Of a DNA stretch of 64,000 nucleotides, positions 1 through 64,000 are shown in pieces; the stretch's first letter is position 1, and every line of letters begins with the position of its first letter. The translations under genes and the position numbers were made by a program. This stretch comes from a virus. The DNA lies in IMG/VR virus record IMGVR_UViG_3300047300_001121, positions 1 through 64,000 of that record. The stretch is one strand, 5' to 3'. The notes below the pieces were generated by a model, which was not told where the DNA came from, ran no database searches, and was given only the letters and a program-made list of their open reading frames with translations.

Positions 1-2887
1 CTGTGACGCTGTACGTCGTGCCAACTGCCAGGCTTACGTTTGCCGCCAGGACGCCACCGCCGCCACCGCCACCGCTGTTACCACTGTTGCCGCCACCGCC
101 ACCGCCAGCCACAACCAAATAGGAAATGGTGTAGGTGGTCGGGATGCCAGTGCTTTGCGTTGTGCCGTCACCGAACGTGATGCTGTTGGTGAACACCGTC
201 CCGAACTTGAAGCTGGCGTCACCAAGGTTGTAGGCGCCGCTGGTGCTCGGGTAGATCTTCGCGGAATCCTGCCGGAGCCTCTCCGTTCCACTGAAGTGCC
301 AGTAGATGTTTCCGCCGGACAGTCGCATGCGAACCGATTCCGAGTACCCGCCGATGTATCGGTAACTCGCGAGGTGAAGCTCTCCAACGGCGTAGTTGCC
401 GCTGTCAAGGCTTGTCGATGTGATGTTGGTCGCATAGATGCGAGCCATCTCGTACGAGGTGCCGTTGGAGTTCTTTCCCTCCCACTCCATGCCACCGAGG
501 GAATTTGTCGTGGCAGTGCCCGTGGGCGTCATCGTCTTCTGGAATCGAAGCGATGACTCGTCCGTCAGCGTGGTCGAGGTGTTGACGGATTTGAACGCGT
601 CAACAACACCTGACTGCGTGACCTGAATCGTTCCGGTGTAGTTGCCGCCGCCAAGTCCGGCGACGTAGTTGGTGTAGTTGCTGGCGTCGAGGACCGTGTT
701 GCCTTTGAAAATCAGCGACGCGTTGGAGCGACGGGCGTCAAGAACGTTCGTCCAAGACACGGTTGCGCCAACAGTTCCAGACGGGGCCGCATAGACGATC
801 AGGCCGTCGTAGGCGTCCCAGCGAGAAACAATGTCGGCAAAGGCATACGTGTGGCTCCCGGACGTGGTGGTGTAGTTGACCCCGTAGCTGGCGCCCCCGT
901 AGTTGCCTCCAGAAAAACCAATTGCCAGTGAGCGAGGGTTGCCCGAGTTCATGACGCTGGAACCGGCGCCCCAAGTCACTGCACCGCTAAAAGACGCATT
1001 ACCAGAGCCGTCCACTCGCCCAACTTGGCCGCCTGCCCCGTTGCCGAAGAATGTGCCTTGATCCCCGCCGTACCAGTTCAGGTACACGCCACGACTCGCG
1101 TCAGAAGAGTCAAGGTGCAAGTTGCCGTTTGTTGTCGCAACAGAAGCCGTAGTGCTGTCACCCTGGAAGCCGTTGCCGCCAACGCGCAAAGAGTTGCTCC
1201 AGCCGCTATTGGGGCCAAAAGTGATGTAGGAATCACCGGGGAATGTCGGGCCATTGTGAGCGGCGAGAGCCGTCAGCGTGTACAGGCTCGAGATCGTTGC
1301 GGCATTAAGTACCGCATCAGCTCCACCCCCATGTGTGAACACACGGACCTTGACCGTGTATGAGTTTCCCGTGCTGACAATGTGGGAAATTGGGATCTTG
1401 TAGCAGGTGTTGGTCGCATCCCACGCGAACTCGCCAATGGCGATGTTTGCCCCGATGGTCCCCAGCACATCAACGACACGGGAACTGTTCAAAAAGATGT
1501 TGTTGGTCGGGTTTGTGCCAACCGCAAACACTTTGGTCAGCTTGCCGCCCGAATTCTGGTTGGAGTAGGTGCTGGTGATCTCGACCTCAATGTATCCCCA
1601 CATTGACAGGTTTCCGAGGCGGAGATCGACGGCGAGGTTTGCCGTACCGTTTGTGAAGTACGGCGTCTGAAGCAGCACCTCGCCGTGGTTGTCGGTGTTC
1701 TTGTACCCGGCGAGTTTCAACCAGCCGGTCATCGTGTCGCCGGATTTCAGAACATAGCGACCGTCGCCGTAGTTGGTGTAGTTGCTGGAGTCGAGAAGCT
1801 TTTTCCAAGAGCCCCACGTCGTTCCGCTACCGCTTCGCTGCCAGACGTTCCCGTTGTCAGTAAAACCAAGCTGGTGAGAAAGACCGCCAGTCCAGTCCGT
1901 TCCAGAGCCATACTGCCGGAACGTCATCTCGCCAAAATAGCCGCCGCCGTCGTTCAGGCCGTCCGTGCCGTTGGCCTTGAAGTCGAACATGACGCCCATG
2001 TCAATGGTCTGCGGCGTCGTGGCTGTACTGCGAGAATCGGTGACGCGCAAAGCGTACGCGGAACCGTTGATGTTGATACCCCAAGTGCCGGACGCGCCAG
2101 TGCCGGTCAGCGACGGGGAATAGCTGGTGTAGTTGCTCGCGTTGAGCGTCTGGTTTCCGTTCTCTTTGATCGCACCGGTGATGTTGGCCGAACCGGTGAC
2201 CTGGAGCTTGTCGGTGTTGTTGTCGGTGGCCGAGCCGATCAGGACGTTGCCGCTGGTGGCAAAGCGAACGGCTTCGGTCGAACCAAAGACAAAGACCCAT
2301 GGCAAGACCGTACCAGTGCCCAGCGATCCGGACACCAAACGCATGGTCCCGGATGCTGCGGTCAGTGTGCCAATGGATGAGTTCGCGGGGTCAGACGAGT
2401 TGAAGACCTGGAACTGCGCGTTGACAGCGGTGCCGCTGGGAATGAGGCCGAAGTAGGTGTTGGAGTTGGCGGTAGATGTCTGCACCAGGACGCGGTTTGC
2501 GTACGTCCCGTTGGTGAAGTCGCCGGTGATGCGGTTGCCGGTGCCGGTGAAGGACAGGTTGCCGGAGATGTTCTGCTGGGTGTCGAGCTTGATCTGGTTC
2601 AGCATCGCCTTGGTCAGGCGCAGCTCGACCTTGTCAGCAGCAGAGAAGGCGCGAGCCGTGGTGCCGTCCTGGCCGCGAACAACGGTGAAGGTGTCGGTGG
2701 TGCGCGCCGTGACCTTGACGATCTCGAGGTTGCCGGCGGTGTCGGCCAGGGTGACGTAGAAGTAGTCGCCAACACCCGGAGACGGGAACAGCGCACCCAA
2801 CCCAGCCGTCACAGAGAAGCTTGTCGCTGCGGCGGTGATTGTCGCCGATAGAGCAGCCTGTGCGTTGTTGGTGAATAAAACAGCCAT
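1..2887 (-). CDS. Tail fibre protein (3' end beyond left edge; not in ORF track)
   Basis: ATG at 2887 reads MAVLFTNNAQAALSATITAAATSFSV...YFYVTLADTAGNLEIVKVTART (fibre attachment-type N-terminus). The same frame is open at the left edge and ends in the Gly-rich segment YLVVAGGGGGGNSGNSGGGGGGG. Confidence 0.85.
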   Translation of the reverse strand, partial: MAVLFTNNAQAALSATITAAATSFSVTAGLGALFPSPGVGDYFYVTLADTAGNLEIVKVTARTTDTFTVVRGQDGTTARAFSAADKVELRLTKAMLNQIKLDTQQNISGNLSFTGTGNRITGDFTNGTYANRVLVQTSTANSNTYFGLIPSGTAVNAQFQVFNSSDPANSSIGTLTAASGTMRLVSGSLGTGTVLPWVFVFGSTEAVRFATSGNVLIGSATDNNTDKLQVTGSANITGAIKENGNQTLNASNYTSYSPSLTGTGASGTWGININGSAYALRVTDSRSTATTPQTIDMGVMFDFKANGTDGLNDGGGYFGEMTFRQYGSGTDWTGGLSHQLGFTDNGNVWQRSGSGTTWGSWKKLLDSSNYTNYGDGRYVLKSGDTMTGWLKLAGYKNTDNHGEVLLQTPYFTNGTANLAVDLRLGNLSMWGYIEVEITSTYSNQNSGGKLTKVFAVGTNPTNNIFLNSSRVVDVLGTIGANIAIGEFAWDATNTCYKIPISHIVSTGNSYTVKVRVFTHGGGADAVLNAATISSLYTLTALAAHNGPTFPGDSYITFGPNSGWSNSLRVGGNGFQGDSTTASVATTNGNLHLDSSDASRGVYLNWYGGDQGTFFGNGAGGQVGRVDGSGNASFSGAVTWGAGSSVMNSGNPRSLAIGFSGGNYGGASYGVNYTTTSGSHTYAFADIVSRWDAYDGLIVYAAPSGTVGATVSWTNVLDARRSNASLIFKGNTVLDASNYTNYVAGLGGGNYTGTIQVTQSGVVDAFKSVNTSTTLTDESSLRFQKTMTPTGTATTNSLGGMEWEGKNSNGTSYEMARIYATNITSTSLDSGNYAVGELHLASYRYIGGYSESVRMRLSGGNIYWHFSGTERLRQDSAKIYPSTSGAYNLGDASFKFGTVFTNSITFGDGTTQSTGIPTTYTISYLVVAGGGGGGNSGNSGGGGGGGVLAANVSLAVGTTYSVT
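665..2146. repeat. Three 27-bp repeats encoding L(D/N)(A/S)SNYT(N/S)Y linkers in the tail fibre
   Basis: 665-691 vs 1769-1795 match at 26/27; 2120-2146 matches the first copy at 23/27. Confidence 0.85.
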
Positions 2888-2917
2888 TGCTAAGCCTTGT
2901 TGGGTGTGTCTGTGATT

Positions 2918-4714
2918 TTATCGAGTGGCCACGATGTAGCCGGTCTCCACTGAGCCGACGGAAACGCTGTCTGAGTCGGCACTGCCGGAGGCGTAGTCGA
3001 CCTCGGCGATGAATGACGCATTGGAGGCCTTGGCATCGCTCGAGGCGGCGTCAACTTCGGCCGCGACTTGAGCGCTCGCAGCTGCCGCCGACATGGTCAC
3101 CAGCGTTGCCTTGACCGTCGCCGAGACACCGTTGAACAAGAACATCTTGCGCAGACGGGCGTTGATTGCGACCGCAGCCAGCGCGTAGCCCTCGGAGTTC
3201 TTGACGATGTCGATGACCGCGTCGCTGGCGGAGAACGATGTCTGCAGGTCGCCATCGAGATTGACCTGGATGCGGACGTATCCGAACGCTTGCGCGAGAC
3301 CGTCGCCAGCGCCGTCGAGGCGCTTGACAATGCTGGCGCGACCCGAGGTAAGCGCCATGACATACGCTTGACCCTCCAGCGTTTTACGCAGCTCGATGGT
3401 CGTGATGACATTGACGTTGGCTGCGCCGGCGGCCGCGATGTTCTTGCTGATGGCGGCAGCACCATCGGTCACGGCAGTAGCAAGGCCCGCGCACGCCATG
3501 AACTTGGCGATGGTGGCCTGGCCAGAGGTGCTGGCCGATGCCGTGGAGCTGATGTTCAGGACCTTGGTGACGTTCGCGGATGCGACGTCAACGGACAGGG
3601 TCACCGCGCCTTCGCCGGTCACGTTTTTGGTGATGGCGGCATCGGAGGAGGTCAGCGCTGCAGCAGCTGCGGCCGCGGCAATGAACTTGTCGACCTGTGC
3701 AGCAGCCGACGTGGAGGCAACGGCGGCGGACTGCGTTGCGATCGTTTTGGCGATGGTTGCCTGGCCCGTGGTTTCGGCCGACGCGTTGCCGGCGCACTCC
3801 ATGCTCTTGACCAGGGTGGCCGAGCCGACGGTCGACGCCGTCGCAACGGCACCCACAGCGGCCAGCGGATTGATCAAGCTGGCGAGACCCGTCGACGATG
3901 CAACCGCACTGGCAGCAGCCTGGGAGACCTTGACGATGTCTGCACTGCCGGAGCTCGAGGCCGTGGCGTTGCCGCCGGCGTTGAGCACGACTTGCAGGCC
4001 AACATCAGCAACGTCGACCACAAAGGCGTCGCAATGGCCTGCGAGCGTCACCGTCTGAGCAGCGTTGGCAGTCGCGGTGGCCGAGACCTGAGCATCGGTG
4101 GCGACGGACCAGTTGACCGTGGTCGCGCCAGACGCGCTGGCCGATGCCGTGGCAGAGCCTTCGACGTTGTCGGTCTTGCCGAGTTGGCCAGAGATCGACG
4201 CCCAGGCCGAGGCCGAGCCGGCAAACGACAGGACGAAAGCCGCCGTTCCGGTTGCGCTGGCCGTGGCCGAGACGCTGGACGCGAGGTTTGCAGTGTTGCT
4301 GGGGATTGCGGAGGCCGACGCGCTTGCAGAAGCGCTGGCACTCAGGTTGTCGCTCTTGCCGACATCGCCCGCGGTCGATGCGGAGGTAGAAGCCGAGCCG
4401 GCGATGTTGGCCGCGCGCGCAAGAGCTGCGGCGACGGTTGCGCTCGTGCTGGCGGAACCAGCGAGCGGAATGCCCAGGATGACGCCGGCGTAGGTGACGA
4501 CGTACGCGCTCGAGGCCGCGGCAATGTTCTTCGACAGCGAGGCCTGCGCCACGATGCTGCCGACACCAGTGATGGCGCCAGCAACATTGCACGACAGGCC
4601 GAGCGCGCCCGAACACGTCGCAGCACTCGAGGCGGATGCTGCGAGCTCCTGCAACACACCGCCGGCGCTACCGTTGAGCGTCGCCGAGTTGAGTACAGAA
4701 GCGTTGAGCAGCAT
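2918..4714 (-). CDS. Ala/Ser/Thr-rich repetitive virion structural protein
   Basis: 598 aa with alternating-Ala repeats of roughly 25 aa, in the structural operon. Confidence 0.7.
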   Translation of the reverse strand: MLLNASVLNSATLNGSAGGVLQELAASASSAATCSGALGLSCNVAGAITGVGSIVAQASLSKNIAAASSAYVVTYAGVILGIPLAGSASTSATVAAALARAANIAGSASTSASTAGDVGKSDNLSASASASASASAIPSNTANLASSVSATASATGTAAFVLSFAGSASAWASISGQLGKTDNVEGSATASASASGATTVNWSVATDAQVSATATANAAQTVTLAGHCDAFVVDVADVGLQVVLNAGGNATASSSGSADIVKVSQAAASAVASSTGLASLINPLAAVGAVATASTVGSATLVKSMECAGNASAETTGQATIAKTIATQSAAVASTSAAAQVDKFIAAAAAAAALTSSDAAITKNVTGEGAVTLSVDVASANVTKVLNISSTASASTSGQATIAKFMACAGLATAVTDGAAAISKNIAAAGAANVNVITTIELRKTLEGQAYVMALTSGRASIVKRLDGAGDGLAQAFGYVRIQVNLDGDLQTSFSASDAVIDIVKNSEGYALAAVAINARLRKMFLFNGVSATVKATLVTMSAAAASAQVAAEVDAASSDAKASNASFIAEVDYASGSADSDSVSVGSVETGYIVATR

Positions 4715-4728
4715 CCCTTACCCCGGGA

Positions 4729-5163
4729 TTAGGCGAACGTGATCGACAGCGAGGCAGCGGGGAAGGTGACCGTGTCAGCCTGGTTGATCGTCTTGGCGAT
4801 GGTGAGCGCGCCCCAGAACAGCAGGTTGCCGCCGGAAGCTGCGTCGTAGATGCCGAAGTGCGTGACCGTGCCCCAGCCAGTGGAGGGCGTGGGGAAGGTG
4901 ATGGCGCCGTTGTTGCTGGTCTGGCCTCCGGTGCCGCTCGAGGCGACAGTGGAGCCAGCCGACTGCGTGCCGGCCCAGTTGGCCAGGCTCGAGCCCACGG
5001 AGACGCGAGCGTACGAACCGCCCGACACTTCGGTGCCGCCGCCGGCGTCGCTGGGAGCCGCGGTCAGCAGACCGACGTACAGGGTCGTGGTGGTGGGGGC
5101 GGCTTGGCCACGGAACAACTGATCGATCAGTTTATTCTCGAGGTAGTCTGACATTGCGGACAT
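4729..5163 (-). CDS. Virion structural / tail-associated protein
   Basis: MSAMSDYLENKLID...GTEVSGGSYARV...WGTVTHFGIYDAASGGNLL, a common phage structural family; RBS AAGGA. Confidence 0.75.
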   Translation of the reverse strand: MSAMSDYLENKLIDQLFRGQAAPTTTTLYVGLLTAAPSDAGGGTEVSGGSYARVSVGSSLANWAGTQSAGSTVASSGTGGQTSNNGAITFPTPSTGWGTVTHFGIYDAASGGNLLFWGALTIAKTINQADTVTFPAASLSITFA

Positions 5164-5175
5164 GGTGTTTCCTTT

Positions 5176-5508
5176 TTAGAACTGTTGACGGACATTGAAC
5201 TTGAGAACGTCGTAGACCGTTTGAATTTGGCCGTCGAAGTCGATCTCTACCTCCCCTTCGTAGAGGCCAGGCTCCACGTCGAGAACGCCTCCGGAGAAGT
5301 TGAATCGAACCTTCCCGGTTGAACCCCCATCGACCTTGTCGCAAACGATCGTGGAGAGAACGGTGTCGCTTCCGGCTGCCCGGAATTTCACGCGCACGAT
5401 GACGTCAGCGTCGGCGACGTTGATGACTTCGCCGCTTGACGGATCGGTGAGCGTGAGCGTGATGTTGGGCAGCGAGTCGCCCTGAACGAGTTTGATTTTT
5501 TCAGCCAT
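5176..5508 (-). CDS. BppU-N-like Ig-fold structural protein
   Basis: IKLVQGDSLP...GLYEGEVEIDF...FNVR pattern. Confidence 0.6.
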   Translation of the reverse strand: MAEKIKLVQGDSLPNITLTLTDPSSGEVINVADADVIVRVKFRAAGSDTVLSTIVCDKVDGGSTGKVRFNFSGGVLDVEPGLYEGEVEIDFDGQIQTVYDVLKFNVRQQF

Positions 5509-5517
5509 GTCTTACTT

Positions 5518-6159
5518 TCAGAATCCGAAGCGCACAGGGCGAACGCGCGGGCTGCCGGCCACCTTGTCGTGGGCCTCGAACACTTTGGCCTTGGTGATGC
5601 CGTCGTCGAACATCGCCTTGTTCAGCAGCGCGAGCTCGCCGTTGCTCCAGGCCTTGCCGGGCATCGACATGAGGCGGAACTTGGCGCCGGCCAGGATCTC
5701 GTCGAGGTAGATGTCGACCAGGAACTGCGGCAGGAAGGTGCCGAACTGGTTGGGCGTGTACACGGCACGCACGGTCATCTTGGCTTTGTTGGCGCCGTAC
5801 GGAATCGGGTAGATCCGAAAGCTCGTGTAATCGTTGGCGGCGTTGTAGTACGCGGGATCCGAGCCCTTGGCTTCTTGCCAGTTGGGGATCAGCTCTTGCA
5901 GGCGCTCCATGGTCACCGGCACGAGCTCGCGGTTGACCATCCAAATGGACTTGATGGTGACCAGCTGCGCACCGGTGGGCGTGTCGATCTCGTACTCGTT
6001 GATGTTGTCGAGCACGATCAGTGGGTCCTGGATTTCATTCCAGACGCCGGCCTCGCGGCAGAACTCGTTGGCCGAGCGCATGATGGCCTGCTTGACCAGC
6101 GTGTCGGGCGCGCCGGGAACTTCAGGCAGGATGTACGGGAGCAGGTCGGTTGGCGTCAT
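5518..6159 (-). CDS. Head-tail adaptor-like protein
   Basis: LLPYILPEVPGAP...EFCREAGVW; position downstream of the capsid gene. Confidence 0.6.
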   Translation of the reverse strand: MTPTDLLPYILPEVPGAPDTLVKQAIMRSANEFCREAGVWNEIQDPLIVLDNINEYEIDTPTGAQLVTIKSIWMVNRELVPVTMERLQELIPNWQEAKGSDPAYYNAANDYTSFRIYPIPYGANKAKMTVRAVYTPNQFGTFLPQFLVDIYLDEILAGAKFRLMSMPGKAWSNGELALLNKAMFDDGITKAKVFEAHDKVAGSPRVRPVRFGF

Positions 6160-6162
6160 GCG

Positions 6163-6936
6163 TTACCTCGGCGTCGTGGCCAACGGATTGCTGTCCAGGC
6201 CCTGGATGTTCGGGTTGATGCCGGCGATGGCCTTGGCATGCACGCCGATGCTGTCCTTGAACTGCGCTGCGTAGCCGGCCGCCAGGGCCAGGTTGGCTGC
6301 GTTCTCGGCATCCTTGCTGTAGGCGCGGAACAGGATGTAGTCGGTGAGGTCGTCGACGTAGGTGTCGTCGACTGCGACCTTGGCTGTGCTGTTGCCGTCC
6401 CAGGTGTAGGTGCCGGACTGGGGCACGTCGAGCGGGTCAGCGATGTACGACATCTCCACCCAGACATTGGTGGAGGCGGGCACGCCAGGGCTCACGTAAA
6501 ACTCGTGCGGCGTGCGCGGATCGAACGTGTACGAGCTGACCTTGGTGTCAGTCTCGGTGTGCCAATCCGGAGAATTCGAGTCGAGAACGTCACGATCGAT
6601 CAAGCGGATGGCTCGACCGACCGTGGTTCCGTCGGTGCCCATGTTCCGGATCACGGACATGAGTGCTGTGCCGCTGATGTTGGCAGCAGGCTCGCCGTCG
6701 CCAGGGATGATCCTGGTCGACGGAATCAGGCTGATCGACTGCCTGGTGCCAGGCACAAGCTTGACGGCGTCAACACGCGAGCACGAGCTTGGGACGTACT
6801 TGGCGATGGCCCGTTGGCCATCATTGAGCCAATTGACGAGCTCCCGCTGCGTCCATCGTGTGAACTGCGGAGAGAGGTCGTGCAGCTGACCGGATACCCG
6901 GTACAGCACGTCCTTGACATACGTGTTTGCCGCCAT
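6163..6936 (-). CDS. Head-tail adaptor protein (DUF6682-like)
   Basis: RWTQRELVNWLNDGQR...DYILFRAYSKD motifs. Confidence 0.7.
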   Translation of the reverse strand: MAANTYVKDVLYRVSGQLHDLSPQFTRWTQRELVNWLNDGQRAIAKYVPSSCSRVDAVKLVPGTRQSISLIPSTRIIPGDGEPAANISGTALMSVIRNMGTDGTTVGRAIRLIDRDVLDSNSPDWHTETDTKVSSYTFDPRTPHEFYVSPGVPASTNVWVEMSYIADPLDVPQSGTYTWDGNSTAKVAVDDTYVDDLTDYILFRAYSKDAENAANLALAAGYAAQFKDSIGVHAKAIAGINPNIQGLDSNPLATTPR

Positions 6937-6945
6937 GCTTTACTT

Positions 6946-7308
6946 TCAGTGGACGCTGAACGCGAAGCGATTGCTGACGCGTTCGATGAGCTCGGTGCTG
7001 CCGTTGCCCGCCGGGTGATACGTGGTCACCTTGGCGTTCTCGAGGATCGACACCAGCTCGGCCGGCACTTCGACCGGCATGCCGCGAGGCACCTGGTACA
7101 TGTAGCCGTTCAGACCGATGGGCACAGCGTCGTGGCCGCCTTCGGCTTCCGAGGTGTGGATGGTGATCGTCTTCTTCTCACCGGACAGGGCGACGTCATG
7201 ACCGTCGACCTTGGGTTGACGCTTGGCCGTGGTGGCCTTTTGCTTCGGCGCTTCTTGCGTCGTAGGCGCGTCATCAATGCTTGAAACTTGAGTGGTGTCG
7301 TTTGACAT
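6946..7308 (-). CDS. Hypothetical virion-associated protein
   Basis: Start re-assigned to MSNDTT (7308); VPIGLNGYMYQVPRGMPVEVP motif typical of the gene following N4-gp56 capsids. Confidence 0.6.
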   Translation of the reverse strand: MSNDTTQVSSIDDAPTTQEAPKQKATTAKRQPKVDGHDVALSGEKKTITIHTSEAEGGHDAVPIGLNGYMYQVPRGMPVEVPAELVSILENAKVTTYHPAGNGSTELIERVSNRFAFSVH

Positions 7309-7385
7309 AGGGAGCCTCACAGAAAAATTGCCGGGGATTGCCCGCCCCGGCATCGGGTTCGGTCGCGAGAGATTGCTGCGCACCA

Positions 7386-7411
7386 AAATCAAAAAGCCCC
7401 CGAAGGGGCTT
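7386..7411 (-). terminator. Intrinsic terminator after the capsid gene
   Basis: AAGCCCC-TTCG-GGGGCTT followed by TTTGATTTT. Confidence 0.85.
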
Positions 7412-7443
7412 GTCCCTGACTGCCGGTGTTACCCGGCGTTCAA

Positions 7444-8427
7444 TCAGGCGGTAGCGGCCACTTCGGCGCGAACCATCCAGCTGTCGTTCAGGATGGTGCA
7501 GGTCTGCATGGCCTTCCATGCGACGTGACCACGCTGAGCCAGAGGATCGGAATCGCTCGGCTTCGGGTTCACGACCATGGGGGTCAGAGCAAACATGCCC
7601 TTCAGCGCCACAATGCCGTAGGCATCGCGAGCCACGAACAGCACGGGGTACACGTCGGCGTTGGTGCCGGTCGTGGACAACATGCTGCCCTTCGCACCAC
7701 CAGCATCGGCCCAGGGCTCGAAAATGGTGGAGCTGACGTAGCGCACGTCTTCGCACTTGCCCAGCTCGTTTTCCCAGGGGGTCATCGTGCCGTACTTCTC
7801 AGCGGGCACGAAGCCGGTCAGGCCACGCACGTCGGCTTCCAAGTCGGGGTGGATCAAGGCGACGAAGCCAGGAGCCACGTTCTCGGTGCCGTAGGACGGG
7901 GTCGAACGGACGATGCTGGTGATGAAGCGAGCGTTCTGACGCTTCAGGGCACGCACGGCACGGCGCTGCAGCGTGATGCTGATCGCGGTGTTGACGGCGT
8001 TGCGAGCGGCGCCGTTGGCGTACAGCACGTTGGTGCCAGCCTTCAGCACGCCGAAGCGCATCTTCTCGATCATCTGCGCGGCCTGTTCGCCCAACAGAGC
8101 CACGGACTCGTTCAGAGTCGGGTCCTCATGGGTGTCCAGGATCACGTCGGTGATCGTCACCTTGTCGCCGTACTGAGCCAGCGTGGCGGTGACGTCGGTC
8201 ACGGCCAGGGTTTGGCCAGTGGGAGTCACGCCTTCGGTCAGGGTCGTCGGGGTGTTGGGCAGCGCGTTGTAGCGGCGGAACTTGATGACCTTGGTGGAAG
8301 CCTCGGGCAGAGCTTTCGCTTGACCGAACTTCTCCAGGACCAAGTAGGGGATGCCGCGCTTCAGCAGTTCTTTTTCTGCGTAAGCTGCGGTACGGGGCGA
8401 AATGTCGCCGTAGGAGGTTTGAGCCAT
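7444..8427 (-). CDS. Major capsid protein, N4-gp56 family
   Basis: YGDISPRTA, IKFRRY, LTEGVTP, QYG, DPLAQRG...WK motifs; strong RBS. Confidence 0.93.
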   Translation of the reverse strand: MAQTSYGDISPRTAAYAEKELLKRGIPYLVLEKFGQAKALPEASTKVIKFRRYNALPNTPTTLTEGVTPTGQTLAVTDVTATLAQYGDKVTITDVILDTHEDPTLNESVALLGEQAAQMIEKMRFGVLKAGTNVLYANGAARNAVNTAISITLQRRAVRALKRQNARFITSIVRSTPSYGTENVAPGFVALIHPDLEADVRGLTGFVPAEKYGTMTPWENELGKCEDVRYVSSTIFEPWADAGGAKGSMLSTTGTNADVYPVLFVARDAYGIVALKGMFALTPMVVNPKPSDSDPLAQRGHVAWKAMQTCTILNDSWMVRAEVAATA

Positions 8428-8439
8428 GATGATTTCCTT

Positions 8440-8880
8440 TCGTTAATGGCATCGAGATTTGCTGTTGTTCACAGCCATTGCGGAGAGGAGCGGTATGGAC
8501 TTTCCTTGCCGTGTGCAGATTCGCAGAATTCATGCTGGGGCGCCGAGGCGTGTCCCGAATTCTTCTCGTCATGCGCGACTCGTGAGTCGAGCTCCAAGTG
8601 CTGGGTGTTTGGTATCCGGCGCACCCTGCTACGCCGGCTGTGAGGCAGCTCTTTGTGGACTGCCTGCCACATTGGTTCGTACAGCTCTTGATGCGTACTC
8701 CGCGAATACGCATTGCAAGCTGTGACGCTGAAAAGGTGCCGGGTTGTCGCCGGCGAGATTCCCGTCGCCGCACACGTCTATGCGGTTCACCTGTAGATCC
8801 AGGATGGGGTGATCACCGCGCGAGGCGGGAGCGCACTTCCCTCGGGTATTCAAGCCTGATGCTTGCGCAGAGCAGGGACT
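8440..8880 (-). ncRNA. Candidate structured RNA / capsid 5' leader
   Basis: ~450-nt intergenic region packed with hairpins (8681-8723, 8616-8637, 8576-8589); no credible ORF. Confidence 0.5.
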
Positions 8881-8881
8881 C

Positions 8882-9973
8882 TTAGAACTCGTTCCAGGCG
8901 CCGGCGAAGTCGTCGGCAGCTTTGGGTTGATCGGGCAGCTTCATGCCGCTCGAGCGCACACCCTCGGCAGCATCCAGGGCTGCGTCGTCGGTGGCTTCGT
9001 CGACAATGGACTCGCCCTTGGCTTCGGTGAGTTCACCGGCAGCCTCGGCACCAGCTTCTTCGCCGGCGGCGTTGGCAGCCTTGAAGCCATCCAGCAGCTT
9101 GATGATCTGCTTGGCAGAACCGTTGCCGATCACTTCGATGGCGGCGGCTTTGTCGGCCTCCGGCAAGGACTCGACGTAGGTCTTGAACTCTTCGCTGGCG
9201 CCGATCTCGTTGAAATCGGGGTGAGCGTTGGCGATGGCCTCGAAGTGCTTTTGCGCCTTGGTGTCGACGATGTCGCCGATGATGTCGTCAACGGTCTTGC
9301 TCAGCTCGCCGAACTTCTCGCTGGCAGCAGCGCCGCCGGCTTCCTTGGCTTTGGCGGTAGCGATGGCTTCGATCATCTTCACGAAGTCTTCGCCGAAGTC
9401 CTCGGCCAGCTGCTTCATGGCAGCCTCGGGGGTGAGCTCGCCGGACTCGACCTGGTCAGCGATTTGCTCGACCTTCTCTTCGTCGGCCGGGGTGTCGGTG
9501 GCGTCAGCAGCCTGCTCGATGGCTTCGCTCACCACTTCGGCTTGCTCTTCCTGGGTGTCGGCGCCAGCGCCCTTGAGCTTGGCTTCCATCGCCTTCAGGC
9601 GACCTTCCCAGGACTTCAGGCGCTGGATCTCTTTTTCCATGTCGACGGCAGGAGCCTCGACTTCGCCGGCTTCGCCTTCTTGAGACACAACTTCAGCGGG
9701 CTCGCCCTGGCCTTCAGCTGCCGACTCGGCGGTCTGGCGAGCTTGCGCATCTTCGGCTTGCTTCTCGAGGTCGCCGCCATCGATCACGATGGCAACATCC
9801 ACGGGCTCAGCGGCTTGGCCGTCGGCACCGTCTTCGGTTGCGTTCTCTTCACCTTTGGGCTCGGACAGACCAAAGGCCTCGTCTTCGCTCATCTCCTGCT
9901 TGGGAGCATCTTCCTCGTTGAAGGCGGCGCTGAATGCGTCCTGGTCTTCCTTCAGTTGGTCTTGGGTTGCCAT
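8882..9973 (-). CDS. Capsid scaffolding protein
   Basis: Very acidic, helical, KSWEGR and HPDF motifs, between portal and capsid genes. Confidence 0.75.
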   Translation of the reverse strand: MATQDQLKEDQDAFSAAFNEEDAPKQEMSEDEAFGLSEPKGEENATEDGADGQAAEPVDVAIVIDGGDLEKQAEDAQARQTAESAAEGQGEPAEVVSQEGEAGEVEAPAVDMEKEIQRLKSWEGRLKAMEAKLKGAGADTQEEQAEVVSEAIEQAADATDTPADEEKVEQIADQVESGELTPEAAMKQLAEDFGEDFVKMIEAIATAKAKEAGGAAASEKFGELSKTVDDIIGDIVDTKAQKHFEAIANAHPDFNEIGASEEFKTYVESLPEADKAAAIEVIGNGSAKQIIKLLDGFKAANAAGEEAGAEAAGELTEAKGESIVDEATDDAALDAAEGVRSSGMKLPDQPKAADDFAGAWNEF

Positions 9974-10073
9974 AGATTTCCTTTCGATCGGCTACCAAAT
10001 AGCCGGTCGCCCGGCTCACACTGTCCCTTGCGAACTGGCAAGCATTGCTTACCAGTTGCCCGGGGGCTGAGAT

Positions 10074-10316
10074 TCAAACGACGGGCAACGACTGGTCGCC
10101 CCGAATGGCAGCCCTGATGGCCAGGGTCTGCTTCAAATGTGCTTGGACTCGCACCAGCTCATCGACAGAGACGTCAGCGAGCTGGGATTTGTAGACGTCG
10201 GCCAGGCTGGTCAGCATCTGGTCGACGTGCTTCAGAGGATCGGTGCCGCGGAACTCGGCCACCGTGGTGGTCGCTTCCTGCAGCTTTCGCATTGCGCGCA
10301 GGCCTTCGTCTTCCAT
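10074..10316 (-). CDS. Small helical protein downstream of portal
   Basis: 80 aa, coupled to the portal stop codon. Confidence 0.65.
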   Translation of the reverse strand: MEDEGLRAMRKLQEATTTVAEFRGTDPLKHVDQMLTSLADVYKSQLADVSVDELVRVQAHLKQTLAIRAAIRGDQSLPVV

Positions 10317-12655
10317 CAGACCGCCGGCGTTTCAATGCCGTCGCGCACGCCCTGCATGCCAGTGGCAGGCATCGGCTCAGCGTCAGGCGCTGCCATCTGC
10401 GGCTCTGCATCCACCGGCAGCGCGGGCTGCTCGGGATTGGTGTTGCCGCGCGGCTCTTGAGCGAACTGCTCGTTGCCACCCATGCGCACCATCGTGCCTT
10501 GCTCGTCTTGCACCGGCGGCCCATTGAGCTCGGCGATGGACGGGTTCGGCGTAGCATCGGTCCAGCCGGCGCTGCGCAGGATCTCGTCGCCAGCAGGCGC
10601 GATGGTCGGGTTGCTGGTGGCCACACCGCCGGCTTGCAGCGCTGCGTACACAGCCTCGACGCGCTTGTTGACGGCGTCGGCGATGATGTTGTCGATGTTG
10701 GCCAGGGTTTCCTGGGCCTTGGCGCTGGCGAGCTGCGCATCGGCCATGGCCTTCGCGGCTTGGCCCTTCATCACCTCGACGGCGAGCTGAGCCTGAGCTG
10801 CGGCGAGCTCCTGCTGCATCTGGACCATCGGGTTTTCCTGCTCGGCCTTGACCTCGTCCTCGGTCTTGACGACGTCGGAGAGCTCGTGCGCTTCAGCACG
10901 CTGACGCAGCAGGGCGTCGCGCTTGATGAACGGGGCGTCCATCGGGTTGCTGACCTGGGCGGAGAAGTTGTCCAGCTGCTGGGCACGAACCTCGCGCGCC
11001 ACCAGGGAAGCGGTGCCGCGGGCCTTGACGTCAAAGTCACCCTTGATCGCGTTGTCCTTGTGGAACTGCATGTTCCAGCGGTACAGCGAGGTCAAGAACG
11101 GGCGGGTCACGCCTTCATCCCAGGCGCTGATCAGGTCCTTGATCACGATGTTGGCAGCGCCCATCAGCATCGACATGCCGGAAGCGGTGCCAGCAGCGCC
11201 GGAGCCCACGTTCTCGCCGCTCATGTAGCGCGGGATCGCGGTCACCTCGTCGGCGTTGTTCTCGAAGCGGTCGGCCATGCCGGCTAGGTCGCCCAGGCGG
11301 CTGTTGAGCTGGATCTCTTTGACGGCGGCCGTGCCCGGTTGCGCAGTGTTGCGGAACCAGATTTTCCACGGATGCATCTCGTCCATGCGATCGGTGTTGG
11401 CCAGCAAGCCAGGGGTCACCTCGAGCATCGGGCCGGAGGTGATCGCGCCGTTGTCCAGCATCATGCGGATCGCGGCGTTGAGCATGGTCTGGTCGTCACG
11501 CATGATCGACGGCAGACCCTCGCCAAAGATCGAGGTCTCGTCTTTGTCGAAGTAGTAGAGGTGGTACGGCCAGGTGACGCCGTTGATCGGCTGCAGCACA
11601 GCCTTGATCACTTCGCCGTTGGGCAGCAGCCAGACGTTGCTGAAGAAGGTCTCGTGGATGCGATCGTCAGGGACCTTGACGCCGATGGACTTGAGCTTGG
11701 CGCCATCGAGGTAGCCCCAGCGCTCGAGGATCTCGTACTGGTTTTGCTTGTTGCCCTGGTTGGCGGTGCGCTCACCGATGATGCGCAGCTCGTTGTCGTA
11801 GTAGCGCAGCTTGATTTCGCCGTCCGGATGCGCCTTGATGTAGTCGACGATCTTCTGCTTGTTGAAGCTCTTGCGCATCGACAGATCGACCAAGTCGGCC
11901 TTGGTCATGTTGTGACGCTCGTAGACGTACTTGCAGCGATCGATCTCGGTCGCGTTCATGTCGGGATAGAAGCGCCAGATTGGCACGTAATCCACGAAGG
12001 GCACGACGTAGGCCTCGCTCTTGGCGATCCACTTGTTGCCCTCTTGCACGAAGGTCGTGCGGATCTTGCGCTCGACCAGCGGGCCCTTCATGATCCCGGT
12101 GCCGTACAGGTGACCGGAGTGAATGGTCTTGACGGCGACGTCCTTGTAGCGAGCCTCGACCAGCTGGTCTTCGATGACCTTGGCCATGCCCTTGGCGGCT
12201 TGCTTGACCAGGTCCAGCAGGAACTTGTTCAGCACCTCAGGCGGAATCGGCTGCCCATTGGTCATCTTCTGCAGCGAGTCAAAGGCGAGTTGCTTCTGCT
12301 CTTTGGAGACGCTTGGCACGGGCGTGCTGTCGAGCTCCCAGTTCTTTTCGCTGCCGGCCGGGAACAGCAGGTCAGCCACGCGGCTGTCAACGGTCTTGAC
12401 CTTGACGCGGGTCTTGCGCACGAACGCCTTGGAGCGCTTCGGGCCGATCTTGGCGAGCTCGTCCGGGTCGTACTTGCCGCGGTACTGGCGCAGGTCCTGC
12501 AGCCAGCGCTCTTCCGTCAGGCGACGGTCAAGCTCAGCGCGCGCGAACTCGGCCAGGAGCTCAACGCCCAGGGCGTCAAGGGCGTGTTCAGCGGGCTCAT
12601 CGCGCAGCGCATCGGCTGCGGCGAGCACGTATTGGTTTTGGTCTGATGCGTTCAC
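10316..12655 (-). CDS. Portal protein (podovirus type)
   Basis: 779 aa; EERWLQDLRQYRG, YGTGIMKGP, TASGMSMLMGAA, IKGDFDVKARG. Confidence 0.92.
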   Translation of the reverse strand: MNASDQNQYVLAAADALRDEPAEHALDALGVELLAEFARAELDRRLTEERWLQDLRQYRGKYDPDELAKIGPKRSKAFVRKTRVKVKTVDSRVADLLFPAGSEKNWELDSTPVPSVSKEQKQLAFDSLQKMTNGQPIPPEVLNKFLLDLVKQAAKGMAKVIEDQLVEARYKDVAVKTIHSGHLYGTGIMKGPLVERKIRTTFVQEGNKWIAKSEAYVVPFVDYVPIWRFYPDMNATEIDRCKYVYERHNMTKADLVDLSMRKSFNKQKIVDYIKAHPDGEIKLRYYDNELRIIGERTANQGNKQNQYEILERWGYLDGAKLKSIGVKVPDDRIHETFFSNVWLLPNGEVIKAVLQPINGVTWPYHLYYFDKDETSIFGEGLPSIMRDDQTMLNAAIRMMLDNGAITSGPMLEVTPGLLANTDRMDEMHPWKIWFRNTAQPGTAAVKEIQLNSRLGDLAGMADRFENNADEVTAIPRYMSGENVGSGAAGTASGMSMLMGAANIVIKDLISAWDEGVTRPFLTSLYRWNMQFHKDNAIKGDFDVKARGTASLVAREVRAQQLDNFSAQVSNPMDAPFIKRDALLRQRAEAHELSDVVKTEDEVKAEQENPMVQMQQELAAAQAQLAVEVMKGQAAKAMADAQLASAKAQETLANIDNIIADAVNKRVEAVYAALQAGGVATSNPTIAPAGDEILRSAGWTDATPNPSIAELNGPPVQDEQGTMVRMGGNEQFAQEPRGNTNPEQPALPVDAEPQMAAPDAEPMPATGMQGVRDGIETPAV

Positions 12656-13023
12656 TTCAAGAACAACAGTCGGAATTTGGTTTGCGCGCAGGTCTCGAGC
12701 ATGTCGTCGACGATCTGCTGCAGGAAGGGCTCGTCAGCGCATTCGGCGCGCGCGCCTTTGAGGATCTCGGTCACGCCGCGCACGAGCTTCAGCGGATCCT
12801 TCTCGAGCTTGAAGCCAGAGGCGCCCACTTCGATCAGCTTCTCTTCGCAGCCCATCCAGCACTCGGCGAAGCGGTCGACGTTGGGGATCAGGGCTTCGTA
12901 GAAGGCCTCGAGCGCACGGTGAGCGGCATCGCTGCCAGGCTGACCGTTGGGCGTCAGGTGCTGGATGTGCGCGACGGTGCGCACATTGAACAGCTTCAGG
13001 ACAAATTCACCGGGATTCTTCAT
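12652..13023 (-). CDS. Ferritin/Dps-like four-helix protein (DUF5856-like)
   Basis: AHIQHL...HRALEAFYE...DRFAECWMG...IVDDM...TKFRLLFLK. Confidence 0.7.
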   Translation of the reverse strand: MKNPGEFVLKLFNVRTVAHIQHLTPNGQPGSDAAHRALEAFYEALIPNVDRFAECWMGCEEKLIEVGASGFKLEKDPLKLVRGVTEILKGARAECADEPFLQQIVDDMLETCAQTKFRLLFLK

Positions 13024-13265
13024 TTGGCTTCCTTCTCTTTGGCCGCGATGGTGTCAGCCACCTGCGCTTTGTCCTTGGGCTTCACCGTTTTCACGTCTTC
13101 GCCATTCACCGACTGGCCACCATCGAGGTCGGCGTAGGCGGTGATGTACTCGTCTTGCGCAGTCACGGCAGCCTTCTTGGCGGCAGCGGCAACAGCGTTC
13201 TCAGCGGGATGACCCTCTTCGCCTTCAACCCAGGCGTCGGAGTATTCGTTGGTCGTGTCGGCCAT
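13020..13265 (-). CDS. Small acidic hypothetical protein
   Basis: 81 aa with RBS, coupled to the next gene. Confidence 0.6.
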   Translation of the reverse strand: MADTTNEYSDAWVEGEEGHPAENAVAAAAKKAAVTAQDEYITAYADLDGGQSVNGEDVKTVKPKDKAQVADTIAAKEKEAK

Positions 13266-13274
13266 GTTCAGTCC

Positions 13275-14813
13275 TTAGTAACCGGCCGATGTTGCCGGCC
13301 TGTATGAGCCAGCGTTTGCGGCATTCATCTCTTGAATGCGCGGGGCAACAGCCACGGCAAACGTCAGAGCCAGCGCGTCGCCACCGTCAGGTGAGCGGAT
13401 GCCACGCTTGGCCATCTTCTTCTTGGCCTCCAGCAGCTTCTTGCCGTTGGAGTGCTGATCTGGTTGCGGCGCCGTGATGTCAGCAATCAGCGCCGAGTCA
13501 TTCGGAATGCGGCACGGGAAATCGTGGAACCACTCTTCCATGCGCCACCACATGCCGGCGCGAATGTTCTCGTAAATGTCCGGCTTGGACGTGTCGTTCT
13601 CGGCGTTGTTGATGCCGATCACTGGCACGTTGAGCTCGACCAGGCGGTCGTGGATGCCAGCACCCAAGCCACCCTTGTCGACGATGATCGCGTCGGGCTG
13701 GAACGTATTCCAGATCTCAACCAGGCGACCCACGATCTGCATCGTGTTGTGGTCGGGTGGCAGCCACTCGAGGCGGAAGCAGGTTCGGCCCTGGCGGAAA
13801 GCGATGGCCGTGCGGTCGTGCTTGCCCTCGCCGTCGCCAGCCGGGTCACAGCCAACAATCAGCGGGCCGCTGCGCTCGCGGAAGTCCGTGGTCGCTGCGC
13901 GCATCACAGCGTTGGGGCTGATCAGCGGGTTGAGCGTCGAGGTCTTGAACGCCAGAGCGGCGGTCGCCGGATATTCCTGGTCGAACAGCCATTCGTGGCT
14001 GCGGCCGTACGTGGCGATCTTGTTCGCCCGCCACTGCATCTGCTCCATGTCCAGCCCGTAGGCCAGCTGGTATTCGCGGTCTTCCTTCGACAGCTCGAAG
14101 TCAGGCTTCACTGCTGCCCGGTATTCAACCTGCCAGTACCAGGGCACGAAGATCGCGATGAAGTCACCGCGGCCAGCTTCAGCTTCCTGCCACATCTCGT
14201 GGAACTGGTTGCCCAGGCCGTTGGCCGTGGACTCGAGAATGATCTCAGTGCCGGGCAAGTCGCCAATCGTGTTACCGATACCGGCCAGGTGCATCGCCGC
14301 GTTGGACCAGAACGCGAATTCTGAGCCGTGCAGCAGCTGCGCCGTGTTCGAGCGACCGACGTCTTGCGTGCCTGCGGTGGCCAGCTTGTAGCCGCCGTCA
14401 AGCTTGTCGAAAATCAGCTCCTGGGCGTTGGTCGCGCCAGTGCTGATGGGCATCGGGTTGTTCTCGTGGTAACGCTTCACCATCGAGAACAGGTTGTTTG
14501 TCGCCTTCTGCTCGTGCGCCACGATGAAGGCGCGCTTGCCGAAGTTCATCGACGTGCGGTGATAGAACCGGGCGCCGACGTAGGTCGAGATGCCTTGCTG
14601 CCGACCCTTGAGGATCAGCGCGCGAACCTTGCCGGTGTCAGCGAGCTGCTTATTCAGCCGCTCGTCAACGTAGCGCTGCGCCTGGTTGAACACGAACGGC
14701 AGCTTGTCGCCGCTCTTGTCCAGGATCTTCAGGCAGTGCGCCGAGTAGACCTCGAGGTTGTTCGACAGCAGCCGGAGCTTGGCCAGCTGTTCCGAGTTGG
14801 TCGAGTCCGCCAT
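13275..14813 (-). CDS. terL: Terminase large subunit
   Basis: ILKGRQQGIST Walker A, LHGSE Walker B, ESTANG, FDQEYP, RNase H-like GCDPAG...SPDGGDAL. Confidence 0.95.
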   Translation of the reverse strand: MADSTNSEQLAKLRLLSNNLEVYSAHCLKILDKSGDKLPFVFNQAQRYVDERLNKQLADTGKVRALILKGRQQGISTYVGARFYHRTSMNFGKRAFIVAHEQKATNNLFSMVKRYHENNPMPISTGATNAQELIFDKLDGGYKLATAGTQDVGRSNTAQLLHGSEFAFWSNAAMHLAGIGNTIGDLPGTEIILESTANGLGNQFHEMWQEAEAGRGDFIAIFVPWYWQVEYRAAVKPDFELSKEDREYQLAYGLDMEQMQWRANKIATYGRSHEWLFDQEYPATAALAFKTSTLNPLISPNAVMRAATTDFRERSGPLIVGCDPAGDGEGKHDRTAIAFRQGRTCFRLEWLPPDHNTMQIVGRLVEIWNTFQPDAIIVDKGGLGAGIHDRLVELNVPVIGINNAENDTSKPDIYENIRAGMWWRMEEWFHDFPCRIPNDSALIADITAPQPDQHSNGKKLLEAKKKMAKRGIRSPDGGDALALTFAVAVAPRIQEMNAANAGSYRPATSAGY

Positions 14814-15451
14814 CAGTCAGCCTGCAACTGAACCTGGCGCAACATCTCCTCGAATTCGCCGGCGGACTTCTTCTCGGCATCCAGGCCGAAAATCTTGCGT
14901 TGCAGCGGGATGTAGACGCCGTGACTGGCCGCGATCTCTTTGGACATCTTCACGCGTCCGGCCAATGAAATGATGTAGCGGTACAGCTCGTTGGTCTTGT
15001 CGGTCTTCCAGCCGCCGTTGGCAGTTGGGCCTGACTCGTCATAAGCCTCAGCCAGAGCCTCGAGGACCTCAGCAAACTTCGGATCACTCAGGGCCACCAG
15101 CTCTTTGAGTTGGCCGCGACTGTTGTCGATGGCCAGCTTCACGTCATCGCGCTGGATCATGTCGACCGATGCGACGACGTCGGAGTAAGCCTCAACGGTT
15201 TCCGCGTCGGAGAGTTGCTTCTCTTTGGAAACCTCTTTGGCAACTACTTGCTTGGCAACCTTGGCTTTCGCTTTCTGCTGAATCTTTTCAGACAGGTCGC
15301 GAGTCCATCCAAACTGCTTGGCCTTCTTCTGGATTGCGGTGTGGGAAACCCCGCGCTCCTCACCGATCTGACGCAACGTCTTGAGGCCGGCTCGGTAATC
15401 CTTCTCGATCAGCTCCCAGTCGACGTGCTTCTTGTCTGCCTCATCAGACAT
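14813..15451 (-). CDS. terS: Terminase small subunit
   Basis: N-terminal HTH DWELIEKDYRAG...SHTAIQKKAKQFGWTRDL, directly upstream of terL. Confidence 0.85.
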   Translation of the reverse strand: MSDEADKKHVDWELIEKDYRAGLKTLRQIGEERGVSHTAIQKKAKQFGWTRDLSEKIQQKAKAKVAKQVVAKEVSKEKQLSDAETVEAYSDVVASVDMIQRDDVKLAIDNSRGQLKELVALSDPKFAEVLEALAEAYDESGPTANGGWKTDKTNELYRYIISLAGRVKMSKEIAASHGVYIPLQRKIFGLDAEKKSAGEFEEMLRQVQLQAD

Positions 15452-15460
15452 GGCCGCCTC

Positions 15461-15598
15461 TTACTGGCAGGCCTCGCACCCTTCCCGGTCTTCGGGGTTC
15501 ATGGGGCAGGCAGGGGTCAAGGGCACATCGGAGTCCAGATCCAACCCTTGGGTTTCGTTCTGGTTCTCGGTCTGGGAGCTTTGGGTATCGTTGTTCAT
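15461..15598 (-). CDS. 45-aa peptide ending PACPMNPEDREGCEACQ
   Basis: ATG 2 nt after the upstream stop; fills the gap before terS. Confidence 0.6.
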   Translation of the reverse strand: MNNDTQSSQTENQNETQGLDLDSDVPLTPACPMNPEDREGCEACQ

Positions 15599-15600
15599 GT

Positions 15601-15969
15601 TCACTTGCTGGTGATGGCCGGCATGTTTGGCGCCGGGGCCACAGGGCTTGGGCGGACGAGGCCAGCGAGGATTGCGCCCAGGACACAGGCCAAGATGTAC
15701 TTGGCGCCGGACTGAACCCAATCGGATGTTTGTTTCTGCAGCGGTTGCGCTGCTTCCAGGGTGCTCACACGCTCACCCAGGCTCTTGATCTCTTTGAACG
15801 CACGGTTGATCGTGTCGTTCGTGTTTGACTGCCGCTCTTCCACCACTGCCAACCGCGAGACCGCACTGGCGAGCTCCTTCATGGTCGACTTGATCTCCTG
15901 AAGGTCTGCGCTCATGTCCTGCATCTTGGACAGGGCGACTGCGATTTCTGCTGTATCTGGCGGCGGCAT
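15601..15969 (-). CDS. Coiled-coil protein with C-terminal transmembrane helix (lysis-associated)
   Basis: LAVVEERQ coiled coil plus hydrophobic tail, downstream of the spanins. Confidence 0.6.
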   Translation of the reverse strand: MPPPDTAEIAVALSKMQDMSADLQEIKSTMKELASAVSRLAVVEERQSNTNDTINRAFKEIKSLGERVSTLEAAQPLQKQTSDWVQSGAKYILACVLGAILAGLVRPSPVAPAPNMPAITSK

Positions 15970-16454
15970 TACTGAACTACCTTATTGACCCATTGCTGCA
16001 GGCCAATCACTTGGTTGCGGAGTCCATCAGCTTCTGCTGCCACGCCTCGATATTCCGACGTGCAGCTTCCAAGTAGCTCTCTTGCGACGGAGGCTTCGCG
16101 AGCGTAGCCGGCAGCTTCGGCACCGCGGGGGGCTGGACGGGAATTGAGACGGGCGACGGTGTCGCGCAGCCCACCAAGAGACTGCTCAGCAGCAGCGACG
16201 CGATCACGGTACTCGGCTTCCCGCTTGCTTTGCTCACTGGCGATACGTTGTGACTCTTCAGCACGGCGCTGCTCCTCTTTGCGTGCGGCCTGCTCGGCCT
16301 CCAGGCGGATCTCGGTTTGTTTGGCGCGCTCAATGTCCCACTTGGCCTGGACCCGATCGGATCCCACCTTGTAGCCAGCCAGGGCAATCGCCAGCACAGC
16401 AGCGATGATCAAGCCCACACGCAGCCAGATCATGGGGAATGGCAACGGAAACAT
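15969..16454 (-). CDS. i-spanin (Rz-like)
   Basis: N-terminal TM helix plus coiled coil, after the endolysin. Confidence 0.85.
   Translation of the reverse strand: MFPLPFPMIWLRVGLIIAAVLAIALAGYKVGSDRVQAKWDIERAKQTEIRLEAEQAARKEEQRRAEESQRIASEQSKREAEYRDRVAAAEQSLGGLRDTVARLNSRPAPRGAEAAGYAREASVARELLGSCTSEYRGVAAEADGLRNQVIGLQQWVNKVVQ
16007..16264 (-). CDS. o-spanin (Rz1-like) lipoprotein embedded in Rz
   Basis: GAGGAG RBS, GTG at 16264, lipobox LLVG-C, Pro-rich mature region. Confidence 0.85.
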   Translation of the reverse strand: MLKSHNVSPVSKASGKPSTVIASLLLSSLLVGCATPSPVSIPVQPPAVPKLPATLAKPPSQESYLEAARRNIEAWQQKLMDSATK

Positions 16455-16456
16455 GG

Positions 16457-17170
16457 TCAGACCCGTCCCTTGTATTTCGGCATCCGCGTCTCCACGACGT
16501 CATGGACGTGGTGCCTGCAGATGTCGCAGGCTGAGCGTGTGCCGTAGATCGGTTTCTTCGATGCCGTGCAGGTCAGCTCAACGTGGCCACCCCACTTCTT
16601 GGGATCGCAGCCCTTGGTTAGCGAGCAAGACCGCATGTCGTTGAGCACCCGACCGAAGCCGGCGTTGTAACTGAGGTCTGTCAGCTTGAGCTGCAGATCC
16701 TGATCCGTGGTCAGCTTGCCAACCCGGTTCCAATTCTGTCGGGTCATCACAACCATCACCCGCATCTGCAGGTCCGGCCGCTCGTACACCGTGTCCCAGC
16801 GCAGCTCGTTCAGCCCACGCGGGTCAAGCTTGCGGGTCTCCTCCAGCGCATCAAAGCGCAGGCTGCCGTCTTCCTTGTACGCCCGGGTGATCTGCGACAG
16901 GCCGGCTCCCTCTTCGCGCTGCGACTTCAGTCGCGCCTTGGGGTTCCAGCACATGCTCTTGATCCCGGGACACCCAGACTCATGCTCGATCAGAGCACCA
17001 AAGTACTCAGGAGCATGGAAGCCAGGCATCACTTCGTTTACCTGCGCCTTCAGCGTCGGCAGGTATTGCAGCGCCTGGGCAGGGATGTCTTTTTCCAGCG
17101 AGAACGGGGCGGCGGGCACCGGGTGACAGAACGTCACCAACAGCGAAAGCAGCACCGCCCAGAGTTTCAT
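16457..17170 (-). CDS. Endolysin, lytic transglycosylase-like, with N-terminal signal/SAR
   Basis: Start MKLWAVLL overlaps the holin stop (ATGA); IEHES, EGAGLSQIT, SYNAG motifs. Confidence 0.85.
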   Translation of the reverse strand: MKLWAVLLSLLVTFCHPVPAAPFSLEKDIPAQALQYLPTLKAQVNEVMPGFHAPEYFGALIEHESGCPGIKSMCWNPKARLKSQREEGAGLSQITRAYKEDGSLRFDALEETRKLDPRGLNELRWDTVYERPDLQMRVMVVMTRQNWNRVGKLTTDQDLQLKLTDLSYNAGFGRVLNDMRSCSLTKGCDPKKWGGHVELTCTASKKPIYGTRSACDICRHHVHDVVETRMPKYKGRV

Positions 17171-17496
17171 CGCTGGACCATAGCGAAGAACTGCAGCAAG
17201 CCAATCAGCACCAGGGCGCGCAGCAAGCACACACCGGTGTAGGCAATGCCGGCGCCCGTGTTGCCACCCATGGCGGCGTCGTACAGCTGCTCACTCGAGG
17301 CGCGACCCAGCAGGGCCTTGCCGATCAGGTAGCCGAGACCGGTCACCATCAGCGCCTGGGCCCACAGCTGCACACGCAGCATGGTGTCTGCACCGCCGGA
17401 CGGATCAGTGACGTAGAACCAGGCCAGGATGGCCAGGGGCACAGCCACGAATTGAAACCAGCGAGCACCGATGACGCTCAGGAAAGACTTGAACAT
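17167..17496 (-). CDS. Holin (3 predicted TM helices)
   Basis: Small hydrophobic protein immediately upstream of the endolysin. Confidence 0.75.
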   Translation of the reverse strand: MFKSFLSVIGARWFQFVAVPLAILAWFYVTDPSGGADTMLRVQLWAQALMVTGLGYLIGKALLGRASSEQLYDAAMGGNTGAGIAYTGVCLLRALVLIGLLQFFAMVQR

Positions 17497-17499
17497 GGG

Positions 17500-17997
17500 T
17501 CAGATCCAGAAGAAGGCAAACGCGAACAGTGCGGCACCCAGGGCGCCAACACCAACCGAAGCCCAGAACAGGGGCATGACAACAGCCAGGATGGCTGCCG
17601 TCGACAAAACGATACCGAGCTGCAGAGCAATCCCGGCGTAGGTGTAGAGGGCCGACTTCGACTTGGCGACGTCGCGCTCAGCCTCGAGGGCCTTGGCCTT
17701 TGCCGCCAGTGCCGTCATGCCGTCGACAGTGTCGTCGTGCATCCGCTTGGCTTCGCGGCGATAGTGCTGCGCCAGGTGCTTGTCGGTCGTCGTGTCGGCC
17801 GTCGTGGCATAGACCACCGAGCGCACATTCTTGGCCTGATACCAGGTCCACAGGTTGTTCGCCTGGATGGTGTTGGTCAGGATCTTCGATGAGTTCGATC
17901 CGCCAAAGTAGCCATTGACAGCCAGCAGCGCAGCAAACACGGTGACCGTGATCGCGGCGCGCTTCTTGATGATGATTTCCAGCTCAGAGCGGGTCAT
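17500..17997 (-). CDS. DUF4337-like membrane protein
   Basis: Start MTRSELE (ATGA overlap); WTWYQAKNVR and LQLGIVLST motifs. Confidence 0.75.
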   Translation of the reverse strand: MTRSELEIIIKKRAAITVTVFAALLAVNGYFGGSNSSKILTNTIQANNLWTWYQAKNVRSVVYATTADTTTDKHLAQHYRREAKRMHDDTVDGMTALAAKAKALEAERDVAKSKSALYTYAGIALQLGIVLSTAAILAVVMPLFWASVGVGALGAALFAFAFFWI

Positions 17998-18680
17998 TCC
18001 GGGTCTTTCAGGCAAAAACGCGGAAGCACCCCGGTTCCCTGAACCGCCTTCCAGCAATCAATCACTTTCGGGTCCGTCGCCCACCGGCGCTCGAACTCTG
18101 CTCGAGAAAAGTCATCCACGCGCCGCGTCTGGTAATCCAGGCGGATCCCGTACATCAGCGTGCAGAACACAATCAGCACCACGATGCCGCCGAACCACTT
18201 CGTGATCAGCAGGCTGTAGCGATCGATTCTGCGCTGCCGGGCCCGGGCTTCCTCGGCAAGCTGCTTTTGCAGGTCTCGCTCAGCCTGGAGCCGCTCTTCG
18301 CGGATCCGCTCGCGCTCGGCCGTGAACTCTGACCAGATGCCCGGCATGTCCAGGTGGTAGACCAGGAGCTCCCTGAGCTCGGCCTCCATCTCGATCAGCT
18401 TGCGCCGATTCATCACGTTGTCGAGAGCGGCGTCGTTGAGACTCTTCAGGCGCGCCTTCGGGTTCGCCTTGAGCTCGGCCGCCTTCTGCTGCTCAGCGGC
18501 GGTAATGCTCTCGCTGTGACTGAAGAAGGACCCGCACAGCGTGGTCACCTCGGATGCGATGCTGGCAACGTCTTTGCCTGCGGTCTTCGCCTGGCGATAG
18601 AGATCAACCAGCTCGCGCACGCCATTGATGGCGGCTTTGCAACCACCGTAGGCAAGAGCAATAGATGCTGGGTCAAGCAT
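17994..18680 (-). CDS. Coiled-coil membrane-anchored hypothetical protein
   Basis: Start MLDPASIALAY with GGAGG RBS; single TM near the C-terminus. Confidence 0.75.
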   Translation of the reverse strand: MLDPASIALAYGGCKAAINGVRELVDLYRQAKTAGKDVASIASEVTTLCGSFFSHSESITAAEQQKAAELKANPKARLKSLNDAALDNVMNRRKLIEMEAELRELLVYHLDMPGIWSEFTAERERIREERLQAERDLQKQLAEEARARQRRIDRYSLLITKWFGGIVVLIVFCTLMYGIRLDYQTRRVDDFSRAEFERRWATDPKVIDCWKAVQGTGVLPRFCLKDPE

Positions 18681-18722
18681 GGAAACCTCCCATGTCTGAC
18701 CCGCTCTCGGCCCGGGGATGTT

Positions 18723-18798
18723 TGGTTGCGGGAGTAGGAATTGCACCCACGCACTCGGGCGTATGAGGCCCGTGCTCTGCTGTCTGAGCTATCCCGCC
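18723..18798 (-). tRNA. tRNA with CAT anticodon (Met/fMet/Ile2 identity unresolved)
   Basis: 76-nt cloverleaf GGCGGGA TA GCTC-AGACAGCA-GAGC A CGGGC-CTCATAC-GCCCG AGTGC GTGGG-TGCAATT-CCTAC TCCCGCA A CCA. Confidence 0.85.
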
Positions 18799-18961
18799 TA
18801 AATTTGGACGCGACTATCCCCTCAGAGGTAGTCGCAATTTGCGAAGTTTGTTATGCCTTATAGCGGCACCCTGCTCAGGCTACGCGGACACAGTCCAAAG
18901 GGCCTGAGTGGGTTGCTCCTGCGGGAGCTGGTCATACGACCACAACCTTGCGGTTGCCATC

Positions 18962-18991
18962 AGTATAACATATTGTTTTGTTTTGCGTCAA
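18962..18991 (-). promoter_or_regulatory. Late (pR'-like) sigma70 promoter
   Basis: TTGACG-N18-TATACT with TGn extension, heading the tRNA-lysis-structural operon. Confidence 0.75.
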
Positions 18992-19681
18992 CTATTTGTT
19001 TGCACAAATTTCTTGGGGTCTTTTTGGCTTCAAAACTGGGCCGCTGGTCTGCGCCAAATTCACCAATGGACCAGCATTTTGCTTGTCGTATCTCGATCCA
19101 AAAAAGTGGATGAGCTTCGACTCGATCTCCAGGGCCTTGGCCTGCGTCAGGCCGGATGCAACAATTTTTACCACATCTTCCGCCATAAACCCATCAACCC
19201 TGAGCTGCCGGAGGATTACGCCGTGGCCCTCGTTTCGCTTCAGGTCATAAGCGCGCAAGCCGATACCCTTGCCAACATAGAAGGGCTCGCCCGAGACTGA
19301 GATAGAGCAATCGCTGTGAACAAGCTTAATTTGCCTGTCAACTCTTGGATCAAAATGCAGGTATACGTAGTAGTCGGATGACCCGTCGGTGTCAACAAAA
19401 TAACTCGACCAATCGCCGGACATCACGGCGCCGAAGTGTCGGATCCATGCGGCCTCGATCTCATCCTCGGTCGCATCCCTTAAAACAAGATGACGGTAGT
19501 TGCTATTCAGCCTTTGTTTTTCCGTGCTGCGACGGCGGTATAGATTTGAACCACCAAGGCGAGACATCCTGCGATGCTTCTCCTCAGAAATGGCTGACTC
19601 GATTGCGCAAAGCGCCTCCGAGGGAACCTGTTTTAGGTCTAGGTTTGCCAGCCAACTAAGGCTGAATGGGGTTTGCTGCAC
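18992..19681 (-). CDS. GIY-YIG-like (LEM-3-like) endonuclease
   Basis: YYVYLHFDPR...PFYVGKGIGLR...ALEIESKLI...LVN; lower GC. Confidence 0.8.
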   Translation of the reverse strand: MQQTPFSLSWLANLDLKQVPSEALCAIESAISEEKHRRMSRLGGSNLYRRRSTEKQRLNSNYRHLVLRDATEDEIEAAWIRHFGAVMSGDWSSYFVDTDGSSDYYVYLHFDPRVDRQIKLVHSDCSISVSGEPFYVGKGIGLRAYDLKRNEGHGVILRQLRVDGFMAEDVVKIVASGLTQAKALEIESKLIHFFGSRYDKQNAGPLVNLAQTSGPVLKPKRPQEICANK

Positions 19682-19940
19682 AAAAGGCCCTTCAAGTCTT
19701 CACTTACACACCAACCAACGGCGCCCACGCAAGGTGGCATAAGGCTTCTCACGGCCAAATGGAAGTGAAGGCTTGAGGAGCCTCCGTTTGTCGCTCAGTT
19801 GGTTGAATCGACAATAAAATTGTAGCACAACCAAAACAAATTGTTGTTTTTACGCCACAACTGACCACTGAGTGCCGTTCTGGGCACAGGGTTTTCCCTG
19901 ATTGACCAACAAAAACCCACTGATTTGGTTGGTCATTGAT

Positions 19941-19969
19941 TTGACCAATTTGTTTTGTTGCACAACAAT
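19941..19969 (+). promoter_or_regulatory. Early promoter TTGACC-N17-AACAAT
   Basis: Same geometry at 22202-22230 and 25486-25514. Confidence 0.6.
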
Positions 19970-20007
19970 CGGTTCATCACATCAACCAAACCACACAGGA
20001 GTTCGAC

Positions 20008-20151
20008 ATGTTCCCGGCAACCCGCAGCAACCAGATCACATACGCCTACTTTTGCCAGCTTGGCGGCCTGTCCAACCCGGCCACTTGGAGAATCGAGCGC
20101 CGCAACGGCTCGCACAGCTATTACACCTACCACCTCGTCAGCGTTCGTTAA
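20008..20151 (+). CDS. Hypothetical protein (47 aa)
   Basis: AGGAG RBS, MFPATRSNQITY... Confidence 0.55.
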   Translation: MFPATRSNQITYAYFCQLGGLSNPATWRIERRNGSHSYYTYHLVSVR

Positions 20152-20161
20152 GGAGTTCTAC

Positions 20162-20386
20162 ATGATCGAACACAGCATCTCCGAATCCGTCATTGACGGC
20201 GCCGTCGACGTGATCATCAACACCCGCGACTTCTGCGGTGACGAGCGTGAGGCCGTGCGCGACTACTGCGCCGACCTAAAGCAGCCGCACTGGCAGACCG
20301 TCTACCGCATCGCCAACTTCCGCGCCAACGCCCGCTGGAATGAGTTCCAGAAGAGCGCCGGCGTTGACCCCAAGTACACCTACTGA
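20162..20386 (+). CDS. Hypothetical protein
   Basis: AAGGAG RBS, MIEHSISE... Confidence 0.7.
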   Translation: MIEHSISESVIDGAVDVIINTRDFCGDEREAVRDYCADLKQPHWQTVYRIANFRANARWNEFQKSAGVDPKYTY

Positions 20387-20393
20387 GATTCAC

Positions 20394-20627
20394 ATGAGCT
20401 TCAAAAAACCCCGACTAAAAGCAAACCTTGCGGCTGAGGGATCCGTGTCAATTCCCGCAGAGTGGAGAGAACTTGATGGCCTGGTCCGAGCGGACATCCT
20501 GAAGGATTGGATCGGCATCCTGCAAATTGAGTACGACATCGCGGTTCTGGAGATGATTGATGGACCCGACCGAAGGCTTAAAGCTGCCATCCTGAAAAAA
20601 AAGCTGGCTAAATTTGTTCAACACTGA
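20394..20627 (+). CDS. Hypothetical protein
   Basis: MSFKKPRL..., packed in the operon. Confidence 0.6.
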   Translation: MSFKKPRLKANLAAEGSVSIPAEWRELDGLVRADILKDWIGILQIEYDIAVLEMIDGPDRRLKAAILKKKLAKFVQH

Positions 20628-20637
20628 GGAGTACACC

Positions 20638-20850
20638 ATGGGCGGATTCGTAACAAAATCTTTCACTTGCATTGATGGCCGCTACGAGGTCACCGAGTAC
20701 GGCAAGGGCACAGCCTACCTGGTCGAGGACAGCAAGACCATGAAGAGCTTCTACGTCCAGGGCGATGACGCCCAGACCCTGCGCAATGACAGCCAGGAGT
20801 TCACCAACAAGCACGCCATTGTCGAGACGATGGCAGCCATAGGGGAGTGA
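20638..20850 (+). CDS. Hypothetical protein
   Basis: GAGGAG RBS, MGGFVTKS... Confidence 0.7.
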   Translation: MGGFVTKSFTCIDGRYEVTEYGKGTAYLVEDSKTMKSFYVQGDDAQTLRNDSQEFTNKHAIVETMAAIGE

Positions 20851-20852
20851 GC

Positions 20853-20984
20853 ATGGCGGCCGAATACGACCCGCACTGGCCATTCCCGCAATACGACGAG
20901 AACGGCAAGCAGCTGCTGCCACCGCCGCCACCAAGGCGCAAGAAGCACCTCGAGCTCGAGGACATTGAAGATGCACCAATGTAA
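20853..20984 (+). CDS. Hypothetical protein (43 aa)
   Basis: GGAG RBS, MAAEYDPHWPFPQY... Confidence 0.55.
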   Translation: MAAEYDPHWPFPQYDENGKQLLPPPPPRRKKHLELEDIEDAPM

Positions 20985-20993
20985 GGACTGAAA

Positions 20994-21722
20994 ATGGAAC
21001 GTGAATTATTGCGCCGGGCCGCGGTGGCCCTGAATGACTGGACCCACACTTATGCGTCGGAGCTCTGCGACTCCGAGCGCGTGGCACAGGCCTGGGCTCG
21101 AATTGAGGCGGCCGGCGGCACCGTTGCATACATCGCCGACTTGGCATCGGAAATCAATTCATTTCTGGCGCAGCCGGAGCAGAAGCCATTGAGATGCAGG
21201 TCAGAGCCTTGCGTAAACGACAACAACATAGGGGCGTGTCGGAGATGCAAGAACTCCAGCGAGTTTCTTTCGTGGAATGACCAAGGGTCGCGGGAACTGG
21301 TGGCGTATGCCGACAAGATCGCGTTCGAGGACGCCATGAAAACCGGCAAGGGGTGCGACGTGTGGCCGACAGCTGGCGACTACGAGGCGCGCACCGGCCG
21401 CAAACTGATCGAACTTCGCACCCAACCCCAGACGCAGCAGGAGCGCACACCTGGAGGCGTGAATCTCGCGGATTACGACTACGACGACGGGAGCTTCAAG
21501 GCGAAGAAAGAGCGCTTGCCACATGTCGCCACCAGCGACACATCGCGAACTCGTGTCGACGAAACCGCAAAACAGCAACATGACCCGCTGCCCAAAAGCG
21601 AGAGCTTAAAACACAAATACAACGCGCACAAAAAATATCCGTGGTTCTGTGCCGATTGCGGCTACCCAGAACATGAATTACTTATGCACACAGCCGCCCA
21701 CGGCATCAAGGAGACCGAATGA
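20994..21722 (+). CDS. Mosaic hypothetical early protein
   Basis: RBS, ATGA overlap with the next gene, small Cys/His clusters. Confidence 0.65.
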   Translation: MERELLRRAAVALNDWTHTYASELCDSERVAQAWARIEAAGGTVAYIADLASEINSFLAQPEQKPLRCRSEPCVNDNNIGACRRCKNSSEFLSWNDQGSRELVAYADKIAFEDAMKTGKGCDVWPTAGDYEARTGRKLIELRTQPQTQQERTPGGVNLADYDYDDGSFKAKKERLPHVATSDTSRTRVDETAKQQHDPLPKSESLKHKYNAHKKYPWFCADCGYPEHELLMHTAAHGIKETE

Positions 21723-21943
21723 AAGAAGACATCAGCCCGGGTATGCAGGCGCTGTACGACATGGCCCTTGGACCGCAACACACCGGATGGCCACCCGGCC
21801 TTCTGCAAGACGACTGCGCGGGCCTCAGCAAGTGGCTCGCGAGCAAACCAGACGCCAGGCGCAGGGTGCGCGAAGCGCTGGATGAGCTTGATCGCCAGGA
21901 GCACGCGCGCAGTGTTGTGCGTGGCTTCGGCATTACCGAATAA
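21719..21943 (+). CDS. Hypothetical protein
   Basis: AAGGAG RBS; GWPPGLLQDD...LSKWLAS. Confidence 0.7.
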   Translation: MKEDISPGMQALYDMALGPQHTGWPPGLLQDDCAGLSKWLASKPDARRRVREALDELDRQEHARSVVRGFGITE

Positions 21944-21957
21944 CAGGGAGGCACAAC

Positions 21958-22167
21958 TTGGCCAAGAAACAGTACCAATGCGCCAGCTGTGGCGACCCGT
22001 TCCTGGCACGCGAGGCCGACCGCAAGCGAGGCTGGGCACGCTTCTGCTCGAAGTCATGCAAGGCAATCAAGCAGGAGCAGCGCACCGGGCAGTATGCGCG
22101 ACACCTCCAGGGTGCGCGCGAGGGCGGCCTCTGCTTTCCGTCATTTGCTGAAGGCGAAGTCCAATAA
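21958..22167 (+). CDS. Small Zn-binding protein
   Basis: CASCG...RGWARFCSKSC. Confidence 0.7.
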   Translation: MAKKQYQCASCGDPFLAREADRKRGWARFCSKSCKAIKQEQRTGQYARHLQGAREGGLCFPSFAEGEVQ

Positions 22168-22201
22168 CCAACCAATTTGCTCGGATTTTTTTTCGTTCGG
22201 G

Positions 22202-22230
22202 TTGCAACAAAATGTTTTGTGCGCAACAAT
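22202..22230 (+). promoter_or_regulatory. Early promoter TTGCAA-N17-AACAAT with overlapping operator
   Basis: Operator-like CAACAAAATGTTT at 22205-22217. Confidence 0.6.
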
Positions 22231-22262
22231 CAGTTCACAGTCAATTACATAGGAGTTTTTAA

Positions 22263-22745
22263 TTGAACACGCTTCACATCACCATCAACGGCGAGCCAGC
22301 TCACGGCGCGCAGGCTGAGGCTCACTTCGTCGAGTGGGCCCTGGCCCTGGAACAAGAGCACAACGAGAAGCTGTTGGCAGCATGCAAGGGTGAGCGCACC
22401 TCCCTGGCGGCGATCAACGTATTCCAGTTTGCGGCGTTCTCTCCCTTCCGCACGACAGCGGATTGCAACTTGCTCGGCCAGGCCGGCATTGAGATCAAGC
22501 CCGTCGTCCACTTTCAGGGCAACGTCGATTTTTACCAGGTGCCGCTCATTGACACCGGCGAGACGTGCGAGGTCGCCTATCTTTTCGCGCTTGATCACCC
22601 CCGGCTTGGGTGCAGACCCGTCCGTACGTCACGGGTCTTGAAAATGAATGACGACGGCTCATTCGAGACGCTGAACACCATCTACAAACCGGCACCCGAG
22701 GTGGAGCATCTGCCGGCCGATGACACGGAAGGCGGTGCAGCATGA
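22263..22745 (+). CDS. Hypothetical protein
   Basis: AGGAG RBS, TTG start, C-terminal VRTSRV...FETLNTIY and LPADDTEGG. Confidence 0.7.
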   Translation: MNTLHITINGEPAHGAQAEAHFVEWALALEQEHNEKLLAACKGERTSLAAINVFQFAAFSPFRTTADCNLLGQAGIEIKPVVHFQGNVDFYQVPLIDTGETCEVAYLFALDHPRLGCRPVRTSRVLKMNDDGSFETLNTIYKPAPEVEHLPADDTEGGAA

Positions 22746-23401
22746 TCCGCTTTCACTTCGATCGCAAATTCATCCCCCTGGTGGCGCCGTTCGCAGCCAG
22801 GGCTGACGTCCGCTACTACTTGTGCGGCATCCGCGTGGAAGCCGCCGGTGATCGCCCTGGCGTGTACATCGTCGGATGCGATGGCCACCGGCTCACGGTC
22901 GCCTACGACCGCACCGGCAGCATTGAGGGCGTCGAGGGCGGCTTGATCATGCGCGTGCCGCCTCAGTTCATCTCGGCATGCAAGGCGCGCTCATCATCGC
23001 CGCTGAAGGTCATCTGCGAGGGCGACCGGATCTCCGTCGGTGTTGAAGGCGGAGCTGCGCACAACGAGCGCGAGACGTACGTGATGCCGGGCAAGCCCTG
23101 GATTGAGGGCAACTACCCCAGGTGGAGGGACATCCTGCCCTGCTGGGCGGACCTGAAGCTCGGTTTCGCATCTGAGGTGAGCTCGGTCTACCTGGCCGAC
23201 TACCTGAAGCTCAACAGCGGCGGCCGCTACGGCGACGGACTCGTGTTCTGGCAAGAGAAGGCCGACTCACCCATTGTGGTGCAGCACACCTCGCAGCCGG
23301 AGATTGTGTCGATCCTGATGCCGCGGCGCACGGATGGCTCTGAGTTTCTGCGCAAGAAGTTGCCAGAGATCGCGGCCGGAAAGCAAAAGGTGACGCCATG
23401 A
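22742..23401 (+). CDS. DNA polymerase III beta-clamp-like protein (truncated)
   Basis: DVRYYLCGI, IVGCDGHRL, IEGNYPRW, LMPRR echo DnaN motifs. Confidence 0.7.
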   Translation: MIRFHFDRKFIPLVAPFAARADVRYYLCGIRVEAAGDRPGVYIVGCDGHRLTVAYDRTGSIEGVEGGLIMRVPPQFISACKARSSSPLKVICEGDRISVGVEGGAAHNERETYVMPGKPWIEGNYPRWRDILPCWADLKLGFASEVSSVYLADYLKLNSGGRYGDGLVFWQEKADSPIVVQHTSQPEIVSILMPRRTDGSEFLRKKLPEIAAGKQKVTP

Positions 23402-23721
23402 ATTGCAAACCAGGCGACCTGGCAATCATTGTCAATTGCGATTTCCCCGCAAACATTGGCAAGCTCGTGTCCGTGCTGAGGCCGGCCGACATGAACGATT
23501 ACCACTTGGGACCAAATGAGAATGATGGCTTTCTCTGGGAGTGCGAAACGCTCAGCGACGGCATCATTGGATGGGACGAAGGGGACAGCTACTCAGCCAA
23601 CAAAGCAGGCGGCCTGATTGCTCTTACCGACAGCTATCTGAAGCCAATTCGCGACCCGGGCGACGACGCCGCTGATGAGATGGTGTTGCGCACCGGCAAG
23701 CCACAGGAGGTGACGGCATGA
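23398..23721 (+). CDS. Hypothetical protein (MNCKPGDLA family), paralog of 36707-37027
   Basis: Shared N-terminus and DxxLxP(I/L)R motif. Confidence 0.75.
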   Translation: MNCKPGDLAIIVNCDFPANIGKLVSVLRPADMNDYHLGPNENDGFLWECETLSDGIIGWDEGDSYSANKAGGLIALTDSYLKPIRDPGDDAADEMVLRTGKPQEVTA

Positions 23722-23864
23722 CCCACAAGACCATCTTCACCTGGGTGTATGCCGTCGTGCTCTCACTCGGCATCACCGTCGCATTCACCGACGTGTTTGT
23801 CTGGCGCGCCGAAAAACCCGAGCCCTGCGGCTGCAATCAACCACCACAAAAGCACAAAAAATGA
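23718..23864 (+). CDS. Small membrane protein
   Basis: AGGAGG RBS, single TM, ATGA overlaps at both ends. Confidence 0.6.
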   Translation: MTHKTIFTWVYAVVLSLGITVAFTDVFVWRAEKPEPCGCNQPPQKHKK

Positions 23865-24115
23865 CCACGATCGAATACAGCTACAAGCACCCGGACCTTG
23901 ATGTCCCGATTGAATGCACCCTGGACTGCGAGCCGCCCCAGCGCGGAGCTCGAGAGCACGGCACCGGCCTGCAACTTGAGCCCGATTACGACGCATCCGC
24001 AGAGCTCACATCAGCTCGCGTCGGAGGCGTGGAGATCATCACGCTGCTAAGCGAAGACCTGGTGTACGAGATTCAATCTGCCGCACTCAGGCATTTGCAG
24101 GAGCCGTGCCTGTGA
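23861..24115 (+). CDS. Hypothetical protein
   Basis: TGLQLEPDY motif; operon coupling. Confidence 0.7.
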   Translation: MTTIEYSYKHPDLDVPIECTLDCEPPQRGAREHGTGLQLEPDYDASAELTSARVGGVEIITLLSEDLVYEIQSAALRHLQEPCL

Positions 24116-24639
24116 TGGATCAAGCAACACGAGACCTGGTGCTGGCATACGTGCGAGCACATTCCGCCGACGTCGGCGAGTGCTGGGAATGGCAGGGCGG
24201 CATGACGCGCGGCACAACCCCTGCGGCGCGCTTTCCCGGACCCGTCAAGCTGCCGAACTCGGTACGCAAGGCCGTCCTGCTGGCCACACTAAAAATCTCA
24301 CTGGGTAAGCGCTACGCCAGACCAAAGTGCGGCAACTTCCGCTGCGTAAACCCAGAGCATGTCGTGGCCGTGCCGTTGCACAACATCCGTCGAGAGGCAG
24401 CGAGCAGGACCAGCTACGGAAAAAGCATTGCCCGCCGCGCTGCAATCTCGAGAACCAAGCGCTCGCAGTCTCCGCTGACCAACGAGATGCTGCAAGAGAT
24501 CCGCGCATCAGAAGAGAGCAACAAACAACTGGCCACCCGCCTCGGGTTTTCAGTGCGGACCATCCGCATTGCACGCAAGGGCTACGTGCATGAGAAATTG
24601 ACAGCAACACCGTTCACAGGATTAGGAGCAAGAAAATGA
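24115..24639 (+). CDS. Degenerate HNH-like zinc domain plus HTH protein
   Basis: ECWEWQG...CGNFRCVNPEH; C-terminal LATRLGFSVRTI. Confidence 0.65.
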   Translation: MDQATRDLVLAYVRAHSADVGECWEWQGGMTRGTTPAARFPGPVKLPNSVRKAVLLATLKISLGKRYARPKCGNFRCVNPEHVVAVPLHNIRREAASRTSYGKSIARRAAISRTKRSQSPLTNEMLQEIRASEESNKQLATRLGFSVRTIRIARKGYVHEKLTATPFTGLGARK

Positions 24640-25451
24640 GCAATACCCGATTTAACAAGGGCGACACCGTCTATGACCTTCACGGGCGACAAGGCGCATA
24701 CATTGCGTCTTACGGTGGCTACCACTTGGTTGCGCCCGAATACGATGCCGGCGACTACGGCGAGCCAACCTGGGGCACTCCCGAGCAGTGGGATCAGATC
24801 TTCATCAAGCCGCCCACACAGAAGCTTGAGACCAAAATCGACGAGCTGGACAAGCTCATTACCGAGAAACGGGATGAGCTCAAGCGTATCAACGAAGAGC
24901 TCGATCAGGCTGGCCGCCGGCGCCAAGAGCAACTGAAGAAGCTCAAGCAGCATCAGGCGCTGCAACGCATCGAGGACTACCTCGACGGCAAATTCACGCA
25001 CTTCCTTGAGGTGCCGGAATACTACCCACCAAAAATCGTCGCAGTCGACGATGCCCTGAAGAGGGGCGGCATTGATCGGTGGGACACGCCGCTCAAGTTG
25101 CTCACGCTCTTTGGCGACACCAAGGGCGATCTGCAGTGGCGAATCAATCGCTACAGCGATGGCAGCGGGAGCAGCAATGTCGAGGTCTATCCAGTTGAAA
25201 ACGAGGAGGAGGCAATCGCAATCGTGCGCCGCCTGTACGCCGAGGCGGTAGAGGACTGGCGCATCCAGGAGAAGAAGCACTACGGCCGCGCCATCTACTG
25301 GACAGACAAGTGCCCTGATGGATGGATTGAGGCGCCCGATGATCTGCGCGCCTACCTGAATGCAGCAGCCGTCGAGAGAAGGCAGGCCGATCTGATCAAA
25401 GCCAAGGAGGCGCTGGCCAAAGCCCAAGCCGAACTGGCCGCGCTGCAATAA
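24636..25451 (+). CDS. Hypothetical coiled-coil protein
   Basis: AGGAG RBS; LKLLTLFG...WRINRYSDGSGS. Confidence 0.75.
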   Translation: MSNTRFNKGDTVYDLHGRQGAYIASYGGYHLVAPEYDAGDYGEPTWGTPEQWDQIFIKPPTQKLETKIDELDKLITEKRDELKRINEELDQAGRRRQEQLKKLKQHQALQRIEDYLDGKFTHFLEVPEYYPPKIVAVDDALKRGGIDRWDTPLKLLTLFGDTKGDLQWRINRYSDGSGSSNVEVYPVENEEEAIAIVRRLYAEAVEDWRIQEKKHYGRAIYWTDKCPDGWIEAPDDLRAYLNAAAVERRQADLIKAKEALAKAQAELAALQ

Positions 25452-25485
25452 CCCAGCAAAACTGAAGGGCTTTCAATTCGTTGAT

Positions 25486-25514
25486 TTGACAGCCCTTTTT
25501 AATTGCGCAACAAT
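25486..25514 (+). promoter_or_regulatory. Early promoter TTGACA-N17-AACAAT
   Basis: Perfect -35; operator-like site at 25527-25539. Confidence 0.65.
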
Positions 25515-25550
25515 TGGCTCCATCAGCAACAAATTGTTTAGGAGTTCAAC

Positions 25551-25904
25551 ATGTACCAAGGCCACCTCAATGACGGCAGCAGCATCCAGAAGCACAGCGC
25601 CGGCGCCCTGTATCCCTACGTCATCCAGTTCCGTGGCGAGGCCCTGGTGCCTGAACTCCGGCACCCGACTGGCGAGATCACCCAGCATGCCAGCTACGAC
25701 GAAGCCTGCGATGTAGCGCGTCAGCTGCTGGACCTGGCGCCCGCGGCCAAAGTCTGCGGCATCTCCAAGTCGGAGCTCGTGCGCTTCGTATGCGACCCGC
25801 ACACCGGCCGCGACTACGTGCAGCTCGCCAGCGTGCGCGGCATTGCAAACCTCATCAAGTCTTTTGGCCAGCGTGTCACGCGTGCCGACCGAGTTTTCCA
25901 TTAA
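25551..25904 (+). CDS. Hypothetical protein
   Basis: AGGAG RBS. Confidence 0.7.
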   Translation: MYQGHLNDGSSIQKHSAGALYPYVIQFRGEALVPELRHPTGEITQHASYDEACDVARQLLDLAPAAKVCGISKSELVRFVCDPHTGRDYVQLASVRGIANLIKSFGQRVTRADRVFH

Positions 25905-25933
25905 ACCAACCCACGTCTTTGAAAGGACACATC

Positions 25934-26176
25934 ATGCAAGACCTCAACGTCATCAACCGCCTGAACGCCGAAGCCATTGAGCGCGACATTCCCCGTCAGC
26001 TCGCTGCCGGCAAGATCGTCGTCGCCGAGTACACCGGCCTGCACTTCGTTGGCTACGAGACCTTCAGCGGAGAAAACGCCGAAGCCGAAGCCCAAGCCAA
26101 GCTGGCCCAGATCGAAGCCCAGGCCAGTGGCCACGGCAAGATCTTGCGTCCTGGCCAGAAGGCGTTGACCGCCTGA
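25934..26176 (+). CDS. Hypothetical protein
   Basis: AAGGA RBS, MQDLNVINRLN... Confidence 0.7.
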   Translation: MQDLNVINRLNAEAIERDIPRQLAAGKIVVAEYTGLHFVGYETFSGENAEAEAQAKLAQIEAQASGHGKILRPGQKALTA

Positions 26177-26246
26177 TGAAGCGGGCGCCATTTTTTGGCG
26201 CCCAGCACCAACAAAACGTAGCACAAAGCAACATTCAGGAGTCACC

Positions 26247-26630
26247 ATGCAGGCAATTATCAACGTCGAGCTCGATGAGAAATGCGGGCCCGGCATGAGC
26301 GCAGCAACGCGCCTTGAGCTGGTCTTGGCAACCGTGCGCCTCGTGTTCACGCGAGCGATTGGCGACATCCGTGTCGTCGATTACGTAGGCCCGGACGGAC
26401 CAGTCACAGAGAACACGGCGGTCATCACATTCGAGCACGCATCGGACAAGAACGCTGTGCTCGCGGCCATGTACAAGGTCGCCTACAAATTCAACCAGGA
26501 CTGCATCGCGATTCTGTTCTCGGATGGGGAGGGGCGCCTGGTCGGACCGGAGGCTGATCGCTGGGGCGGATTCAAGATCGAGTACTTCAAGCGCCCCGCG
26601 ATGTACGAACTTTTGAAGGAGGCAGCATGA
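26247..26630 (+). CDS. Putative SAM lyase-like (T3 SAMase-like) anti-restriction protein
   Basis: TENTAVI...FNQDCIAI...GRLVGP resembles the E..T/QD motifs recalled for phage SAM lyases. Confidence 0.5.
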   Translation: MQAIINVELDEKCGPGMSAATRLELVLATVRLVFTRAIGDIRVVDYVGPDGPVTENTAVITFEHASDKNAVLAAMYKVAYKFNQDCIAILFSDGEGRLVGPEADRWGGFKIEYFKRPAMYELLKEAA

Positions 26631-26845
26631 ACATCCCAGAACCCCACGAAGTCGACTCGCTCGAGAAAGCGGAGCAGGTCATTTCCGCCATTCAGCAAGC
26701 GGCCAAAGACCTGGTACTGAAGGCGCGCGAATACGGCATCGTGGTCACCATTGAAACGGAGCCCGTCAAGCCGCTGGCCATGGGCCACTACGACATGGTG
26801 GTCACCACCAGACCCGGCCACGATATTTACAGGAACCAATCATGA
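26627..26845 (+). CDS. Hypothetical protein
   Basis: PLAMGHY motif; coupled. Confidence 0.7.
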   Translation: MNIPEPHEVDSLEKAEQVISAIQQAAKDLVLKAREYGIVVTIETEPVKPLAMGHYDMVVTTRPGHDIYRNQS

Positions 26846-27117
26846 GCACCACACAAGACACCCGCTTTGCGACCCGCGATCAGTTTTACAAAGTGCTCTT
26901 GCGCTGGATGCCCGAGTGGACGTCTGGCATGCCCGAGGCAAAGCTCATTGCCGGCATTTTTGCGCAGGCATGGGACGACGGAATTGACTGGTTCTTCAAC
27001 ACCCGCAACAAAGCGCTTCTGTTCTATTGCGACAAGACGGGACTCAACCCGCAAGTCATCGCCGATACGTACAGAAAGCACAACCGCGCACGAGCCAAAC
27101 GACTGGGGATCGCATGA
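26842..27117 (+). CDS. Hypothetical protein
   Basis: Coupled ORF. Confidence 0.65.
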   Translation: MSTTQDTRFATRDQFYKVLLRWMPEWTSGMPEAKLIAGIFAQAWDDGIDWFFNTRNKALLFYCDKTGLNPQVIADTYRKHNRARAKRLGIA

Positions 27118-27305
27118 AGCGACAAGGATCTGGCCGCAAGGCCGTTGACGGCATCACCGGCGCAGACAAGCGCGTGAATGTCGTCCTGACATCAGAACAC
27201 CGCCGCCGCCTGGAGCAGCTTGCACCCAACGGGTTCAGCGCCTGGATCAGAGCAGCAATTGACACCGCCTGGGGCAAACAAAGAAAGGACGCGCCCAATG
27301 CATAA
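27114..27305 (+). CDS. Ribbon-helix-helix-like DNA-binding protein
   Basis: RVNVVL...SAWIRAAID. Confidence 0.55.
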   Translation: MKRQGSGRKAVDGITGADKRVNVVLTSEHRRRLEQLAPNGFSAWIRAAIDTAWGKQRKDAPNA

Positions 27306-27546
27306 CACGACAGAAGTTTTCCATCACAGCATACTGCCCGTGCGCAACGGCGTGTACCTCACGCAAAGCGTTGACCCGGAAGACGGCAGGATCCTGAGCG
27401 ACTGGATGTACAGCTACTTTGATGCCACCGACCGGGTCTGGGGTTGTGCAGCAATCACGCCAGCGGAAGCCCACTCGGTGCCGGACTACGAGTTTGCCTG
27501 GCAGACCAAGAACTGGCGCGGCCTCACCGAGGAGGCGAAGGCATGA
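27298..27546 (+). CDS. Hypothetical protein
   Basis: PVRNGVY...WRGL. Confidence 0.7.
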   Translation: MHNTTEVFHHSILPVRNGVYLTQSVDPEDGRILSDWMYSYFDATDRVWGCAAITPAEAHSVPDYEFAWQTKNWRGLTEEAKA

Positions 27547-28205
27547 CCAAGTATCAATGCTCAGAAGGGAGGGTGCTTCAGGACCTGGTCAGCCACGAGA
27601 TGCATGTCATCCGCGATGACGGCGCTCACCGCCACCTTCGCTTTAAGCGCCCCGACAGCAGCACGTACTGGTTCGACCTGATCACCTGGCCAGGCACGCT
27701 GTGCATTGACGGCGACTGCGGCACCTACGTGTTCCGTCGCCTCGAGGACATGTTCGAGTTCTTCCGCACCGACCGCGCGTACGCCTTGCGCAACGGCAAC
27801 AAGCTGGCCATCAACCCTGGCTACTGGGGCGAGAAGCTGCAATCCATCTCGAGATTCGGGGAAGGCTTCAAGGAGTTCAGCGAGCAGCGCTTCCGCGACG
27901 CCGTCAAGGACGAGTTCGACATGTGGGTCGAAGGCGAAGAGCCAAACGAAGAGACCAAGGCGGCACTCTGGGAAGAGCTGGAGGACCGGGTCTTGTCGTA
28001 CGCCAGCGATGGCGCCCACGACGCGGTCAGAGCTGCGATGGACTTCGAGCCCGATGACAGCGAAGTGCGGTTTGATATGCGCGACTTCTACGGCCACCGC
28101 CTCGAGGACTACACATTCCATTTCATCTGGTGCTGCTACGCGATTGCGTGGGGCATTCAGCTGTACGACGAGACCCAAACCGCAACACAGAAAGAAGCAG
28201 CATGA
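27543..28205 (+). CDS. Conserved phage hypothetical protein
   Basis: HRHLRF...YWFDLITWPGTLCIDGD...INPGYWGEKL. Confidence 0.75.
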   Translation: MTKYQCSEGRVLQDLVSHEMHVIRDDGAHRHLRFKRPDSSTYWFDLITWPGTLCIDGDCGTYVFRRLEDMFEFFRTDRAYALRNGNKLAINPGYWGEKLQSISRFGEGFKEFSEQRFRDAVKDEFDMWVEGEEPNEETKAALWEELEDRVLSYASDGAHDAVRAAMDFEPDDSEVRFDMRDFYGHRLEDYTFHFIWCCYAIAWGIQLYDETQTATQKEAA

Positions 28206-28501
28206 ATTTGCAGGACCAACTCAACGCGAAGGCCGACAAGAAGCTGGAGGCCATCTACAGCAAGCTCTTCAACAACTTTATTCTCGAGTTTCGCAAAGCG
28301 ACCGGCATCAACCTCGATTCTGAATACACGGCTCCGCCGGAGTTCAAGAGCCTGATCGCCGGATTGAGGATTCGCTACTGGGTCGGAGGCGGAGACGGAC
28401 AGAAAGCCTTCGAGGTCGCGCGCGCCAAGCACCGCGAAATGTTCACCGCCGAGTTCATCCGCAAGGTGGAAGAGGCTCAAGAATTCCTGGAGGGCCAATG
28501 A
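28202..28501 (+). CDS. Hypothetical protein
   Basis: Coupled ORF MNLQDQLN... Confidence 0.65.
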   Translation: MNLQDQLNAKADKKLEAIYSKLFNNFILEFRKATGINLDSEYTAPPEFKSLIAGLRIRYWVGGGDGQKAFEVARAKHREMFTAEFIRKVEEAQEFLEGQ

Positions 28502-28671
28502 GCGACAACATCATTCCATTCAACAAGCCCAAAGAGCCCGAGCCGAAGTGCTCGTTCTGCGGCACACCCAAGAGCAAGGCCAAGAGCATGATCAGCAGCA
28601 GTGACGGCATGCGCCACATCTGCGACCGCTGCATCGTCAAGGCAAAGCAACGACTGACGGAGGCCGCATGA
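28498..28671 (+). CDS. Stand-alone ClpX-type C4 zinc finger (57 aa; not in ORF track)
   Basis: CSFCGTPKSKAKSMISSSDGMRHICDRC; ATGA overlaps at both ends. Confidence 0.75.
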   Translation: MSDNIIPFNKPKEPEPKCSFCGTPKSKAKSMISSSDGMRHICDRCIVKAKQRLTEAA

Positions 28672-29081
28672 AATCAGGCGCACCAATTGACACGCTGCAC
28701 CACGCCCTGGCGCACGCAGCTCATGCAGCATTCCCGGAGATTGAATACGAAGACCGGGACTGGGAGCACTACAGCAAGACAAAGGAAGACAAGCGCATCA
28801 AGAAGAAGCGCAAGCCCTCCGAGTACGACATGGAGGTGCGGGCGATGTTTCCGCAGACCTGGGGCTCAACCGCTCTCGGATTCGGCGGTATAGGCGGCGC
28901 AGCCATGACGACTGCATACACGGTTGTCGTTGAGTGCATGGGCGCCTACGCCGTGTATTTCGGTGGCCATCACGCATACACCATCACGCAACCGAACGAT
29001 CAGTTCTTTGAGGACGTCGCAAAGCAACGCATGTCCGCCGTCCGCGGCGCACAGAAAGCCTACACAAGGGAGGCCGCATGA
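28668..29081 (+). CDS. Conserved phage hypothetical protein
   Basis: FPQTWGSTALGFGGIGGAAMTTAYT. Confidence 0.75.
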   Translation: MKSGAPIDTLHHALAHAAHAAFPEIEYEDRDWEHYSKTKEDKRIKKKRKPSEYDMEVRAMFPQTWGSTALGFGGIGGAAMTTAYTVVVECMGAYAVYFGGHHAYTITQPNDQFFEDVAKQRMSAVRGAQKAYTREAA

Positions 29082-29260
29082 ACTGCTGCGACGCAAACGG
29101 CGACTGCCGACAGGGGCGTGACTGCCCCGTGCGAGCACAGCGCTACACGTCTCCAAAGACCAAGAGCAGCGAGATAACCGAGACCCTGCTCATCGTCGGT
29201 CTGATGTCCACCATCGCGATCTGCATCGGCATGCTCTGCAAACTGTGGAGCATGGCATGA
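29078..29260 (+). CDS. Small Cys-rich membrane protein
   Basis: CCD.NGDCRQGRDCP plus TM helix. Confidence 0.65.
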   Translation: MNCCDANGDCRQGRDCPVRAQRYTSPKTKSSEITETLLIVGLMSTIAICIGMLCKLWSMA

Positions 29261-29649
29261 AACCACAGAAGGCACTCGAGCTGGTGCTTCGGTACTCTCA
29301 TCTGACAAAAACAATCAAGGGTTGCACGCGCCGCATTGGCGAACACCTAGAGCGGTGCAATGGAATCTCCGGAAAGCGGCAGGATCGCGACCAATACGGA
29401 GTGCAGGTACACGAGATCAAGGTGGACGCGAAAAACCGCGAAGTCGATCTGCATCTGGTCGAGTGGTACAAACCGTACTACAGCGGAGATCACTACTACC
29501 CCACATGGGAGTGGCAACACATCAACGAACTCGAGCACAAAGAAGAGTGCCCGCACTGCTACGCTGCGCACTTGGCGATACAGGAGCGCAAACAAGCCCG
29601 AAAGCAGCTGGGCGCCGTAAAAGCTGCAATGTCACGAAGCACAGCATGA
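29257..29649 (+). CDS. Hypothetical protein
   Basis: CPHC motif, coupled. Confidence 0.65.
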   Translation: MKPQKALELVLRYSHLTKTIKGCTRRIGEHLERCNGISGKRQDRDQYGVQVHEIKVDAKNREVDLHLVEWYKPYYSGDHYYPTWEWQHINELEHKEECPHCYAAHLAIQERKQARKQLGAVKAAMSRSTA

Positions 29650-29769
29650 ACATCAAAATTTTCTGGCAGTCGGCTCGCTTCTTTCAGAGGCCTGGGCTGT
29701 ATCTCAAAATCAACAACGCGCGATTCCGCGTCATCCCCTGGCCGCGATTCTGAACAACGAAAGTGCAAC

Positions 29770-30003
29770 ATGATTTCCGAAATTGACATCAAAGACATGA
29801 CCGAGCTGTACAACCTCAAGAACGGCGATAACTTCGCGTTCGCAGACGAGGAGCTCAAGACGCCACCAAATGCGCCGGACATTGATCCGACAGACATCTG
29901 GAAATTCCTCAAGGTCGACGGCATGTACGCCCAGATCCAGCAGGCAGCCGGGCCCATCTCGTTCGTGGCAGCCTGGACCAAGGTGCGGAAGGTTGGCCAA
30001 TGA
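29770..30003 (+). CDS. Hypothetical protein
   Basis: F.KVDGMYA motif. Confidence 0.65.
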   Translation: MISEIDIKDMTELYNLKNGDNFAFADEELKTPPNAPDIDPTDIWKFLKVDGMYAQIQQAAGPISFVAAWTKVRKVGQ

Positions 30004-30203
30004 CAATTAAGACAACAAGCGACGGCGCGGCGGCCGTGAACACGGAGCATTTCTGGATCCCGGTGTCGGAGGTGGCGCCGCCAGCTGGCGTCAAGCTGCT
30101 GCTGATCAACCGGAGATGGGGTGTCGCTCACCTGAGCATCTACCGCAAACAGGATGACTGGACGCACTGGCAGGCGCTGCCGAAATTTAAGGGGCGCTCA
30201 TGA
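30000..30203 (+). CDS. DUF551-like protein
   Basis: WIPVSE...THWQALP. Confidence 0.7.
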   Translation: MTIKTTSDGAAAVNTEHFWIPVSEVAPPAGVKLLLINRRWGVAHLSIYRKQDDWTHWQALPKFKGRS

Positions 30204-30466
30204 GCCTGATGTGCCTATTCATTGGCGGACCTGCCGACGGAGAGCGTCGCATGGTCGAGGATCACATCAACGTGTATTCCGTTGACGAATTCCCGCCGCT
30301 ACCGAATGTGATGACGGCTCGGGCTGACACCCTCAAAGTGACGCGCCACCATTACGTGCGCAGAAAAATGACAAACGGGTGGTATGTGTTTCTGCACGAC
30401 TCTCTACACCCGCGACAGATCGTTGACAAGTTAATCCGCGGCTACCGAAGCACGGATCCGCTCTAA
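30200..30466 (+). CDS. Hypothetical protein
   Basis: FIGGPADG motif. Confidence 0.65.
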   Translation: MSLMCLFIGGPADGERRMVEDHINVYSVDEFPPLPNVMTARADTLKVTRHHYVRRKMTNGWYVFLHDSLHPRQIVDKLIRGYRSTDPL

Positions 30467-30817
30467 GGCCCACCAGGCAGCCTCGCGGTCGCGGGGCTTG
30501 GCCATGATGTTGGCGACAATCTTCTCGAGCTCGCGCTCCATGCGCTTCAGGCCGAGGTCAAACGCGTCGTGCTTCTCTTGCGCCCCAGCCTTGCCCTGGT
30601 CAAGCCAGGTGTGGCACGCGTAGCAAGCCCAAACTCCGGCCCAGTCGTGCGCCTTGAGCGCGCCGCCCTTGTTGTGCTTGGCCTGATTCGAGTGCGCCAG
30701 GACAACCGTCTCGGGGTTGTGATTGCACACCCCTGGCACGCGCATCTGACAAGGCATGCGCTCGGCCATTGAGCGGTAATGCGCATTCTCCTCGCGCTTG
30801 CTCTTCGGGAACATCAT
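30431..30817 (-). CDS. DUF1364/YbcO-like putative nuclease
   Basis: CQMRVPGVCNHNPETVVLAH...KAHD...CYACH. Confidence 0.85.
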   Translation of the reverse strand: MMFPKSKREENAHYRSMAERMPCQMRVPGVCNHNPETVVLAHSNQAKHNKGGALKAHDWAGVWACYACHTWLDQGKAGAQEKHDAFDLGLKRMERELEKIVANIMAKPRDREAAWWALERIRASVAAD

Positions 30818-31245
30818 AGGCTCAGCGAGTCAACGCCTCCGCCGCTGTATGCGTCCAGCTCGCAGGCCAGCTCAACGGCTTTGATTGGATCAAGCCCAAG
30901 GTGCAGAGCGGCCAGCGCAAAGTCTCGGCCAGAGCCAATGCCGTGGTGCTTGTGCTCCATCACCAGCGGCACAGGGAACCGCTCGTACTGCAACACCTGG
31001 CCGGTCGGCGTGACGACCAGCATGCTGGCCTCCATGCCATCATCGTGCGGGTCTGGCCAGTCTTCCGCATTGGCTCCGTTCTCGAACCAGCGCAGCAACA
31101 TCATCGAGACGTCGGCAGCACCAGAGAATCCAACCAGGTGGCCATTCACGCGGAAGATCTTGGTCATGCGACCGCTCTTGTTGTTACCTTCGCAGGCCAT
31201 TCTGTCGGCGGCCATCACTCCGTTGGAATAAACAACTGTCGTCAT
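30814..31245 (-). CDS. HslV/proteasome-beta-like Ntn peptidase
   Basis: M-TT N-terminal nucleophile, AAD, TKIF, GIGSG, DAYSGG. Confidence 0.8.
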   Translation of the reverse strand: MTTVVYSNGVMAADRMACEGNNKSGRMTKIFRVNGHLVGFSGAADVSMMLLRWFENGANAEDWPDPHDDGMEASMLVVTPTGQVLQYERFPVPLVMEHKHHGIGSGRDFALAALHLGLDPIKAVELACELDAYSGGGVDSLSL

Positions 31246-31256
31246 GCGCGCTTCCC

Positions 31257-31766
31257 TTACTTCACGAGACGCGCCACTGCACGCTCTGTTACCGAATCAA
31301 TCACCTCCAGCGCCGCGATCACCTGAGTAATCTCGTCGCGGAACTTCTTCTGCACTGGCCGGCGGCCGGTACCGTTGCAGGCTTTGCAATGCCTGGTAGA
31401 CAACACCGGGGCGTCGTCCTGTAGATCGAACTTGCGTCCGTGACACTTGGGGCACACGGGGTCAACGTGATGCGACAAGGCCTGCATTGCCACGGTCTTG
31501 AGGGCGTGGCCATGAAGGCGCCAGTTTTTCTTGGCGCTGAGCTTCTTGACCATGGCCAGCACCGAGTTGTAGGCGCTCTCAATGGCTGTGTGCGAGCCGG
31601 CAAGATGGACGCGCATCAAGGGTCCAGCGACGGCTGAGTGGCGCCTCGAGGCAATGCCGAGGGCCACGATGTAGTCGGCGTCTGTGCGATGGTCAGCATC
31701 GATCGTCAGATCCGACGTCGACATGGCCGTGCTCAGGCGTTCAAATGCTGAGGGGCGGTCACTCAT
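31257..31766 (-). CDS. Q-like late antiterminator/regulator with zinc finger
   Basis: CPKCHG...CKACNGTG; position downstream of replication genes. Confidence 0.55.
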   Translation of the reverse strand: MSDRPSAFERLSTAMSTSDLTIDADHRTDADYIVALGIASRRHSAVAGPLMRVHLAGSHTAIESAYNSVLAMVKKLSAKKNWRLHGHALKTVAMQALSHHVDPVCPKCHGRKFDLQDDAPVLSTRHCKACNGTGRRPVQKKFRDEITQVIAALEVIDSVTERAVARLVK

Positions 31767-32167
31767 TGCTTGGTCACCTTTCGCTGTTTGACACCAATCT
31801 CGCGAATGGTGATGCCGTGGACGTGCAGCATCAGCTTGCGCTTGATGACGTAGTCCTTTGTTCTTGTCACCGGAGACTTCGTGTCTTCCACCACGGTGTT
31901 GCCCTCGCGATCGATGTAGACGAAGTCGGCGATGTAAGTGACCTCACGCTCGAGGTAGCCGTCAGCGTTGCGCTTGGACGGCACCAGCAGGAATTTCTTC
32001 TGCAACTCGAGGTGGTCCAGGTCACCAATGGACTCGAGCAGCTTGAGCTCGGCGTATCGCCTGGCTTCCGCCTTCGAGTCAAAGGTAATTCCGTCAATCT
32101 GGACCTTGACGGAGTTGTACTTGGAGCGGACGAGACGCGCTGAGCGCGGGAACTGCTGTGCTGCCAT
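31763..32167 (-). CDS. DUF1064 family PD-(D/E)xK endonuclease
   Basis: DGITFDSKAEA...YIADF...VVEDTK. Confidence 0.88.
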   Translation of the reverse strand: MAAQQFPRSARLVRSKYNSVKVQIDGITFDSKAEARRYAELKLLESIGDLDHLELQKKFLLVPSKRNADGYLEREVTYIADFVYIDREGNTVVEDTKSPVTRTKDYVIKRKLMLHVHGITIREIGVKQRKVTKQ

Positions 32168-32448
32168 TACTGGTTGCTGTTGGCAGCCTCAGTCAGGGAA
32201 TCGCTCGGCTGCAGGAGGACGGCCTTGCGGGGCGGGACAATCACAGTCTCGCCGGTGTGCAGGTTGCGGGCTCGCTTCTCGCCGCGTTGCACGGCGTAGA
32301 CCTTGCCCAGACCAAACAGCATGACGGAATCGCCCTTGGCGACGGCGCGCTTGGTTACCGCGGCCGCGGCGGCGAGCACGGAACGGACAACACTCTGCGA
32401 CTGACCAGACACAAAGGCGGCCCGCTTGATGAATTCATTCTTCAGCAC
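32167..32448 (-). CDS. HU/IHF-family DNA-binding protein
   Basis: GDSVMLFGLGK...RARNLHTGETVIVP. Confidence 0.88.
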   Translation of the reverse strand: MLKNEFIKRAAFVSGQSQSVVRSVLAAAAAVTKRAVAKGDSVMLFGLGKVYAVQRGEKRARNLHTGETVIVPPRKAVLLQPSDSLTEAANSNQ

Positions 32449-32537
32449 TGTTGTTTTCCCCCAACAAAATGTTTACGTTGGAGCGTTTGTATCATAAAAA
32501 CAACGGACGCGGAAGTTATTTGTTGGTGCGCAACAAT

Positions 32538-33011
32538 TTATGCGTAGTGCAGCACCGTCTCTACGTGGTTCCTCAGCTGGTCCTCGGTCATGTCCGAGTC
32601 GTTCAAAATCTTGTGCAGGATGACGTCGATGGTGTCCGAGTACAGGCCCTCGAATTCCTCTTCGCTCATGTTGGCGAAGCTGATGGACTTGGCCTCCACG
32701 CGCACCTCGCCGCGGGCGTTGTACACAGCGTCAAAGCGCCCGGAGAGAATGATCAGGTCCTTGCGGAAGCGATCGAAGCTTGGCTTCACCGGCTGGCCCT
32801 TGTATTCCTGGGGTGGCACGGTCTCGGACCAGATGTCGAAAGCGTACTTGGCCAGGGTGAACCACTTCTGCAGGAATTTGTAGTTCCTGATCTGCTTCAC
32901 CTCTACGCGTACGGCGGACCCGGTCTTGACCTTGCGCAGCGCTTCGGCGTCTTCGTCGGTTGCGGGGGCCAGGCTGCCGCCAGGCTGGCGGATCATGACG
33001 AGCTCAGCCAT
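32538..33011 (-). CDS. DUF1367 family protein
   Basis: RNYKFLQK, FDRFRK, AKSISFANM. Confidence 0.88.
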   Translation of the reverse strand: MAELVMIRQPGGSLAPATDEDAEALRKVKTGSAVRVEVKQIRNYKFLQKWFTLAKYAFDIWSETVPPQEYKGQPVKPSFDRFRKDLIILSGRFDAVYNARGEVRVEAKSISFANMSEEEFEGLYSDTIDVILHKILNDSDMTEDQLRNHVETVLHYA

Positions 33012-33231
33012 TTAGCACCCCCAGCGAGAAGGGGCTGCAGCGACGACATTGGCACACCAGGCCAAGCGGCTTGCTTCGCTCCTCCGGAGTCATCTGCTCA
33101 AACAGACAATCGCTGCCCGGGTTGGCCGGCAATCCAAACGTAACAAACGGATTGACTTGGCCGCGCCGGGTGAGGCGCTCGAGGTCGGCAATGCGCCGCT
33201 CCATCTCTTGTATCTTCTGCTGGTCGCTCAT
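33004..33231 (-). CDS. Hypothetical protein
   Basis: CQCRRCSP; coupled. Confidence 0.6.
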   Translation of the reverse strand: MSDQQKIQEMERRIADLERLTRRGQVNPFVTFGLPANPGSDCLFEQMTPEERSKPLGLVCQCRRCSPFSLGVLNG

Positions 33232-33587
33232 GGCATCACCCTCCCAATTTCGGCGGCTGCCCGCACGATGGCGCGACGGGTAGCGGCGTATGGGTCGTCG
33301 CCGTGAACCTCATGATGGAGAAAAGGCCAGCCATCAGCGTCGGGCCATTTGACCCATGTCGCTGCGTTTCGCACCTGGAAGTCGATTTGCAACTTCACCG
33401 CCAGCCGCAGCGCATCGCCATCGTCGTCAAGTGGGTTCCAGCCAGGGAAGTATTCGATGTCGTTGAAGGAGTCGACCAGCAGCAGCCCAGGCACTTCGTA
33501 TTCGTAGGCGGGACACTCAACCCACTTCCATTTTTCACCAGTCGCATTTGCAGCGAGCCCCAACAGTTCGCGATCGGTATCAGCCAC
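33228..33587 (-). CDS. Hypothetical phage protein
   Basis: GTG start (DTDRELL); WNPLDDDGDALRLAV...ATRRAIVRAAA. Confidence 0.7.
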   Translation of the reverse strand: MADTDRELLGLAANATGEKWKWVECPAYEYEVPGLLLVDSFNDIEYFPGWNPLDDDGDALRLAVKLQIDFQVRNAATWVKWPDADGWPFLHHEVHGDDPYAATRRAIVRAAAEIGRVMP

Positions 33588-33939
33588 GGATCGGCTCCCA
33601 CACCGGGACGCCGGCTTCTCGTGCAATCTTGACCATGTGCCGAGTTCCAGGACCGCCCGGAAATGCGATCACGCCATCGACCTGCTGGTCCAGCATCCAC
33701 TGGTTGCGAATGGGTCCAGCGGCATCACCGTGCCGTTCCCAATCGGCAGGCGCCGTCAGGTACGGAATGGCAGCGGCATGCGCCCACCTGGCGGCCAGGC
33801 TATCCGCACCCTTGGCGCCGCCGGTGATCAACAGCGCAATACCGTGCCGCTCGTGAGCCATCGTCAAAACGCGGTCAACAGCGCCGGCATCTCGCCATTC
33901 GCGGCCACCGCACACAATGAGTTTCTTTCCTTCAGACAT
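33580..33939 (-). CDS. YspA/SLOG (DUF2493) family protein
   Basis: VCGGR, GGAKGAD, AGPIRN, AFPGGPGT. Confidence 0.88.
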   Translation of the reverse strand: MSEGKKLIVCGGREWRDAGAVDRVLTMAHERHGIALLITGGAKGADSLAARWAHAAAIPYLTAPADWERHGDAAGPIRNQWMLDQQVDGVIAFPGGPGTRHMVKIAREAGVPVWEPIRG

Positions 33940-33954
33940 AAATCAACTCCAACA

Positions 33955-34455
33955 TCAAACCGTAGCCTCGTGCCTCGCGTACTCCCCGTGGTGCGCAACA
34001 CGAGAGCTCTTGATCGCGTCGGCCGCGTCACCAATATCATCGAACAACCCGACGTAGATCGTCTTTCCATCCTTCTTGAATCGAGCCTGCCACTTTCCTG
34101 TGATGCGGTGCCAGTAGACACCCTTGACGCCAGATGAGTTGTTTATACTCATCTTCCTGTTGGCCATATTTTGTGAGCGCGTCACCTCCCTTAGATTGTC
34201 AATCCTGTTGTTTCCGGGATTTCCATCGATGTGATCAACCTCCATCGGAAATCTTCCGTGGTGCATAAGAAAGATAATTTGATGGGCCCTATACACTCGA
34301 CCGAGAACCCTTACAACACGGTAGCCAAGTGACTCTGTGCTGCCAGCCTCGTCGCCAACTCGAGTGTGGTTGGCCCTTGGCAACTTCTTCCAAAAAATCT
34401 TTCCGTCAAGGTAATCAAAGTACTCGTGTGCTTGATCAAATGTGATTGTCTTCAT
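33955..34455 (-). CDS. HNH homing endonuclease with AP2 domain
   Basis: VDHIDGNPGNNRIDNLR; NSSGVKGV...YVGLF; low GC. Confidence 0.9.
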   Translation of the reverse strand: MKTITFDQAHEYFDYLDGKIFWKKLPRANHTRVGDEAGSTESLGYRVVRVLGRVYRAHQIIFLMHHGRFPMEVDHIDGNPGNNRIDNLREVTRSQNMANRKMSINNSSGVKGVYWHRITGKWQARFKKDGKTIYVGLFDDIGDAADAIKSSRVAHHGEYARHEATV

Positions 34456-34607
34456 TCCGCAATACTCCCAACCTTAACCAAGCCCACGCCATCGCCAAGA
34501 CAAAACAATGCCCAGCTGACGACGCTGTCGGGCACATCTAATCCAGCTTGCACCATATCGAGAAGGCGATGCGCCTCGAGCTCTTCATGATTGCAGTTGT
34601 TACGCAT
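34452..34607 (-). CDS. Hypothetical protein
   Basis: AHRLLD...WAL..LGD. Confidence 0.55.
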   Translation of the reverse strand: MRNNCNHEELEAHRLLDMVQAGLDVPDSVVSWALFCLGDGVGLVKVGSIAE

Positions 34608-35442
34608 CTCGCATCTCCTTGCGCGCCGTGGCGCGGTATGAGTTCCAGTCAAAGGGGAGCCAGCGCGCAGTCTCGGTGAGTCGGTCAAACACACGGTCGC
34701 CGATTGCCGCACGGAACTCATCCTTGCCCAGGTTGGTCATCAGGATCACCGGCCGCATCGCGCGATACCGGCGGTCCAGCACGTCAAACAAAATCGCCCG
34801 CTCGCCATCGGTGCCGTACTGCACGCCGATCTCGTCGATCACCAGCAGGGGCACACCCTGCAATCGCCCGAGCAGCTTGGCCTCCGTCATCTCACTGTCG
34901 CGGCGCCAGGTGTCACGCAACATCCGGATCAGGTCCATCAGCGTCACGTAGACACCGACATGCCTGGGCAGGATGGCTTGCAGGATGGCGCCGGCGAGAT
35001 GACTCTTGCCCGTCCCGGGTTGGCCAGACATGATCAGCGACGTGCCGATCTTCAGGTGCCGGTCGAAGTTCTCAGCGAATGCGCGGCAGACCTCGAGCGC
35101 CTTTTTCTGGCCGTCGTTTTCGGCGCGGTAGTTGTCGAGGGTCTTGCCAATGAAGCGGGGAGGGATGGCGGTCTGCGCCAGGGCCTCTTCGATTCTGGCC
35201 TTGAGCTCGTTCTGTCGCGCAACCTCAGCCTGCTTGACGGCCTCGGCCTCAGCATCCTTCGCGCATGCCGGGCAACCCATCCAGACGTCGCGAGGCGGGT
35301 TTGCGATCAGCAGCCGGTATCCGGTCGCGGTGTACTCGCCGTGCTTGTCGCAGACGCGAACGGAAGGCTCGAGGGCTTGGGTCGGCAGGGAGCCGCTGAC
35401 CACGCGCCAGGGACCGATCGAATCAGGAGAAGCTGCCGTCAT
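34600..35442 (-). CDS. DnaC/IstB-like ATPase (helicase loader)
   Basis: GQPGTGKS Walker A, LVIDE Walker B, RVFDRL. Confidence 0.9.
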   Translation of the reverse strand: MTAASPDSIGPWRVVSGSLPTQALEPSVRVCDKHGEYTATGYRLLIANPPRDVWMGCPACAKDAEAEAVKQAEVARQNELKARIEEALAQTAIPPRFIGKTLDNYRAENDGQKKALEVCRAFAENFDRHLKIGTSLIMSGQPGTGKSHLAGAILQAILPRHVGVYVTLMDLIRMLRDTWRRDSEMTEAKLLGRLQGVPLLVIDEIGVQYGTDGERAILFDVLDRRYRAMRPVILMTNLGKDEFRAAIGDRVFDRLTETARWLPFDWNSYRATARKEMRDA

Positions 35443-36172
35443 CGTTGATGCCCTCGCGGTAATTGACCTTCTGGAACCCGCTGTGGGAGCTCTTCTTCAT
35501 CGGCAGTCGCTTACCAAGCCAGGCCAGTGGATCGACCGGCTGCTCGCGGTAGCAATCGCGGATTGCCTGCACAACGACGCTGTCACCATGGTCCTTGCAC
35601 TTGCCGGCCAGGAAGGACCGGGCTGCCTTGTCGGTGTTGCCTGCGTTGACCAGGATCGGAACGCCGTAGGCGAAGATTTTGTCCTTGTCGGTCAGCTCCT
35701 GGTCAACAGCTGGCGGATCCTGTACCGGCGGCTCGCCGCCCGTTACGGTAGTAACGGAATCTCTATTCTTCTCTTCTTTAGGTAACGCCGAAGTAACGCC
35801 GGCAGCGTTACCTGTAGCGTTACCTTTTGCCTTGTTCTTGGCTACGCGCTTGGCGGTAAGCGCCCTGTTCTTGGCTGTGTTTCCGTTGTGCCGCTCGAAA
35901 TTTGGCAGATTGATGCCGTCTTCCCTGATCTCGATCCAGCCGACGGACTGCACCGCCTCACAGAAGCCAGAGGTTCCAATGATGCGATCGAGTAACGCTG
36001 AGGTAACGCCGCGAGCGTTACCATTTTCGGTGTGCTGATCGAACCAGCGCCACATCCGGAACAGCTTGCCGACCGTCAGATCAACATCATCCCAGCCCAT
36101 CTTGGCGGTGATCGCCAGGACCTCCGCCTTTTCAGGAGTGCAGCACTCCATCTTGATCCAGTCACCGGCCAT
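35423..36172 (-). CDS. Replication initiator protein
   Basis: MAGDWIKM...VGKLFRMWRWFD...PNFERHNG; upstream of the loader; internal iterons. Confidence 0.8.
   Translation of the reverse strand: MAGDWIKMECCTPEKAEVLAITAKMGWDDVDLTVGKLFRMWRWFDQHTENGNARGVTSALLDRIIGTSGFCEAVQSVGWIEIREDGINLPNFERHNGNTAKNRALTAKRVAKNKAKGNATGNAAGVTSALPKEEKNRDSVTTVTGGEPPVQDPPAVDQELTDKDKIFAYGVPILVNAGNTDKAARSFLAGKCKDHGDSVVVQAIRDCYREQPVDPLAWLGKRLPMKKSSHSGFQKVNYREGINDDGSFS
35741..36022. repeat. Probable replication origin: GTAACG iterons
   Basis: Nine GTAACG/CGTTAC hexamers; 32-bp units 35781-35812 and 35991-36022 match at 27/32; AT-rich tract 35761-35780. Confidence 0.7.
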
Positions 36173-36515
36173 AGAACGCCTCTCTTACGCTGGCGTTCGT
36201 GCGCCGCACAAAGTCATCAATCAGATCAAGATCAGCGTCTGTCGGCGCAAACCATTCCCCGCGAGCTCGCGATCCGGCCATGAGATTGTGGAGGCATTTT
36301 TCTACAGCATCCGGCAGCGGGGTCCTGATGGTTTGCCATAGCTCCAGGTCAAATGGGCAGCCTGACTGGATGCCCTGGATGCGCTTCTTGAGGGTGTTGC
36401 TCTTGCCGATCTTGATGAACTTAAATCCCGGGGTCGCCAGGACATAGACCGCAGGCAGCTCACACCTCTTCGTGTGACCGGCAAGGTCACCCGGCGAGTG
36501 AGCGTAATACTGCAT
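36162..36515 (-). CDS. T5orf172/Mug113 GIY-YIG domain protein
   Basis: VYVL...IKIGKS...RI..IQSGCP...EK.LH...GEWF. Confidence 0.85.
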   Translation of the reverse strand: MQYYAHSPGDLAGHTKRCELPAVYVLATPGFKFIKIGKSNTLKKRIQGIQSGCPFDLELWQTIRTPLPDAVEKCLHNLMAGSRARGEWFAPTDADLDLIDDFVRRTNASVREAFYGR

Positions 36516-36706
36516 ATTGCTTCTTTCCCTTCCGGTGTCCGGAAGTACAAAAGCCCAAGTCGGAATCCTCACCGAGGTTGCGTCGGCGTTGGCGGACAGG
36601 TGAGTAACCTGCAGGATTCCGGCTTGGGCTTACTCGTTTCCTCCCCCGCCAAGGGGATCCGCAGATTCTACAACACGATGGTTGCATGAAAAACATCCTG
36701 TTGCTT

Positions 36707-37027
36707 TTACGCCACAGCAGTCTCAGGGCTGGACGGCACCGTGTCGTACACGTCGTTGTCGTCTACATCTTCGCCAGGGCGCAGTGGCCTCAAACAGGCA
36801 TCGGGTACGGGACCTGACCTTCGATATTCCAGGCCGCAGCCCCAGGCAGAGTCCCAAACCAGGTCGCTGCCGGCTGTATCACACAACCACACAAAACCAT
36901 CAAAATCCCTCAGCACGATGCCGCTTTGTCCAGGCTCATAGGGCTGGACAACGCGCACGATTTTCCCCATATTCGCTGGGGTTTTTGAGCGTACGACGAC
37001 CGCGAGGTCGCCGGGTTTGCAGTTCAT
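36707..37027 (-). CDS. Hypothetical protein (MNCKPGDLA family), paralog of 23398-23721
   Basis: GGAGGAG RBS; first gene divergent from the repressor. Confidence 0.75.
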   Translation of the reverse strand: MNCKPGDLAVVVRSKTPANMGKIVRVVQPYEPGQSGIVLRDFDGFVWLCDTAGSDLVWDSAWGCGLEYRRSGPVPDACLRPLRPGEDVDDNDVYDTVPSSPETAVA

Positions 37028-37156
37028 GGGTGCTCCTCCAATAACAACATGAATTGATGTCGATTGTCTTGGCCTTACTGTTGGCTTGTCAACGAAATGT
37101 TTGTGGCGTATCGTTGTTGTTGCGCAACATTTCGTCTTCAACCATAGGGGTCAGAC

Positions 37157-37669
37157 ATGAAGGTCAAAGACCAGATCAAGGTGCGTCGCGAGCAGCTGGG
37201 CATCAGCGTCAACGAGCTCGCAAAACGTCTTGGTGTGTCTTCTCAGGCCATTCGGCACTGGGAGAACGGGCGCAGTTTCCCGGGTAAGTCGAAGACCGCT
37301 GCGCTGGAGACGGCGCTGAGCCTCAACATCGACTGGACCGAGGGCTCCAGGGCCGCCGCCAAGCGGCCGCAGATTTCGGGTCTGATTGACCCCAACGATG
37401 TCTCGCTGCTGCTGAACATAGCGCGGCTGCCGACGCCGGCAAAATCACTCATCGCCGACCTGGTCGAGATGTACGTGACGCTGGACGGACGTGCGGGCAG
37501 CTTCGCGCATCGAGGTAAAGAGAGCAGCGCAGAGGCTTTTCACGAAAAAGAATCGCAAGGAGAAAGTGCCCGTGGTACGAAAGCTACAAGAGCACCCAAG
37601 CCGGGTGCAAAAGGCAGCAAAAACGAAGAGCCCGACAAGCGTCATTCAACTCGTCGAAAGGCGGCGTGA
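37157..37669 (+). CDS. XRE-family HTH repressor without S24 peptidase domain
   Basis: IKVRREQLGISVNELAKRLGVSSQAIRHWENGRSFP. Confidence 0.85.
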   Translation: MKVKDQIKVRREQLGISVNELAKRLGVSSQAIRHWENGRSFPGKSKTAALETALSLNIDWTEGSRAAAKRPQISGLIDPNDVSLLLNIARLPTPAKSLIADLVEMYVTLDGRAGSFAHRGKESSAEAFHEKESQGESARGTKATRAPKPGAKGSKNEEPDKRHSTRRKAA

Positions 37670-37865
37670 CCCGCAGATCATCGAGCATTTGCAGGCTCTC
37701 CTGGAAGAGGCGAGGCAGGGTAAGGTGGTTGGGTTCATCGCCGCGGTCCACTACGGTGGCAAGGAGTTCGGGTACGTTGGGTCGGGTTCGATGTGCGACT
37801 GCCCAACGCTCGGGATCGCGTCGGCGCACAAGCTCGCAACAAAACTGTTGCATCACAACAAATAG
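37566..37865 (+). CDS. Hypothetical protein overlapping the repressor 3' end
   Basis: AAGGAG RBS, GTG at 37566, LQALLEEARQGKVVGF. Confidence 0.65.
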   Translation: MPVVRKLQEHPSRVQKAAKTKSPTSVIQLVERRRDPQIIEHLQALLEEARQGKVVGFIAAVHYGGKEFGYVGSGSMCDCPTLGIASAHKLATKLLHHNK

Positions 37866-37877
37866 TTGACGTATACT
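37848..37877 (+). promoter_or_regulatory. Promoter for the ncRNA array
   Basis: TTGCAT-N18-TATACT overlapped by CAACA..GTTG palindromes. Confidence 0.6.
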
Positions 37878-37883
37878 GGGAGC

Positions 37884-38720
37884 ACGAATTGCCATTCGCC
37901 ATCTCGTAGATGTGGTCCGGCGCAATGCCGGGACTCCTAGACAGCGTGCTGCAGCTGAATCTACGGCGCAGATGACACCGGGAAAGACTGGGCCATCACA
38001 CCAGCGGTAGCGCGTATTGCAAGCGCGCGGCGATCACCGCCAGGCAAGTTGCCTCCTCATCGTGCAGGGAAACCGACGGTGAAGTTTGGAGGGGGCGCCG
38101 GGAAAGCACCGGCCCGCTGATGTGATGGTGAATGCGCGAGCTGACGTGACCGAAGGAACCTCGGGCGGATAGGACAAACGGGTCGCAACCGTACCTTGTA
38201 ACGCCGCCATGCCGGAGATCAGCGCCGGCCACCATCAAAGTGCAGGCCGTATCGCGTAGCAAAGCCCGGGGATCGCAAGGTCGGCTCGGTGGCTCCGGTG
38301 AAGACAACCGCGATGACGCCCGGGAAAGACCGGGGTATGACGGCTCGTCGATGTGTCAACGATCAGGGTTCGCCGTCCTCGCCCTGATGCCGGACGATAC
38401 GTAACCGGCACCAACAAGGAAGCGGCTCAGCCAAAGCGCAGTCTCGTGAACGGGGGCTGTTAACCTGCTGAGGTCGGGCGCGCGTCACCGTGCCGGGGGC
38501 TGTATCCCGTGGGCCGCTTCCTTGTTGGTGATTGCGTTGGATAAATTCGGCTTCTCAGGTAAGGATACGCCCTGACACCAACACCCAGTGCGCGCTGGGA
38601 TACCACGCGATGACAACGTACGGAAAGACGTGCGCGGATCGCTGTAAGGCCCGCTGGGACCGACGAGAATCGGATGCGGATGGAAGTTCCGTAGGGCTCG
38701 CTTCGGCGGGCCCTTTTTTT
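37884..38720 (+). ncRNA. Tandem array of structured non-coding RNAs
   Basis: About seven stem-closed modules with recurring GATGAC..GGAAAGAC and GCCGG-loop-CCGGC hairpins; no credible ORF. Confidence 0.75.
38693..38720 (+). terminator. Intrinsic terminator closing the ncRNA array
   Basis: GGGCTCGC-TTCG-GCGGGCCC followed by T7. Confidence 0.9.
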
Positions 38721-38798
38721 GTGGTGAGTATGCAACAAACAGTTGTGACGCCAACAAAAGGTTGCGATAATGGTGACCCGAGTTTGAAGGAGGTTCAA

Positions 38799-38936
38799 AT
38801 GTTTCACTGGATGTGGTTGATCGTCACCCTTGAAGTCGGCTTCATGCTGGGTCTTCTTGTGGCCGGCCTGATTCACACGGCGCGCACGGAAGATGACTGC
38901 GAGGAGGCCTGCAGCAAGCAGTCCTTTGGTGTGTGA
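38799..38936 (+). CDS. Small membrane protein
   Basis: AAGGAGG RBS, single TM. Confidence 0.65.
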   Translation: MFHWMWLIVTLEVGFMLGLLVAGLIHTARTEDDCEEACSKQSFGV

Positions 38937-39310
38937 AGTGTCAGCACTGCGGCCATTCTGAGACCGACGTCGTCGAGTCGCGTGTCCTCATGGGCGGTGC
39001 ATACGTGCGCCGCAGACGCAGCTGCCCTGAGTGCGGCAAGACATTCTCGACCTACGAAATTGATGGCGGCATCTGGGGCACGGTGAAGAAGTGGGCCCTG
39101 GGCAGTCGCCTGCCGGCGCTCGAGAAGAAGCACAAGCTCAATCGCCGCAACGCCAAGATCGTGGCCATGATCAAAGCCGGCCACCAGTACAAAGACATCG
39201 GCAAGCAGTTCGGCATCGCCAAGACAACTGTCAGCCATATAGCCAGGCAAGCTGGCATCCCGTCGCGCAAGCGACCCAAGATCGCAACCCCATGGAGCGG
39301 CCTCGTATGA
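38933..39310 (+). CDS. NrdR-like Zn-ribbon plus HTH regulator
   Basis: MKCQHCGH...VVESR...VRRRRSCPECGKTFSTYE; C-terminal HTH. Confidence 0.8.
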   Translation: MKCQHCGHSETDVVESRVLMGGAYVRRRRSCPECGKTFSTYEIDGGIWGTVKKWALGSRLPALEKKHKLNRRNAKIVAMIKAGHQYKDIGKQFGIAKTTVSHIARQAGIPSRKRPKIATPWSGLV

Positions 39311-39606
39311 AGAAACTTTTCATGGCCCTCGTGGCATGCCTGTCTATCACCGTTTCAGCGAACTCGCTGCATGCGCCAAATGAAGCCGGAGGACGCATTG
39401 TCATCACTGACCGCCCGTGCCCGTCGTCAGAAAAGCTGCGCATGGCCTACGCCGTCGAAGGCTCGGGCGAGGTGCATGAAGGTTGCTGGGCGTTCTTCGA
39501 TGGCCTTGTCCACATCTTCTGGCCAGACAAGGGTGTTCGCACGGCGTACCCGCCGAACATCTTCATTCCGTCCGAAGCAAAACGCGGAAAGAGTGAAGAC
39601 GTGTGA
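39307..39606 (+). CDS. Secreted hypothetical protein
   Basis: Signal peptide MKKLFMAL...; NEAGGRIV, GCW. Confidence 0.7.
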   Translation: MKKLFMALVACLSITVSANSLHAPNEAGGRIVITDRPCPSSEKLRMAYAVEGSGEVHEGCWAFFDGLVHIFWPDKGVRTAYPPNIFIPSEAKRGKSEDV

Positions 39607-40031
39607 GATACGCCATTCGTCAGGTCAATCCGCGAGACCCCGAGATTTCGGCGTTGCTGCTGCGCATGCAACTCGAGTGCCTGCCGAGCGATCGTCCTGA
39701 ATCCACGAAGCAGGGGTTCTGGTGGATCTGCTACACCGAGACCGGCCAACCGGCCGGATTCTGCAGCATGCGCGCAAGCGTGCGCTGGCAAGAGACCGGA
39801 TACCTGTCGCGCTCCGGTGTGCTTGATGCGCACCAGGGGAACGGCCTGCAAAAGCGCATGATCCGCGCCCGCATCCGCAAGGCAAAGCAGATCGGCTGGA
39901 AGTGGCTGCTGTCCGACACCTCAGATAACCCGCCGTCCGCGAATTCGCTCATCGCGTGCGGCTTCAAGATGTACGAGCCACGAGACCCGTATGGGTTGAA
40001 GACGTCAGTGTACTGGCGCAGAAAGATCTAA
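39603..40031 (+). CDS. GNAT acetyltransferase
   Basis: YLSRSGV..HQGNGLQKRMI; NPPSANSLIACGF. Confidence 0.85.
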   Translation: MRYAIRQVNPRDPEISALLLRMQLECLPSDRPESTKQGFWWICYTETGQPAGFCSMRASVRWQETGYLSRSGVLDAHQGNGLQKRMIRARIRKAKQIGWKWLLSDTSDNPPSANSLIACGFKMYEPRDPYGLKTSVYWRRKI

Positions 40032-40033
40032 GC

Positions 40034-40480
40034 ATGAAACGCATGACCAAAGAAGAGGTCGAGGCCAAGATGGCGGCCGACAGAGCCCAATGGGAGGAGC
40101 TCAAGAAGCGACTGATGGAGGAGGAGCATCTCGACGACGACGGCTACCCCACCGATGCCGCGCTTGAGCTCATCGAGAAATGGTACTGGGACGACTGCAC
40201 CGGGCTGCTCGAGTTCATCAAGAGCATCTGGCACATGCGCTCCTGGGGCTGGACCGAGGTCAACGCGAATGAGCTCGACAAAGACGACGATGACTACGAC
40301 GAAAGAGGCGGCAAGCTTCTGTTCGTCTCGACGGCCGGCTGGTCTGGCAACGAGTCCATCATCCGCGCCTTCAAGGAAAACCACATGGCGTGGATGTTGT
40401 GCTGGGTGCAGTCGCGCCGCGGCGGCCACTTCATCTTCGAGCCGCACCAGTTTAAGGACGATCAAGGGGTACAGGAATGA
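40034..40480 (+). CDS. Hypothetical protein
   Basis: DDDGYPT...STAGWSGNE...RGGHF. Confidence 0.7.
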   Translation: MKRMTKEEVEAKMAADRAQWEELKKRLMEEEHLDDDGYPTDAALELIEKWYWDDCTGLLEFIKSIWHMRSWGWTEVNANELDKDDDDYDERGGKLLFVSTAGWSGNESIIRAFKENHMAWMLCWVQSRRGGHFIFEPHQFKDDQGVQE

Positions 40481-40698
40481 CGGAAGAGCAACTCGAAGCC
40501 GCTGCACGCAAGCTTTGCGAGATTCGCGGGATTGACCCCGACAAAAGTGTGCCGCACGGCGCGCCGCCAAACGACATGGGCTACGTGCCTTCCGTGCTGC
40601 TTTACGCGCCGGCATGGCGCCTGGTGGCAAGCGAGATCCGCAACTTCTACCAGATCGCTCAGGCCCTGGATTCTGTGCTCGGCGGAAACCTGCCGTGA
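40477..40698 (+). CDS. Hypothetical protein
   Basis: AARKLC..RGIDPD. Confidence 0.65.
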   Translation: MTEEQLEAAARKLCEIRGIDPDKSVPHGAPPNDMGYVPSVLLYAPAWRLVASEIRNFYQIAQALDSVLGGNLP

Positions 40699-40904
40699 GC
40701 GAGCGAGATCTCGCCAGGGTGTTGCTTGTGCGCGCCGAAGCCGTCAAGGCCGTTGCGTATCAGAGCTACGACCAGGCAATGCGCGAGGCCATGTACAAGA
40801 CCGCGCACACGTTCGAGGAAGCGGCCGCCGAGATCGGTCGGCTTCGCGCGCGCATTGCTGAGCTCGAGCTGAGTGCGCAGGCGAATACCCCACAAAAACC
40901 GTAG
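40695..40904 (+). CDS. Hypothetical protein
   Basis: GTGA overlap; EAAAEIGRLR. Confidence 0.55.
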   Translation: MSERDLARVLLVRAEAVKAVAYQSYDQAMREAMYKTAHTFEEAAAEIGRLRARIAELELSAQANTPQKP

Positions 40905-40920
40905 GGCTTTTATTTTTTGT

Positions 40921-40948
40921 TTGACGAGCCAACAATTTGTTGGATAAT
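40921..40948 (+). promoter_or_regulatory. Promoter TTGACG-N16-GATAAT with operator in the spacer
   Basis: CCAACAATTTGTTGG at 40929-40943. Confidence 0.75.
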
Positions 40949-40993
40949 CCAACCGTCTGTTCAACAGATTTACGCAACTTCTAGGAGCATTAC

Positions 40994-42187
40994 ATGACCG
41001 ACACGACAAACACCGCGGAAGCCGCGGTTTCTGCGCAGGAGCAAACGGCTGCACAAACCGACCTGACCCTGATCAACAACACCCTCACCGAGTTCGAGAA
41101 AGTGCAAGCCGGCCTGGCCGAGCTCAACCAGAAATACAACAACGTCGTCTTTGACGTGCGCACCACGAAGGGCATGGACGAAGCCAAGGCTGCGCGCCTG
41201 GCAATTCGTGAGCCGCGCTACGCAGTGAAGCGTGCGCTTGATGCAGCGAAGAAGCCGCTCAACGACATCAAGAAAAACATCACCGAGCGCGCCGACTACA
41301 TCACCTCTCAGTTGACCGCGCTGGAAGATCCGATCGATAAACAGATCAAAGCCGAGGAAGACCGCAAAGAAGCAGAGAAGCAGGCCAAGGTGCTGGCCGA
41401 GCAAGCCCGCGTTGCCGCGCTGCGCGAGCGCCTGGATGCCATCTCTTCGCTGCCGCTGAAGGCGTCAGGCAAGTTCTCCGCGGACATTGCCCTGGACATC
41501 CTGTACCTCGAGTCGCTACCAATCGACGAATCATTCGAGGAATACCTGCCGCATGCCAAAGCGGCCCAGGCCGAGGCGCTCGCCAAGCTGCGCGAGCTGC
41601 ATGACGCAACGCTGGCCCGTGAACAGGAGGCTGATCGCCTGGCTGCTGAGCGCGCCGAGCTGGAGGCAATGCGTGCTCAACAGGCCGCGCAGGCTGCCGA
41701 GCTCGAGCGTCTGCGCAAGGAGCAAGAAGAGGCTGCCGCACGCGCCGCTGCCGAGGCTGCCCTGGCCGCTCAGAAAGCGATCGACGAGGCCAACGCCAAA
41801 GCCAAGCGTGAGGCCGCAGAACGCGAGGCCTACCTCAAACAGCAACAGGATGCGTTTGAGGCCGAGAAGCGCGATGCCGAGGCCAAGCTCAAGGCGGAGC
41901 AGGACAGGGTGCTGGCTGAGCGCGCAGAGATTGCTCGTGCCGCCGCTGAGCTCGCAGCCAAGGAGGCTGCCGAGCAGGCCGCCCGTGAGCTCGCCGCGCG
42001 CAATGCCGAGCTGGCCAAGCAAGAGCAGGAGCGCAAAGCTCGCCACAAAAAGGCCGTCGACCGGGCTGAGCAACTGGTCGCCGTAACAATCCAGCACTTT
42101 GGGATTGAGCGCAGGCAAGCAGTTGACTTGATCATCGGCGTCGCCGAGACCATCAAATTCATCAACGAAGTAGAGGTGGCAGCATGA
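40994..42187 (+). CDS. Long coiled-coil protein (DUF1351-like) of the recombination module
   Basis: Ala/Glu-rich coiled coil, LEDPIDKQIK. Confidence 0.7.
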   Translation: MTDTTNTAEAAVSAQEQTAAQTDLTLINNTLTEFEKVQAGLAELNQKYNNVVFDVRTTKGMDEAKAARLAIREPRYAVKRALDAAKKPLNDIKKNITERADYITSQLTALEDPIDKQIKAEEDRKEAEKQAKVLAEQARVAALRERLDAISSLPLKASGKFSADIALDILYLESLPIDESFEEYLPHAKAAQAEALAKLRELHDATLAREQEADRLAAERAELEAMRAQQAAQAAELERLRKEQEEAAARAAAEAALAAQKAIDEANAKAKREAAEREAYLKQQQDAFEAEKRDAEAKLKAEQDRVLAERAEIARAAAELAAKEAAEQAARELAARNAELAKQEQERKARHKKAVDRAEQLVAVTIQHFGIERRQAVDLIIGVAETIKFINEVEVAA

Positions 42188-42396
42188 TGAGCGCCGCAAT
42201 CAAGCAAACGCTTCACCGCAACATCACGAACATCCTCGTCACGAAGATCGAGCCCATGTTCAAGGATGGGGTCGAGATCACGTTGATTGCTCGCACGCCC
42301 GGCAACAGCGAGGCCGATGTGCTCGTCACGTCAGAGCGCAACTTTGACGAGATCAAAGCGCTGGTTGACCGCAGCGCCGCACGGGAGGCCGTATGA
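42184..42396 (+). CDS. Hypothetical protein
   Basis: TLIARTPGNSEADVLVT. Confidence 0.65.
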   Translation: MMSAAIKQTLHRNITNILVTKIEPMFKDGVEITLIARTPGNSEADVLVTSERNFDEIKALVDRSAAREAV

Positions 42397-43346
42397 GCAA
42401 CGCACTTGCGCTGATCACCGGCGACATCTACGGCGCGCGTGACGCGTTCGATGCGGTCCTGGCGGATCGCTCAATCAACTTCGACCGTGAGGCCGAGTTC
42501 GCCATCCAGGTGCTGTCGCAAAACGACTACGCGCTGAAGCTGGCCCAGGGCAACCGTCAATCGGTTGTCAATGCCGTGACCAACATCGCGGCCATCGGCA
42601 TCTCGCTGAACCCCGCGAAGAAGCAGGCGTACCTGGTGCCGCGCGACGGCAAGATCTGCCTGGACATCAGCTACATGGGTTTGCTGGATCTGGCCACGGC
42701 CACTGGATCGATCAAATGGGCCAAGGCGGCCGTCGTTTACTCGGGTGATGGATTCACCCTCAACGGATTCGACAAACCGCCTGAGCACCAATTCAACCCG
42801 TTTGCCAAGGACCGTGGCGACGTGGTGGGCGTGTACGTCGTGGTCAAGACCGCGGACGGCGATTACCTCACTGAGGTGATGAGCGCTGACGACGTGAACG
42901 CCATCCGTGATCGCTCGAGCGCATGGAAGGCCTGGATCGCCAAACAGAAGTCCTGCCCCTGGGTGACCGACTGGGCGGAGATGGCCAAGAAAACGGTGAT
43001 CAAGCGCGCCTACAAGACGTGGCCAAAGACTGATCGCCTGGACGAGGCCATCCACCACCTGAACACCGACGGCGATGAGGGCTTGGTTGACATTACACCC
43101 AAGGCTGCACCGGTCACCACCGAGAAGGCGATCTTTGATCGCACGGCGTGGATCGAGAAGGCCAACAAGGCGGCGACGGTCGACGAGCTCGCAACGGTCT
43201 GGCGCACTGGCACAAAGGCCGCCAGTGAGGCCAAGGATCGCGACGGCTACGACGCGTTCAAGCGAGTCGTCAACGCGCGCAAATCCATGCTCGAGGGCAA
43301 GGCCAATGCGACTGACGCCGAGGTGAAGGAGGGGGCTACGGCATGA
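42393..43346 (+). CDS. recT: RecT-family single-strand annealing protein
   Basis: GISLNPA..QAYLVP, ISYMGL, PW.TDW.EMAKKTVIKR. Confidence 0.92.
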   Translation: MSNALALITGDIYGARDAFDAVLADRSINFDREAEFAIQVLSQNDYALKLAQGNRQSVVNAVTNIAAIGISLNPAKKQAYLVPRDGKICLDISYMGLLDLATATGSIKWAKAAVVYSGDGFTLNGFDKPPEHQFNPFAKDRGDVVGVYVVVKTADGDYLTEVMSADDVNAIRDRSSAWKAWIAKQKSCPWVTDWAEMAKKTVIKRAYKTWPKTDRLDEAIHHLNTDGDEGLVDITPKAAPVTTEKAIFDRTAWIEKANKAATVDELATVWRTGTKAASEAKDRDGYDAFKRVVNARKSMLEGKANATDAEVKEGATA

Positions 43347-43498
43347 GCATCAAGCAAAAGATCATCAAGACGCAGGGCGCAGACCGGATCAAAGAAGAGC
43401 TGGATATTGCCCTGCAAATGGGGTGGTTGGTTCAAACGCTGACCGTCAACTCTGAAACCGGCGCATGGATCGCCGTGCTTTACAGGGAGGCGGCATGA
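43343..43498 (+). CDS. Hypothetical protein (51 aa)
   Basis: ATGA overlaps at both ends. Confidence 0.55.
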   Translation: MSIKQKIIKTQGADRIKEELDIALQMGWLVQTLTVNSETGAWIAVLYREAA

Positions 43499-44133
43499 TC
43501 GAGCAAGGCTCCCCTGAGTGGTTCGAGCTACGCCGCGGCCGGGCAACTGGCAGTCACTTCGCTGACGTCATGGCGCAAGGCAAAGGCGGCGCCGAGTCCA
43601 CCATGCGTCGCAACTATCGCATGCGCCTGGCGCTCGAGATCGTCACCGGCAAGGTGATCTCGGACGGCTTCATGGGCAACAAGCACACCGAGCGCGGCAA
43701 GGAGCTCGAGCCCTTTGCGCGCATGGCGTACGAGTCGATCACCGGCAGCATTGTCGAGGAAATCGACTTCATCAAGCACAAGTTCCTGGCCGCTGGCGTT
43801 TCGCCTGATGGTCTGGTGAACGACGATGGCATGGTTGAGTTCAAGTGCCCAATCCCAGCGATTCACTGGGATTACTTGAACCTGCCAGCTGGCACGCCGC
43901 CGGCCGAATACAAGTGGCAAGTCTACGGTGAGATGTGGGTCTCCGGCCGACGCTGGAATGACTTCGTGTCTCACTGTGAAGATATGCCCGAATCCCTGCG
44001 GACGCACATCAACCGCATCCACTGGGACGACAAGATCATTGCCGAGCTCGACGCCGGCGTGAGCAAGTTCTTGGCCGAGGTGAACGTCACGGTCAAGGAA
44101 ATTCAGGAACTCGCAAGAAAGAAAGCAGCATGA
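43495..44133 (+). CDS. YqaJ/lambda-exonuclease family protein
   Basis: QGSPEWFELRRG.ATGS, SPDGLV, EFKCP, YKWQV. Confidence 0.92.
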   Translation: MIEQGSPEWFELRRGRATGSHFADVMAQGKGGAESTMRRNYRMRLALEIVTGKVISDGFMGNKHTERGKELEPFARMAYESITGSIVEEIDFIKHKFLAAGVSPDGLVNDDGMVEFKCPIPAIHWDYLNLPAGTPPAEYKWQVYGEMWVSGRRWNDFVSHCEDMPESLRTHINRIHWDDKIIAELDAGVSKFLAEVNVTVKEIQELARKKAA

Positions 44134-44435
44134 AAGACAGCATCAAAACGATCTTCACGGTGGCGCTCGCCAGCATTGGAATTGCAGCGGTATTGGCCGG
44201 GCTAACGGTTGAGCAGGGATGGGTGGTCAGCATCCTTTGGGGCTGGTTCATGGTCCCGATTGGCGTGCCAGCCATCAGCACCCCCATCGCAATTGGCATT
44301 GTGCTGACGCTGTCGGCGATGCGCATGAAGCGAGTGAAGAGCCCGGATGAAGAGCCCTGGGAAACGCTGGCATTCGCAGCCATTGCGCCGTTGGTCGCCC
44401 TGACCCTGGGGTGGATCGTCAAACAGTTCGTGTGA
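44130..44435 (+). CDS. Membrane protein
   Basis: LWGWFMVP; several TM segments. Confidence 0.7.
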   Translation: MKDSIKTIFTVALASIGIAAVLAGLTVEQGWVVSILWGWFMVPIGVPAISTPIAIGIVLTLSAMRMKRVKSPDEEPWETLAFAAIAPLVALTLGWIVKQFV

Positions 44436-44607
44436 CGGACGACTTCGCAGACAGGATTCTGGAGCACTTGGTCACCATGGCCAAGACTCCAGGATGGAAG
44501 CAATACGCGTGGCATGCCGCCAAGAAATACGAAGGAATCGACCCGCATCACCTTAAAGGGATGCAGGACAAGTTGAAAGAACGGATGTTGAAAGAGAAGG
44601 ATCAGCA

Positions 44608-45567
44608 ATGAAACTCGCAGTGATCGGTGGTGTGCATACCACCAAACCCATTCCCGGAGCAGACCGCATCCACCAGGCCGTCGTCGACTGTGGCGATGCC
44701 GGCGTCTGGACCGGAGTTGTGACCAAAGATATCGACACTGGCCACAAGGTCGTCGTGTTCTTGCAGGACGCGCTGCTTCAGCCCGGTCCTCGCTGGGACT
44801 TCATGGAGAAGAGCAAGTGGCGCGTTCGCATGGCTCGCTTCAAGGGTGTGCCAAGCGAGTGCTTGATTGTCCCGGCGGTTGGCCACGAAGACCTGCTGCC
44901 CATTGGCGCAGATCTGACTGAGCTGCTTGGCGTGACCAAGTACGAGAAGCCGATCCCCGTGCAGATGGCTGGCGAGGTGCGCGGCAACTTCCCGAGCTTT
45001 ATCCCGAAGACGGACGAAGAGAACTTCCAGCGCCTGCGCGACCTGCAAGAGCTGATGCATGGCAGCGACTGGGTGGCCACCGTCAAGTACGACGGCACCA
45101 GCTGCACGGTGTGGAATGACGAAGATGGCATGCACGTCTGCAGCCGCAACCTCGAGCTCAAGGAGTTTTCCGAGTCCGGCAAGGGCAACGTGTACTGGCA
45201 GGTCGCTCGCAAGTTTGAGCTGGACCGCCTGCCGCACGGCATTGCCATTCAGTTCGAGATCGTCGGCCCTGGAATCCAGGGGAACCCATGCGGCTACGAC
45301 GATCTGCAGATGGCGCTGTTCACGGCGTACGACATCAGCCGTATGGAGCGCATGCACTTCGGATCATTGACGCACCTCAGTCAGGGCTTCGATCTACCGA
45401 TGGCGGAGATCGTCGCTTCTGGCTTCGGCCACATCGACGAGGAGACCCTTCGCACAATGGCCGATAGTGCCGTGTACCAAAACGGAGCGCAGGCCGAGGG
45501 CGTGGTGGTTCGCGACATCAGATCGCTGTGGTCGTTCAAGGCGATCTCGCTCAACTACAAGGACTGA
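44608..45567 (+). CDS. RNA ligase, DRB0094/Rnl5-like
   Basis: PIPGADRI OB-like N-terminus, FIPKTDEE, motif I KYDGTS, FEIVGPGIQGN, EGVVVR, SFKAIS. Confidence 0.88.
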   Translation: MKLAVIGGVHTTKPIPGADRIHQAVVDCGDAGVWTGVVTKDIDTGHKVVVFLQDALLQPGPRWDFMEKSKWRVRMARFKGVPSECLIVPAVGHEDLLPIGADLTELLGVTKYEKPIPVQMAGEVRGNFPSFIPKTDEENFQRLRDLQELMHGSDWVATVKYDGTSCTVWNDEDGMHVCSRNLELKEFSESGKGNVYWQVARKFELDRLPHGIAIQFEIVGPGIQGNPCGYDDLQMALFTAYDISRMERMHFGSLTHLSQGFDLPMAEIVASGFGHIDEETLRTMADSAVYQNGAQAEGVVVRDIRSLWSFKAISLNYKD

Positions 45568-45571
45568 TGCC

Positions 45572-45847
45572 ATGGACCGCTTCAACGGATCTGACTACCA
45601 GCCCATGCGCGATGACGTCCGCTTGACGGGTCAGTTGCTGCGCGTGTGGAACGCTGTGTGCGACGGGCAATGGATGTCGCTTGACGAGATCTCGAAGAAG
45701 ACGGGGGATCCCGCAGCCAGCGTGAGTGCTCAGCTGCGCCATCTGCGCAAGCCGCGCTTCGGCGCCCACACGGTTGAGAAGAACTACCTGGGCAACGGGC
45801 TCTACAAGTATCGGGTGATCCCGAACAAGGTCGAGCTGGTGCGATGA
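45572..45847 (+). CDS. Winged-helix DNA-binding protein
   Basis: WMSLDEI...ASVSAQLRHLRKPRFG. Confidence 0.75.
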   Translation: MDRFNGSDYQPMRDDVRLTGQLLRVWNAVCDGQWMSLDEISKKTGDPAASVSAQLRHLRKPRFGAHTVEKNYLGNGLYKYRVIPNKVELVR

Positions 45848-45944
45848 GTTGCTTGAATCGGACGGCGCCTCTGCAAGGGGGCGAAGGCCCGGGATCCGGG
45901 CGGCACCGTCGGCGTATGTCGTAAGCGCCATCTACAATCGAAGC

Positions 45945-46622
45945 ATGTTCTACACGTACATTCACAAGACACAAGACCAGGGCCGCACGTTCTACGTCGG
46001 CAAGGGCAAGGGCGAGCGCGCCACATGGGCACACACTCGCGGCGCCCACTGGAACAGCGTTGTGAAAAAGCACGGCGGATTTGTGGCTGAGATCGTCGAC
46101 AGGTTCGACACAGAGGAAGAGGCCTTTGCCCACGAGCGATTCCTGATCACGAGCCTCCGCCTTTTCGGCGTTCGCCTGGTAAACAAGACCGATGGCGGCG
46201 ACGGAATGGCTGGCTTCAAACACTCGAAGGAGACGCGTCGCCGGCTGAGCGAGATCCAGAAGGGCAAGGTGATTCCAGAGGAAACGCGGCGGCGCATGAG
46301 TGTTGCGCGCTCTGGAGTACCCCGGCCTGACTTGCGCGTGAAGCGCGGTCCGTACCCAGAAGAGCGGCGGCAAAAGCTGCGCAAGCCAAAGTCCGAGCAA
46401 GGGCGTGCAAACATGAAGGCCGCTCGGGCCAATGTGCGCAAACCGGTATTCTGCAAAAGCACTGGGATGGAGTTCCAGAGCATTGCTGACGCAGCAGGCT
46501 GGCTGCGTAACAACGGATTCCCGAAGGCGTCAAAGTCCGCGATCACGGAGGTGTGCCAGGGAAAGAGGCCGCATGCGTATGGCATGCAATGGATTTACAC
46601 CAAAGAAAGGAACCACCAATGA
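45945..46622 (+). CDS. GIY-YIG homing endonuclease with NUMOD3/HTH tail
   Basis: FYTYIH...FYVGKG, LVNKTDGGDG, HSKETRRRLS. Confidence 0.88.
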   Translation: MFYTYIHKTQDQGRTFYVGKGKGERATWAHTRGAHWNSVVKKHGGFVAEIVDRFDTEEEAFAHERFLITSLRLFGVRLVNKTDGGDGMAGFKHSKETRRRLSEIQKGKVIPEETRRRMSVARSGVPRPDLRVKRGPYPEERRQKLRKPKSEQGRANMKAARANVRKPVFCKSTGMEFQSIADAAGWLRNNGFPKASKSAITEVCQGKRPHAYGMQWIYTKERNHQ

Positions 46623-46840
46623 ATGCACGTATGGCCAAGAGGCTCAGGAAGCTGGCCAAGCTTGAGATGTCGGCCAACGCGGAGACCACCGAGCGCGAGC
46701 TCGTGCTGGCGCGCGTCAGAGGGCATGACCGTGTCGTGAATGAGCCGCTGTCGGTGCGCGCCTTCTACCTGCAACTGAAGGACGCGTACAGCGACTTCTC
46801 GCGCGGTGTCAGAAAAACGCAACAGAATCCAGCCGAGTAA
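46619..46840 (+). CDS. Hypothetical protein
   Basis: MNARMAKRLRK. Confidence 0.65.
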   Translation: MNARMAKRLRKLAKLEMSANAETTERELVLARVRGHDRVVNEPLSVRAFYLQLKDAYSDFSRGVRKTQQNPAE

Positions 46841-46885
46841 AGATTTTTCCTCCGCCGCCAACAAAATGTTGCAATAATCAACATC

Positions 46886-47092
46886 ATGGACACGAAGCAG
46901 CAAATCGAACACTACCGCTCGCGCATCAAGGAGATGCTGCGACGCGTTCCACCGAGTGTGAATGGCGGGTCGTATGACCACGCCGTTGCATACAAAAAGG
47001 TTGCAGCCAAAGCCGGGAAGGCCGCCGATGCAAGCAACCCGAAGCTGGCGCTTCTCATCGAGATGCACAACCAGTTGTCACAGTACTACTGA
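46886..47092 (+). CDS. Hypothetical protein, possibly leaderless
   Basis: AATAAT 7 nt before ATG, no SD; perfect operator at 46859-46871. Confidence 0.6.
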   Translation: MDTKQQIEHYRSRIKEMLRRVPPSVNGGSYDHAVAYKKVAAKAGKAADASNPKLALLIEMHNQLSQYY

Positions 47093-47109
47093 AGAAAGAC
47101 CCATACGAA

Positions 47110-47622
47110 ATGTCATCCGTCAACAAAGCAATCATTCTCGGCCGTGCTGGCCGTGACACCGAAGTCCGCTACCTGCAAAGCGGCGCGGCCGTCGCCAACG
47201 TGAGCCTGGCGACGTCGACCAAACGCAAAGACAAGAACACCGGCGAAGTCATCGAGGACACTCAATGGCACCGCATCACCTTTTACGAGCGTCTCGCCGA
47301 GATCGCCGGCGAGTACATCCGCAAGGGCAGCCTGGTCTACGTCGAGGGCACCATCAAGTACGGCAAGTACACCGACAAAGACGGCGTCGAGCGCCCGACC
47401 ACCGACATCATCGCGAACAGCTTGCAGCTTCTGACCAGGCCTGACCAACAGCAAGGCGGCGGCCAAGACAATGCGCCGCGTCAGCAGTCCGGCAACCAGC
47501 GCCAGCAAGCCCCGCAGCAGCGCAGCCAGGGCAATGCGCCTCGCCAGCAGCAAGGCGGACAGCAGCGCGGAAACGGCAGCGGATCCGGCTTCGAGGACAT
47601 GGACGACGACATCCCGTTCTGA
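47110..47622 (+). CDS. ssb: Single-stranded DNA-binding protein
   Basis: SVNKAIILG..GRD.EVRY, TQWHRI, C-terminal DDDIPF. Confidence 0.96.
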   Translation: MSSVNKAIILGRAGRDTEVRYLQSGAAVANVSLATSTKRKDKNTGEVIEDTQWHRITFYERLAEIAGEYIRKGSLVYVEGTIKYGKYTDKDGVERPTTDIIANSLQLLTRPDQQQGGGQDNAPRQQSGNQRQQAPQQRSQGNAPRQQQGGQQRGNGSGSGFEDMDDDIPF

Positions 47623-47712
47623 CGATTTTCGGGGGAACGCCAGTACCGAAGTGTCGACCAGTAGAGAAGACAAGTACCCCACCCATTACCCAACCAACCG
47701 AAAGGAAACCCT

Positions 47713-48072
47713 GTGAGCGCAGCAATCATCCCAACCCCCGGACGCATCGTTTGGTATCGACCGGCTCCCAACGACAATATCCCGGCGCTTGCTGACCAGC
47801 CTTTGGCCGCAATCGTTGCTGCCGTGCATTCGGACACGCGAATCAATGTGAGCGTGATCGATGCATACGGCCACCATCACAGCCGTCAGAACGTGTTCCT
47901 GGCGCACCCCGACAACGAGCTACCATCCACCGGCGCCTTTGCCGAGTGGATGCCCTATCAAAAGGGCCAGGCCGCCAAGACTGAGGCCGCCGAGGCTGCG
48001 CTGACCGCGCAAGCCGAATCGACCTCGGTGGGCGACTCCACCGAGAACACTCAGGAGCCTGCAGCCCAGTAA
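47713..48072 (+). CDS. Hypothetical protein
   Basis: PTPGRIVWY...AAIV...WMPYQKGQ. Confidence 0.75.
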   Translation: MSAAIIPTPGRIVWYRPAPNDNIPALADQPLAAIVAAVHSDTRINVSVIDAYGHHHSRQNVFLAHPDNELPSTGAFAEWMPYQKGQAAKTEAAEAALTAQAESTSVGDSTENTQEPAAQ

Positions 48073-48079
48073 GCAATAC

Positions 48080-48149
48080 GGCCGAAAGCGGATGCTGGTG
48101 TCCCGGATGCGGGATCAGCGGACACGCCACCAGACGCAGCGAGTAGGCC
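48080..48149 (+). ncRNA. Candidate structured RNA with loop-E motif
   Basis: GGCC-GAA...AGTA-GGCC closing nested stems. Confidence 0.5.
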
Positions 48150-48165
48150 AAACGAAAGAAACACC

Positions 48166-48375
48166 ATGAGCAACACCAAACCCGCCACCCAGCGCAAGAC
48201 ACGCAAACTCGTGACGCTGAACCCCACCAAGAAGACGTCGTTTGCAATCGGCGTGTCTGCCGACAACTATCACTTCGTGACCAAGCTGGCCGAGGCGAAC
48301 AACAGCAATCGCCAAGCGATGTTGGACAAGATCGTGGACCACTACGCGGCAAGCGTTCTGCGCAACGTCGCCTGA
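48166..48375 (+). CDS. Small RHH-like DNA-binding protein
   Basis: Beta strand plus two helices. Confidence 0.5.
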   Translation: MSNTKPATQRKTRKLVTLNPTKKTSFAIGVSADNYHFVTKLAEANNSNRQAMLDKIVDHYAASVLRNVA

Positions 48376-48382
48376 GTCAAGC

Positions 48383-49285
48383 ATGAAACTCATCAAGAAC
48401 GCATTGGTGTACAAGGCCGAGCTCCCCGGAGCGTCGGCCCTGGAGAAGCACCTTGAGGAGCAGCTCTTCACCGAGCCTCTCGAGCTGTCCGCCGGCTCGG
48501 TCGGATTTGTCAGCCGTAGCGGCGAGGGCTTGGTCGACGTCTTTCATGGCGGCCTGGCATTCACCGTGCGCATCGACGAGAAGATCATCCCGGCCGGAGC
48601 TGTGAAGACCGAGCTGGAGAAGCGCGTCAAGGCTTTGTGCGAAGAGACTGGCCGCGTCCGCATCGGCAAAAAGGAGCGCGCCGAGATCAAGGACATGATC
48701 ATTCTGAGCTTCCGCGCCAAAGCACTGGTCAAGAGCACTCAAGTGACGTGCTTCTACGACACCGACAAGCAGTACCTCATTGTTCCGGTCACGAGCCGTA
48801 CCACGGCGTCATTGATCGTCAACCTGCTCATCAGCGCCGTCGGCAGCGTGACGACGCAGACCATCCACGTCTCAGATGTCAAGCATGGGTTGACAACTCG
48901 CATGGATGCCTGGCTCAAAGACGACCCGCATGCTTTTGGCAACTTCTATCCGACCGCCGACGTGGCCCTGACTCACGGCAGCGAGAAGCTGACGGTGCAG
49001 ATGGAGAGTCTGTCCAACGCCAAGGCCGCGCTGGAGAAGGCGTTCGCAACCGGCTTCACCATCAAGTCGATGCGCCTGAGCTCAAGCGAAGACGTGAGCT
49101 TCCGCCTGACCTCTGATTTCGCCTTCAAGTCGATCAAGTTTCCGGTCGTGCCTGTCGAGGAAAACATCGAAGACGCGTGGCTGCACGAGGCCTCGGTCCA
49201 GGTGCTCAACATGTCGGCCATCATCAGCGAGCTGTGCGACATGATGGGCTACCAAGAGCCCGAGCAAGAAAAGGAAGCTGCATGA
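48383..49285 (+). CDS. rdgC: Recombination-associated protein RdgC
   Basis: KNALVY, GFV, EKIIPAGAVK, VSFRLTSDF.FKSIKF. Confidence 0.85.
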   Translation: MKLIKNALVYKAELPGASALEKHLEEQLFTEPLELSAGSVGFVSRSGEGLVDVFHGGLAFTVRIDEKIIPAGAVKTELEKRVKALCEETGRVRIGKKERAEIKDMIILSFRAKALVKSTQVTCFYDTDKQYLIVPVTSRTTASLIVNLLISAVGSVTTQTIHVSDVKHGLTTRMDAWLKDDPHAFGNFYPTADVALTHGSEKLTVQMESLSNAKAALEKAFATGFTIKSMRLSSSEDVSFRLTSDFAFKSIKFPVVPVEENIEDAWLHEASVQVLNMSAIISELCDMMGYQEPEQEKEAA

Positions 49286-49845
49286 CCAAGCCTCTGCTGA
49301 TCGGCCTGACGGGCTATGCCGGCAGTGGCAAGGACACCGTGCGGGAGGTCCTCGAGACCAAGCACGGCATCGACGGCCTGGCGTTCGCGGACCCCATCCG
49401 CGACATGCTCACGGCGTTGTTCGATACGTGCGGCGTTGATCCGAAGTGGATGACCGAGCGCGACCTCAAGGAGCGCGACATCCCGCAGATCGGCGCCAGC
49501 TACCGCAAGCTCGCTCAGCTTCTGGGCACCGAGTGGGGTCGCGCCATACACCCCGACTTCTGGCTCAAGATCGCGGCGGCGAAGATCGCCATGTACAACG
49601 ATTACGACAGCCCTGGGGCGGTGATCAGCGACGTGCGCTTTCCGAATGAGGCCGCCTGGATCAAAGAGCAGGGTGGTGTGATCTGGAAAATCATTCGCCC
49701 GGGTGTTGAGCCGGTGCGTGCGCATGCCAGCGAGGACATGATCGCGAGCCTGCCGTATGACTACATCATCGACAACCGCGGCACGATTCAGGATTTGCCG
49801 CACGCCGTTGCCATGGCGCTCAGCTACAGCGTGGAGCACGCATGA
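49282..49845 (+). CDS. Deoxynucleoside monophosphate kinase
   Basis: GLTGYAGSGKDT, FADPI, QLLGTEWGR, SDVRFPNE, HASE. Confidence 0.9.
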   Translation: MTKPLLIGLTGYAGSGKDTVREVLETKHGIDGLAFADPIRDMLTALFDTCGVDPKWMTERDLKERDIPQIGASYRKLAQLLGTEWGRAIHPDFWLKIAAAKIAMYNDYDSPGAVISDVRFPNEAAWIKEQGGVIWKIIRPGVEPVRAHASEDMIASLPYDYIIDNRGTIQDLPHAVAMALSYSVEHA

Positions 49846-50171
49846 ACACACTCACGCTCCTGGGCTTGGCTTCGTTCGTCTTCGTTGTGGTGTTCACGGC
49901 TCGCGCCTACCGCAACGACACGGGCGTGGGCCAGACGCCCAGGGGCGCGATTGTGGAGGCCTGGACGAACATCGTGATCGGCTTCAGTGTGAATCTGGTT
50001 GCCAACGTATTCCTGATCCCGCTGATGACCGACGGCGCCCACGTCACGCTTGAGAGCAATTGGTGGGGTGGCTGGGTGTACACGGCCATCTCGATCATCC
50101 GTCAATACGCCATACGCAGATGGAATAATCGGCTACAATATGTTGGCCTAACAACAAAAACTTCACCATGA
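49842..50171 (+). CDS. Small membrane protein
   Basis: EAWTNIVIGF...SIIRQYAIRRW. Confidence 0.7.
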   Translation: MNTLTLLGLASFVFVVVFTARAYRNDTGVGQTPRGAIVEAWTNIVIGFSVNLVANVFLIPLMTDGAHVTLESNWWGGWVYTAISIIRQYAIRRWNNRLQYVGLTTKTSP

Positions 50172-50635
50172 CACCATTCACCGAAAAATCCAATTTCCAA
50201 CGCACCGCGGACTGGCTTGCGGCGTGCGGCAAGGAGCCTGGCAACGAGCATCACCTTGCGACCCAGGTCGGCTGCCACCTCGAAGAGCTCTGCGAGTTCC
50301 TGGATGAGCTGATCATCACCGGCTCATCCGCCGACAACGACTCGCTGATGCTTGCGTCCACGCGGCTGAAGGGCCTGGCGCATCGCCTGAAGCAGGGCAG
50401 CACCGGCATTCGCATCAAGGACCGCGTCAACGCGCTGGACGCCTTGTGTGATAGCGAGGTGACCGGCAACGGCGTGGCATTCCTGGCTCGCATGAACAAA
50501 CTCGAGGGTGACCGCCGAGTGTTGTTCAGCAACGAGTCGAAGCTCAACGCCGACGGCACGGCCGTGATTCTGCCTGGCGGCAAGATCGGCAAGTCGGATC
50601 GATACGTCAAGCCGCACCTGGCGGATCTCGTATGA
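50168..50635 (+). CDS. MazG-like NTP pyrophosphohydrolase
   Basis: EELCE, DALCD, SNESK, GKIGK...Y.KP.L. Confidence 0.8.
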   Translation: MTPFTEKSNFQRTADWLAACGKEPGNEHHLATQVGCHLEELCEFLDELIITGSSADNDSLMLASTRLKGLAHRLKQGSTGIRIKDRVNALDALCDSEVTGNGVAFLARMNKLEGDRRVLFSNESKLNADGTAVILPGGKIGKSDRYVKPHLADLV

Positions 50636-50796
50636 GCGATACACCTGTTTTGCTGCCTGGCAGCACGAAAAACTCGAGACCTCTGAAGGAGTGCTCTCGC
50701 TGCGGTCAGAAGAAGGAGCCTGCAGGCGGAGTGGAGCTGAGCCCTGGGAAGTGGCGCTGCTCCGCGTGCTGGCGCGGTTTTCTATTCAGGAAGTGA
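50632..50796 (+). CDS. Small zinc-finger protein (54 aa)
   Basis: CSRC...GG...WRCSACW. Confidence 0.6.
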   Translation: MSDTPVLLPGSTKNSRPLKECSRCGQKKEPAGGVELSPGKWRCSACWRGFLFRK

Positions 50797-50800
50797 AGCC

Positions 50801-51037
50801 ATGACAACGAAACAACCAAAGCCTCCGGCGCTCAAGCCGGTCAAGTCCAGCAACGTCGAGGGCTACCACTACGACGACGCATCGCAGATGCTGCACGTCA
50901 AGTTCAAGAGCGGCAAGACGTACCAGTACGCCGGCGTACCGAAGGCAACGATGGATGCCCTGCTGAAGGCGGACTCGTTCGGTTCGCACATGTCCAAGCA
51001 CATCATTCCAAAATTCAAGGTTGCGGGGTCGTACTGA
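50801..51037 (+). CDS. KTSC domain protein
   Basis: VKSSNV..YHYD...L.VKFKSG.TYQY.GVP...A.S.G. Confidence 0.9.
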   Translation: MTTKQPKPPALKPVKSSNVEGYHYDDASQMLHVKFKSGKTYQYAGVPKATMDALLKADSFGSHMSKHIIPKFKVAGSY

Positions 51038-51267
51038 TGTTGTCGTTGCTGTTAACCATCTACGTCGTTTCGACGATCTGCATGCTGGCGTCTCTTGTCG
51101 GCGTATTTCGTCGCGAGAACTACCTCACGCTGAGAGATGCCGCTGGCGTGGCGTTCTTTGTGATCATCCCGGTAGCCAACACGATCATGACCTGCATCGT
51201 GGCGTGGCACCTGATACAAGACTGGCTCGATTGGGCTGACGGCATTGTTGTTTGGAGACGGAAATGA
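51037..51267 (+). CDS. Small membrane protein
   Basis: Two TM helices. Confidence 0.6.
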   Translation: MLSLLLTIYVVSTICMLASLVGVFRRENYLTLRDAAGVAFFVIIPVANTIMTCIVAWHLIQDWLDWADGIVVWRRK

Positions 51268-51629
51268 ATGAAAACATCGTCAAAGAACAACTGAACAACC
51301 TCTCTGAAAACGTCGAAGAAATCATGTCGTCGACGCGCGGCGTGAAGGGCCCTGAATTCGCTCTCCTGGTCAGCTTGACGTTCGAGTCCATGCAGCTCAT
51401 GGAGCTGGTTGGCAAGATCACGTCATGCGCAGAGGAGGAGTACCGGGGTTACGCCGAGGCCCTGCTTGGTTCGACCGTCAACATCATGAGCAGCATGATG
51501 GTCAAGCTCTTTGAGGGCTACACAGACGAACAGATCAAAGAGGCTGGCGACATCGCGAAGATGCTCATTGCACGACGAGCGGATGCTGTGGCCGCGATCA
51601 AGAAGGGGATGGAAAATGAACGTGATTGA
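51264..51629 (+). CDS. Hypothetical protein
   Basis: Coupled ORF. Confidence 0.65.
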   Translation: MNENIVKEQLNNLSENVEEIMSSTRGVKGPEFALLVSLTFESMQLMELVGKITSCAEEEYRGYAEALLGSTVNIMSSMMVKLFEGYTDEQIKEAGDIAKMLIARRADAVAAIKKGMENERD

Positions 51630-52167
51630 AAAGCTGATCATCGATCATGGCGGCACGGTCGAGGAGGTCGGCAACCTCCCTGATGGCTCCGCATTCCTGG
51701 TCGCGTCATACCCGTTGCCACAAGATCACTGGCAGACGGCGCAGCACTTCAACATCCCGCCGATGCCTCTGCAGATGGGTGCATGGGATGTTCGCCGTCA
51801 GCGCCTGGCCATGGCTGTGGAGGCTGCCGGCAAGTACGCCGTGCGCACGGCAACTGACAACGGTCGCGTCGCCGACTTCGACCCGGACGCGCTGCTGCAG
51901 AATCTGCAGGTCGCATTCTTCGGTTATCACACCGAAGACGGACTGAGCATTGATGAGTGGTCCAACCCGGAGCACCCAGGCGAGTTCATCGACATGCTGG
52001 GCGAGCAGGATCCAAATGCTGCCTGGATGAGCCTGGCGCACGTCATTTGCTACGAGGCCGGTATCCCGTCTGGACCGATCGGTGAGCGCCTGGCCATCCT
52101 GCGCGACATGCTGCAGATGCTGCGCCATGGGCCCGATGATGCGGCACTGAAGGGTGATCTCGAGTGA
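51616..52167 (+). CDS. Hypothetical protein
   Basis: LPDGS.F...PLP.DHW...DFDPDAL.QN. Confidence 0.7.
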   Translation: MNVIEKLIIDHGGTVEEVGNLPDGSAFLVASYPLPQDHWQTAQHFNIPPMPLQMGAWDVRRQRLAMAVEAAGKYAVRTATDNGRVADFDPDALLQNLQVAFFGYHTEDGLSIDEWSNPEHPGEFIDMLGEQDPNAAWMSLAHVICYEAGIPSGPIGERLAILRDMLQMLRHGPDDAALKGDLE

Positions 52168-52427
52168 TCTACAACGTCGCTCAGGTAGCCGAGCTCCTCG
52201 GCTGCACCGAAGAAATCGTGGCCGAGCGCATCAACAACGGCGACCTGCCGGGCGTGAAGTTCGGCCGCAGCTGGGTCATCCCGGCTGATGCGCTGCGTGA
52301 GCGCCTGAATCAGAAAGCGCTGGAGGAGGCGCGTGATCGGCGTGAGCCCAAGCGCATTTTGCGCAAGCGAAAGAAGCCGCCAGAACTGCCGCCTGGTCCG
52401 GGCTTCACCGGCATGGCTGGCTTTTAA
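52164..52427 (+). CDS. xis: Excisionase (HTH_17-like)
   Basis: QVAELLG...GDLPGVKFGRSWVIP, convergent with the integrase. Confidence 0.8.
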   Translation: MIYNVAQVAELLGCTEEIVAERINNGDLPGVKFGRSWVIPADALRERLNQKALEEARDRREPKRILRKRKKPPELPPGPGFTGMAGF

Positions 52428-53563
52428 TCCAGGCGCCCAGCAAGATCATCAGCCCTGAATGAGGCGTAGCGCTTGGCCATCGAGCTGCCCGGCGCCCAGC
52501 CCATGATCTTCTCGATCTCGGCCTCTCGGAACAGCCAGTTCCCGCGCTTGTCGCGCATCTCGTACCACCGGCACGTCGCCTCGTGACGCAGGTCGTGCTC
52601 AGTGAGGTCTTCGCAACCAGCATAACCAAAGAGCAACCCGAACCGACGAGAGAGGCGCGTGGTGACCGTGTCGAGTGTTTCGGGGTCTTGGTCCCACCAC
52701 GGAAAAATAAGCGCGCCTGGCTTTGATTTGGCTGCTCGCCGGGCCATCATCGGGCGGATCTCTTTGACCATGGGCACATCGCGCCAGGCCTCACGGCCAT
52801 GCCACTGCTTTGAGCTCTTCACGCGCAACGAGCGCTCGCCCAGCCATTCGCTCTGTATCGTGTAAGCCTCGCGCAAGCGCAGGCCGGTGTGCAGGATCAG
52901 CAGGAAGAGGTCGCGCAGATCCTCGTCGGGCTCGAGTGCGCGCTGTCGGTCAGGACGTTTCTTGCCGGCCAGGGCGTCCATGATTTGCTCGAGCTCGCCC
53001 TTGCGCAGCCGGCGGTCACGCACCTTGTCTGATCTCGCGCGCTTGCCGAGCTTCTTTGCATCGGCTGCATCCTTGGCGCTGTAGCTGGCCGATCCGCGCG
53101 GCAGTGAGCGCAGCGGATTGCCAACCAGCAGATCGGGTGTCTTGCGCAGCTCCCAGTCAATGCAGCGGGCGAGGGCGCCGATGCGCTTACGGATCGTGCC
53201 TGGCGCCAGGTTGGCCTTGAGCTTCATGTCGCGCACCCATTGCTCGCACCATGCATACGTGAGGCCGGACATCTTGAGCGAGCCGATCTCACCGGTGAGC
53301 ACGTTCAGGATTTCGTCGTCCGCGGTCGAGAGCTGGCCATGTGCTTGCCACGCACGGATCACCGAGTGCAGTGTTTGCGTTGGCGCCTTCTTTTCATCGA
53401 CCAGTCCAGCAGGAACGACGCCGGAGTCGAGCAGCTCGCGCGCTTGTGTGCCGTACGCGTTGGCTGCGTCTTCGTTGTTGAAGGTGAGGTACACCGGCTT
53501 GGGCAGCAGCCGATGTGTGATGCGCAGCTCAAAGTTGCCGCTCGGTGTTTGCCGCACTCCCAT
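52424..53563 (-). CDS. int: Tyrosine integrase
   Basis: TGLRLRE (catalytic R), HDLRH, MGW, KRY (catalytic Y). Confidence 0.92.
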   Translation of the reverse strand: MGVRQTPSGNFELRITHRLLPKPVYLTFNNEDAANAYGTQARELLDSGVVPAGLVDEKKAPTQTLHSVIRAWQAHGQLSTADDEILNVLTGEIGSLKMSGLTYAWCEQWVRDMKLKANLAPGTIRKRIGALARCIDWELRKTPDLLVGNPLRSLPRGSASYSAKDAADAKKLGKRARSDKVRDRRLRKGELEQIMDALAGKKRPDRQRALEPDEDLRDLFLLILHTGLRLREAYTIQSEWLGERSLRVKSSKQWHGREAWRDVPMVKEIRPMMARRAAKSKPGALIFPWWDQDPETLDTVTTRLSRRFGLLFGYAGCEDLTEHDLRHEATCRWYEMRDKRGNWLFREAEIEKIMGWAPGSSMAKRYASFRADDLAGRLD

Positions 53564-53571
53564 GTCCGCCT

Positions 53572-53777
53572 CGTGTGGTCGACGTGTGGTGCGTTTAGCT
53601 TACGCCGTCAGCGGAAAGAAGGGAAGTTTACGTGTGGTTCAACCACAAAAACGTGTGGTTTTTGGGTCGAAATGAGGCCATCGCGAATCGCCCTGCCGCG
53701 TGGGTTCAATCATAACACATTGATTTTGTGTAGATCTGTGGTACAATCGAATTAAACGATACGGCTTTGCAGGCCGT
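53572..53777. other. Putative attP: arm repeats plus tRNA-Cys anticodon-arm core
   Basis: CGTGTGGT at 53572, 53583, 53631, 53652; ACGGC-CTGCAAA-GCCGT (minus strand) at 53761-53777. Confidence 0.6.
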
Positions 53778-53834
53778 TTCAACCCTTACGCGCCAGGGAC
53801 TTGCAGAAGAACCGCTCGTCGAGCAGGAGGATTG

Positions 53835-53905
53835 AGCTCGAGAGCGGAATCGAACCGCTGTCCCAGGTTTTGCAGACCTGTGCCTAACCACTCGGCCACT
53901 CGAGC
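53835..53905 (-). tRNA. tRNA-Cys(GCA), CCA not encoded
   Basis: GCTCGAG acceptor, GCCG-AGTGGTT-AGGC D arm, CAGGT-CTGCAAA-ACCTG, AGCGG-TTCGATT-CCGCT, U73 discriminator. Confidence 0.92.
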
Positions 53906-53919
53906 AAGGACCTTAAATA

Positions 53920-54639
53920 ATGACACAACCATTTCAACTCAGCAATGAAGAGCTTGGCCGAGCCATGGTGGCTTTTGCCAATAACGCAGTTCGATCCGGC
54001 GACGGCGACTGCTGGAGCTGGTCCGGCACAAAGGACAGGGGAGGATACGGACGCATCAGCGTCAACGGCGACAAGAAGATCGGGGCGCATCGGTTTTCGT
54101 TTTGGTTGCACGGCAATGGTGATCCAGGTGAACTGTTCGTCTGCCACGACTGCGACAACCCGGAATGCACGAACCCGTCGCACCTGTTCCTGGGCACCCC
54201 AAAGGACAATAGCCAAGACTGCGTCGTCAAAGGTCGGGCAGCAGACGTTCGAGCAGAGCAGAACCCAAGGGCCCTGATCGACAATCAACTGGCGATCCGA
54301 GTGTCAGAGGAGGTTGAGTCAGGCAAGACAAACCGACAGATCGCACAAGAGCTCGGCATCGGCGAAGAGCTGGTGAGCCGAATCAAGACCGGCAGATCGT
54401 GGGCATCTGCGACCGGCAGGACTCGCGTTTACCGGGCTCCAGCTCAGAAGATTGAGCGACCATTAAGGCGCCCTCGAGTTGGTTCGCAGAACGCGTCATC
54501 GAAGCTGACGGAGGATGACGTCAGGGAGATCAGGTCGTCTGCCGGATCCTCATACGAAATAGCCAAGAAATACGGAGTGTCCGCCGTTACGATTCAGTTG
54601 ATACGCAAGCGCGCGACCTGGGCGCACGTTGCGGACTGA
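53920..54639 (+). CDS. HNH homing endonuclease with two HTH domains
   Basis: CWSWSG..GGYG..AHR..VCHDCDNPECTNPSHLFLGT..DN. Confidence 0.9.
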   Translation: MTQPFQLSNEELGRAMVAFANNAVRSGDGDCWSWSGTKDRGGYGRISVNGDKKIGAHRFSFWLHGNGDPGELFVCHDCDNPECTNPSHLFLGTPKDNSQDCVVKGRAADVRAEQNPRALIDNQLAIRVSEEVESGKTNRQIAQELGIGEELVSRIKTGRSWASATGRTRVYRAPAQKIERPLRRPRVGSQNASSKLTEDDVREIRSSAGSSYEIAKKYGVSAVTIQLIRKRATWAHVAD

Positions 54640-54729
54640 CCTGTTGCTGCACCGCCACACGGTGCGGAAATTCAGCAGAACATGCCGATGCGGTTTCCTA
54701 TAATCGTTGGCATACGAAAGGAAATCGCG

Positions 54730-55038
54730 ATGCACGAACAACCCCCAATTTTCTACCCGGAGCACAGCGCCCGCCAGCTCGGCCAGTTCTACGTTGATCA
54801 CGTCATGGCCATGACGCGCGAGAAGCTGCACGAGAAATCAGACATCGCCATTCAGCTTGCTTGGCGCGATGCCGAGCTGCGCCGGCTGCGCGAAGCCAAT
54901 TTGGAGCTACTGGATTCGCTGAAGCATGCCCGTTGGCGCATTGCCAATCTTGTTGGTCCAGAGGGCGCGCAGGGGATTGATCGCACCGTCATTGACAAGA
55001 TTGACTCCGCCGTCTCCAAGCATGGGGGTGCAGTATGA
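54730..55038 (+). CDS. Hypothetical protein
   Basis: HVMAMTREKLHEKSDIA.QLAWRD; AAGGA RBS. Confidence 0.7.
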   Translation: MHEQPPIFYPEHSARQLGQFYVDHVMAMTREKLHEKSDIAIQLAWRDAELRRLREANLELLDSLKHARWRIANLVGPEGAQGIDRTVIDKIDSAVSKHGGAV

Positions 55039-55295
55039 CCTCTCGAGGAGACGCTCTGCACCAGTGCTCGCAGCAACTGCACCGCGCGAAGGTGCAGCTG
55101 CAAGATGTCGAGCGAGCCAGCAAGGAAGGCTGGCGGCATGCGAATGAGCTGGAGCAGGAGCGGGCGCGACTTCAGCGCGCCCTTGAGCTGATGATTTCCG
55201 ACATGACCGTCATTGCCAAGAGTGGGTTCACGCACCCAAACCAGAAGAGATTTGCAGAGGCGTCAATCAAGCGAGCCATGGAGGCGATGGCATGA
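55035..55295 (+). CDS. Hypothetical coiled-coil protein
   Basis: Coupled ORF. Confidence 0.6.
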   Translation: MTSRGDALHQCSQQLHRAKVQLQDVERASKEGWRHANELEQERARLQRALELMISDMTVIAKSGFTHPNQKRFAEASIKRAMEAMA

Positions 55296-55555
55296 CCTGC
55301 ATCGTCTTTCACGGCGGCGGCGTGAAATCCATCGTGTACGTTAATCCAGGCGGCCGACTGAAGCTGGGGAACAGGTATGTGTGGCTTGACTTCCATCCGT
55401 ACTGTGGGCCGTCGTTTTCCTGGGATCGCAACGGCGACAGGCCGTATGAGCCCGAGGACGAAAACGACCCCATCTGGCCACTGTTTGAGGCTTGGTTCAC
55501 AAAGTATCAGGCAAAGAAAGAGCGCGAAGCCATGCGCTCAGAAAGGAACGTATGA
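55292..55555 (+). CDS. Hypothetical protein
   Basis: FHPYCGP...PIW..FEAW. Confidence 0.65.
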   Translation: MTCIVFHGGGVKSIVYVNPGGRLKLGNRYVWLDFHPYCGPSFSWDRNGDRPYEPEDENDPIWPLFEAWFTKYQAKKEREAMRSERNV

Positions 55556-55812
55556 TCGACATCGAGCAACTGCTGAGCCACAAAAAGCTGGCGCAATGGG
55601 ACTGTGGAGTGGTGAGGGTTGTACGTCCGACGGGGCGATACATTGACGCGAAACACGGTGAAACGGTTCCGCTCTACTACGAGGAGCGCCTGCGCTATTC
55701 CGTCGAGATAAAGGATGGATGGTTCGACACGAAGTGGGTGCTGGCGTGCAACCTGAAGCCGGTCAGCACGTCCGCCACAGCGCGTAGAGCGCGAGTCCGA
55801 TGGGAATGCTGA
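55552..55812 (+). CDS. Hypothetical protein
   Basis: AAGGA RBS, ATGA overlap. Confidence 0.6.
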   Translation: MIDIEQLLSHKKLAQWDCGVVRVVRPTGRYIDAKHGETVPLYYEERLRYSVEIKDGWFDTKWVLACNLKPVSTSATARRARVRWEC

Positions 55813-56029
55813 GCCACGGATGGGCGACGGCGAGGGTGACGAATCCAACAAGGATTGCGACTGCTGAGATAGGGTGATTCCATTGACGCATTTCCGATCG
55901 TAGCGTCTCCGAACCCGAGTTCGGAGGCGCAATGCGGAACCGTTGTTTTAATGCGACAGATTTGGCTGCTTACTTCATTTAATGCGTCGTAATTCACGCC
56001 TTACGCGAACTACGACAAATTTTTCAAAC

Positions 56030-56057
56030 AAAAAAAAGCCCACCCCGAAGGGTGGGC
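56030..56057 (-). terminator. Intrinsic terminator ending the late operon
   Basis: GCCCACCC-TTCG-GGGTGGGC followed by T8. Confidence 0.9.
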
Positions 56058-56082
56058 GAGCGTCCTGCGGTAGCGAGGATGA

Positions 56083-59000
56083 TCAGTCGACGCGCTCGAG
56101 CTCTTTCTTGACTGCGGCGCGGATCTCTTTCGGCGCGGTGGCGGCGACACGCTGAGCCTTGCTCTTGTTCGCTTCCTGCACGCGCTTGTTGATCTGGCCA
56201 GCATCGATGGAAATGCGGCTCTCTGGGTTGTTGCGGTTCCAGTCGGCGAGCTCTTGCTTGGCCTCTTCGATGAGGTCGGGCTTCTTCTCGATGCGGCCGC
56301 GGGCCCACTTGTCGGCGATCTCCGTCTCGCGCAGCTTGTTCTGTGTGATCAGGTTTTGCTGGGCGCCGGTTGCCTCCTGCACCTGGGCGACGGCCTTGGG
56401 TTGGAATCCAAGCGCCTTGGCAAACGCGTCGTACGCATCGGTGTCAACCACCTTGCGGCCCTTCTGGTCGCGGTAGTAGCCCATCGTGGCCATGTCGGCA
56501 GACTTGATCCAGTTCTGCGCAGCCACCGGTGCAACGGCCTCCGCCGCTTTGCCAAACTCGCCCTGGGCGATGCTTGCAACGCCGGTGCCGATGTTGGTGA
56601 AGAACGTGCCGGCCGGGCCCAGGATCTCGAGGTAGTCGCGGCCGTAGTCGCGCTTCTTCGTCAGCAGGCCGGTGCCTGGCACGAGGTTGCCCAGACCCAT
56701 GCGGCCGGACAAGTCGATCGGCACACCAGGCAAGCCGGACAGCCCGCTCATCACGAACTCGGCGCCAGCCTGGCCCAGGATCGAGGCGAAGAATTCCTTC
56801 TTGGCCTGCTTGCTGTCGAAACTGCGGCCCAGCACGCGCTGCATGAAGCCGTCGATCACGTCGTCCAGATCATCGGCGCCAGGCATGCCAGTCAGACCGG
56901 AGGCCAGGAACAGCACGGCGAGCGCCAGGCCGACGGCCTTCTTGCCCTCGGGCCCGTTGCCCCACATGCGCCGCAGGAACTCGACGTAGCCGATCGAATA
57001 CTGCTTGAACGTGAACAGGGTGCCACCCACCGCGCCACGCGCCCATGCCGGCTTGTTGCCCTTGTTGTAGACGCCCTGGGTCTCGGCAATCGCCTTCTGG
57101 GCAAATGCCATCGGATCAGCCATGCCCTGGTCGCGCGCCAGCTTGTAGGCAGCGATGAAGGTCACGCGGCGGTTGAACTGTTCGGCCGCCGAGAACACCT
57201 TGCCCCAGCCCAGCTGCAGCTTGGCCATGGCATTGTTGATCTTGGCCGCGGCGTCGCCTGCTTTGGTGCCGTCACCGGATTGCAGCTGGCCCTTGCCCTG
57301 CGCCTGAGCCATCAGCTGGTGAACTTCCTGCGGGCTCACGATGCCTTCGTCTTCGGCGCGCTTCAGAGCGGCCGCGAGCTCGTCGTCATTGCGGATGCCG
57401 CGGGATGCCATCTTCACGGCCTCGCCCATGCGCTTGGCTGCGCCGGCGGCGCCACCGAATTGCGACAGGTACGGCAGCGTCATGGTGAACGGCTGGGTCA
57501 AGTTGACCATGGCCGATGCGATCGATCCGCCGATGAACTGCGTGAACAGCATGCCGCGGATGGCCTGAGCCTCTTCGCGCGGGTTCTGCACGTATTCCAT
57601 TAGGCGCACAGCCGCGTCCTTGACGTCGCCGTCGCGCTGGTCAATGGCTTGCACAGAGCGGCCAATCTCGCCGGCATGCAGGTTGGTCGACGTCTGGCGG
57701 GCGTTGCTGTACACGAAGCCAGCGAGCACGCGGCCGACGTCTTCGCTGAAGCCGTTGATACCCTTGCGCTCAATCAGTCGCTTCATGGCCGAGCGGTTGG
57801 TCTTGGCCATCTTGAGGTACTGCTGGAACGCCTCTGACTTGGCGTCGACACCAGACTCTTCCAGGCCCAGCGATTCGCCGAACAGCGCCAGCGTCTCAGG
57901 CGTGACGCCACTGAAGAGCTTGTAGCTCTCCTGGCTCATCGTGCCCTGGGTGACGGTCGCGTCGGGGTACTGCTCTTGCATCTCGCGAGCCATCTTGTTG
58001 GCGTCGCGCTCGCTCTCGAACATCGAGAAGTAGAGCTGCTCACCATCTTTGCCAACGGCGTACACGGTGTACTCACCGAAGCGAGACAGCGGAGCGTAGC
58101 CGCGGGCCATCAAACCGATGGCCTGGCCAGCCTTTTCCTTGATGGCGCGCTTGCTGTCCTCGAGGACCTTGGCGCGCGTTGGCTGTTGCTCGATCAGCTG
58201 GTCGAGGTGAGCGATCATCGCGTTGAGGGCGCCGTCCAGATTCTTGGCGTCGAGCGCTTGCTGACGCACACCTTCGGAGTCGGTGCCCAGGTAGCGCAGC
58301 ATGTCAGAAACAGCGAGGTCGGACAGGCTCTTGTTGGTCGCGCGACGGAACTCGCGGTACAGGCCGATCTGGCGGTCGTTCAGACCGAAGAGCTCTTTGA
58401 GCTCGTCGTTGGTGAACACGACGCCAGCCTTGTCGACGTCTTCGGTCTCGACGATGTTGCCTTCGTCATCGCGCGTGTACTTCAGCGTGCCGCCGAAAAT
58501 CGGGTCACGCAGGGCCTTGACGTCTTCAGCCGACAGGGGCGTTTTGCCGATGTCCTTCCAGCTCTCGAGCTTGGGCAGGATGTTGGGCGCCAGGTCGGCG
58601 GCGCGGGTGGCGTAGACCGACACGTCGTTGATGAAGCGCTGCACGGCGTCGAACACGCGCTTGAACTGCGGGTGCTTCTGCGCCAGGTTGTACTGCGTGC
58701 CGATGGTGCGATCCCACCAGCTCAGCTTCTTGCTCGTCTTCAGCAGGTCGCCGAGGTTGTAGTTGGCCGTGACCTTCATTTGGCTCAGGTCATCGAAGTA
58801 GGGGCGGTCAGCGCTCTTGCGGATGTCCGGGTTGGTCGGGTCAAAATTGCCATTGTTGCCGATGGCGGATTTGATCTGCTCTGGGCGGAAGGCGATGTAG
58901 ACGTTGCGAACCTCGAATCCTTTTCCGCCACGAATGATGACGCCATCGGCACCAGCTTTCTCTGCAGCCTCGATGATCTTGTCGTGGTTGTAATCAAACC

Positions 59001-62000
59001 ACTTGTCCGGGGATCCAGTCGCCTTTCGCTCATACGGATTTTGCAGGCTCAGGTAAACCGGCATGATGTTGGCGCCACCATTGCCAAAGCGTGGATTCTC
59101 CTCGTCACCGAAGTTTGCGCCATCGGCCTGCTCTGCATAAACGCCAGCAGGAATTGGGCGGTTGGTGAAGAAGAACCCCTTATTTCCACCTCGGTAAACG
59201 TAGTTCCGCCCGGACCGCTCGCGATCGAAAACGGAAAAGTCAGACGCTGTGCCGTGATACACCACCAGAGGATTGCCATCAGCATCCACAACCTTCGAGT
59301 CGCCGAACCACTCCTTGAACTCGGGCGTGTCGGTCTGGCGATCGCGGCTGAACAGAGCAACGCCCTGGCCGACGGTCTCGCGCATCTTGTCGGTGACGTC
59401 GAAGCCGGACTGCTCGCCAGTCAGTCCGACGCCGGCGCTTCCGTCAACCTCTTTGATGACGGCGTCGCCGGTATATGCCAGCCGGTATTCGTTCGCTTCT
59501 TTGCGGCTATCGGTTCGGAACAGGCGTTCACCGCTGTCCTCGTCAAACACGACATACCTGCCGCCAACATCTTCGCCGCCAAACACAACGGAACTCAGCT
59601 TCTCGCCACCAAGCTTCGGCAGCAGCTTGCTGATGGCCTGCGGTACGATCTTGTCGTAGAAGGTCTTCATGCCTTCGCCGCCGACTCTGAGGCCCTCGCC
59701 GCTCAGTGTGCGGATGTCCTTCAGGTCTTCGTAATCAGGCGCGCCAGGCGTACCCTCGACTTGGCCTTCGCGTGAGTCCATCTTCTGGACGATCTCTTTG
59801 CCGACGATGTCCTCGAGCTCTGCGGCAGTGAAGTCGCCGTTCTTGATGTTGCTGCCGCCGGCCATCACGTTGATGTAGTAGCCTTTGGCGGTCGGCTCGT
59901 AGCTGATGGAGTCAACCTGCTTGCTCAGGTCATAGCGATCGGCAGACTGCTCGCCGTTGACGAATGCGACTTTGTCGTAGCCACCCTCGACAGCCATCAT
60001 CGCAATGCGCTTGAGTGCGAGGTTGAGCCAGCCTTCGGTCTTGGTGACGAAGGGAGCAAGCGGTACGCCCTGGTTGCTTCGGACAAGTTGCTCGGTGAGT
60101 TGCGATTTCTCGTCGGACAGCCTGTTCCACTCGGCTTGTAGCTCGGGCACATCTTCTGAATTTACCGTCTTCGCAATCTCGCGCAGACGCGCAGTGATGG
60201 CCTGCATACGCGCCTCGATACCGGGGCGGTCAACTTCCTGCTTGAACCCCTTCTTCTTGCCCTCTTGACCCCAGTCCGATTGCAGCTCTTCCACGAAGAG
60301 CACGCGCTTGCCGTCGGCATCGGTGCGGTCGTTGACGCGGATGTGGGCGAGGATGTTGGGCTCATCCCAGTGGCTGGACAAATAGCCGCCGTTCATGCGA
60401 TCGGCTTCGACAATCATGTTGTCGCCAGTCTCGCGCTCGCGGTCGGCGCGGAAGCGCTCAGCGCCTTCGCGGTCAAAAAAGCCTTCGCCTTCGATGTCAC
60501 CATTCTCGTTGACGACACGATAGTCGCCAGCCTTCTCGGGCAGCGTGATCAGCAGCTCACGGTAGTTTTCGCCGCCTGGCAGGGTGTAAGCGATGTACTT
60601 GGCTGGGCGCTCAGGCTCAGGCGCGTATTCCTCGTCGGAGTCTTCCGGAATCCACACGCCTTCGTTGGGACTCTGCGTCAGCGTCACTTCGGAGATCTTC
60701 ACGCCGCTGTCGTCAAGGTACGCGACCAGGTCGTCTTTGGTAAGCTTGTTCTTGCCCTGCAAATCCAAGAAGTCTTTGATACCGGACCACTCAATTTCGT
60801 CGGCTTTAATACCGAGCTTCGATGCGTTGGCGGTGAGCCATTGCTTCCACGCCGGCGCGGCCATGGTGGCCAGGCGCTGCGGCACTTGCTCGATGGCGCG
60901 TTGCAGTTGGCTGTAGAAAGCCGGGCGCGCCGGCGATTTCAGGACTTGTCCGGCTGCTCCGGCTCGAACTTCGCCGCCTGCATCCGATACACCTCGTGCG
61001 CCGTCTTGCCCGAGGTCGCCTCGGAGGCGCGAAGCTGCTCTTTCAAGTCCTTGACGTAGGGGTGATCCGAACCATGCTTCGCCTCCAGGCGCGCGATCTC
61101 CGCCTTCAGCGATTCGATCAATGTACTCACGATAGTTTTCCTTCCCGACAACAACAGTGTCGTAGTTCTGCATGGCCGCAAAGGCCACTCCATCCATGCC
61201 ACGAACTTCCGCAGCGATGTCGTTGAGCAGCTCACGCTTCTCCTGGATCGCACGCTCAATGCCGCCAGGTGCCAACAACTCGTCGCGCAGATCCTCGTCC
61301 CAGCGCATCGAGATCTCGGGCACGTATTGCAAACGCACACCGATAAACGATTCGCCCGTCACGCCTTTCGGGGTCACGCGGGGATCCACCGCCATTGTAA
61401 ATCCATCCTGCCCGCGAGACGTGAATTTCTCGAGAATCGGCATGGCAGTCGCGAGGTCTCGTTGCGACTTGAAGTAGATCTCGACGCCAGGGCGAGCATT
61501 GGCGCTGTCGTCCTTCGGGCCCAGCACCTTTGACACAAAGATGTCGTACTGATTGTTCTCTTCAGCAATGCGAGCGATCTCGGCCATCACCATGGACGGG
61601 TCATGCTGGCCTTTGGTCGCAGTCCATTCGGTGTCGAACGAGGCCTCGACCGTGCCGCCGTACAGACCCGAAGTGGGCATGACGCGGGCCGCCACAACGC
61701 TGTCGTCGCCAACCAGAATGGAGAGCACGCGGGCCTGGGCGACGGATGCCTCGTCGTTGTTGGGCACCTTCTCGCCTTGCTGGATGCTCCAGCCGGCCAG
61801 GTAGCGCTCAACAGGCGTGGCTTCGATGTTCTCTTCAAACGAGCCGCCTTCGCCGGTCTTGCTGGTCCAACCCTTTTGACCCCAGAGCTCCTTCTCGGCG
61901 AACCAGGCGATGGCTTGTAGATCTGGCGGGGTGACATTGATGCCGCGTTCCGCAAGCGCCCGGGAGACTTTGTCCATCACATCTGCGCCGAAGCCAAAGG

Positions 62001-64000
62001 CACCGGTCACGCGCGATCCGTCGGCATTCCACACGCCGGACACACCAGTCTCGGCGACGGGCGGGATGCGCGGCAAATCAGCGCCACGCACCATGTTCGC
62101 GGCGCGGCGTAGCATGCGGGCGGCCCAGACGTCGATGGTGGCCATGTTGGACTGGCCAATCAGGTTCAGCGCGAAGTTGCGGGCCTTGGGTGCCTGACCG
62201 GGCTCGATCACGCGCCACATGTCGACCAGCGCCTTCATGGCGTTGGTGGAGTTCATGCCGTACAGCTTGCCGCTGATCTGACGAATCTTGTCGGCGGCCG
62301 GGTACTTGCTGGCGTCCTTGCCTTCGTCGATGTAGGCGGAGAACTTGGCGAGCTGGTCGTTGAAGTCGCCGGCCATGAAGCGACGCATGACGTCGAGCGA
62401 GAATCGCCAGTTGGTGTCGACCGGCGTGTTGGGGGACGTTGCACCCAGCAAGTCAGCCAGCAGATCGCCGGAGCCGCCGTATTCGCGACGCAGCACTTCG
62501 GCGACGTTGCGATACCAGGTCTGGTGACCAATGATGATCTGAGCGTTCTTGTCGCCCTTGGCGGCGCGCTCGTAGATGTCAGAAACCAGGCCCTCGAACT
62601 TGTCGGCAACCTTGCCCAGCCACACGGTATCGGTCTTTGCCGGCGCGCGATTGCGGCCCGGGGGCACGTTGAACGCGTAGGGCAGGGCCTGGAACTTGGG
62701 CTTCTCGGATCCGGGGATCGGGTTGCCTTCGTCGTCCTGCTTGAGCTCGATGCCAACCACAGTCAATGGCGCCCAGCCTTGAGTGGTCGGGAATGCCTTC
62801 TTGATGCGGCGAGCCTCGTCGACAATAGCCTTGACCTGCTTCTTGCTCAGGTTGAGCTCTTTGGCGTCGGCGTCGATCGCTTCGATCTCTTTGACATCAA
62901 GGCGCGCAGCCTTGGCGCGCACGCGCTGCTCGCGGTCAATATCAAGCTTGTAGTCACGAGCCGTACTCTTGCGGACGTCAGCCTCATTGACCGAGAACAC
63001 GCCGTTGTTGAAATTGGCGGATTTCAGTTGCTCAGGATTGAAAGCAACGAAGACGTCTGACGGATCGTCGATGTACGAGCTGTAGCCAGGGCCTGAATCG
63101 ACGACGTTGAGAATGATCGCGCCGTCGGCGCCCCAGCGACGACCCTCGCGCACGACGTCATCGGTGGTCATGCCGATGCTGTCCTCTTCCTCGTAGCTTG
63201 ATGCGCGACCTGCTTCTACCTGGCGGTCGGCATCCTCCTCCGTGTACACGTAGTCACCGGTGGGCTCGCCGTTCTCATCGAGCATTCGGTACATCGGCTG
63301 TTCGCGCTCGCCATTCCACAGGGCGCCGTTGAAGTCTTCTTCGTTGGCGCTGCGGATGTTGACGAACAGGGCGTAGTAGCCCGAAACGTCTTCGCCGCTC
63401 GGCGCTTCATCGCCGTAGTTATCGAGCAGGTGCTCCTCGGCTTCCGCGCGGGTGTCATAGACGTTATCCATGTACCCGTCTTTCGAGTACACCTCGAACT
63501 TGCCATCGTCGGTCTCGAAGATGTCGTAGCCATCGTCGAGCAGCTCCTGCACCGTAGCTTTGTCGCGGAGCTCGATCTCGCCACCGCGACGGCTGTAGTA
63601 GGTCTGCGCCATAGCGAGATTCGGCGTCGTGAAGATGCCGAGGTCGCCACGCTCTTTGCCGCCGGGCGTCTTGAAGTAGTTGAAGCCGCCCTTGTCGGTG
63701 CCGTGGTAGACGACCATCGGCTCGCCGTTGGCAGTGACAACCTTCGACACGTCAAGGTTGGTTGCCCAAACGCCACCGTCCTTGTGTGCCTGCTCCCAGT
63801 CGCCGAACCACTGCTTGAAGCTGGGCGTGCGCACTTGCACCCACTGGCGCTCGCTGAGCATGGTGTCGGTGCCATCAGGCGCCTTCATCCATTGGTCTGT
63901 CCCTTTGTACTTGGCCTCGACTTCGGCGTATTCGCGCTTGGCGATTTCGACATCGCTTTCGCGCGCCGGGCTGAAGCGAATGGCGGAACCGATGCGCTCG
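56083..64000 (-). CDS. Giant polyvalent internal virion/ejection protein with C-terminal PLxRFG domain (5' end beyond right edge)
   Basis: Frame stays open past 63888 to the edge (ERIGSAIRFSPARESD...). Two VYHGT ART-like domains, a glycosylase-like domain, a SHW/EELQSDW domain and GYAPLSRFGEY. Confidence 0.9.
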   Translation of the reverse strand, partial: ERIGSAIRFSPARESDVEIAKREYAEVEAKYKGTDQWMKAPDGTDTMLSERQWVQVRTPSFKQWFGDWEQAHKDGGVWATNLDVSKVVTANGEPMVVYHGTDKGGFNYFKTPGGKERGDLGIFTTPNLAMAQTYYSRRGGEIELRDKATVQELLDDGYDIFETDDGKFEVYSKDGYMDNVYDTRAEAEEHLLDNYGDEAPSGEDVSGYYALFVNIRSANEEDFNGALWNGEREQPMYRMLDENGEPTGDYVYTEEDADRQVEAGRASSYEEEDSIGMTTDDVVREGRRWGADGAIILNVVDSGPGYSSYIDDPSDVFVAFNPEQLKSANFNNGVFSVNEADVRKSTARDYKLDIDREQRVRAKAARLDVKEIEAIDADAKELNLSKKQVKAIVDEARRIKKAFPTTQGWAPLTVVGIELKQDDEGNPIPGSEKPKFQALPYAFNVPPGRNRAPAKTDTVWLGKVADKFEGLVSDIYERAAKGDKNAQIIIGHQTWYRNVAEVLRREYGGSGDLLADLLGATSPNTPVDTNWRFSLDVMRRFMAGDFNDQLAKFSAYIDEGKDASKYPAADKIRQISGKLYGMNSTNAMKALVDMWRVIEPGQAPKARNFALNLIGQSNMATIDVWAARMLRRAANMVRGADLPRIPPVAETGVSGVWNADGSRVTGAFGFGADVMDKVSRALAERGINVTPPDLQAIAWFAEKELWGQKGWTSKTGEGGSFEENIEATPVERYLAGWSIQQGEKVPNNDEASVAQARVLSILVGDDSVVAARVMPTSGLYGGTVEASFDTEWTATKGQHDPSMVMAEIARIAEENNQYDIFVSKVLGPKDDSANARPGVEIYFKSQRDLATAMPILEKFTSRGQDGFTMAVDPRVTPKGVTGESFIGVRLQYVPEISMRWDEDLRDELLAPGGIERAIQEKRELLNDIAAEVRGMDGVAFAAMQNYDTVVVGKENYREYIDRIAEGGDRAPGGEAWFGSPLRQGLERAASRLRGDLGQDGARGVSDAGGEVRAGAAGQVLKSPARPAFYSQLQRAIEQVPQRLATMAAPAWKQWLTANASKLGIKADEIEWSGIKDFLDLQGKNKLTKDDLVAYLDDSGVKISEVTLTQSPNEGVWIPEDSDEEYAPEPERPAKYIAYTLPGGENYRELLITLPEKAGDYRVVNENGDIEGEGFFDREGAERFRADRERETGDNMIVEADRMNGGYLSSHWDEPNILAHIRVNDRTDADGKRVLFVEELQSDWGQEGKKKGFKQEVDRPGIEARMQAITARLREIAKTVNSEDVPELQAEWNRLSDEKSQLTEQLVRSNQGVPLAPFVTKTEGWLNLALKRIAMMAVEGGYDKVAFVNGEQSADRYDLSKQVDSISYEPTAKGYYINVMAGGSNIKNGDFTAAELEDIVGKEIVQKMDSREGQVEGTPGAPDYEDLKDIRTLSGEGLRVGGEGMKTFYDKIVPQAISKLLPKLGGEKLSSVVFGGEDVGGRYVVFDEDSGERLFRTDSRKEANEYRLAYTGDAVIKEVDGSAGVGLTGEQSGFDVTDKMRETVGQGVALFSRDRQTDTPEFKEWFGDSKVVDADGNPLVVYHGTASDFSVFDRERSGRNYVYRGGNKGFFFTNRPIPAGVYAEQADGANFGDEENPRFGNGGANIMPVYLSLQNPYERKATGSPDKWFDYNHDKIIEAAEKAGADGVIIRGGKGFEVRNVYIAFRPEQIKSAIGNNGNFDPTNPDIRKSADRPYFDDLSQMKVTANYNLGDLLKTSKKLSWWDRTIGTQYNLAQKHPQFKRVFDAVQRFINDVSVYATRAADLAPNILPKLESWKDIGKTPLSAEDVKALRDPIFGGTLKYTRDDEGNIVETEDVDKAGVVFTNDELKELFGLNDRQIGLYREFRRATNKSLSDLAVSDMLRYLGTDSEGVRQQALDAKNLDGALNAMIAHLDQLIEQQPTRAKVLEDSKRAIKEKAGQAIGLMARGYAPLSRFGEYTVYAVGKDGEQLYFSMFESERDANKMAREMQEQYPDATVTQGTMSQESYKLFSGVTPETLALFGESLGLEESGVDAKSEAFQQYLKMAKTNRSAMKRLIERKGINGFSEDVGRVLAGFVYSNARQTSTNLHAGEIGRSVQAIDQRDGDVKDAAVRLMEYVQNPREEAQAIRGMLFTQFIGGSIASAMVNLTQPFTMTLPYLSQFGGAAGAAKRMGEAVKMASRGIRNDDELAAALKRAEDEGIVSPQEVHQLMAQAQGKGQLQSGDGTKAGDAAAKINNAMAKLQLGWGKVFSAAEQFNRRVTFIAAYKLARDQGMADPMAFAQKAIAETQGVYNKGNKPAWARGAVGGTLFTFKQYSIGYVEFLRRMWGNGPEGKKAVGLALAVLFLASGLTGMPGADDLDDVIDGFMQRVLGRSFDSKQAKKEFFASILGQAGAEFVMSGLSGLPGVPIDLSGRMGLGNLVPGTGLLTKKRDYGRDYLEILGPAGTFFTNIGTGVASIAQGEFGKAAEAVAPVAAQNWIKSADMATMGYYRDQKGRKVVDTDAYDAFAKALGFQPKAVAQVQEATGAQQNLITQNKLRETEIADKWARGRIEKKPDLIEEAKQELADWNRNNPESRISIDAGQINKRVQEANKSKAQRVAATAPKEIRAAVKKELERVD
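60939..61130 (-). CDS. Nested out-of-frame 63-aa helical protein inside the polyvalent gene
   Basis: GGAAGGA RBS, GTG start, MSTLIESLKAEIARLEAKHGSDHPYVKDLKEQLRAS..., genome-typical codons. Confidence 0.65.
   Translation of the reverse strand: MSTLIESLKAEIARLEAKHGSDHPYVKDLKEQLRASEATSGKTAHEVYRMQAAKFEPEQPDKS

Follow-up and report, generated by a model that had tools for sequence, protein, structure and literature searches.

We report here a candidate operon of non-coding RNAs in the immunity or early region of a temperate freshwater phage. Sequence comparison gives somewhat better than an even chance that its precursor would be processed into trans-acting small RNAs. The phage, which probably infects a member of the Burkholderiales, is represented by a 64,000-nt stretch of DNA (the window). 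From a promoter overlapped by operators, an 840-nt transcript would run to an intrinsic terminator and carry about seven independently folding RNA modules. RNase P may cut this precursor at tRNA-like frames, and RNase III or RNase E at closing helices of 14-21 bp, to give stable small RNAs. The conserved frames would be scaffolds for processing and stability, and the working parts would be the variable centers together with an invariant unpaired ACUCCU segment of module 1, which, once the operators are unoccupied, would act in trans on RNAs or proteins of the host or the phage. This trans action is modeled on the enteric prophage sRNAs STnc100, PasD, and DicF.

The array lies 3' of the repressor-region genes in a 930-base gap (window 37866-38798) that has no credible ORF. 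An XRE protein is encoded at 37157-37669, 5' of the gap. Short ORFs in the gap have GC3 values of 0.57-0.67, compared with 0.67-0.81 in real neighboring genes, and lack codon-position asymmetry; their conservation is impossible because module content differs among the relatives. The gap is non-coding and modular. With a GC content of 0.62 (0.60 for the whole window) it is not AT-rich, and it contains no iterons. The candidate array promoter (37848-37877, + strand) consists of TTGCAT (37848-37853), an 18-nt spacer, and TATACT (37872-37877). Because its weak -35 agrees with the consensus at only 3 of 6 positions, a consensus scan does not list it; its -10 (TATACT, TAAACT, or TACACT) holds the same position in 11 of 11 loci. 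Two operator-like palindromes with the motif CAACAA-N3-GTTG (37837-37868, + strand), CAACAAAACTGTTG at 37837-37850 and CAACAAATAGTTG at 37856-37868, overlap the -35 and the spacer, a position kept across all relatives. The same motif is found at 38733, 38752, 40930, and 46859, each time directly 5' of a -10-like ATAAT; a looser operator pattern would turn up 1.7 times by chance in a shuffled window. A 5' leader hairpin, CGAAT-TGCC-ATTCG, follows at 37885-37898 (+ strand), and the relatives have a hairpin of other sequence there.

At the 3' end, short hairpins and an intrinsic terminator (stem 38693-38714, 9 bp, UUCG loop, T7 run) occupy 38641-38720 (+ strand), and the terminator is kept in the related contigs L007, L008, and L011-L016. 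The first-pass annotation had bracketed an ORF-free region with this promoter and a strong terminator, and all three elements of that proposal were recovered. Downstream, a promoter-like site (TTGTGA, 17-nt spacer, GATAAT) and a second pair of the operator palindromes (together 38733-38771, + strand) belong to an operon that encodes a 45-aa membrane ORF, an NrdR-ribbon/HTH protein (38933-39310), and a GNAT. ARAGORN and the Rfam tRNA model place tRNAs in the 64-kb window only at 18723-18798 and 53834-53905. A search of sequencing runs matched the stretch in two freshwater-metagenome DNA runs, one of them perhaps the sample of origin, and in no RNA run.

Folding energy alone is weak evidence here; support for structured RNAs comes from comparative data. 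The z-score of the whole region is not significant on either strand (-1.9 on the + strand, -1.1 on the - strand), and among the individual modules only module 2 (-68.8 kcal/mol, z -4.5, reached by 0 of 200 shuffles) and module 5 (-72.3 kcal/mol, z -5.8, also 0 of 200) stand out. The comparison set comprised 10 syntenic phage contigs and a Polynucleobacter prophage (L032). Modules 1, 3, and 4, at a minimum, are shown by compensatory changes on the + strand to be conserved structured RNAs.

Module 1 (37899-37992, + strand) begins with a hairpin, CCAUCU/AUGUGG, whose loop pairs with 37961-37965 to form a pseudoknot, with a long-range closing stem of 12 bp as the alternative; the outer stem joins 37901-37912 with 37960-37975. 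It further includes two inner hairpins, the invariant unpaired ACUCCU, GAUGAC, and a hairpin CCGG-GAAAGA-CUGG. In an alignment of 10 loci (A3), 75-78% of the paired cells can pair, compared with 67% in shuffles, compensatory changes affect 9-11 pairs, and the covariation score was reached by 0 of 500 shuffles. A U-G pair kept in 7 of 9 sequences fits the + strand only. The covariance model of this module (R2) scores 94 bits in the window and 50-107 bits in the relatives. Module 1 was found in this phage group only; its DNA pattern recovered from IMG/VR the 10 known contigs and one chance match in a coding region (L028). Within the window, no antisense target was found for its conserved unpaired segment, the best site having an energy of -26.7 kcal/mol vs. 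-28 to -34 for shuffled seeds.

The end of module 1 belongs to a hairpin motif that recurs in the array. GATGAC-N-stem-GAAAGA-stem is present at 37971, 38312, and 38609, and 15 distinct copies of the GAAAGA hairpin have covarying stems and a fixed loop. GGA is at the stem-loop edge of most of them and is absent from the L007 equivalent. Judging from these copies, the GAC-N-stem-GAAAGA-stem hairpin ends several otherwise unrelated types of module.

Module 4 (38247-38345, + strand) is one of these. Its stem, GCCGU-AUCGCG/CGCGAU..ACGGC, pairs 38247-38257 with 38309-38314 and 38341-38345, and it encloses a GNRA (GCAA) hairpin followed by GAUGAC and the hairpin CCCGG-GAAAGA-CCGGG. The copy in the Polynucleobacter prophage (L032 3905-4000) is 83% identical, and the GCAA hairpins of the two copies differ by compensatory changes (CCGGG/CUCGG vs. 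CCAAG/CUUGG; GAUC/GGUC vs. AGUA/UACU). The prophage copy also has weak full-length similarity to the module 1 model.

Module 3 (38124-38236, + strand) is a tRNA-shaped kissing-loop RNA. Its acceptor-like 7-bp closing stem, GAUGGUG/CACCAUC (38124-38130 with 38230-38236), is followed by an AA linker, a D-like hairpin with the loop AGCUGA (within 38124-38150), and a variable center. A T-like hairpin, GCCGG-AGAUCAGCG-CCGGC (38211-38236, including the stem strand), abuts the 3' strand of the closing stem, and the two loops pair, GCUGA with UCAGC. In an alignment of 15 copies (A6), 96.7% of the paired cells are paired and 9 of 22 pairs show compensatory changes. The loop-loop helix is paired in 100% of the copies, with one compensatory change (GCUCA/UGAGC in L037), and the pairing values, including those of this helix, were reached by 0 of 500 shuffles. 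The center spans approximately 30-110 nt between the conserved hairpins, which gives elements of 82-177 nt in total.

Both ends of module 3 were matched by BLAST in 13 other genomes of a 400-genome Burkholderiaceae sample, 11 of the elements being complete, and the module 3 model (R1), which scores 80.8 bits in the window, found it in three further genomes of a 150-genome Burkholderiales sample. It is also seen singly between unrelated genes and in other arrays; in Burkholderiaceae arrays, some of which adjoin degenerate tRNA-like units, it often begins right after a tRNA-like 3' end. With positions 69817-69918 of phage P1 taken as the type copy (family loop GGCUGA), module 3 has every family feature that was tested, namely the stem, linker, and hairpin arrangement, complementary loops, a variable insert, and an array or early-region context. 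Sequence comparison thus places module 3 in a widespread, uncatalogued family of tRNA-shaped phage RNAs that includes the P1 ban leader. The loops GGCUGA and UCAGC are almost invariant from E. coli P1 to Burkholderiales phages. This near-invariance points to a constraint beyond pairing, one that the RNA-operon explanation does not account for.

Module 2 (37993-38127, + strand) is cloverleaf-like, a shape drawn from energy and from relatives compared by eye. Its 14-bp closing stem, CCAUCACA-C-CAGCGG/CCGCUG-A-UGUGAUGG (37993-38007 with 38113-38127), encloses a 2-nt linker, a D-like hairpin, two inner hairpins, and a T-like GCCGG-GAAAGCA-CCGGC that abuts the 3' strand. By eye, a long closing stem of 11-17 bp occupies the same place in L007, L008, L017, L020, L032, and L041, and its inner half differs in sequence and still pairs. 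Modules 2 and 3 overlap at GAUG (38124-38127), which belongs to the 3' strand of the former and the 5' strand of the latter, and because of this overlap the two closing stems are partly mutually exclusive. Both modules are tRNA-shaped, with a T-arm-like 5-bp hairpin set against the 3' strand of the closing stem.

The remaining modules are proposed from energy or motif resemblance alone. Two small hairpins at 38346-38409 (+ strand), AUCAGGG...CCCUGAU and GCCGG-ACGAUACGUAA-CCGGC, have a z-score of -0.3, which is not significant, and no relatives of them were found. Module 5 (38409-38530, + strand) has a near-perfect 21-bp closing helix (38409-38429 with 38510-38530; a self-BLAST match of 21 nt at 95%) around four small hairpins. 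This helix is the best RNase III-type duplex of the array; no relatives of the module were found among the related loci or the 400 Burkholderiaceae genomes. Module 6 (38531-38640, + strand) combines a stem AUUGCGU/ACGCGAU (38532-38538 with 38605-38611), GAC-AA, and the hairpin CGUACG-GAAAGA-CGUGCG. The terminal GAC-hairpin motif is all that it has in common with modules 1 and 4, and no relatives of its core were found.

Much of this architecture had been drawn by hand in the first-pass annotation. Its six outer stems are all present, and the recurring hairpins lie where it put them, the GATGAC-GAAAGA type three times and GCCGG-loop-CCGGC three times (38097, 38211, and 38389). The T-arm-like placement that it described applies to modules 2 and 3, and its kissing contact between GCTGA and TCAGC is present in the window and covaries across the wider family. 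It had named covariation among homologues as a check on the structures, and this is seen for modules 1, 3, and 4.

The relatives differ widely in what they carry. The gap between g124 and the next gene measures approximately 240 nt in L011-L016, which have only module 1 and the terminator, 615 nt in L006, 770 nt in L004, 933 nt in the window phage, 1060-1160 nt in L002 and L005, and approximately 1550 nt in the Polynucleobacter prophage. Modules common to several relatives occur in differing order. From these patterns, the array is a mosaic of separate RNAs, with modules gained, lost, and shuffled among related phages. Certain words repeat at module boundaries (CCATCA at 37994 and 38232, TGATGG, which is its complement, at 38122, and in L008 three occurrences of CATCAA). 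The array of the Polynucleobacter prophage, carried by Polynucleobacter sp. UK-Kesae-W10 (NZ_JACVQB010000001.1, approximately 1104360-1105910, minus strand), contains a true tRNA-Gly in the same orientation as the modules, which fits a co-processed RNA operon, and no terminator separates this tRNA from the next promoter. In the arrays of L017 and L020, reading by eye revealed a sequence with all conserved hammerhead core nucleotides in type I order; the Hammerhead_1 model does not call the site in L017.

Homologues of g124 number 49 in a large protein collection. Of two scans of a genome collection with g124 alignments, the first returned nothing and the second only the Polynucleobacter prophage; a metagenome scan added three short loci. 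The entire array had no blastn match among GenBank phages, and against the 400 Burkholderiaceae genomes the only credible BLAST matches were to module 3, module 4 (G001), and the terminator, with the rest near noise.

Searches of Rfam, by gathering threshold and by E-value, with the window, module 1 alone, and nine related loci assigned no module to a known family. Weak matches to sau-6072, rsmX, STnc100, and istR rest on the terminator, and one to rydB on an 18-nt hairpin. STnc100 (RF02076) matches the window only at the terminator (38692-38720; 16.5 bits vs. a gathering score of 47), and rsmX, the model for a CsrA/RsmA sponge of the RsmX/Y/Z kind, reaches 18.4 bits vs. a cut-off of 56, again mainly at the terminator. 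Neither ARAGORN nor the Rfam tRNA model (RF00005) calls a tRNA in 37848-38720, and no module has a 3' CCA. At E-values up to 10 there was no C4 match in the window or relatives that would suggest C4 antisense RNA or P4 CI RNA, and no match to the self-cleaving ribozymes (hammerhead, twister, twister-sister, pistol, hatchet, HDV-like); the CUGANGA...GAAA arrangement is missing from the GAUGAC...GAAAGA units. GOLLD, ROOL, and the other large Rfam RNAs were not matched, and relatives lack most of the region. Literature searches turned up no account of this RNA family or of such arrays beyond the work on STnc100 and PasD.

Several other explanations of the array were weighed. The modules could be tRNA-mimic decoys or sponges for a host factor instead of base-pairing regulators, which we regard as unlikely. 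Candidate targets would be readers of the tRNA elbow or the acceptor/T-stack (RNase P, RNase Z, a tRNA-modifying enzyme, or a tRNA-directed defense nuclease), or the GAAAGA hairpins could titrate an RNA-binding protein. The tRNA-like geometry of modules 2 and 3 and the proximity of arrays to real tRNAs and degenerate tRNA-like units are consistent with this, and the invariant GGCUGA/UCAGC loops and fixed GAAAGA loop fit recognition by a conserved partner. However, the modules have no conserved equivalent of an anticodon arm and no CCA end, the center of module 3 is hypervariable in length and sequence, as fits a payload better than a mimic, no defense or counter-defense gene is linked to the array, and the score of the CsrA-sponge model is far below its cut-off. 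It is quite unlikely that the array is a cis-acting leader setting transcription or the processed mRNA of the downstream operon. Such a leader might work by put-like antitermination, by tRNA-like punctuation, or by attenuation with stems that exclude each other. In favor, the array has g124 on one side and this same operon on the other in every case, the Polynucleobacter prophage lacks a terminator after its tRNA-Gly, the stems of modules 2 and 3 partly exclude each other at 38124-38127, and the equivalent array of P1 is the leader of the ban operon. Yet here the array ends in a strong, conserved terminator, an operator pair and a promoter-like site of its own stand before the downstream operon, module 3 occurs elsewhere singly or in other arrays, and a tuned leader would not vary so much in content among close relatives.

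Hammerhead, twister, and HDV-like ribozymes cut precursors in other phage RNA clusters, and some modules might be self-cleaving ribozymes of unrecognized classes that do the same; we consider this very unlikely. The hammerhead-like core seen by eye in L017 and L020, the compact, pseudoknotted form of modules 1 and 3 with their invariant unpaired nucleotides, and the frequent start of module 3 right after a tRNA-like 3' end would agree with it, but no Rfam ribozyme family was matched, the Hammerhead_1 model passes over the L017 site, and no cleavage site can be identified from the sequence. A role at the DNA level is highly improbable; in it the modules would be replication sites, or the places where small mobile cassettes recombine or insert, and the RNA folds would be by-products. 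The modules do act like cassettes with CCATCA/TGATGG/CATCAA repeated at their boundaries, and the array is near replication genes; against this, G-U pairs are kept on one strand only, a compensated loop-loop contact between hairpins 60-150 nt apart has no DNA rationale, promoter and terminator bracket an array oriented as tRNA genes are, and AT-richness and iterons are lacking. That the array is a single large, ornate RNA like GOLLD or ROOL, folding and acting as a whole, is extremely improbable. Its size (approximately 840 nt), phage origin, and freshwater source would suit it, as would the tRNA in the relative's version, since GOLLD has tRNAs embedded. No GOLLD, ROOL, or other large Rfam family was matched, however, each module has its own closing stem, and close relatives have module 1 only or a different module order; by the pattern of module presence and absence, this reading is already largely refuted.

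We favor, at the strength given at the outset, an RNA operon processed to trans-acting small RNAs. Against it, no processing site is recognizable in the sequence, no module has a 3' CCA or is called as a tRNA, the unpaired segment of module 1 had no antisense target in the window, and modules 5 and 6 and the small hairpins had no relatives in the searches. The locus points to entire repressor-controlled operons built of structured RNA modules that can be exchanged, with one or more of the module families spanning P1 to uncultured freshwater phages yet missing from Rfam and from genome annotation. Because P1 and a Polynucleobacter strain that can be cultivated both carry copies, what this family does is directly testable, and the GAAAGA end-hairpin and the invariant kissing loops are handles for a partner search. 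A bolder and doubtful idea is that the array is a toolkit of RNAs built on tRNA frames, namely the kissing-loop cloverleaf and the GAC-GAAAGA hairpin, that are read by a conserved factor of host or phage, with swappable centers of differing activities. If so, new RNAs that cleave themselves or bind ligands or proteins could be among the centers, and phages of hosts as far apart as E. coli and freshwater Burkholderiales would trade 'tRNA scaffold' cassettes for host takeover or counter-defense.

Among known systems, the leader of the P1 ban operon (NC_005856, 68651-71295) has C1-controlled Pban promoters, a dicF-like region, tRNA-Asn and tRNA-Thr, two unannotated module-3-like RNAs (69817-69918 and 70078-70201), tciABC, and tRNA-Ile. 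R1 matches 69817-69918 over its full length with 56.5 bits, downstream of the Pban promoters, the dicF-like region, and two tRNAs. In the P1 copy the closing stem, the D-like and T-like hairpins, and the GCUGA/UCAGC loops all recur, with compensatory changes in each of the three stems. Like the array here, the ban leader combines an early promoter controlled by repressor operators with a long run of structured RNAs. tRNAs stand among these RNAs in P1 and, here, in the array of the Polynucleobacter relative, and in both cases the modules share the orientation of the tRNAs. P1 differs in its enteric host and in the protein genes that follow in the same operon without a terminator of the array's own, and modules 1, 2, 4, 5, and 6 were not found in its ban leader. 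The P1 copy of module 3 is unannotated as RNA; on the strand opposite it GenBank has plp and upl, two doubtful ORFs that, like other small ORFs predicted in gaps of this kind, are probably spurious. The copy was matched in 577 genomes, and its place is empty in RefSeq in the P1-like E. coli records listed. The first-pass annotation had suggested that single units might be known while the mixed array was undescribed. Module 3 in P1 and the Burkholderiales bears out the former part; the array is indeed unannotated, but the similar array in the ban leader qualifies the word undescribed.

A few small RNAs are known from the early or immunity regions of temperate phages, among them DicF, C4, CI, STnc100, and PasD. 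Positions 31-147 of the STnc100 model match P1 70080-70199 with 33 bits, and R1 scores 21 bits there; because both models match this segment, a distant common fold of STnc100 and module 3 is plausible. STnc100 is the nearest catalogued family, but its link to the array is indirect, by way of P1; kinship to a proven sRNA would thus run through a two-step chain of sub-threshold matches, a point against the explanation favored here. PasD and STnc100 are described as base-pairing prophage sRNAs in a preprint (10.64898/2026.05.13.724894). STnc100 and PasD1/PasD2, from lambdoid and Stx prophages, are prophage-encoded and clustered with other phage sRNAs, as here; Hfq binding, seeds, and targets are known for the enteric STnc100/PasD RNAs only.

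The C4 RNA of P1/P7 and the CI RNA of P4 resemble the array in being small structured RNAs of phage immunity regions. Both are cut from a longer transcript by RNase P owing to a tRNA-like stem. They are single RNAs, whereas here there is an array, with no complementary sites in the window for the unpaired segment of module 1. DicF, from the dicBF operon of the Qin prophage, is cut out of the transcript of a repressor-controlled early operon, the nuclease being RNase III or RNase E. It has no match in the window and is a single unit in a protein-coding operon, but a dicF-like element heads the P1 array. GOLLD and ROOL are phage-borne as well, sometimes lake-derived, and adjoin or contain tRNAs; they are single conserved large folds, whereas the array described here is modular and variable in content.

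On sequence grounds, the array (37848-38720, + strand) is a non-coding, operator-flanked, terminator-closed series of independently conserved structured RNAs. All of the stems, repeats and signals listed for this region in the first-pass annotation were found in the sequence, at the positions it had given. The gap between the small protein gene g124 and the next gene contains short ORFs only, without the distribution of GC over codon positions that genuine genes show (GC3 of 0.57-0.67, versus 0.67-0.81 in neighbouring genes). The array promoter has a good -10 (TATACT) and a weak -35, and is credible because of its setting, as it is overlapped by two CAACAA-N3-GTTG palindromes (37837-37868). 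The palindrome pair is repeated right after the terminator, ahead of the next operon (38733-38764), and single copies precede a 397-aa gene at 40994 (40930-40942) and position 47110 (46859-46871). Each of the six copies in the window lies directly 5' of a -10-like ATAAT on the + strand; a shuffled window is expected to contain a looser form of the pattern 1.7 times. The palindrome looks like an operator (or activator site) through which one phage regulator would control several rightward operons, with the XRE-type HTH protein (37157-37669) and the NrdR-zinc-ribbon/HTH protein (38933-39310) as candidate binding proteins. Given these pairs and single sites at several rightward promoters, the array appears to be part of a small operator-controlled regulon.

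The IMG/VR record is 81.4 kb long and rated complete by CheckV, the window being its first 64 kb. Among sequencing runs, DNA of the window is present in two from freshwater metagenomes, one of which may be the source sample, and in no RNA run; the phage host is probably affiliated with Burkholderiales. The array is surrounded by early genes of the temperate-phage type. Encoded leftward are a PHROG 2529 protein, a T5orf172/MUG113 nuclease-like protein, a replication initiator (35423-36172) and a DnaC-like loader (34600-35442). The rightward genes before the gap encode the XRE-type protein and, immediately before the array promoter, g124 (37491-37865). The 933-nt gap directly follows g124 and is succeeded by a 45-aa membrane ORF (38799-38936), the NrdR-ribbon/HTH gene and a GNAT gene. 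The g124 protein has no Pfam or PHROG family, but carries a conserved motif (AAVHYGG...GSGSMC..P..G), and its gene keeps a constant position immediately 5' of the array promoter; 49 homologues, nearly all metagenomic, were found in a large protein collection. Genes for tRNA-Met(CAT) and tRNA-Cys(GCA) lie distant from the array, at 18723-18798 and 53834-53905, both on the - strand.

Searches with the flanking proteins recovered ten distinct syntenic loci from IMG/VR or metagenomes, and one isolate genome with matching gene order, a prophage in Polynucleobacter sp. UK-Kesae-W10. The gap is non-coding in every relative and ranges from ~240 to ~1550 nt. In loci L011-L016 it holds module 1 and the terminator, nothing else. 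Other relatives carry differing sets of modules between these two elements, with shared modules variously recombined. The Polynucleobacter array (L032) lacks the module 1 core and includes relatives of modules 2, 3 and 4 along with several others. Its 3' end (L032 4559-4632) carries, in the same orientation, a genuine tRNA-Gly(UCC), and no terminator separates this tRNA from the next operator/promoter pair. The overall pattern excludes a single large RNA fold and points to an array of independent units that are swapped like cassettes.

Module 1 (37899-37992) shares 70-77% identity among relatives. In a MAFFT alignment of 10 loci, its proposed pairings hold in 75-78% of cells versus 67% after shuffling, 9-11 pairs are changed on both sides, and the covariation score was reached by none of 500 shuffles. 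Sliding the partner columns by one to three reduced pairing to 32-45%. The module is best described as having five parts. The first is a 6-bp hairpin of the CCAUAU/AUGUGG type; its 5-nt loop pairs with a stretch 50 nt further downstream, and this pairing alternates between GUAG/CUAC and GCAC/GUGC, a switch seen in two separate lineages. The other parts are two covarying inner hairpins, an invariant unpaired ACUCCU, the invariant GCAGAUGAC and a GAAAGA hairpin. A U-G pair is retained in seven of nine sequences and would become a C-A mismatch on the opposite strand, so the folding strand is +. The covariance model of module 1 finds it in this phage group only, with one borderline match among 150 Burkholderiaceae genomes. 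Module 1, a lineage-specific and probably pseudoknotted RNA, is new in this window.

Modules 1, 4 and 6 have a common ending, in which the closing stem is followed by GAC, 1-2 bases and a 4-6-bp hairpin with a GAAAGA loop. This end-hairpin was found in 15 distinct copies, carried by at least five different module cores and spread over the phage group, Polynucleobacter and Burkholderiaceae; its stems covary and its loop is nearly invariant. In some copies (L044, a Burkholderiaceae chromosome) it occupies the T-arm position against the closing stem. This GAC-GAAAGA end-hairpin, common to unrelated modules, is new in this window.

BLAST of the Polynucleobacter array against a sample of 400 Burkholderiaceae genomes gave matches in 13 other genomes to two short segments that are highly conserved and separated by 20-130 nt; they are opposite ends of one element, module 3 (38124-38236). 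From its 7-bp closing stem, an AA linker leads to the hairpin GCGCA-GGCUGA-UGCGC; next come a variable centre and the hairpin GCCGG-AGAUCAGCG-CCGGC, directly followed by the 3' strand of the closing stem. Across 15 aligned copies, 96.7% of cells are paired and compensatory changes affect 9 of 22 pairs, including five of the seven closing-stem pairs. The latter constitute an independent test, because copies were chosen by hairpin sequence. A loop-loop helix of five pairs is paired in every copy, with one compensatory change, and all pairing and covariation measures lie beyond every shuffle. The geometry is tRNA-like: a 7-bp acceptor-like stem leads through two linker bases into a D-like arm; after a variable middle comes a 5-bp T-like arm, which stacks on the acceptor stem, and the D and T loops touch. 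The covariance model of module 3 scores 80.8 bits in the window and matches three further genomes in a sample of 150 Burkholderiales genomes. Module 3 belongs to a widespread family of predicted tRNA-shaped phage RNAs, whose occurrence in freshwater phages and in a cultivable Polynucleobacter lysogen is new.

As a whole, the region has an unremarkable folding energy; taken singly, modules 2 (z -4.5) and 5 (z -5.8) stand out and no other module is exceptional. Module 2 (37993-38127) folds into a five-way junction: its closing stem measures 14 bp, a 2-nt linker leads to a D-like hairpin, and a T-like hairpin adjoins the 3' strand. By eye, unscored, its position in relatives is taken by a long closing stem of 11-17 bp whose inner half has changed in sequence and kept its pairing, and a version is present in a Burkholderiaceae array. 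At 38120-38130 the 3' strand of this stem overlaps the 5' strand of module 3 (UGAUGG/GAUGGUG) with no spacer, as it also does in L007, L020 and L041. The two closing stems are therefore in part mutually exclusive, and cleavage where module 3 begins would trim module 2 as well. Module 4 (38247-38345) is 83% identical to its Polynucleobacter copy, and a GCAA-capped hairpin shows compensatory changes in each of its two halves. Module 5 (38409-38530), a near-perfect 21-bp helix enclosing four small hairpins, had no relatives in the relatives' arrays or the 400-genome Burkholderiaceae sample, and none were detected for the module 6 core (38531-38640) or the small hairpins at 38346-38409 and 38641-38692.

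Module 3 loci of Burkholderiaceae are often arrays as well (L037, L039, L040, L044), with module-3-like units alternating with degenerate tRNA-like units that have T-arm-like GGTTCGAATCC boxes and acceptor-like ends and are left uncalled by ARAGORN. A recurring junction, UCACGCAUGGCGA ... UCGCCAGCCGUGAGAG, links the units, and its two halves can pair in either of two registers. In L041, a module-3-like unit carries a tRNA T-arm inside its variable centre. A hammerhead-like unit, CUGAUGAG-GAUG-UAAC-GCAUC-C-GAA-ACC-GGAA-GGU-C/GCGC, occurs in the arrays of two relatives of the window, L017 (~3515-3575) and L020 (~1045-1105). All conserved core nucleotides are there, arranged as in type I, and stems III and I measure 3 and 4 bp, respectively. 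Rfam models, including Hammerhead_1 run directly on the record, leave this unit uncalled, so the hammerhead reading counts as a lead only; if active, it would be a self-cleaving element within such an array.

We propose that the array transcript would be cut into units, with tRNA-like frames as RNase P cutting places and long closing helices as those of RNase III or RNase E. The frames would supply processing and stability, and the variable centres and invariant unpaired segments would work in trans. Rival explanations are that the RNAs serve as a decoy or sponge, that the array is a cis-acting leader, or that some modules are self-cleaving ribozymes. Strand-specific pairs, long-range loop covariation and the pattern of module presence and absence largely exclude two others, that the modules are cassettes acting at the DNA level and that the array is one large RNA.

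The first-pass annotation had left room for the array being a known Rfam cluster, but no family covers it and no module has an Rfam match. The covariation it had anticipated among homologues is present in modules 1 and 3, where it was shuffle-tested, and module 4 shows compensatory changes. A literature search returned no description of the module 3 family or of such arrays.

In phage P1 (NC_005856), the module 3 model matches 69817-69918 at 56.5 bits and 70078-70201 at 21 bits (1518-1619 and 1779-1902 of the P1 stretch L059). Both sites belong to the ban operon leader; before them come the C1-operator-controlled Pban promoters, a dicF-like region and tRNA-Asn/Thr, and after them tciABC, tRNA-Ile and ban. 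In the GenBank record the minus-strand ORFs plp and upl lie across the stronger copy, and this overlap with a module-3-like RNA makes them doubtful. The stronger copy is matched in 577 E. coli genomes of RefSeq, where no annotated feature lies beneath it in any P1-like E. coli record among the matches listed. The Rfam STnc100 model scores the weaker copy at 33 bits, below its cut-off, and in the window matches the terminator only. STnc100 and PasD are described as related, base-pairing prophage sRNAs (preprint 10.64898/2026.05.13.724894). Among catalogued RNAs we regard STnc100 as the closest to module 3, a putative kinship drawn from sub-threshold matches only and not implying family membership. 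Temperate phages are known to yield small RNAs that are cut out of early transcripts under repressor control, among them DicF, C4, CI, STnc100 and PasD.

Follow-up and report, generated by a model that had tools for sequence, protein, structure and literature searches.

The window, a stretch of 64,000 nucleotides of viral DNA, ends within a giant gene read on the minus strand: its open reading frame (ORF) runs from 56083 to 63888 and further, and the full protein (P0003) has 4095 amino acids. Wholly inside this 56083-63888+ frame, and therefore embedded on the same strand but in another frame (+1), lies a second ORF at 61130-60939 with a GTG start, 63 codons and a TGA stop. The features of the locus are as follows.

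56083-64000, minus strand: host gene for a giant, ejection-type polyvalent virion protein, with the 5' end past the window (ORF, domains and virion-module synteny)
62110-62586, minus strand: DUF7178 (PF23802) region, N-terminal to the ferredoxin-like domain and found in split relatives too (domain searches)
61024-61788, minus strand: upstream domain, a tandem ferredoxin-like fold, the 3' end of which carries the Shine-Dalgarno (SD) sequence and start of the small gene and overlaps that gene (AF2)
61139-61145, minus strand: SD sequence GGAAGGA, 8 nt before the GTG, spelled by the main-frame codons for G-K-E (sequence and codon enrichment)
60939-61130, minus strand: nested small gene, the dual-coding zone (sequence, orthologous ORFs, selection counts and AF2)
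61066-61074, minus strand: main-frame W-F-G, invariant in the window's clade, which forces the nested codons NNT-GGT-TCG (comparison of fused clade-1 loci)
60680-60918 (end approximate), minus strand: start of the next module (F-Y-S-Q-L-x-R-A-I...), where typical main-frame codon usage resumes (sequence and codon usage)

Synteny places the giant gene in the virion module, and P0003 combines SLT, InPase, two ART-PolyVal stretches and DUF7178, the domain content of a polyvalent protein. The domain encoded just upstream of the nested ORF was modelled by AF2 as beta-alpha-beta-beta-alpha-beta repeats (pLDDT 71). PDB profile, PHROGs, Foldseek and VIA-align searches with this domain returned nothing specific, only generic ferredoxin-like matches (best Z 7.4).

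An earlier sequence-only reading of this DNA had described the nested frame, its SD sequence GGAAGGA, the GTG at 61130 and the 63 codons, and all of these sequence statements check out. The TGA (60941-60939) falls where the main frame encodes V-L-K, the first residues of the junction motif VLKSPAR, a domain boundary as had been proposed. The switch in codon composition between the frames is also real: over approximately 61140-60950, GC3 falls from ~0.75 to ~0.40 in the main frame and rises to 0.8-0.9 in the +1 frame (genome-typical value 0.79). Two properties of the region could nonetheless mislead: where the encoded protein is rich in G/A/R, its first codon positions look like a high GC3 once read in the +1 frame, and off-frame ORFs are long at 60% GC. 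The ORF might then not be a gene at all: conservation of the main frame, or an element acting at the nucleotide level, could have left it as a by-product, or it could be an artefact caused by a compensated double frameshift or by faulty assembly.

Comparison with relatives argues against this. Among 88 complete, distinct and related loci (GC content 35-69%), a recognisable small ORF with SD and start at the homologous site was found in all but one or two. In clade 1, to which the window belongs, the SD, the homologous start and an open +1 frame were present in 20/20 loci; the stop-freeness of the +1 frame amounts to a summed log10 P of -21 over these 20 loci, a value that overstates independence because the loci are related. 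In loci of 38-49% GC the +1 frame is open in the overlap, yet many stops interrupt it in the flanks. A start and an open +1 frame are the rule in the related loci, contrary to the nested-frame stops that the sequence-only reading had set against its own proposal, and the ORF is kept even at 35-49% GC. Approximately 50 small database proteins align from residue 1 of the nested protein (phmmer). GTG is the start codon of the window's copy only, and ATG stands at the homologous site in every relative.

Both signals fall where the upstream protein has its final conserved residues (G-K-E-N-Y-D-E-Y in clade 1, F-R-x-D-Y-D-E-Y in clade 2), and both are selected against codon bias. The Lys codon within the SD is AAG in 19/20 clade-1 loci (13.1 expected), and the Arg at the equivalent position in clade 2 is encoded by AGG or AGA in 53/54 loci, compared with a background use of 31%. 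Likewise, T-ending codons for Tyr, Asp or Asn create the nested ATG even where such codons make up 9-24% of usage. Judged by the orthologous ORF, SD and start kept across related loci, the ORF at 61130-60939 is a real and conserved gene with start signals of its own rather than a chance ORF, as had been suspected of this second frame of the giant gene.

The two readings of the overlap evolve very differently. Given an identical main-frame residue, the codon was also identical at a frequency of 0.796 in the overlap versus 0.386 upstream in the window's clade (maximum of any upstream window 0.433), and of 0.899 versus 0.424 in clade 2. Main-frame synonymous sites are thus frozen in the overlap, which points to purifying selection on the embedded frame. 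In agreement, nested-frame dNN/dNS was 0.55 in clade 1 and 0.15 in clade 2 (control windows 0.7-2.6), and main-frame dNN/dSN in the overlap was 1.10 and 1.44, respectively, compared with 0.02-0.15 upstream; these ratios are rough, as they come from pairwise counts between related sequences under a simplified OLGenie-like scheme. A codon-model score rose in the +1 frame and fell in the main frame, in the overlap only, and the heptad pattern and turn motif of the nested peptide are conserved across the two clades. By these substitution counts, the nested amino-acid sequence is under purifying selection, and the earlier suggestion that selection acts mainly on the nested frame is borne out. The main-frame reading over the small gene evolves like a passenger but, going by stop-codon statistics, is actively kept stop-free: it is open in 80/88 loci, with a median probability of openness of 0.023, calculated given the sequence of the small protein and local codon usage.

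A passenger is not the same as the linker that this main-frame stretch had been taken for. A W-F-G-x-P-x-R...E-R-A..R-L segment is conserved in ~98/119 giant homologues, and part of the stretch is modelled as helix by AF2, so the description as a linker does not hold. Moreover, these ~98 giant homologues contain the main-frame peptide and none of them has the nested peptide in frame, which rules out a compensated double frameshift or assembly error. With the main frame being the less constrained of the two in the overlap, the ORF being open even in the low-GC loci and its SD and start selected against codon usage, it is hardly credible that the ORF is not a gene.

Another way to use the nested frame would be programmed +1 ribosomal frameshifting, yielding a truncated giant protein that ends in the nested peptide. 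The two frames share a strand and differ by +1, and an SD-like element precedes the frame change, as it does at the prfB shift site. However, ATG or GTG occupies one exact position in all loci, many loci have +1-frame stops 4-6 codons before that start, no conserved slippery or stop-codon shift site is present, and in one relative (L022) the small gene is almost free-standing. We therefore rejected frameshifting, which is extremely improbable given the strictly kept start, the stops just upstream of it and the arrangement in L022.

L022 is one end of a series found within a single family. The 88 loci comprise a minimal overlap in 1, a partial overlap in 7, nesting in the 3' tail of the upstream gene in 40 and read-through fusion in 40; in L022 the stop of the upstream gene comes 9 codons after the start of the small one. 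This graded series of architectures, together with main-frame dNN/dSN values of 1.1-1.4, points to the reverse of the direction of overprinting assumed in the sequence-only reading. The small gene is probably the older one and the giant gene's reading a later overprint created by 3' extension of the upstream gene, an order drawn from parsimony and codon composition rather than from a rooted tree. The upstream ejection-protein gene would have extended its 3' end over the small gene by 9, ~30, ~50 and ~70 codons in different lineages, and in some lineages may have read through into the next gene, giving rise to giant polyvalent proteins like that of the window. Extension of a gene at its 3' end through stop-codon loss creates gene overlaps, and the protein sequence read from the new frames tends to be disordered and of low complexity. 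The main-frame reading fits this pattern in being G/R/A/S/P-rich, near-neutral and of different length between lineages. It departs from it in that a whole small gene was engulfed, two large genes were fused and openness was then kept by selection.

The genomic setting assigns the small gene to a module. In split relatives it lies between the gene for a ~1000-aa protein with the same upstream domain and that for an internal virion protein (phrog_6651), and this set is flanked by tail and fibre genes. When the upstream domain was used as the query, 117 of the 122 loci found carried the small gene; the proposal that it moves with its neighbouring domain thus holds for the domain encoded just upstream. 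Blastn and tblastn searches confined to 50,697 cultured-phage records gave no match, whether the query was the region, the small protein or either of two versions of the upstream domain. The small gene is part of the module for ejection (internal virion) proteins in uncultured podovirus-like phages, which form a large group.

Its product is predicted to be a three-helix protein, modelled by AF2 with a pLDDT of 88 from a 49-sequence alignment (helices at residues 4-19, 24-39 and 44-51). The 63-aa protein has no Cys and no hydrophobic signal. Nothing above cut-offs was retrieved from Pfam, PHROGs, NCBIfam or PDB sequences, no significant fold match came from Foldseek or VIA-align (best Z 5.4, generic helical hairpins), and Atlas yielded only unnamed clusters. 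The basic form has ~55-65 codons, and other loci add a variable C-terminal tail that is absent in the window; the class of tail varies together with the downstream module. Long forms that continue in frame end in real domains, e.g. DUF3293 (E 2.7e-22), and in two of them (P0190 and P0192) the N-module alone matched viral contigs.

These properties bear on whether the peptide itself matters. What counts could instead be the translation of the nested ORF, acting as a device for coupling or pausing by which the flow of ribosomes into the downstream part of the operon or giant gene is tuned. Consistent with such a device, no sigma-70-like promoter or intrinsic terminator was found within 60700-61700, and in clade 2 the upstream stop overlaps the start of the next gene (a TAATG-type junction) just after the small gene. 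Nevertheless, we consider it very unlikely: the peptide itself is under purifying selection (dNN/dNS 0.15-0.55), its heptad pattern and turn motif are shared by two clades, its AF2 fold is confident and its in-frame long forms bear real domains.

What the protein does is suggested by its company. Internal initiation on the giant mRNA would release a free three-helix protein, which most likely acts as a non-covalent partner of the ferredoxin-like domain, either as an assembly adaptor or chaperone or as a minor ejectosome subunit; this role is read from gene linkage only. The variable C-terminal tail, where present, would travel with the downstream module. Overall, we think it quite likely that the locus holds an independently translated small gene of the ejection module, older than the giant reading that overprints it, whose product probably serves as a non-covalent partner.

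The sequence-only reading had favoured a different role, namely that of a built-in immunity protein or inhibitor. Within the producing cell it would neutralise a toxic enzymatic domain next to it, so that a single gene would encode an effector-immunity pair. Strict co-inheritance with the upstream domain, co-variation of the tail classes with the downstream module and a host protein that is a polyvalent effector carrier (ART, SLT, InPase) would all be compatible with this. In addition, the upstream domain matches a phage SAM lyase at Z 6.4, a score tied among many unrelated ferredoxin-like folds. Yet searches with the co-inherited domain, a tandem ferredoxin-like fold, recognised no catalytic family and gave no specific fold match, split phages have the small gene between ordinary ejection-protein genes that lack effector domains, and the basic form is a mere ~55 aa with no tail. 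The effector-immunity pair therefore found no support, and we regard it as unlikely.

A more specific version of the partner role may be put forward tentatively, as possible rather than probable: the small protein could be a docking adaptor, in which the constant three-helix N-module binds the ferredoxin-like domain and a swappable C-terminal part (a short motif tied to the downstream module or, in long forms, a whole domain such as DUF3293) recruits or holds a second component, loading cargo into the virion non-covalently, with giant polyvalent genes growing by reading through the genes of their small partners and engulfing them. If so, non-covalent loading of cargo would parallel the covalent fusions of polyvalent proteins, and a hidden layer of out-of-frame partners might be expected in many giant polyvalent genes.

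Nested genes of this kind have precedents. The very small gene comS has its own start and lies out of frame inside the giant multi-module gene srfAB of Bacillus subtilis, on the same transcript; its product is a peptide that regulates bacterial competence, and the gene is known only from a narrow taxon. The nested gene described here resembles comS in its own start and its out-of-frame position inside a giant gene. Unlike comS, it encodes a predicted three-helix protein, occurs in ~90 diverse phage loci and also exists in a nearly free-standing form. Another parallel is lambda Rz/Rz1, where a larger phage gene contains, entirely within its +1 frame and on the same strand, a small gene that has an SD and start of its own. 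Relatives show embedded, overlapped and near-separated arrangements, and the embedded gene is routinely missed by automated annotation (Kongari et al., 2018, PMC6139136). An Rz1-like o-spanin was rejected as an identity for the nested protein, as the lipoprotein signal and lipobox Cys are absent and the context is a virion module with no lysis cassette. Furthermore, no single spanin family spans the embedded and other architectures (PMC6139136), whereas one family here shows the whole series plus read-through fusion into a giant gene, and it is the embedded gene that is constrained and the host reading that is the passenger.

The host gene itself is typical of polyvalent proteins in its many effector-like domains and its location in a virion module (Iyer et al., 2017, PMC5512222). 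The founding description of these proteins makes no mention of overlapping reading frames or frameshifts and treats inter-domain stretches as linkers (PMC5512222), and the literature searched yielded no account of genes that overlap within those for polyvalent or ejection proteins. Here, one inter-domain stretch proves to be an independent gene read a second time. Some of the stretches taken for 'linkers' in polyvalent proteins would thus be second readings of other genes, which alters how their conservation, composition and module boundaries are interpreted. The series from nearly separate through overlapped and embedded to engulfed, all within one family and unusually complete, would show how gene overlap can emerge in step with a giant polyvalent protein. 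The locus also brings a small-protein family, widespread yet unannotated, into the ejection module of abundant uncultured podovirus-like phages of freshwater and marine environments, one overlooked by gene callers that forbid nested genes. The two-frame system is directly testable, in that each frame can be disabled by changes that leave the protein of the other unaltered.

The imprint of the main frame on the nested gene can be seen at one site. All 19 fused clade-1 loci have the nested codons NNT GGT followed by TCG or TTG beneath the main-frame W-F-G, whatever their GC content, and the unfused relative L021 has CAC GGC in place of NNT GGT. Over the window's clade, the main-frame reading has gained a few fixed residues (W-F-G..P).

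Comparative evidence argues strongly that the small gene within the giant polyvalent virion protein gene is real, and it is an embedded overlapping gene, laid out as follows.

Nested open reading frame of the window
61130 to 60939, minus strand: GTG start at 61130, 63 codons, TGA stop at 60941-60939, in the +1 frame of the giant gene

A GGAAGGA sequence lies 8 nt 5' of the GTG, and the +1 frame ahead of the GTG is Cys/Arg-rich off-frame sequence. Over about 61140-60950 the GC3 of the main frame falls from ~0.75 to ~0.40 and that of the +1 frame climbs to 0.8-0.9 (gene-wide value 0.79). The ORF, GTG, SD and switch in codon usage described in a sequence-only reading were thus correct in every detail, as judged from the sequence and GC3 by frame. 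Its interpretation, an overprinted gene in a linker encoding a partner or immunity protein for an adjacent enzymatic domain, held in part: the small gene is genuine, with selection acting mainly on its frame, but the linker is not a free one. Of 119 giant homologues, ~98 have the main-frame peptide over the overlap, 40-77% identical and with a W-F-G-x-P-x-R...E-R-A..R-L segment. AF2 builds part of this segment into the upstream domain as a helix, and the stretch therefore cannot be regarded as free linker. A compensated double frameshift or assembly error was ruled out, since those ~98 homologues carry the main-frame peptide and never have the nested peptide in frame.

The giant ORF runs on the minus strand from past the window end down to 56083, in a virion module with tail fibre, internal virion protein and virion structural protein genes as neighbours and an integrase downstream. 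It extends ~4.4 kb past the window (window 63889-64000 and 1-4370 of L046, minus strand). The database copy of the protein has 4095 aa and comes from an 81,388-base virus record of a freshwater metagenome. Its Pfam domains are SLT, InPase, two ART-PolyVal stretches and DUF7178, a set that makes it a polyvalent protein as Iyer et al. 2017 (PMC5512222) use the term; the SLT lytic transglycosylase is N-terminal, and there is a weak OGG-like match besides the InPase domain.

The small gene is conserved well beyond the window. With the 63-aa product as query, phmmer returned 58 matches among 1.84 billion representatives; ~50 of these are small proteins (57-201 aa) that align first residue to first residue, with 40-79% identity. 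SD, start and ORF were all kept in a first set of 20 distinct related loci (GC 38-69%, main-frame identity 42-68%): in 20 of 20 the start is at the homologous site, made by main-frame xAT-Gxx in Y-D-E-Y, the SD is formed by the main-frame G-K-E codons GGN-AAG-GAR, and the +1 frame is open for 55-107 codons encoding the same helical pattern. Loci of low GC have +1-frame stops 4-6 codons ahead of the nested start. Searching again with more distant forms of the upstream domain gave 134 viral relatives, and the 80 that were fetched bear the same small ORF. Overall, 117 of 122 loci match the small-gene HMM; of the other five, two are truncated, two have a recognisable sub-threshold copy and one (L041) has an unrelated ORF. 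The latter (L041:2100-2520, plus strand; contig Ga0310344_10001000) is a +1-frame ORF of ~84 codons at the same SD-ATG site (GGAAAGGAGGAATACAATT-ATG), after the same upstream domain, with the upstream gene stopping ~30 codons later. In this slot the small-protein family may have given way to another small gene.

Both readings leave a mark on the DNA. Among clade 1 pairs (the window's clade), a shared main-frame residue is given by the same codon in 79.6% of cases in the overlap vs 38.6% upstream, where the highest figure in any 47-codon window is 43.3%; main-frame third positions are identical at 0.64 vs 0.35. In clade 2 (56 loci) the same-codon figures are 89.9% and 42.4%. Selection on the nested frame, suspected earlier from codon usage, was confirmed by a simplified OLGenie-like count (unambiguous single differences, all pairs): nested-frame dNN/dNS is 0.55 in clade 1 and 0.15 in clade 2 (control windows 0.7-2.6), and main-frame dNN/dSN is 1.10 and 1.44 (upstream 0.02-0.15). 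It is thus the small-gene peptide that is conserved, and the main-frame reading across it is, on average, a passenger. Codon models likewise score the +1 frame as coding-like only in the overlap, where the main frame loses its coding score, an effect strongest in high-GC genomes. The translation signals of the nested gene are also selected against codon bias: the G-K-E Lys is AAG in 19 of 20 loci (13.1 expected), the Arg of clade 2 F-R-x-D-Y is AGG or AGA in 53 of 54 (31% background), and the T-ending codon that makes the ATG is kept even where such codons account for only 9-24% of usage. Over main-frame W-F-G, the nested codons are NNT-GGT-TCG or TTG in all 19 fused clade 1 loci, although H, Y, F, S and R all occur as the first of these nested residues, and the unfused relative L021 has CAC-GGC. 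When each small gene was recoded synonymously in simulations using local codon usage, the median probability of an open main frame was 0.023 (window, 0.036), yet 80 of 88 distinct loci actually keep it open along the entire small gene, and therefore both readings are under selection. The small gene is selected for its sequence and the main frame for continuity and a few residues.

The relationship between the two genes varies among the 88 complete distinct loci.

Architectures of complete distinct loci
Minimal overlap, 1 locus (L022): upstream gene ends 9 codons past the start of the small gene, which is separate from the next gene
Partial overlap, 7 loci: upstream gene terminates within the small gene, about 28-60 codons from its start
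Fully nested in the 3' tail, 40 loci: upstream gene passes the small start by about 65-118 codons and the small stop by about 10-40
Fused onward, 40 loci: the window among them

In the split form, a phrog_376 tail protein is followed by a ~1000-aa DUF7178 and ferredoxin-like protein, the small gene, a ~1000-aa internal virion protein (phrog_6651) and fibre genes, which is a podovirus-type ejection-protein module. In locus L044 (G001:C17:9000-27637), 177-aa and 601-aa proteins lie between the phrog_376 and DUF7178 proteins. Its contig carries the near free-standing form and has the podovirus-type genes phrog_376, phrog_6651 and fibres; the record is titled a Nitrosopumilus MAG, and the contig resembles viral or proviral DNA that was binned with an archaeal MAG. 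The 3'-tail extension of fully nested loci is G/R/A/S/P-rich and in most has its stop at the start of the next gene. Judging from frame translations, in the clade with the fully nested form (L048-L090, about 2760-2830, plus strand) the upstream stop adjoins or overlaps the ATG of the gene that follows (M-A-I-x-P-L-x-Q-R-L...). Such a junction would couple the two large ejection-protein genes on either side of the small one, which may explain why the extension stays open.

Given the architecture series, the passenger-like evolution of the main frame and its atypical codon usage, the simplest reading is that, of the two, the small gene is older. The upstream gene would have lengthened across it and, in some lineages, become joined to what comes next, helping to build giant polyvalent proteins. 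The case is of interest because the embedded gene is, by this inferred direction, the older and constrained reading, and because the giant polyvalent gene that hosts it apparently arose by read-through of the small gene.

A bacterial analogue is comS inside srfAB, a tiny gene within a giant modular gene, and lambda Rz1 in Rz shares the embedded architecture. The small protein is not a spanin, as it lacks a lipobox and its gene lies outside any lysis cassette; moreover, no spanin family spans embedded and other architectures (PMC6139136), whereas the small-gene family spans all of them and fusion as well. The founding paper on polyvalent proteins is silent on overlapping frames (PMC5512222), and our full-text literature searches returned no report of overlapping genes in polyvalent or ejection protein genes.

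As for function, the small gene always follows the DUF7178/ferredoxin-like domain. There is no sigma-70-like promoter or intrinsic terminator near it (60700-61700 of the window), so it would be translated, if at all, from the same mRNA as that domain. AF2 (49-sequence alignment) gave a pLDDT of 88, with 93-98 over the first 40 residues, and helices at 4-19, 24-39 and 44-51; the conserved pattern is L..L...I..LE..-G-x-D-x-P-x-V..L[KR].Q[IL].A, then G-K...-[EQ]-[VL]-[YF]. The window's copy lacks Cys and hydrophobic segments and is about neutral in charge, and searches of Pfam, PHROG, NCBIfam, PDB sequences and folds gave no significant match. If the gene is real, our best guess, a tentative one, is a small non-covalent partner in the ejection module (an assembly adaptor or chaperone, or a minor ejectosome component), whose constant N-module would pair with the upstream domain and whose variable C-terminal part would pair with whatever follows. 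An inhibitor or immunity protein is possible but less likely. An effector beside its immunity protein is not established, because the upstream domain, a tandem ferredoxin-like fold, gives generic matches only (best Z 7.4). Among many unrelated ferredoxin-like folds, this domain (61024-61788, minus strand) matches phage SAM lyase 6zm9 at a tied Z of 6.4 over 101 aligned residues and SAM-AMP lyase at a Foldseek E of 0.047. These matches speak neither for nor against a SAM-lyase-like nature of the domain.

Many clade 1 members have C-terminal tails with recurrent motifs (among them D-L-x-N-L-P-x-D-P, R-E-Q-F-x-T-Q-E-E-F and E-E-D-G-I), and the class of tail varies together with the downstream module: 6 of 6 loci with the first motif have a G-x-H-Y-G-K/Y-F-Y-I-P module and 3 of 3 with the second have a Y-A-K-V-D...R-I-A module, while tail-less forms precede other modules (an ART domain in at least three). 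In the D-L-x-N-L-P-x-D-P tail, the one class compared, the nested reading looks better conserved by eye than the main frame. The window copy has no tail and finishes right at the junction motif, its stop codon lying within main-frame V-L-K-S-P-A-R (window 60925-60945); in relatives, a K/R-F/Y-S-L-R-P version of the junction overlaps the D-L-x-N-L-P-x-D-P motif. The N-module also occurs in frame in longer proteins, joined in one of them to DUF3293 (PF11697; E 2.7e-22) or, in at least five clusters, to a ~200-aa domain without assigned family. The long forms are the database proteins P0190-P0198, some with other globular-looking sequence after the N-module, and one is named 'sRNA-binding protein' by JGI.
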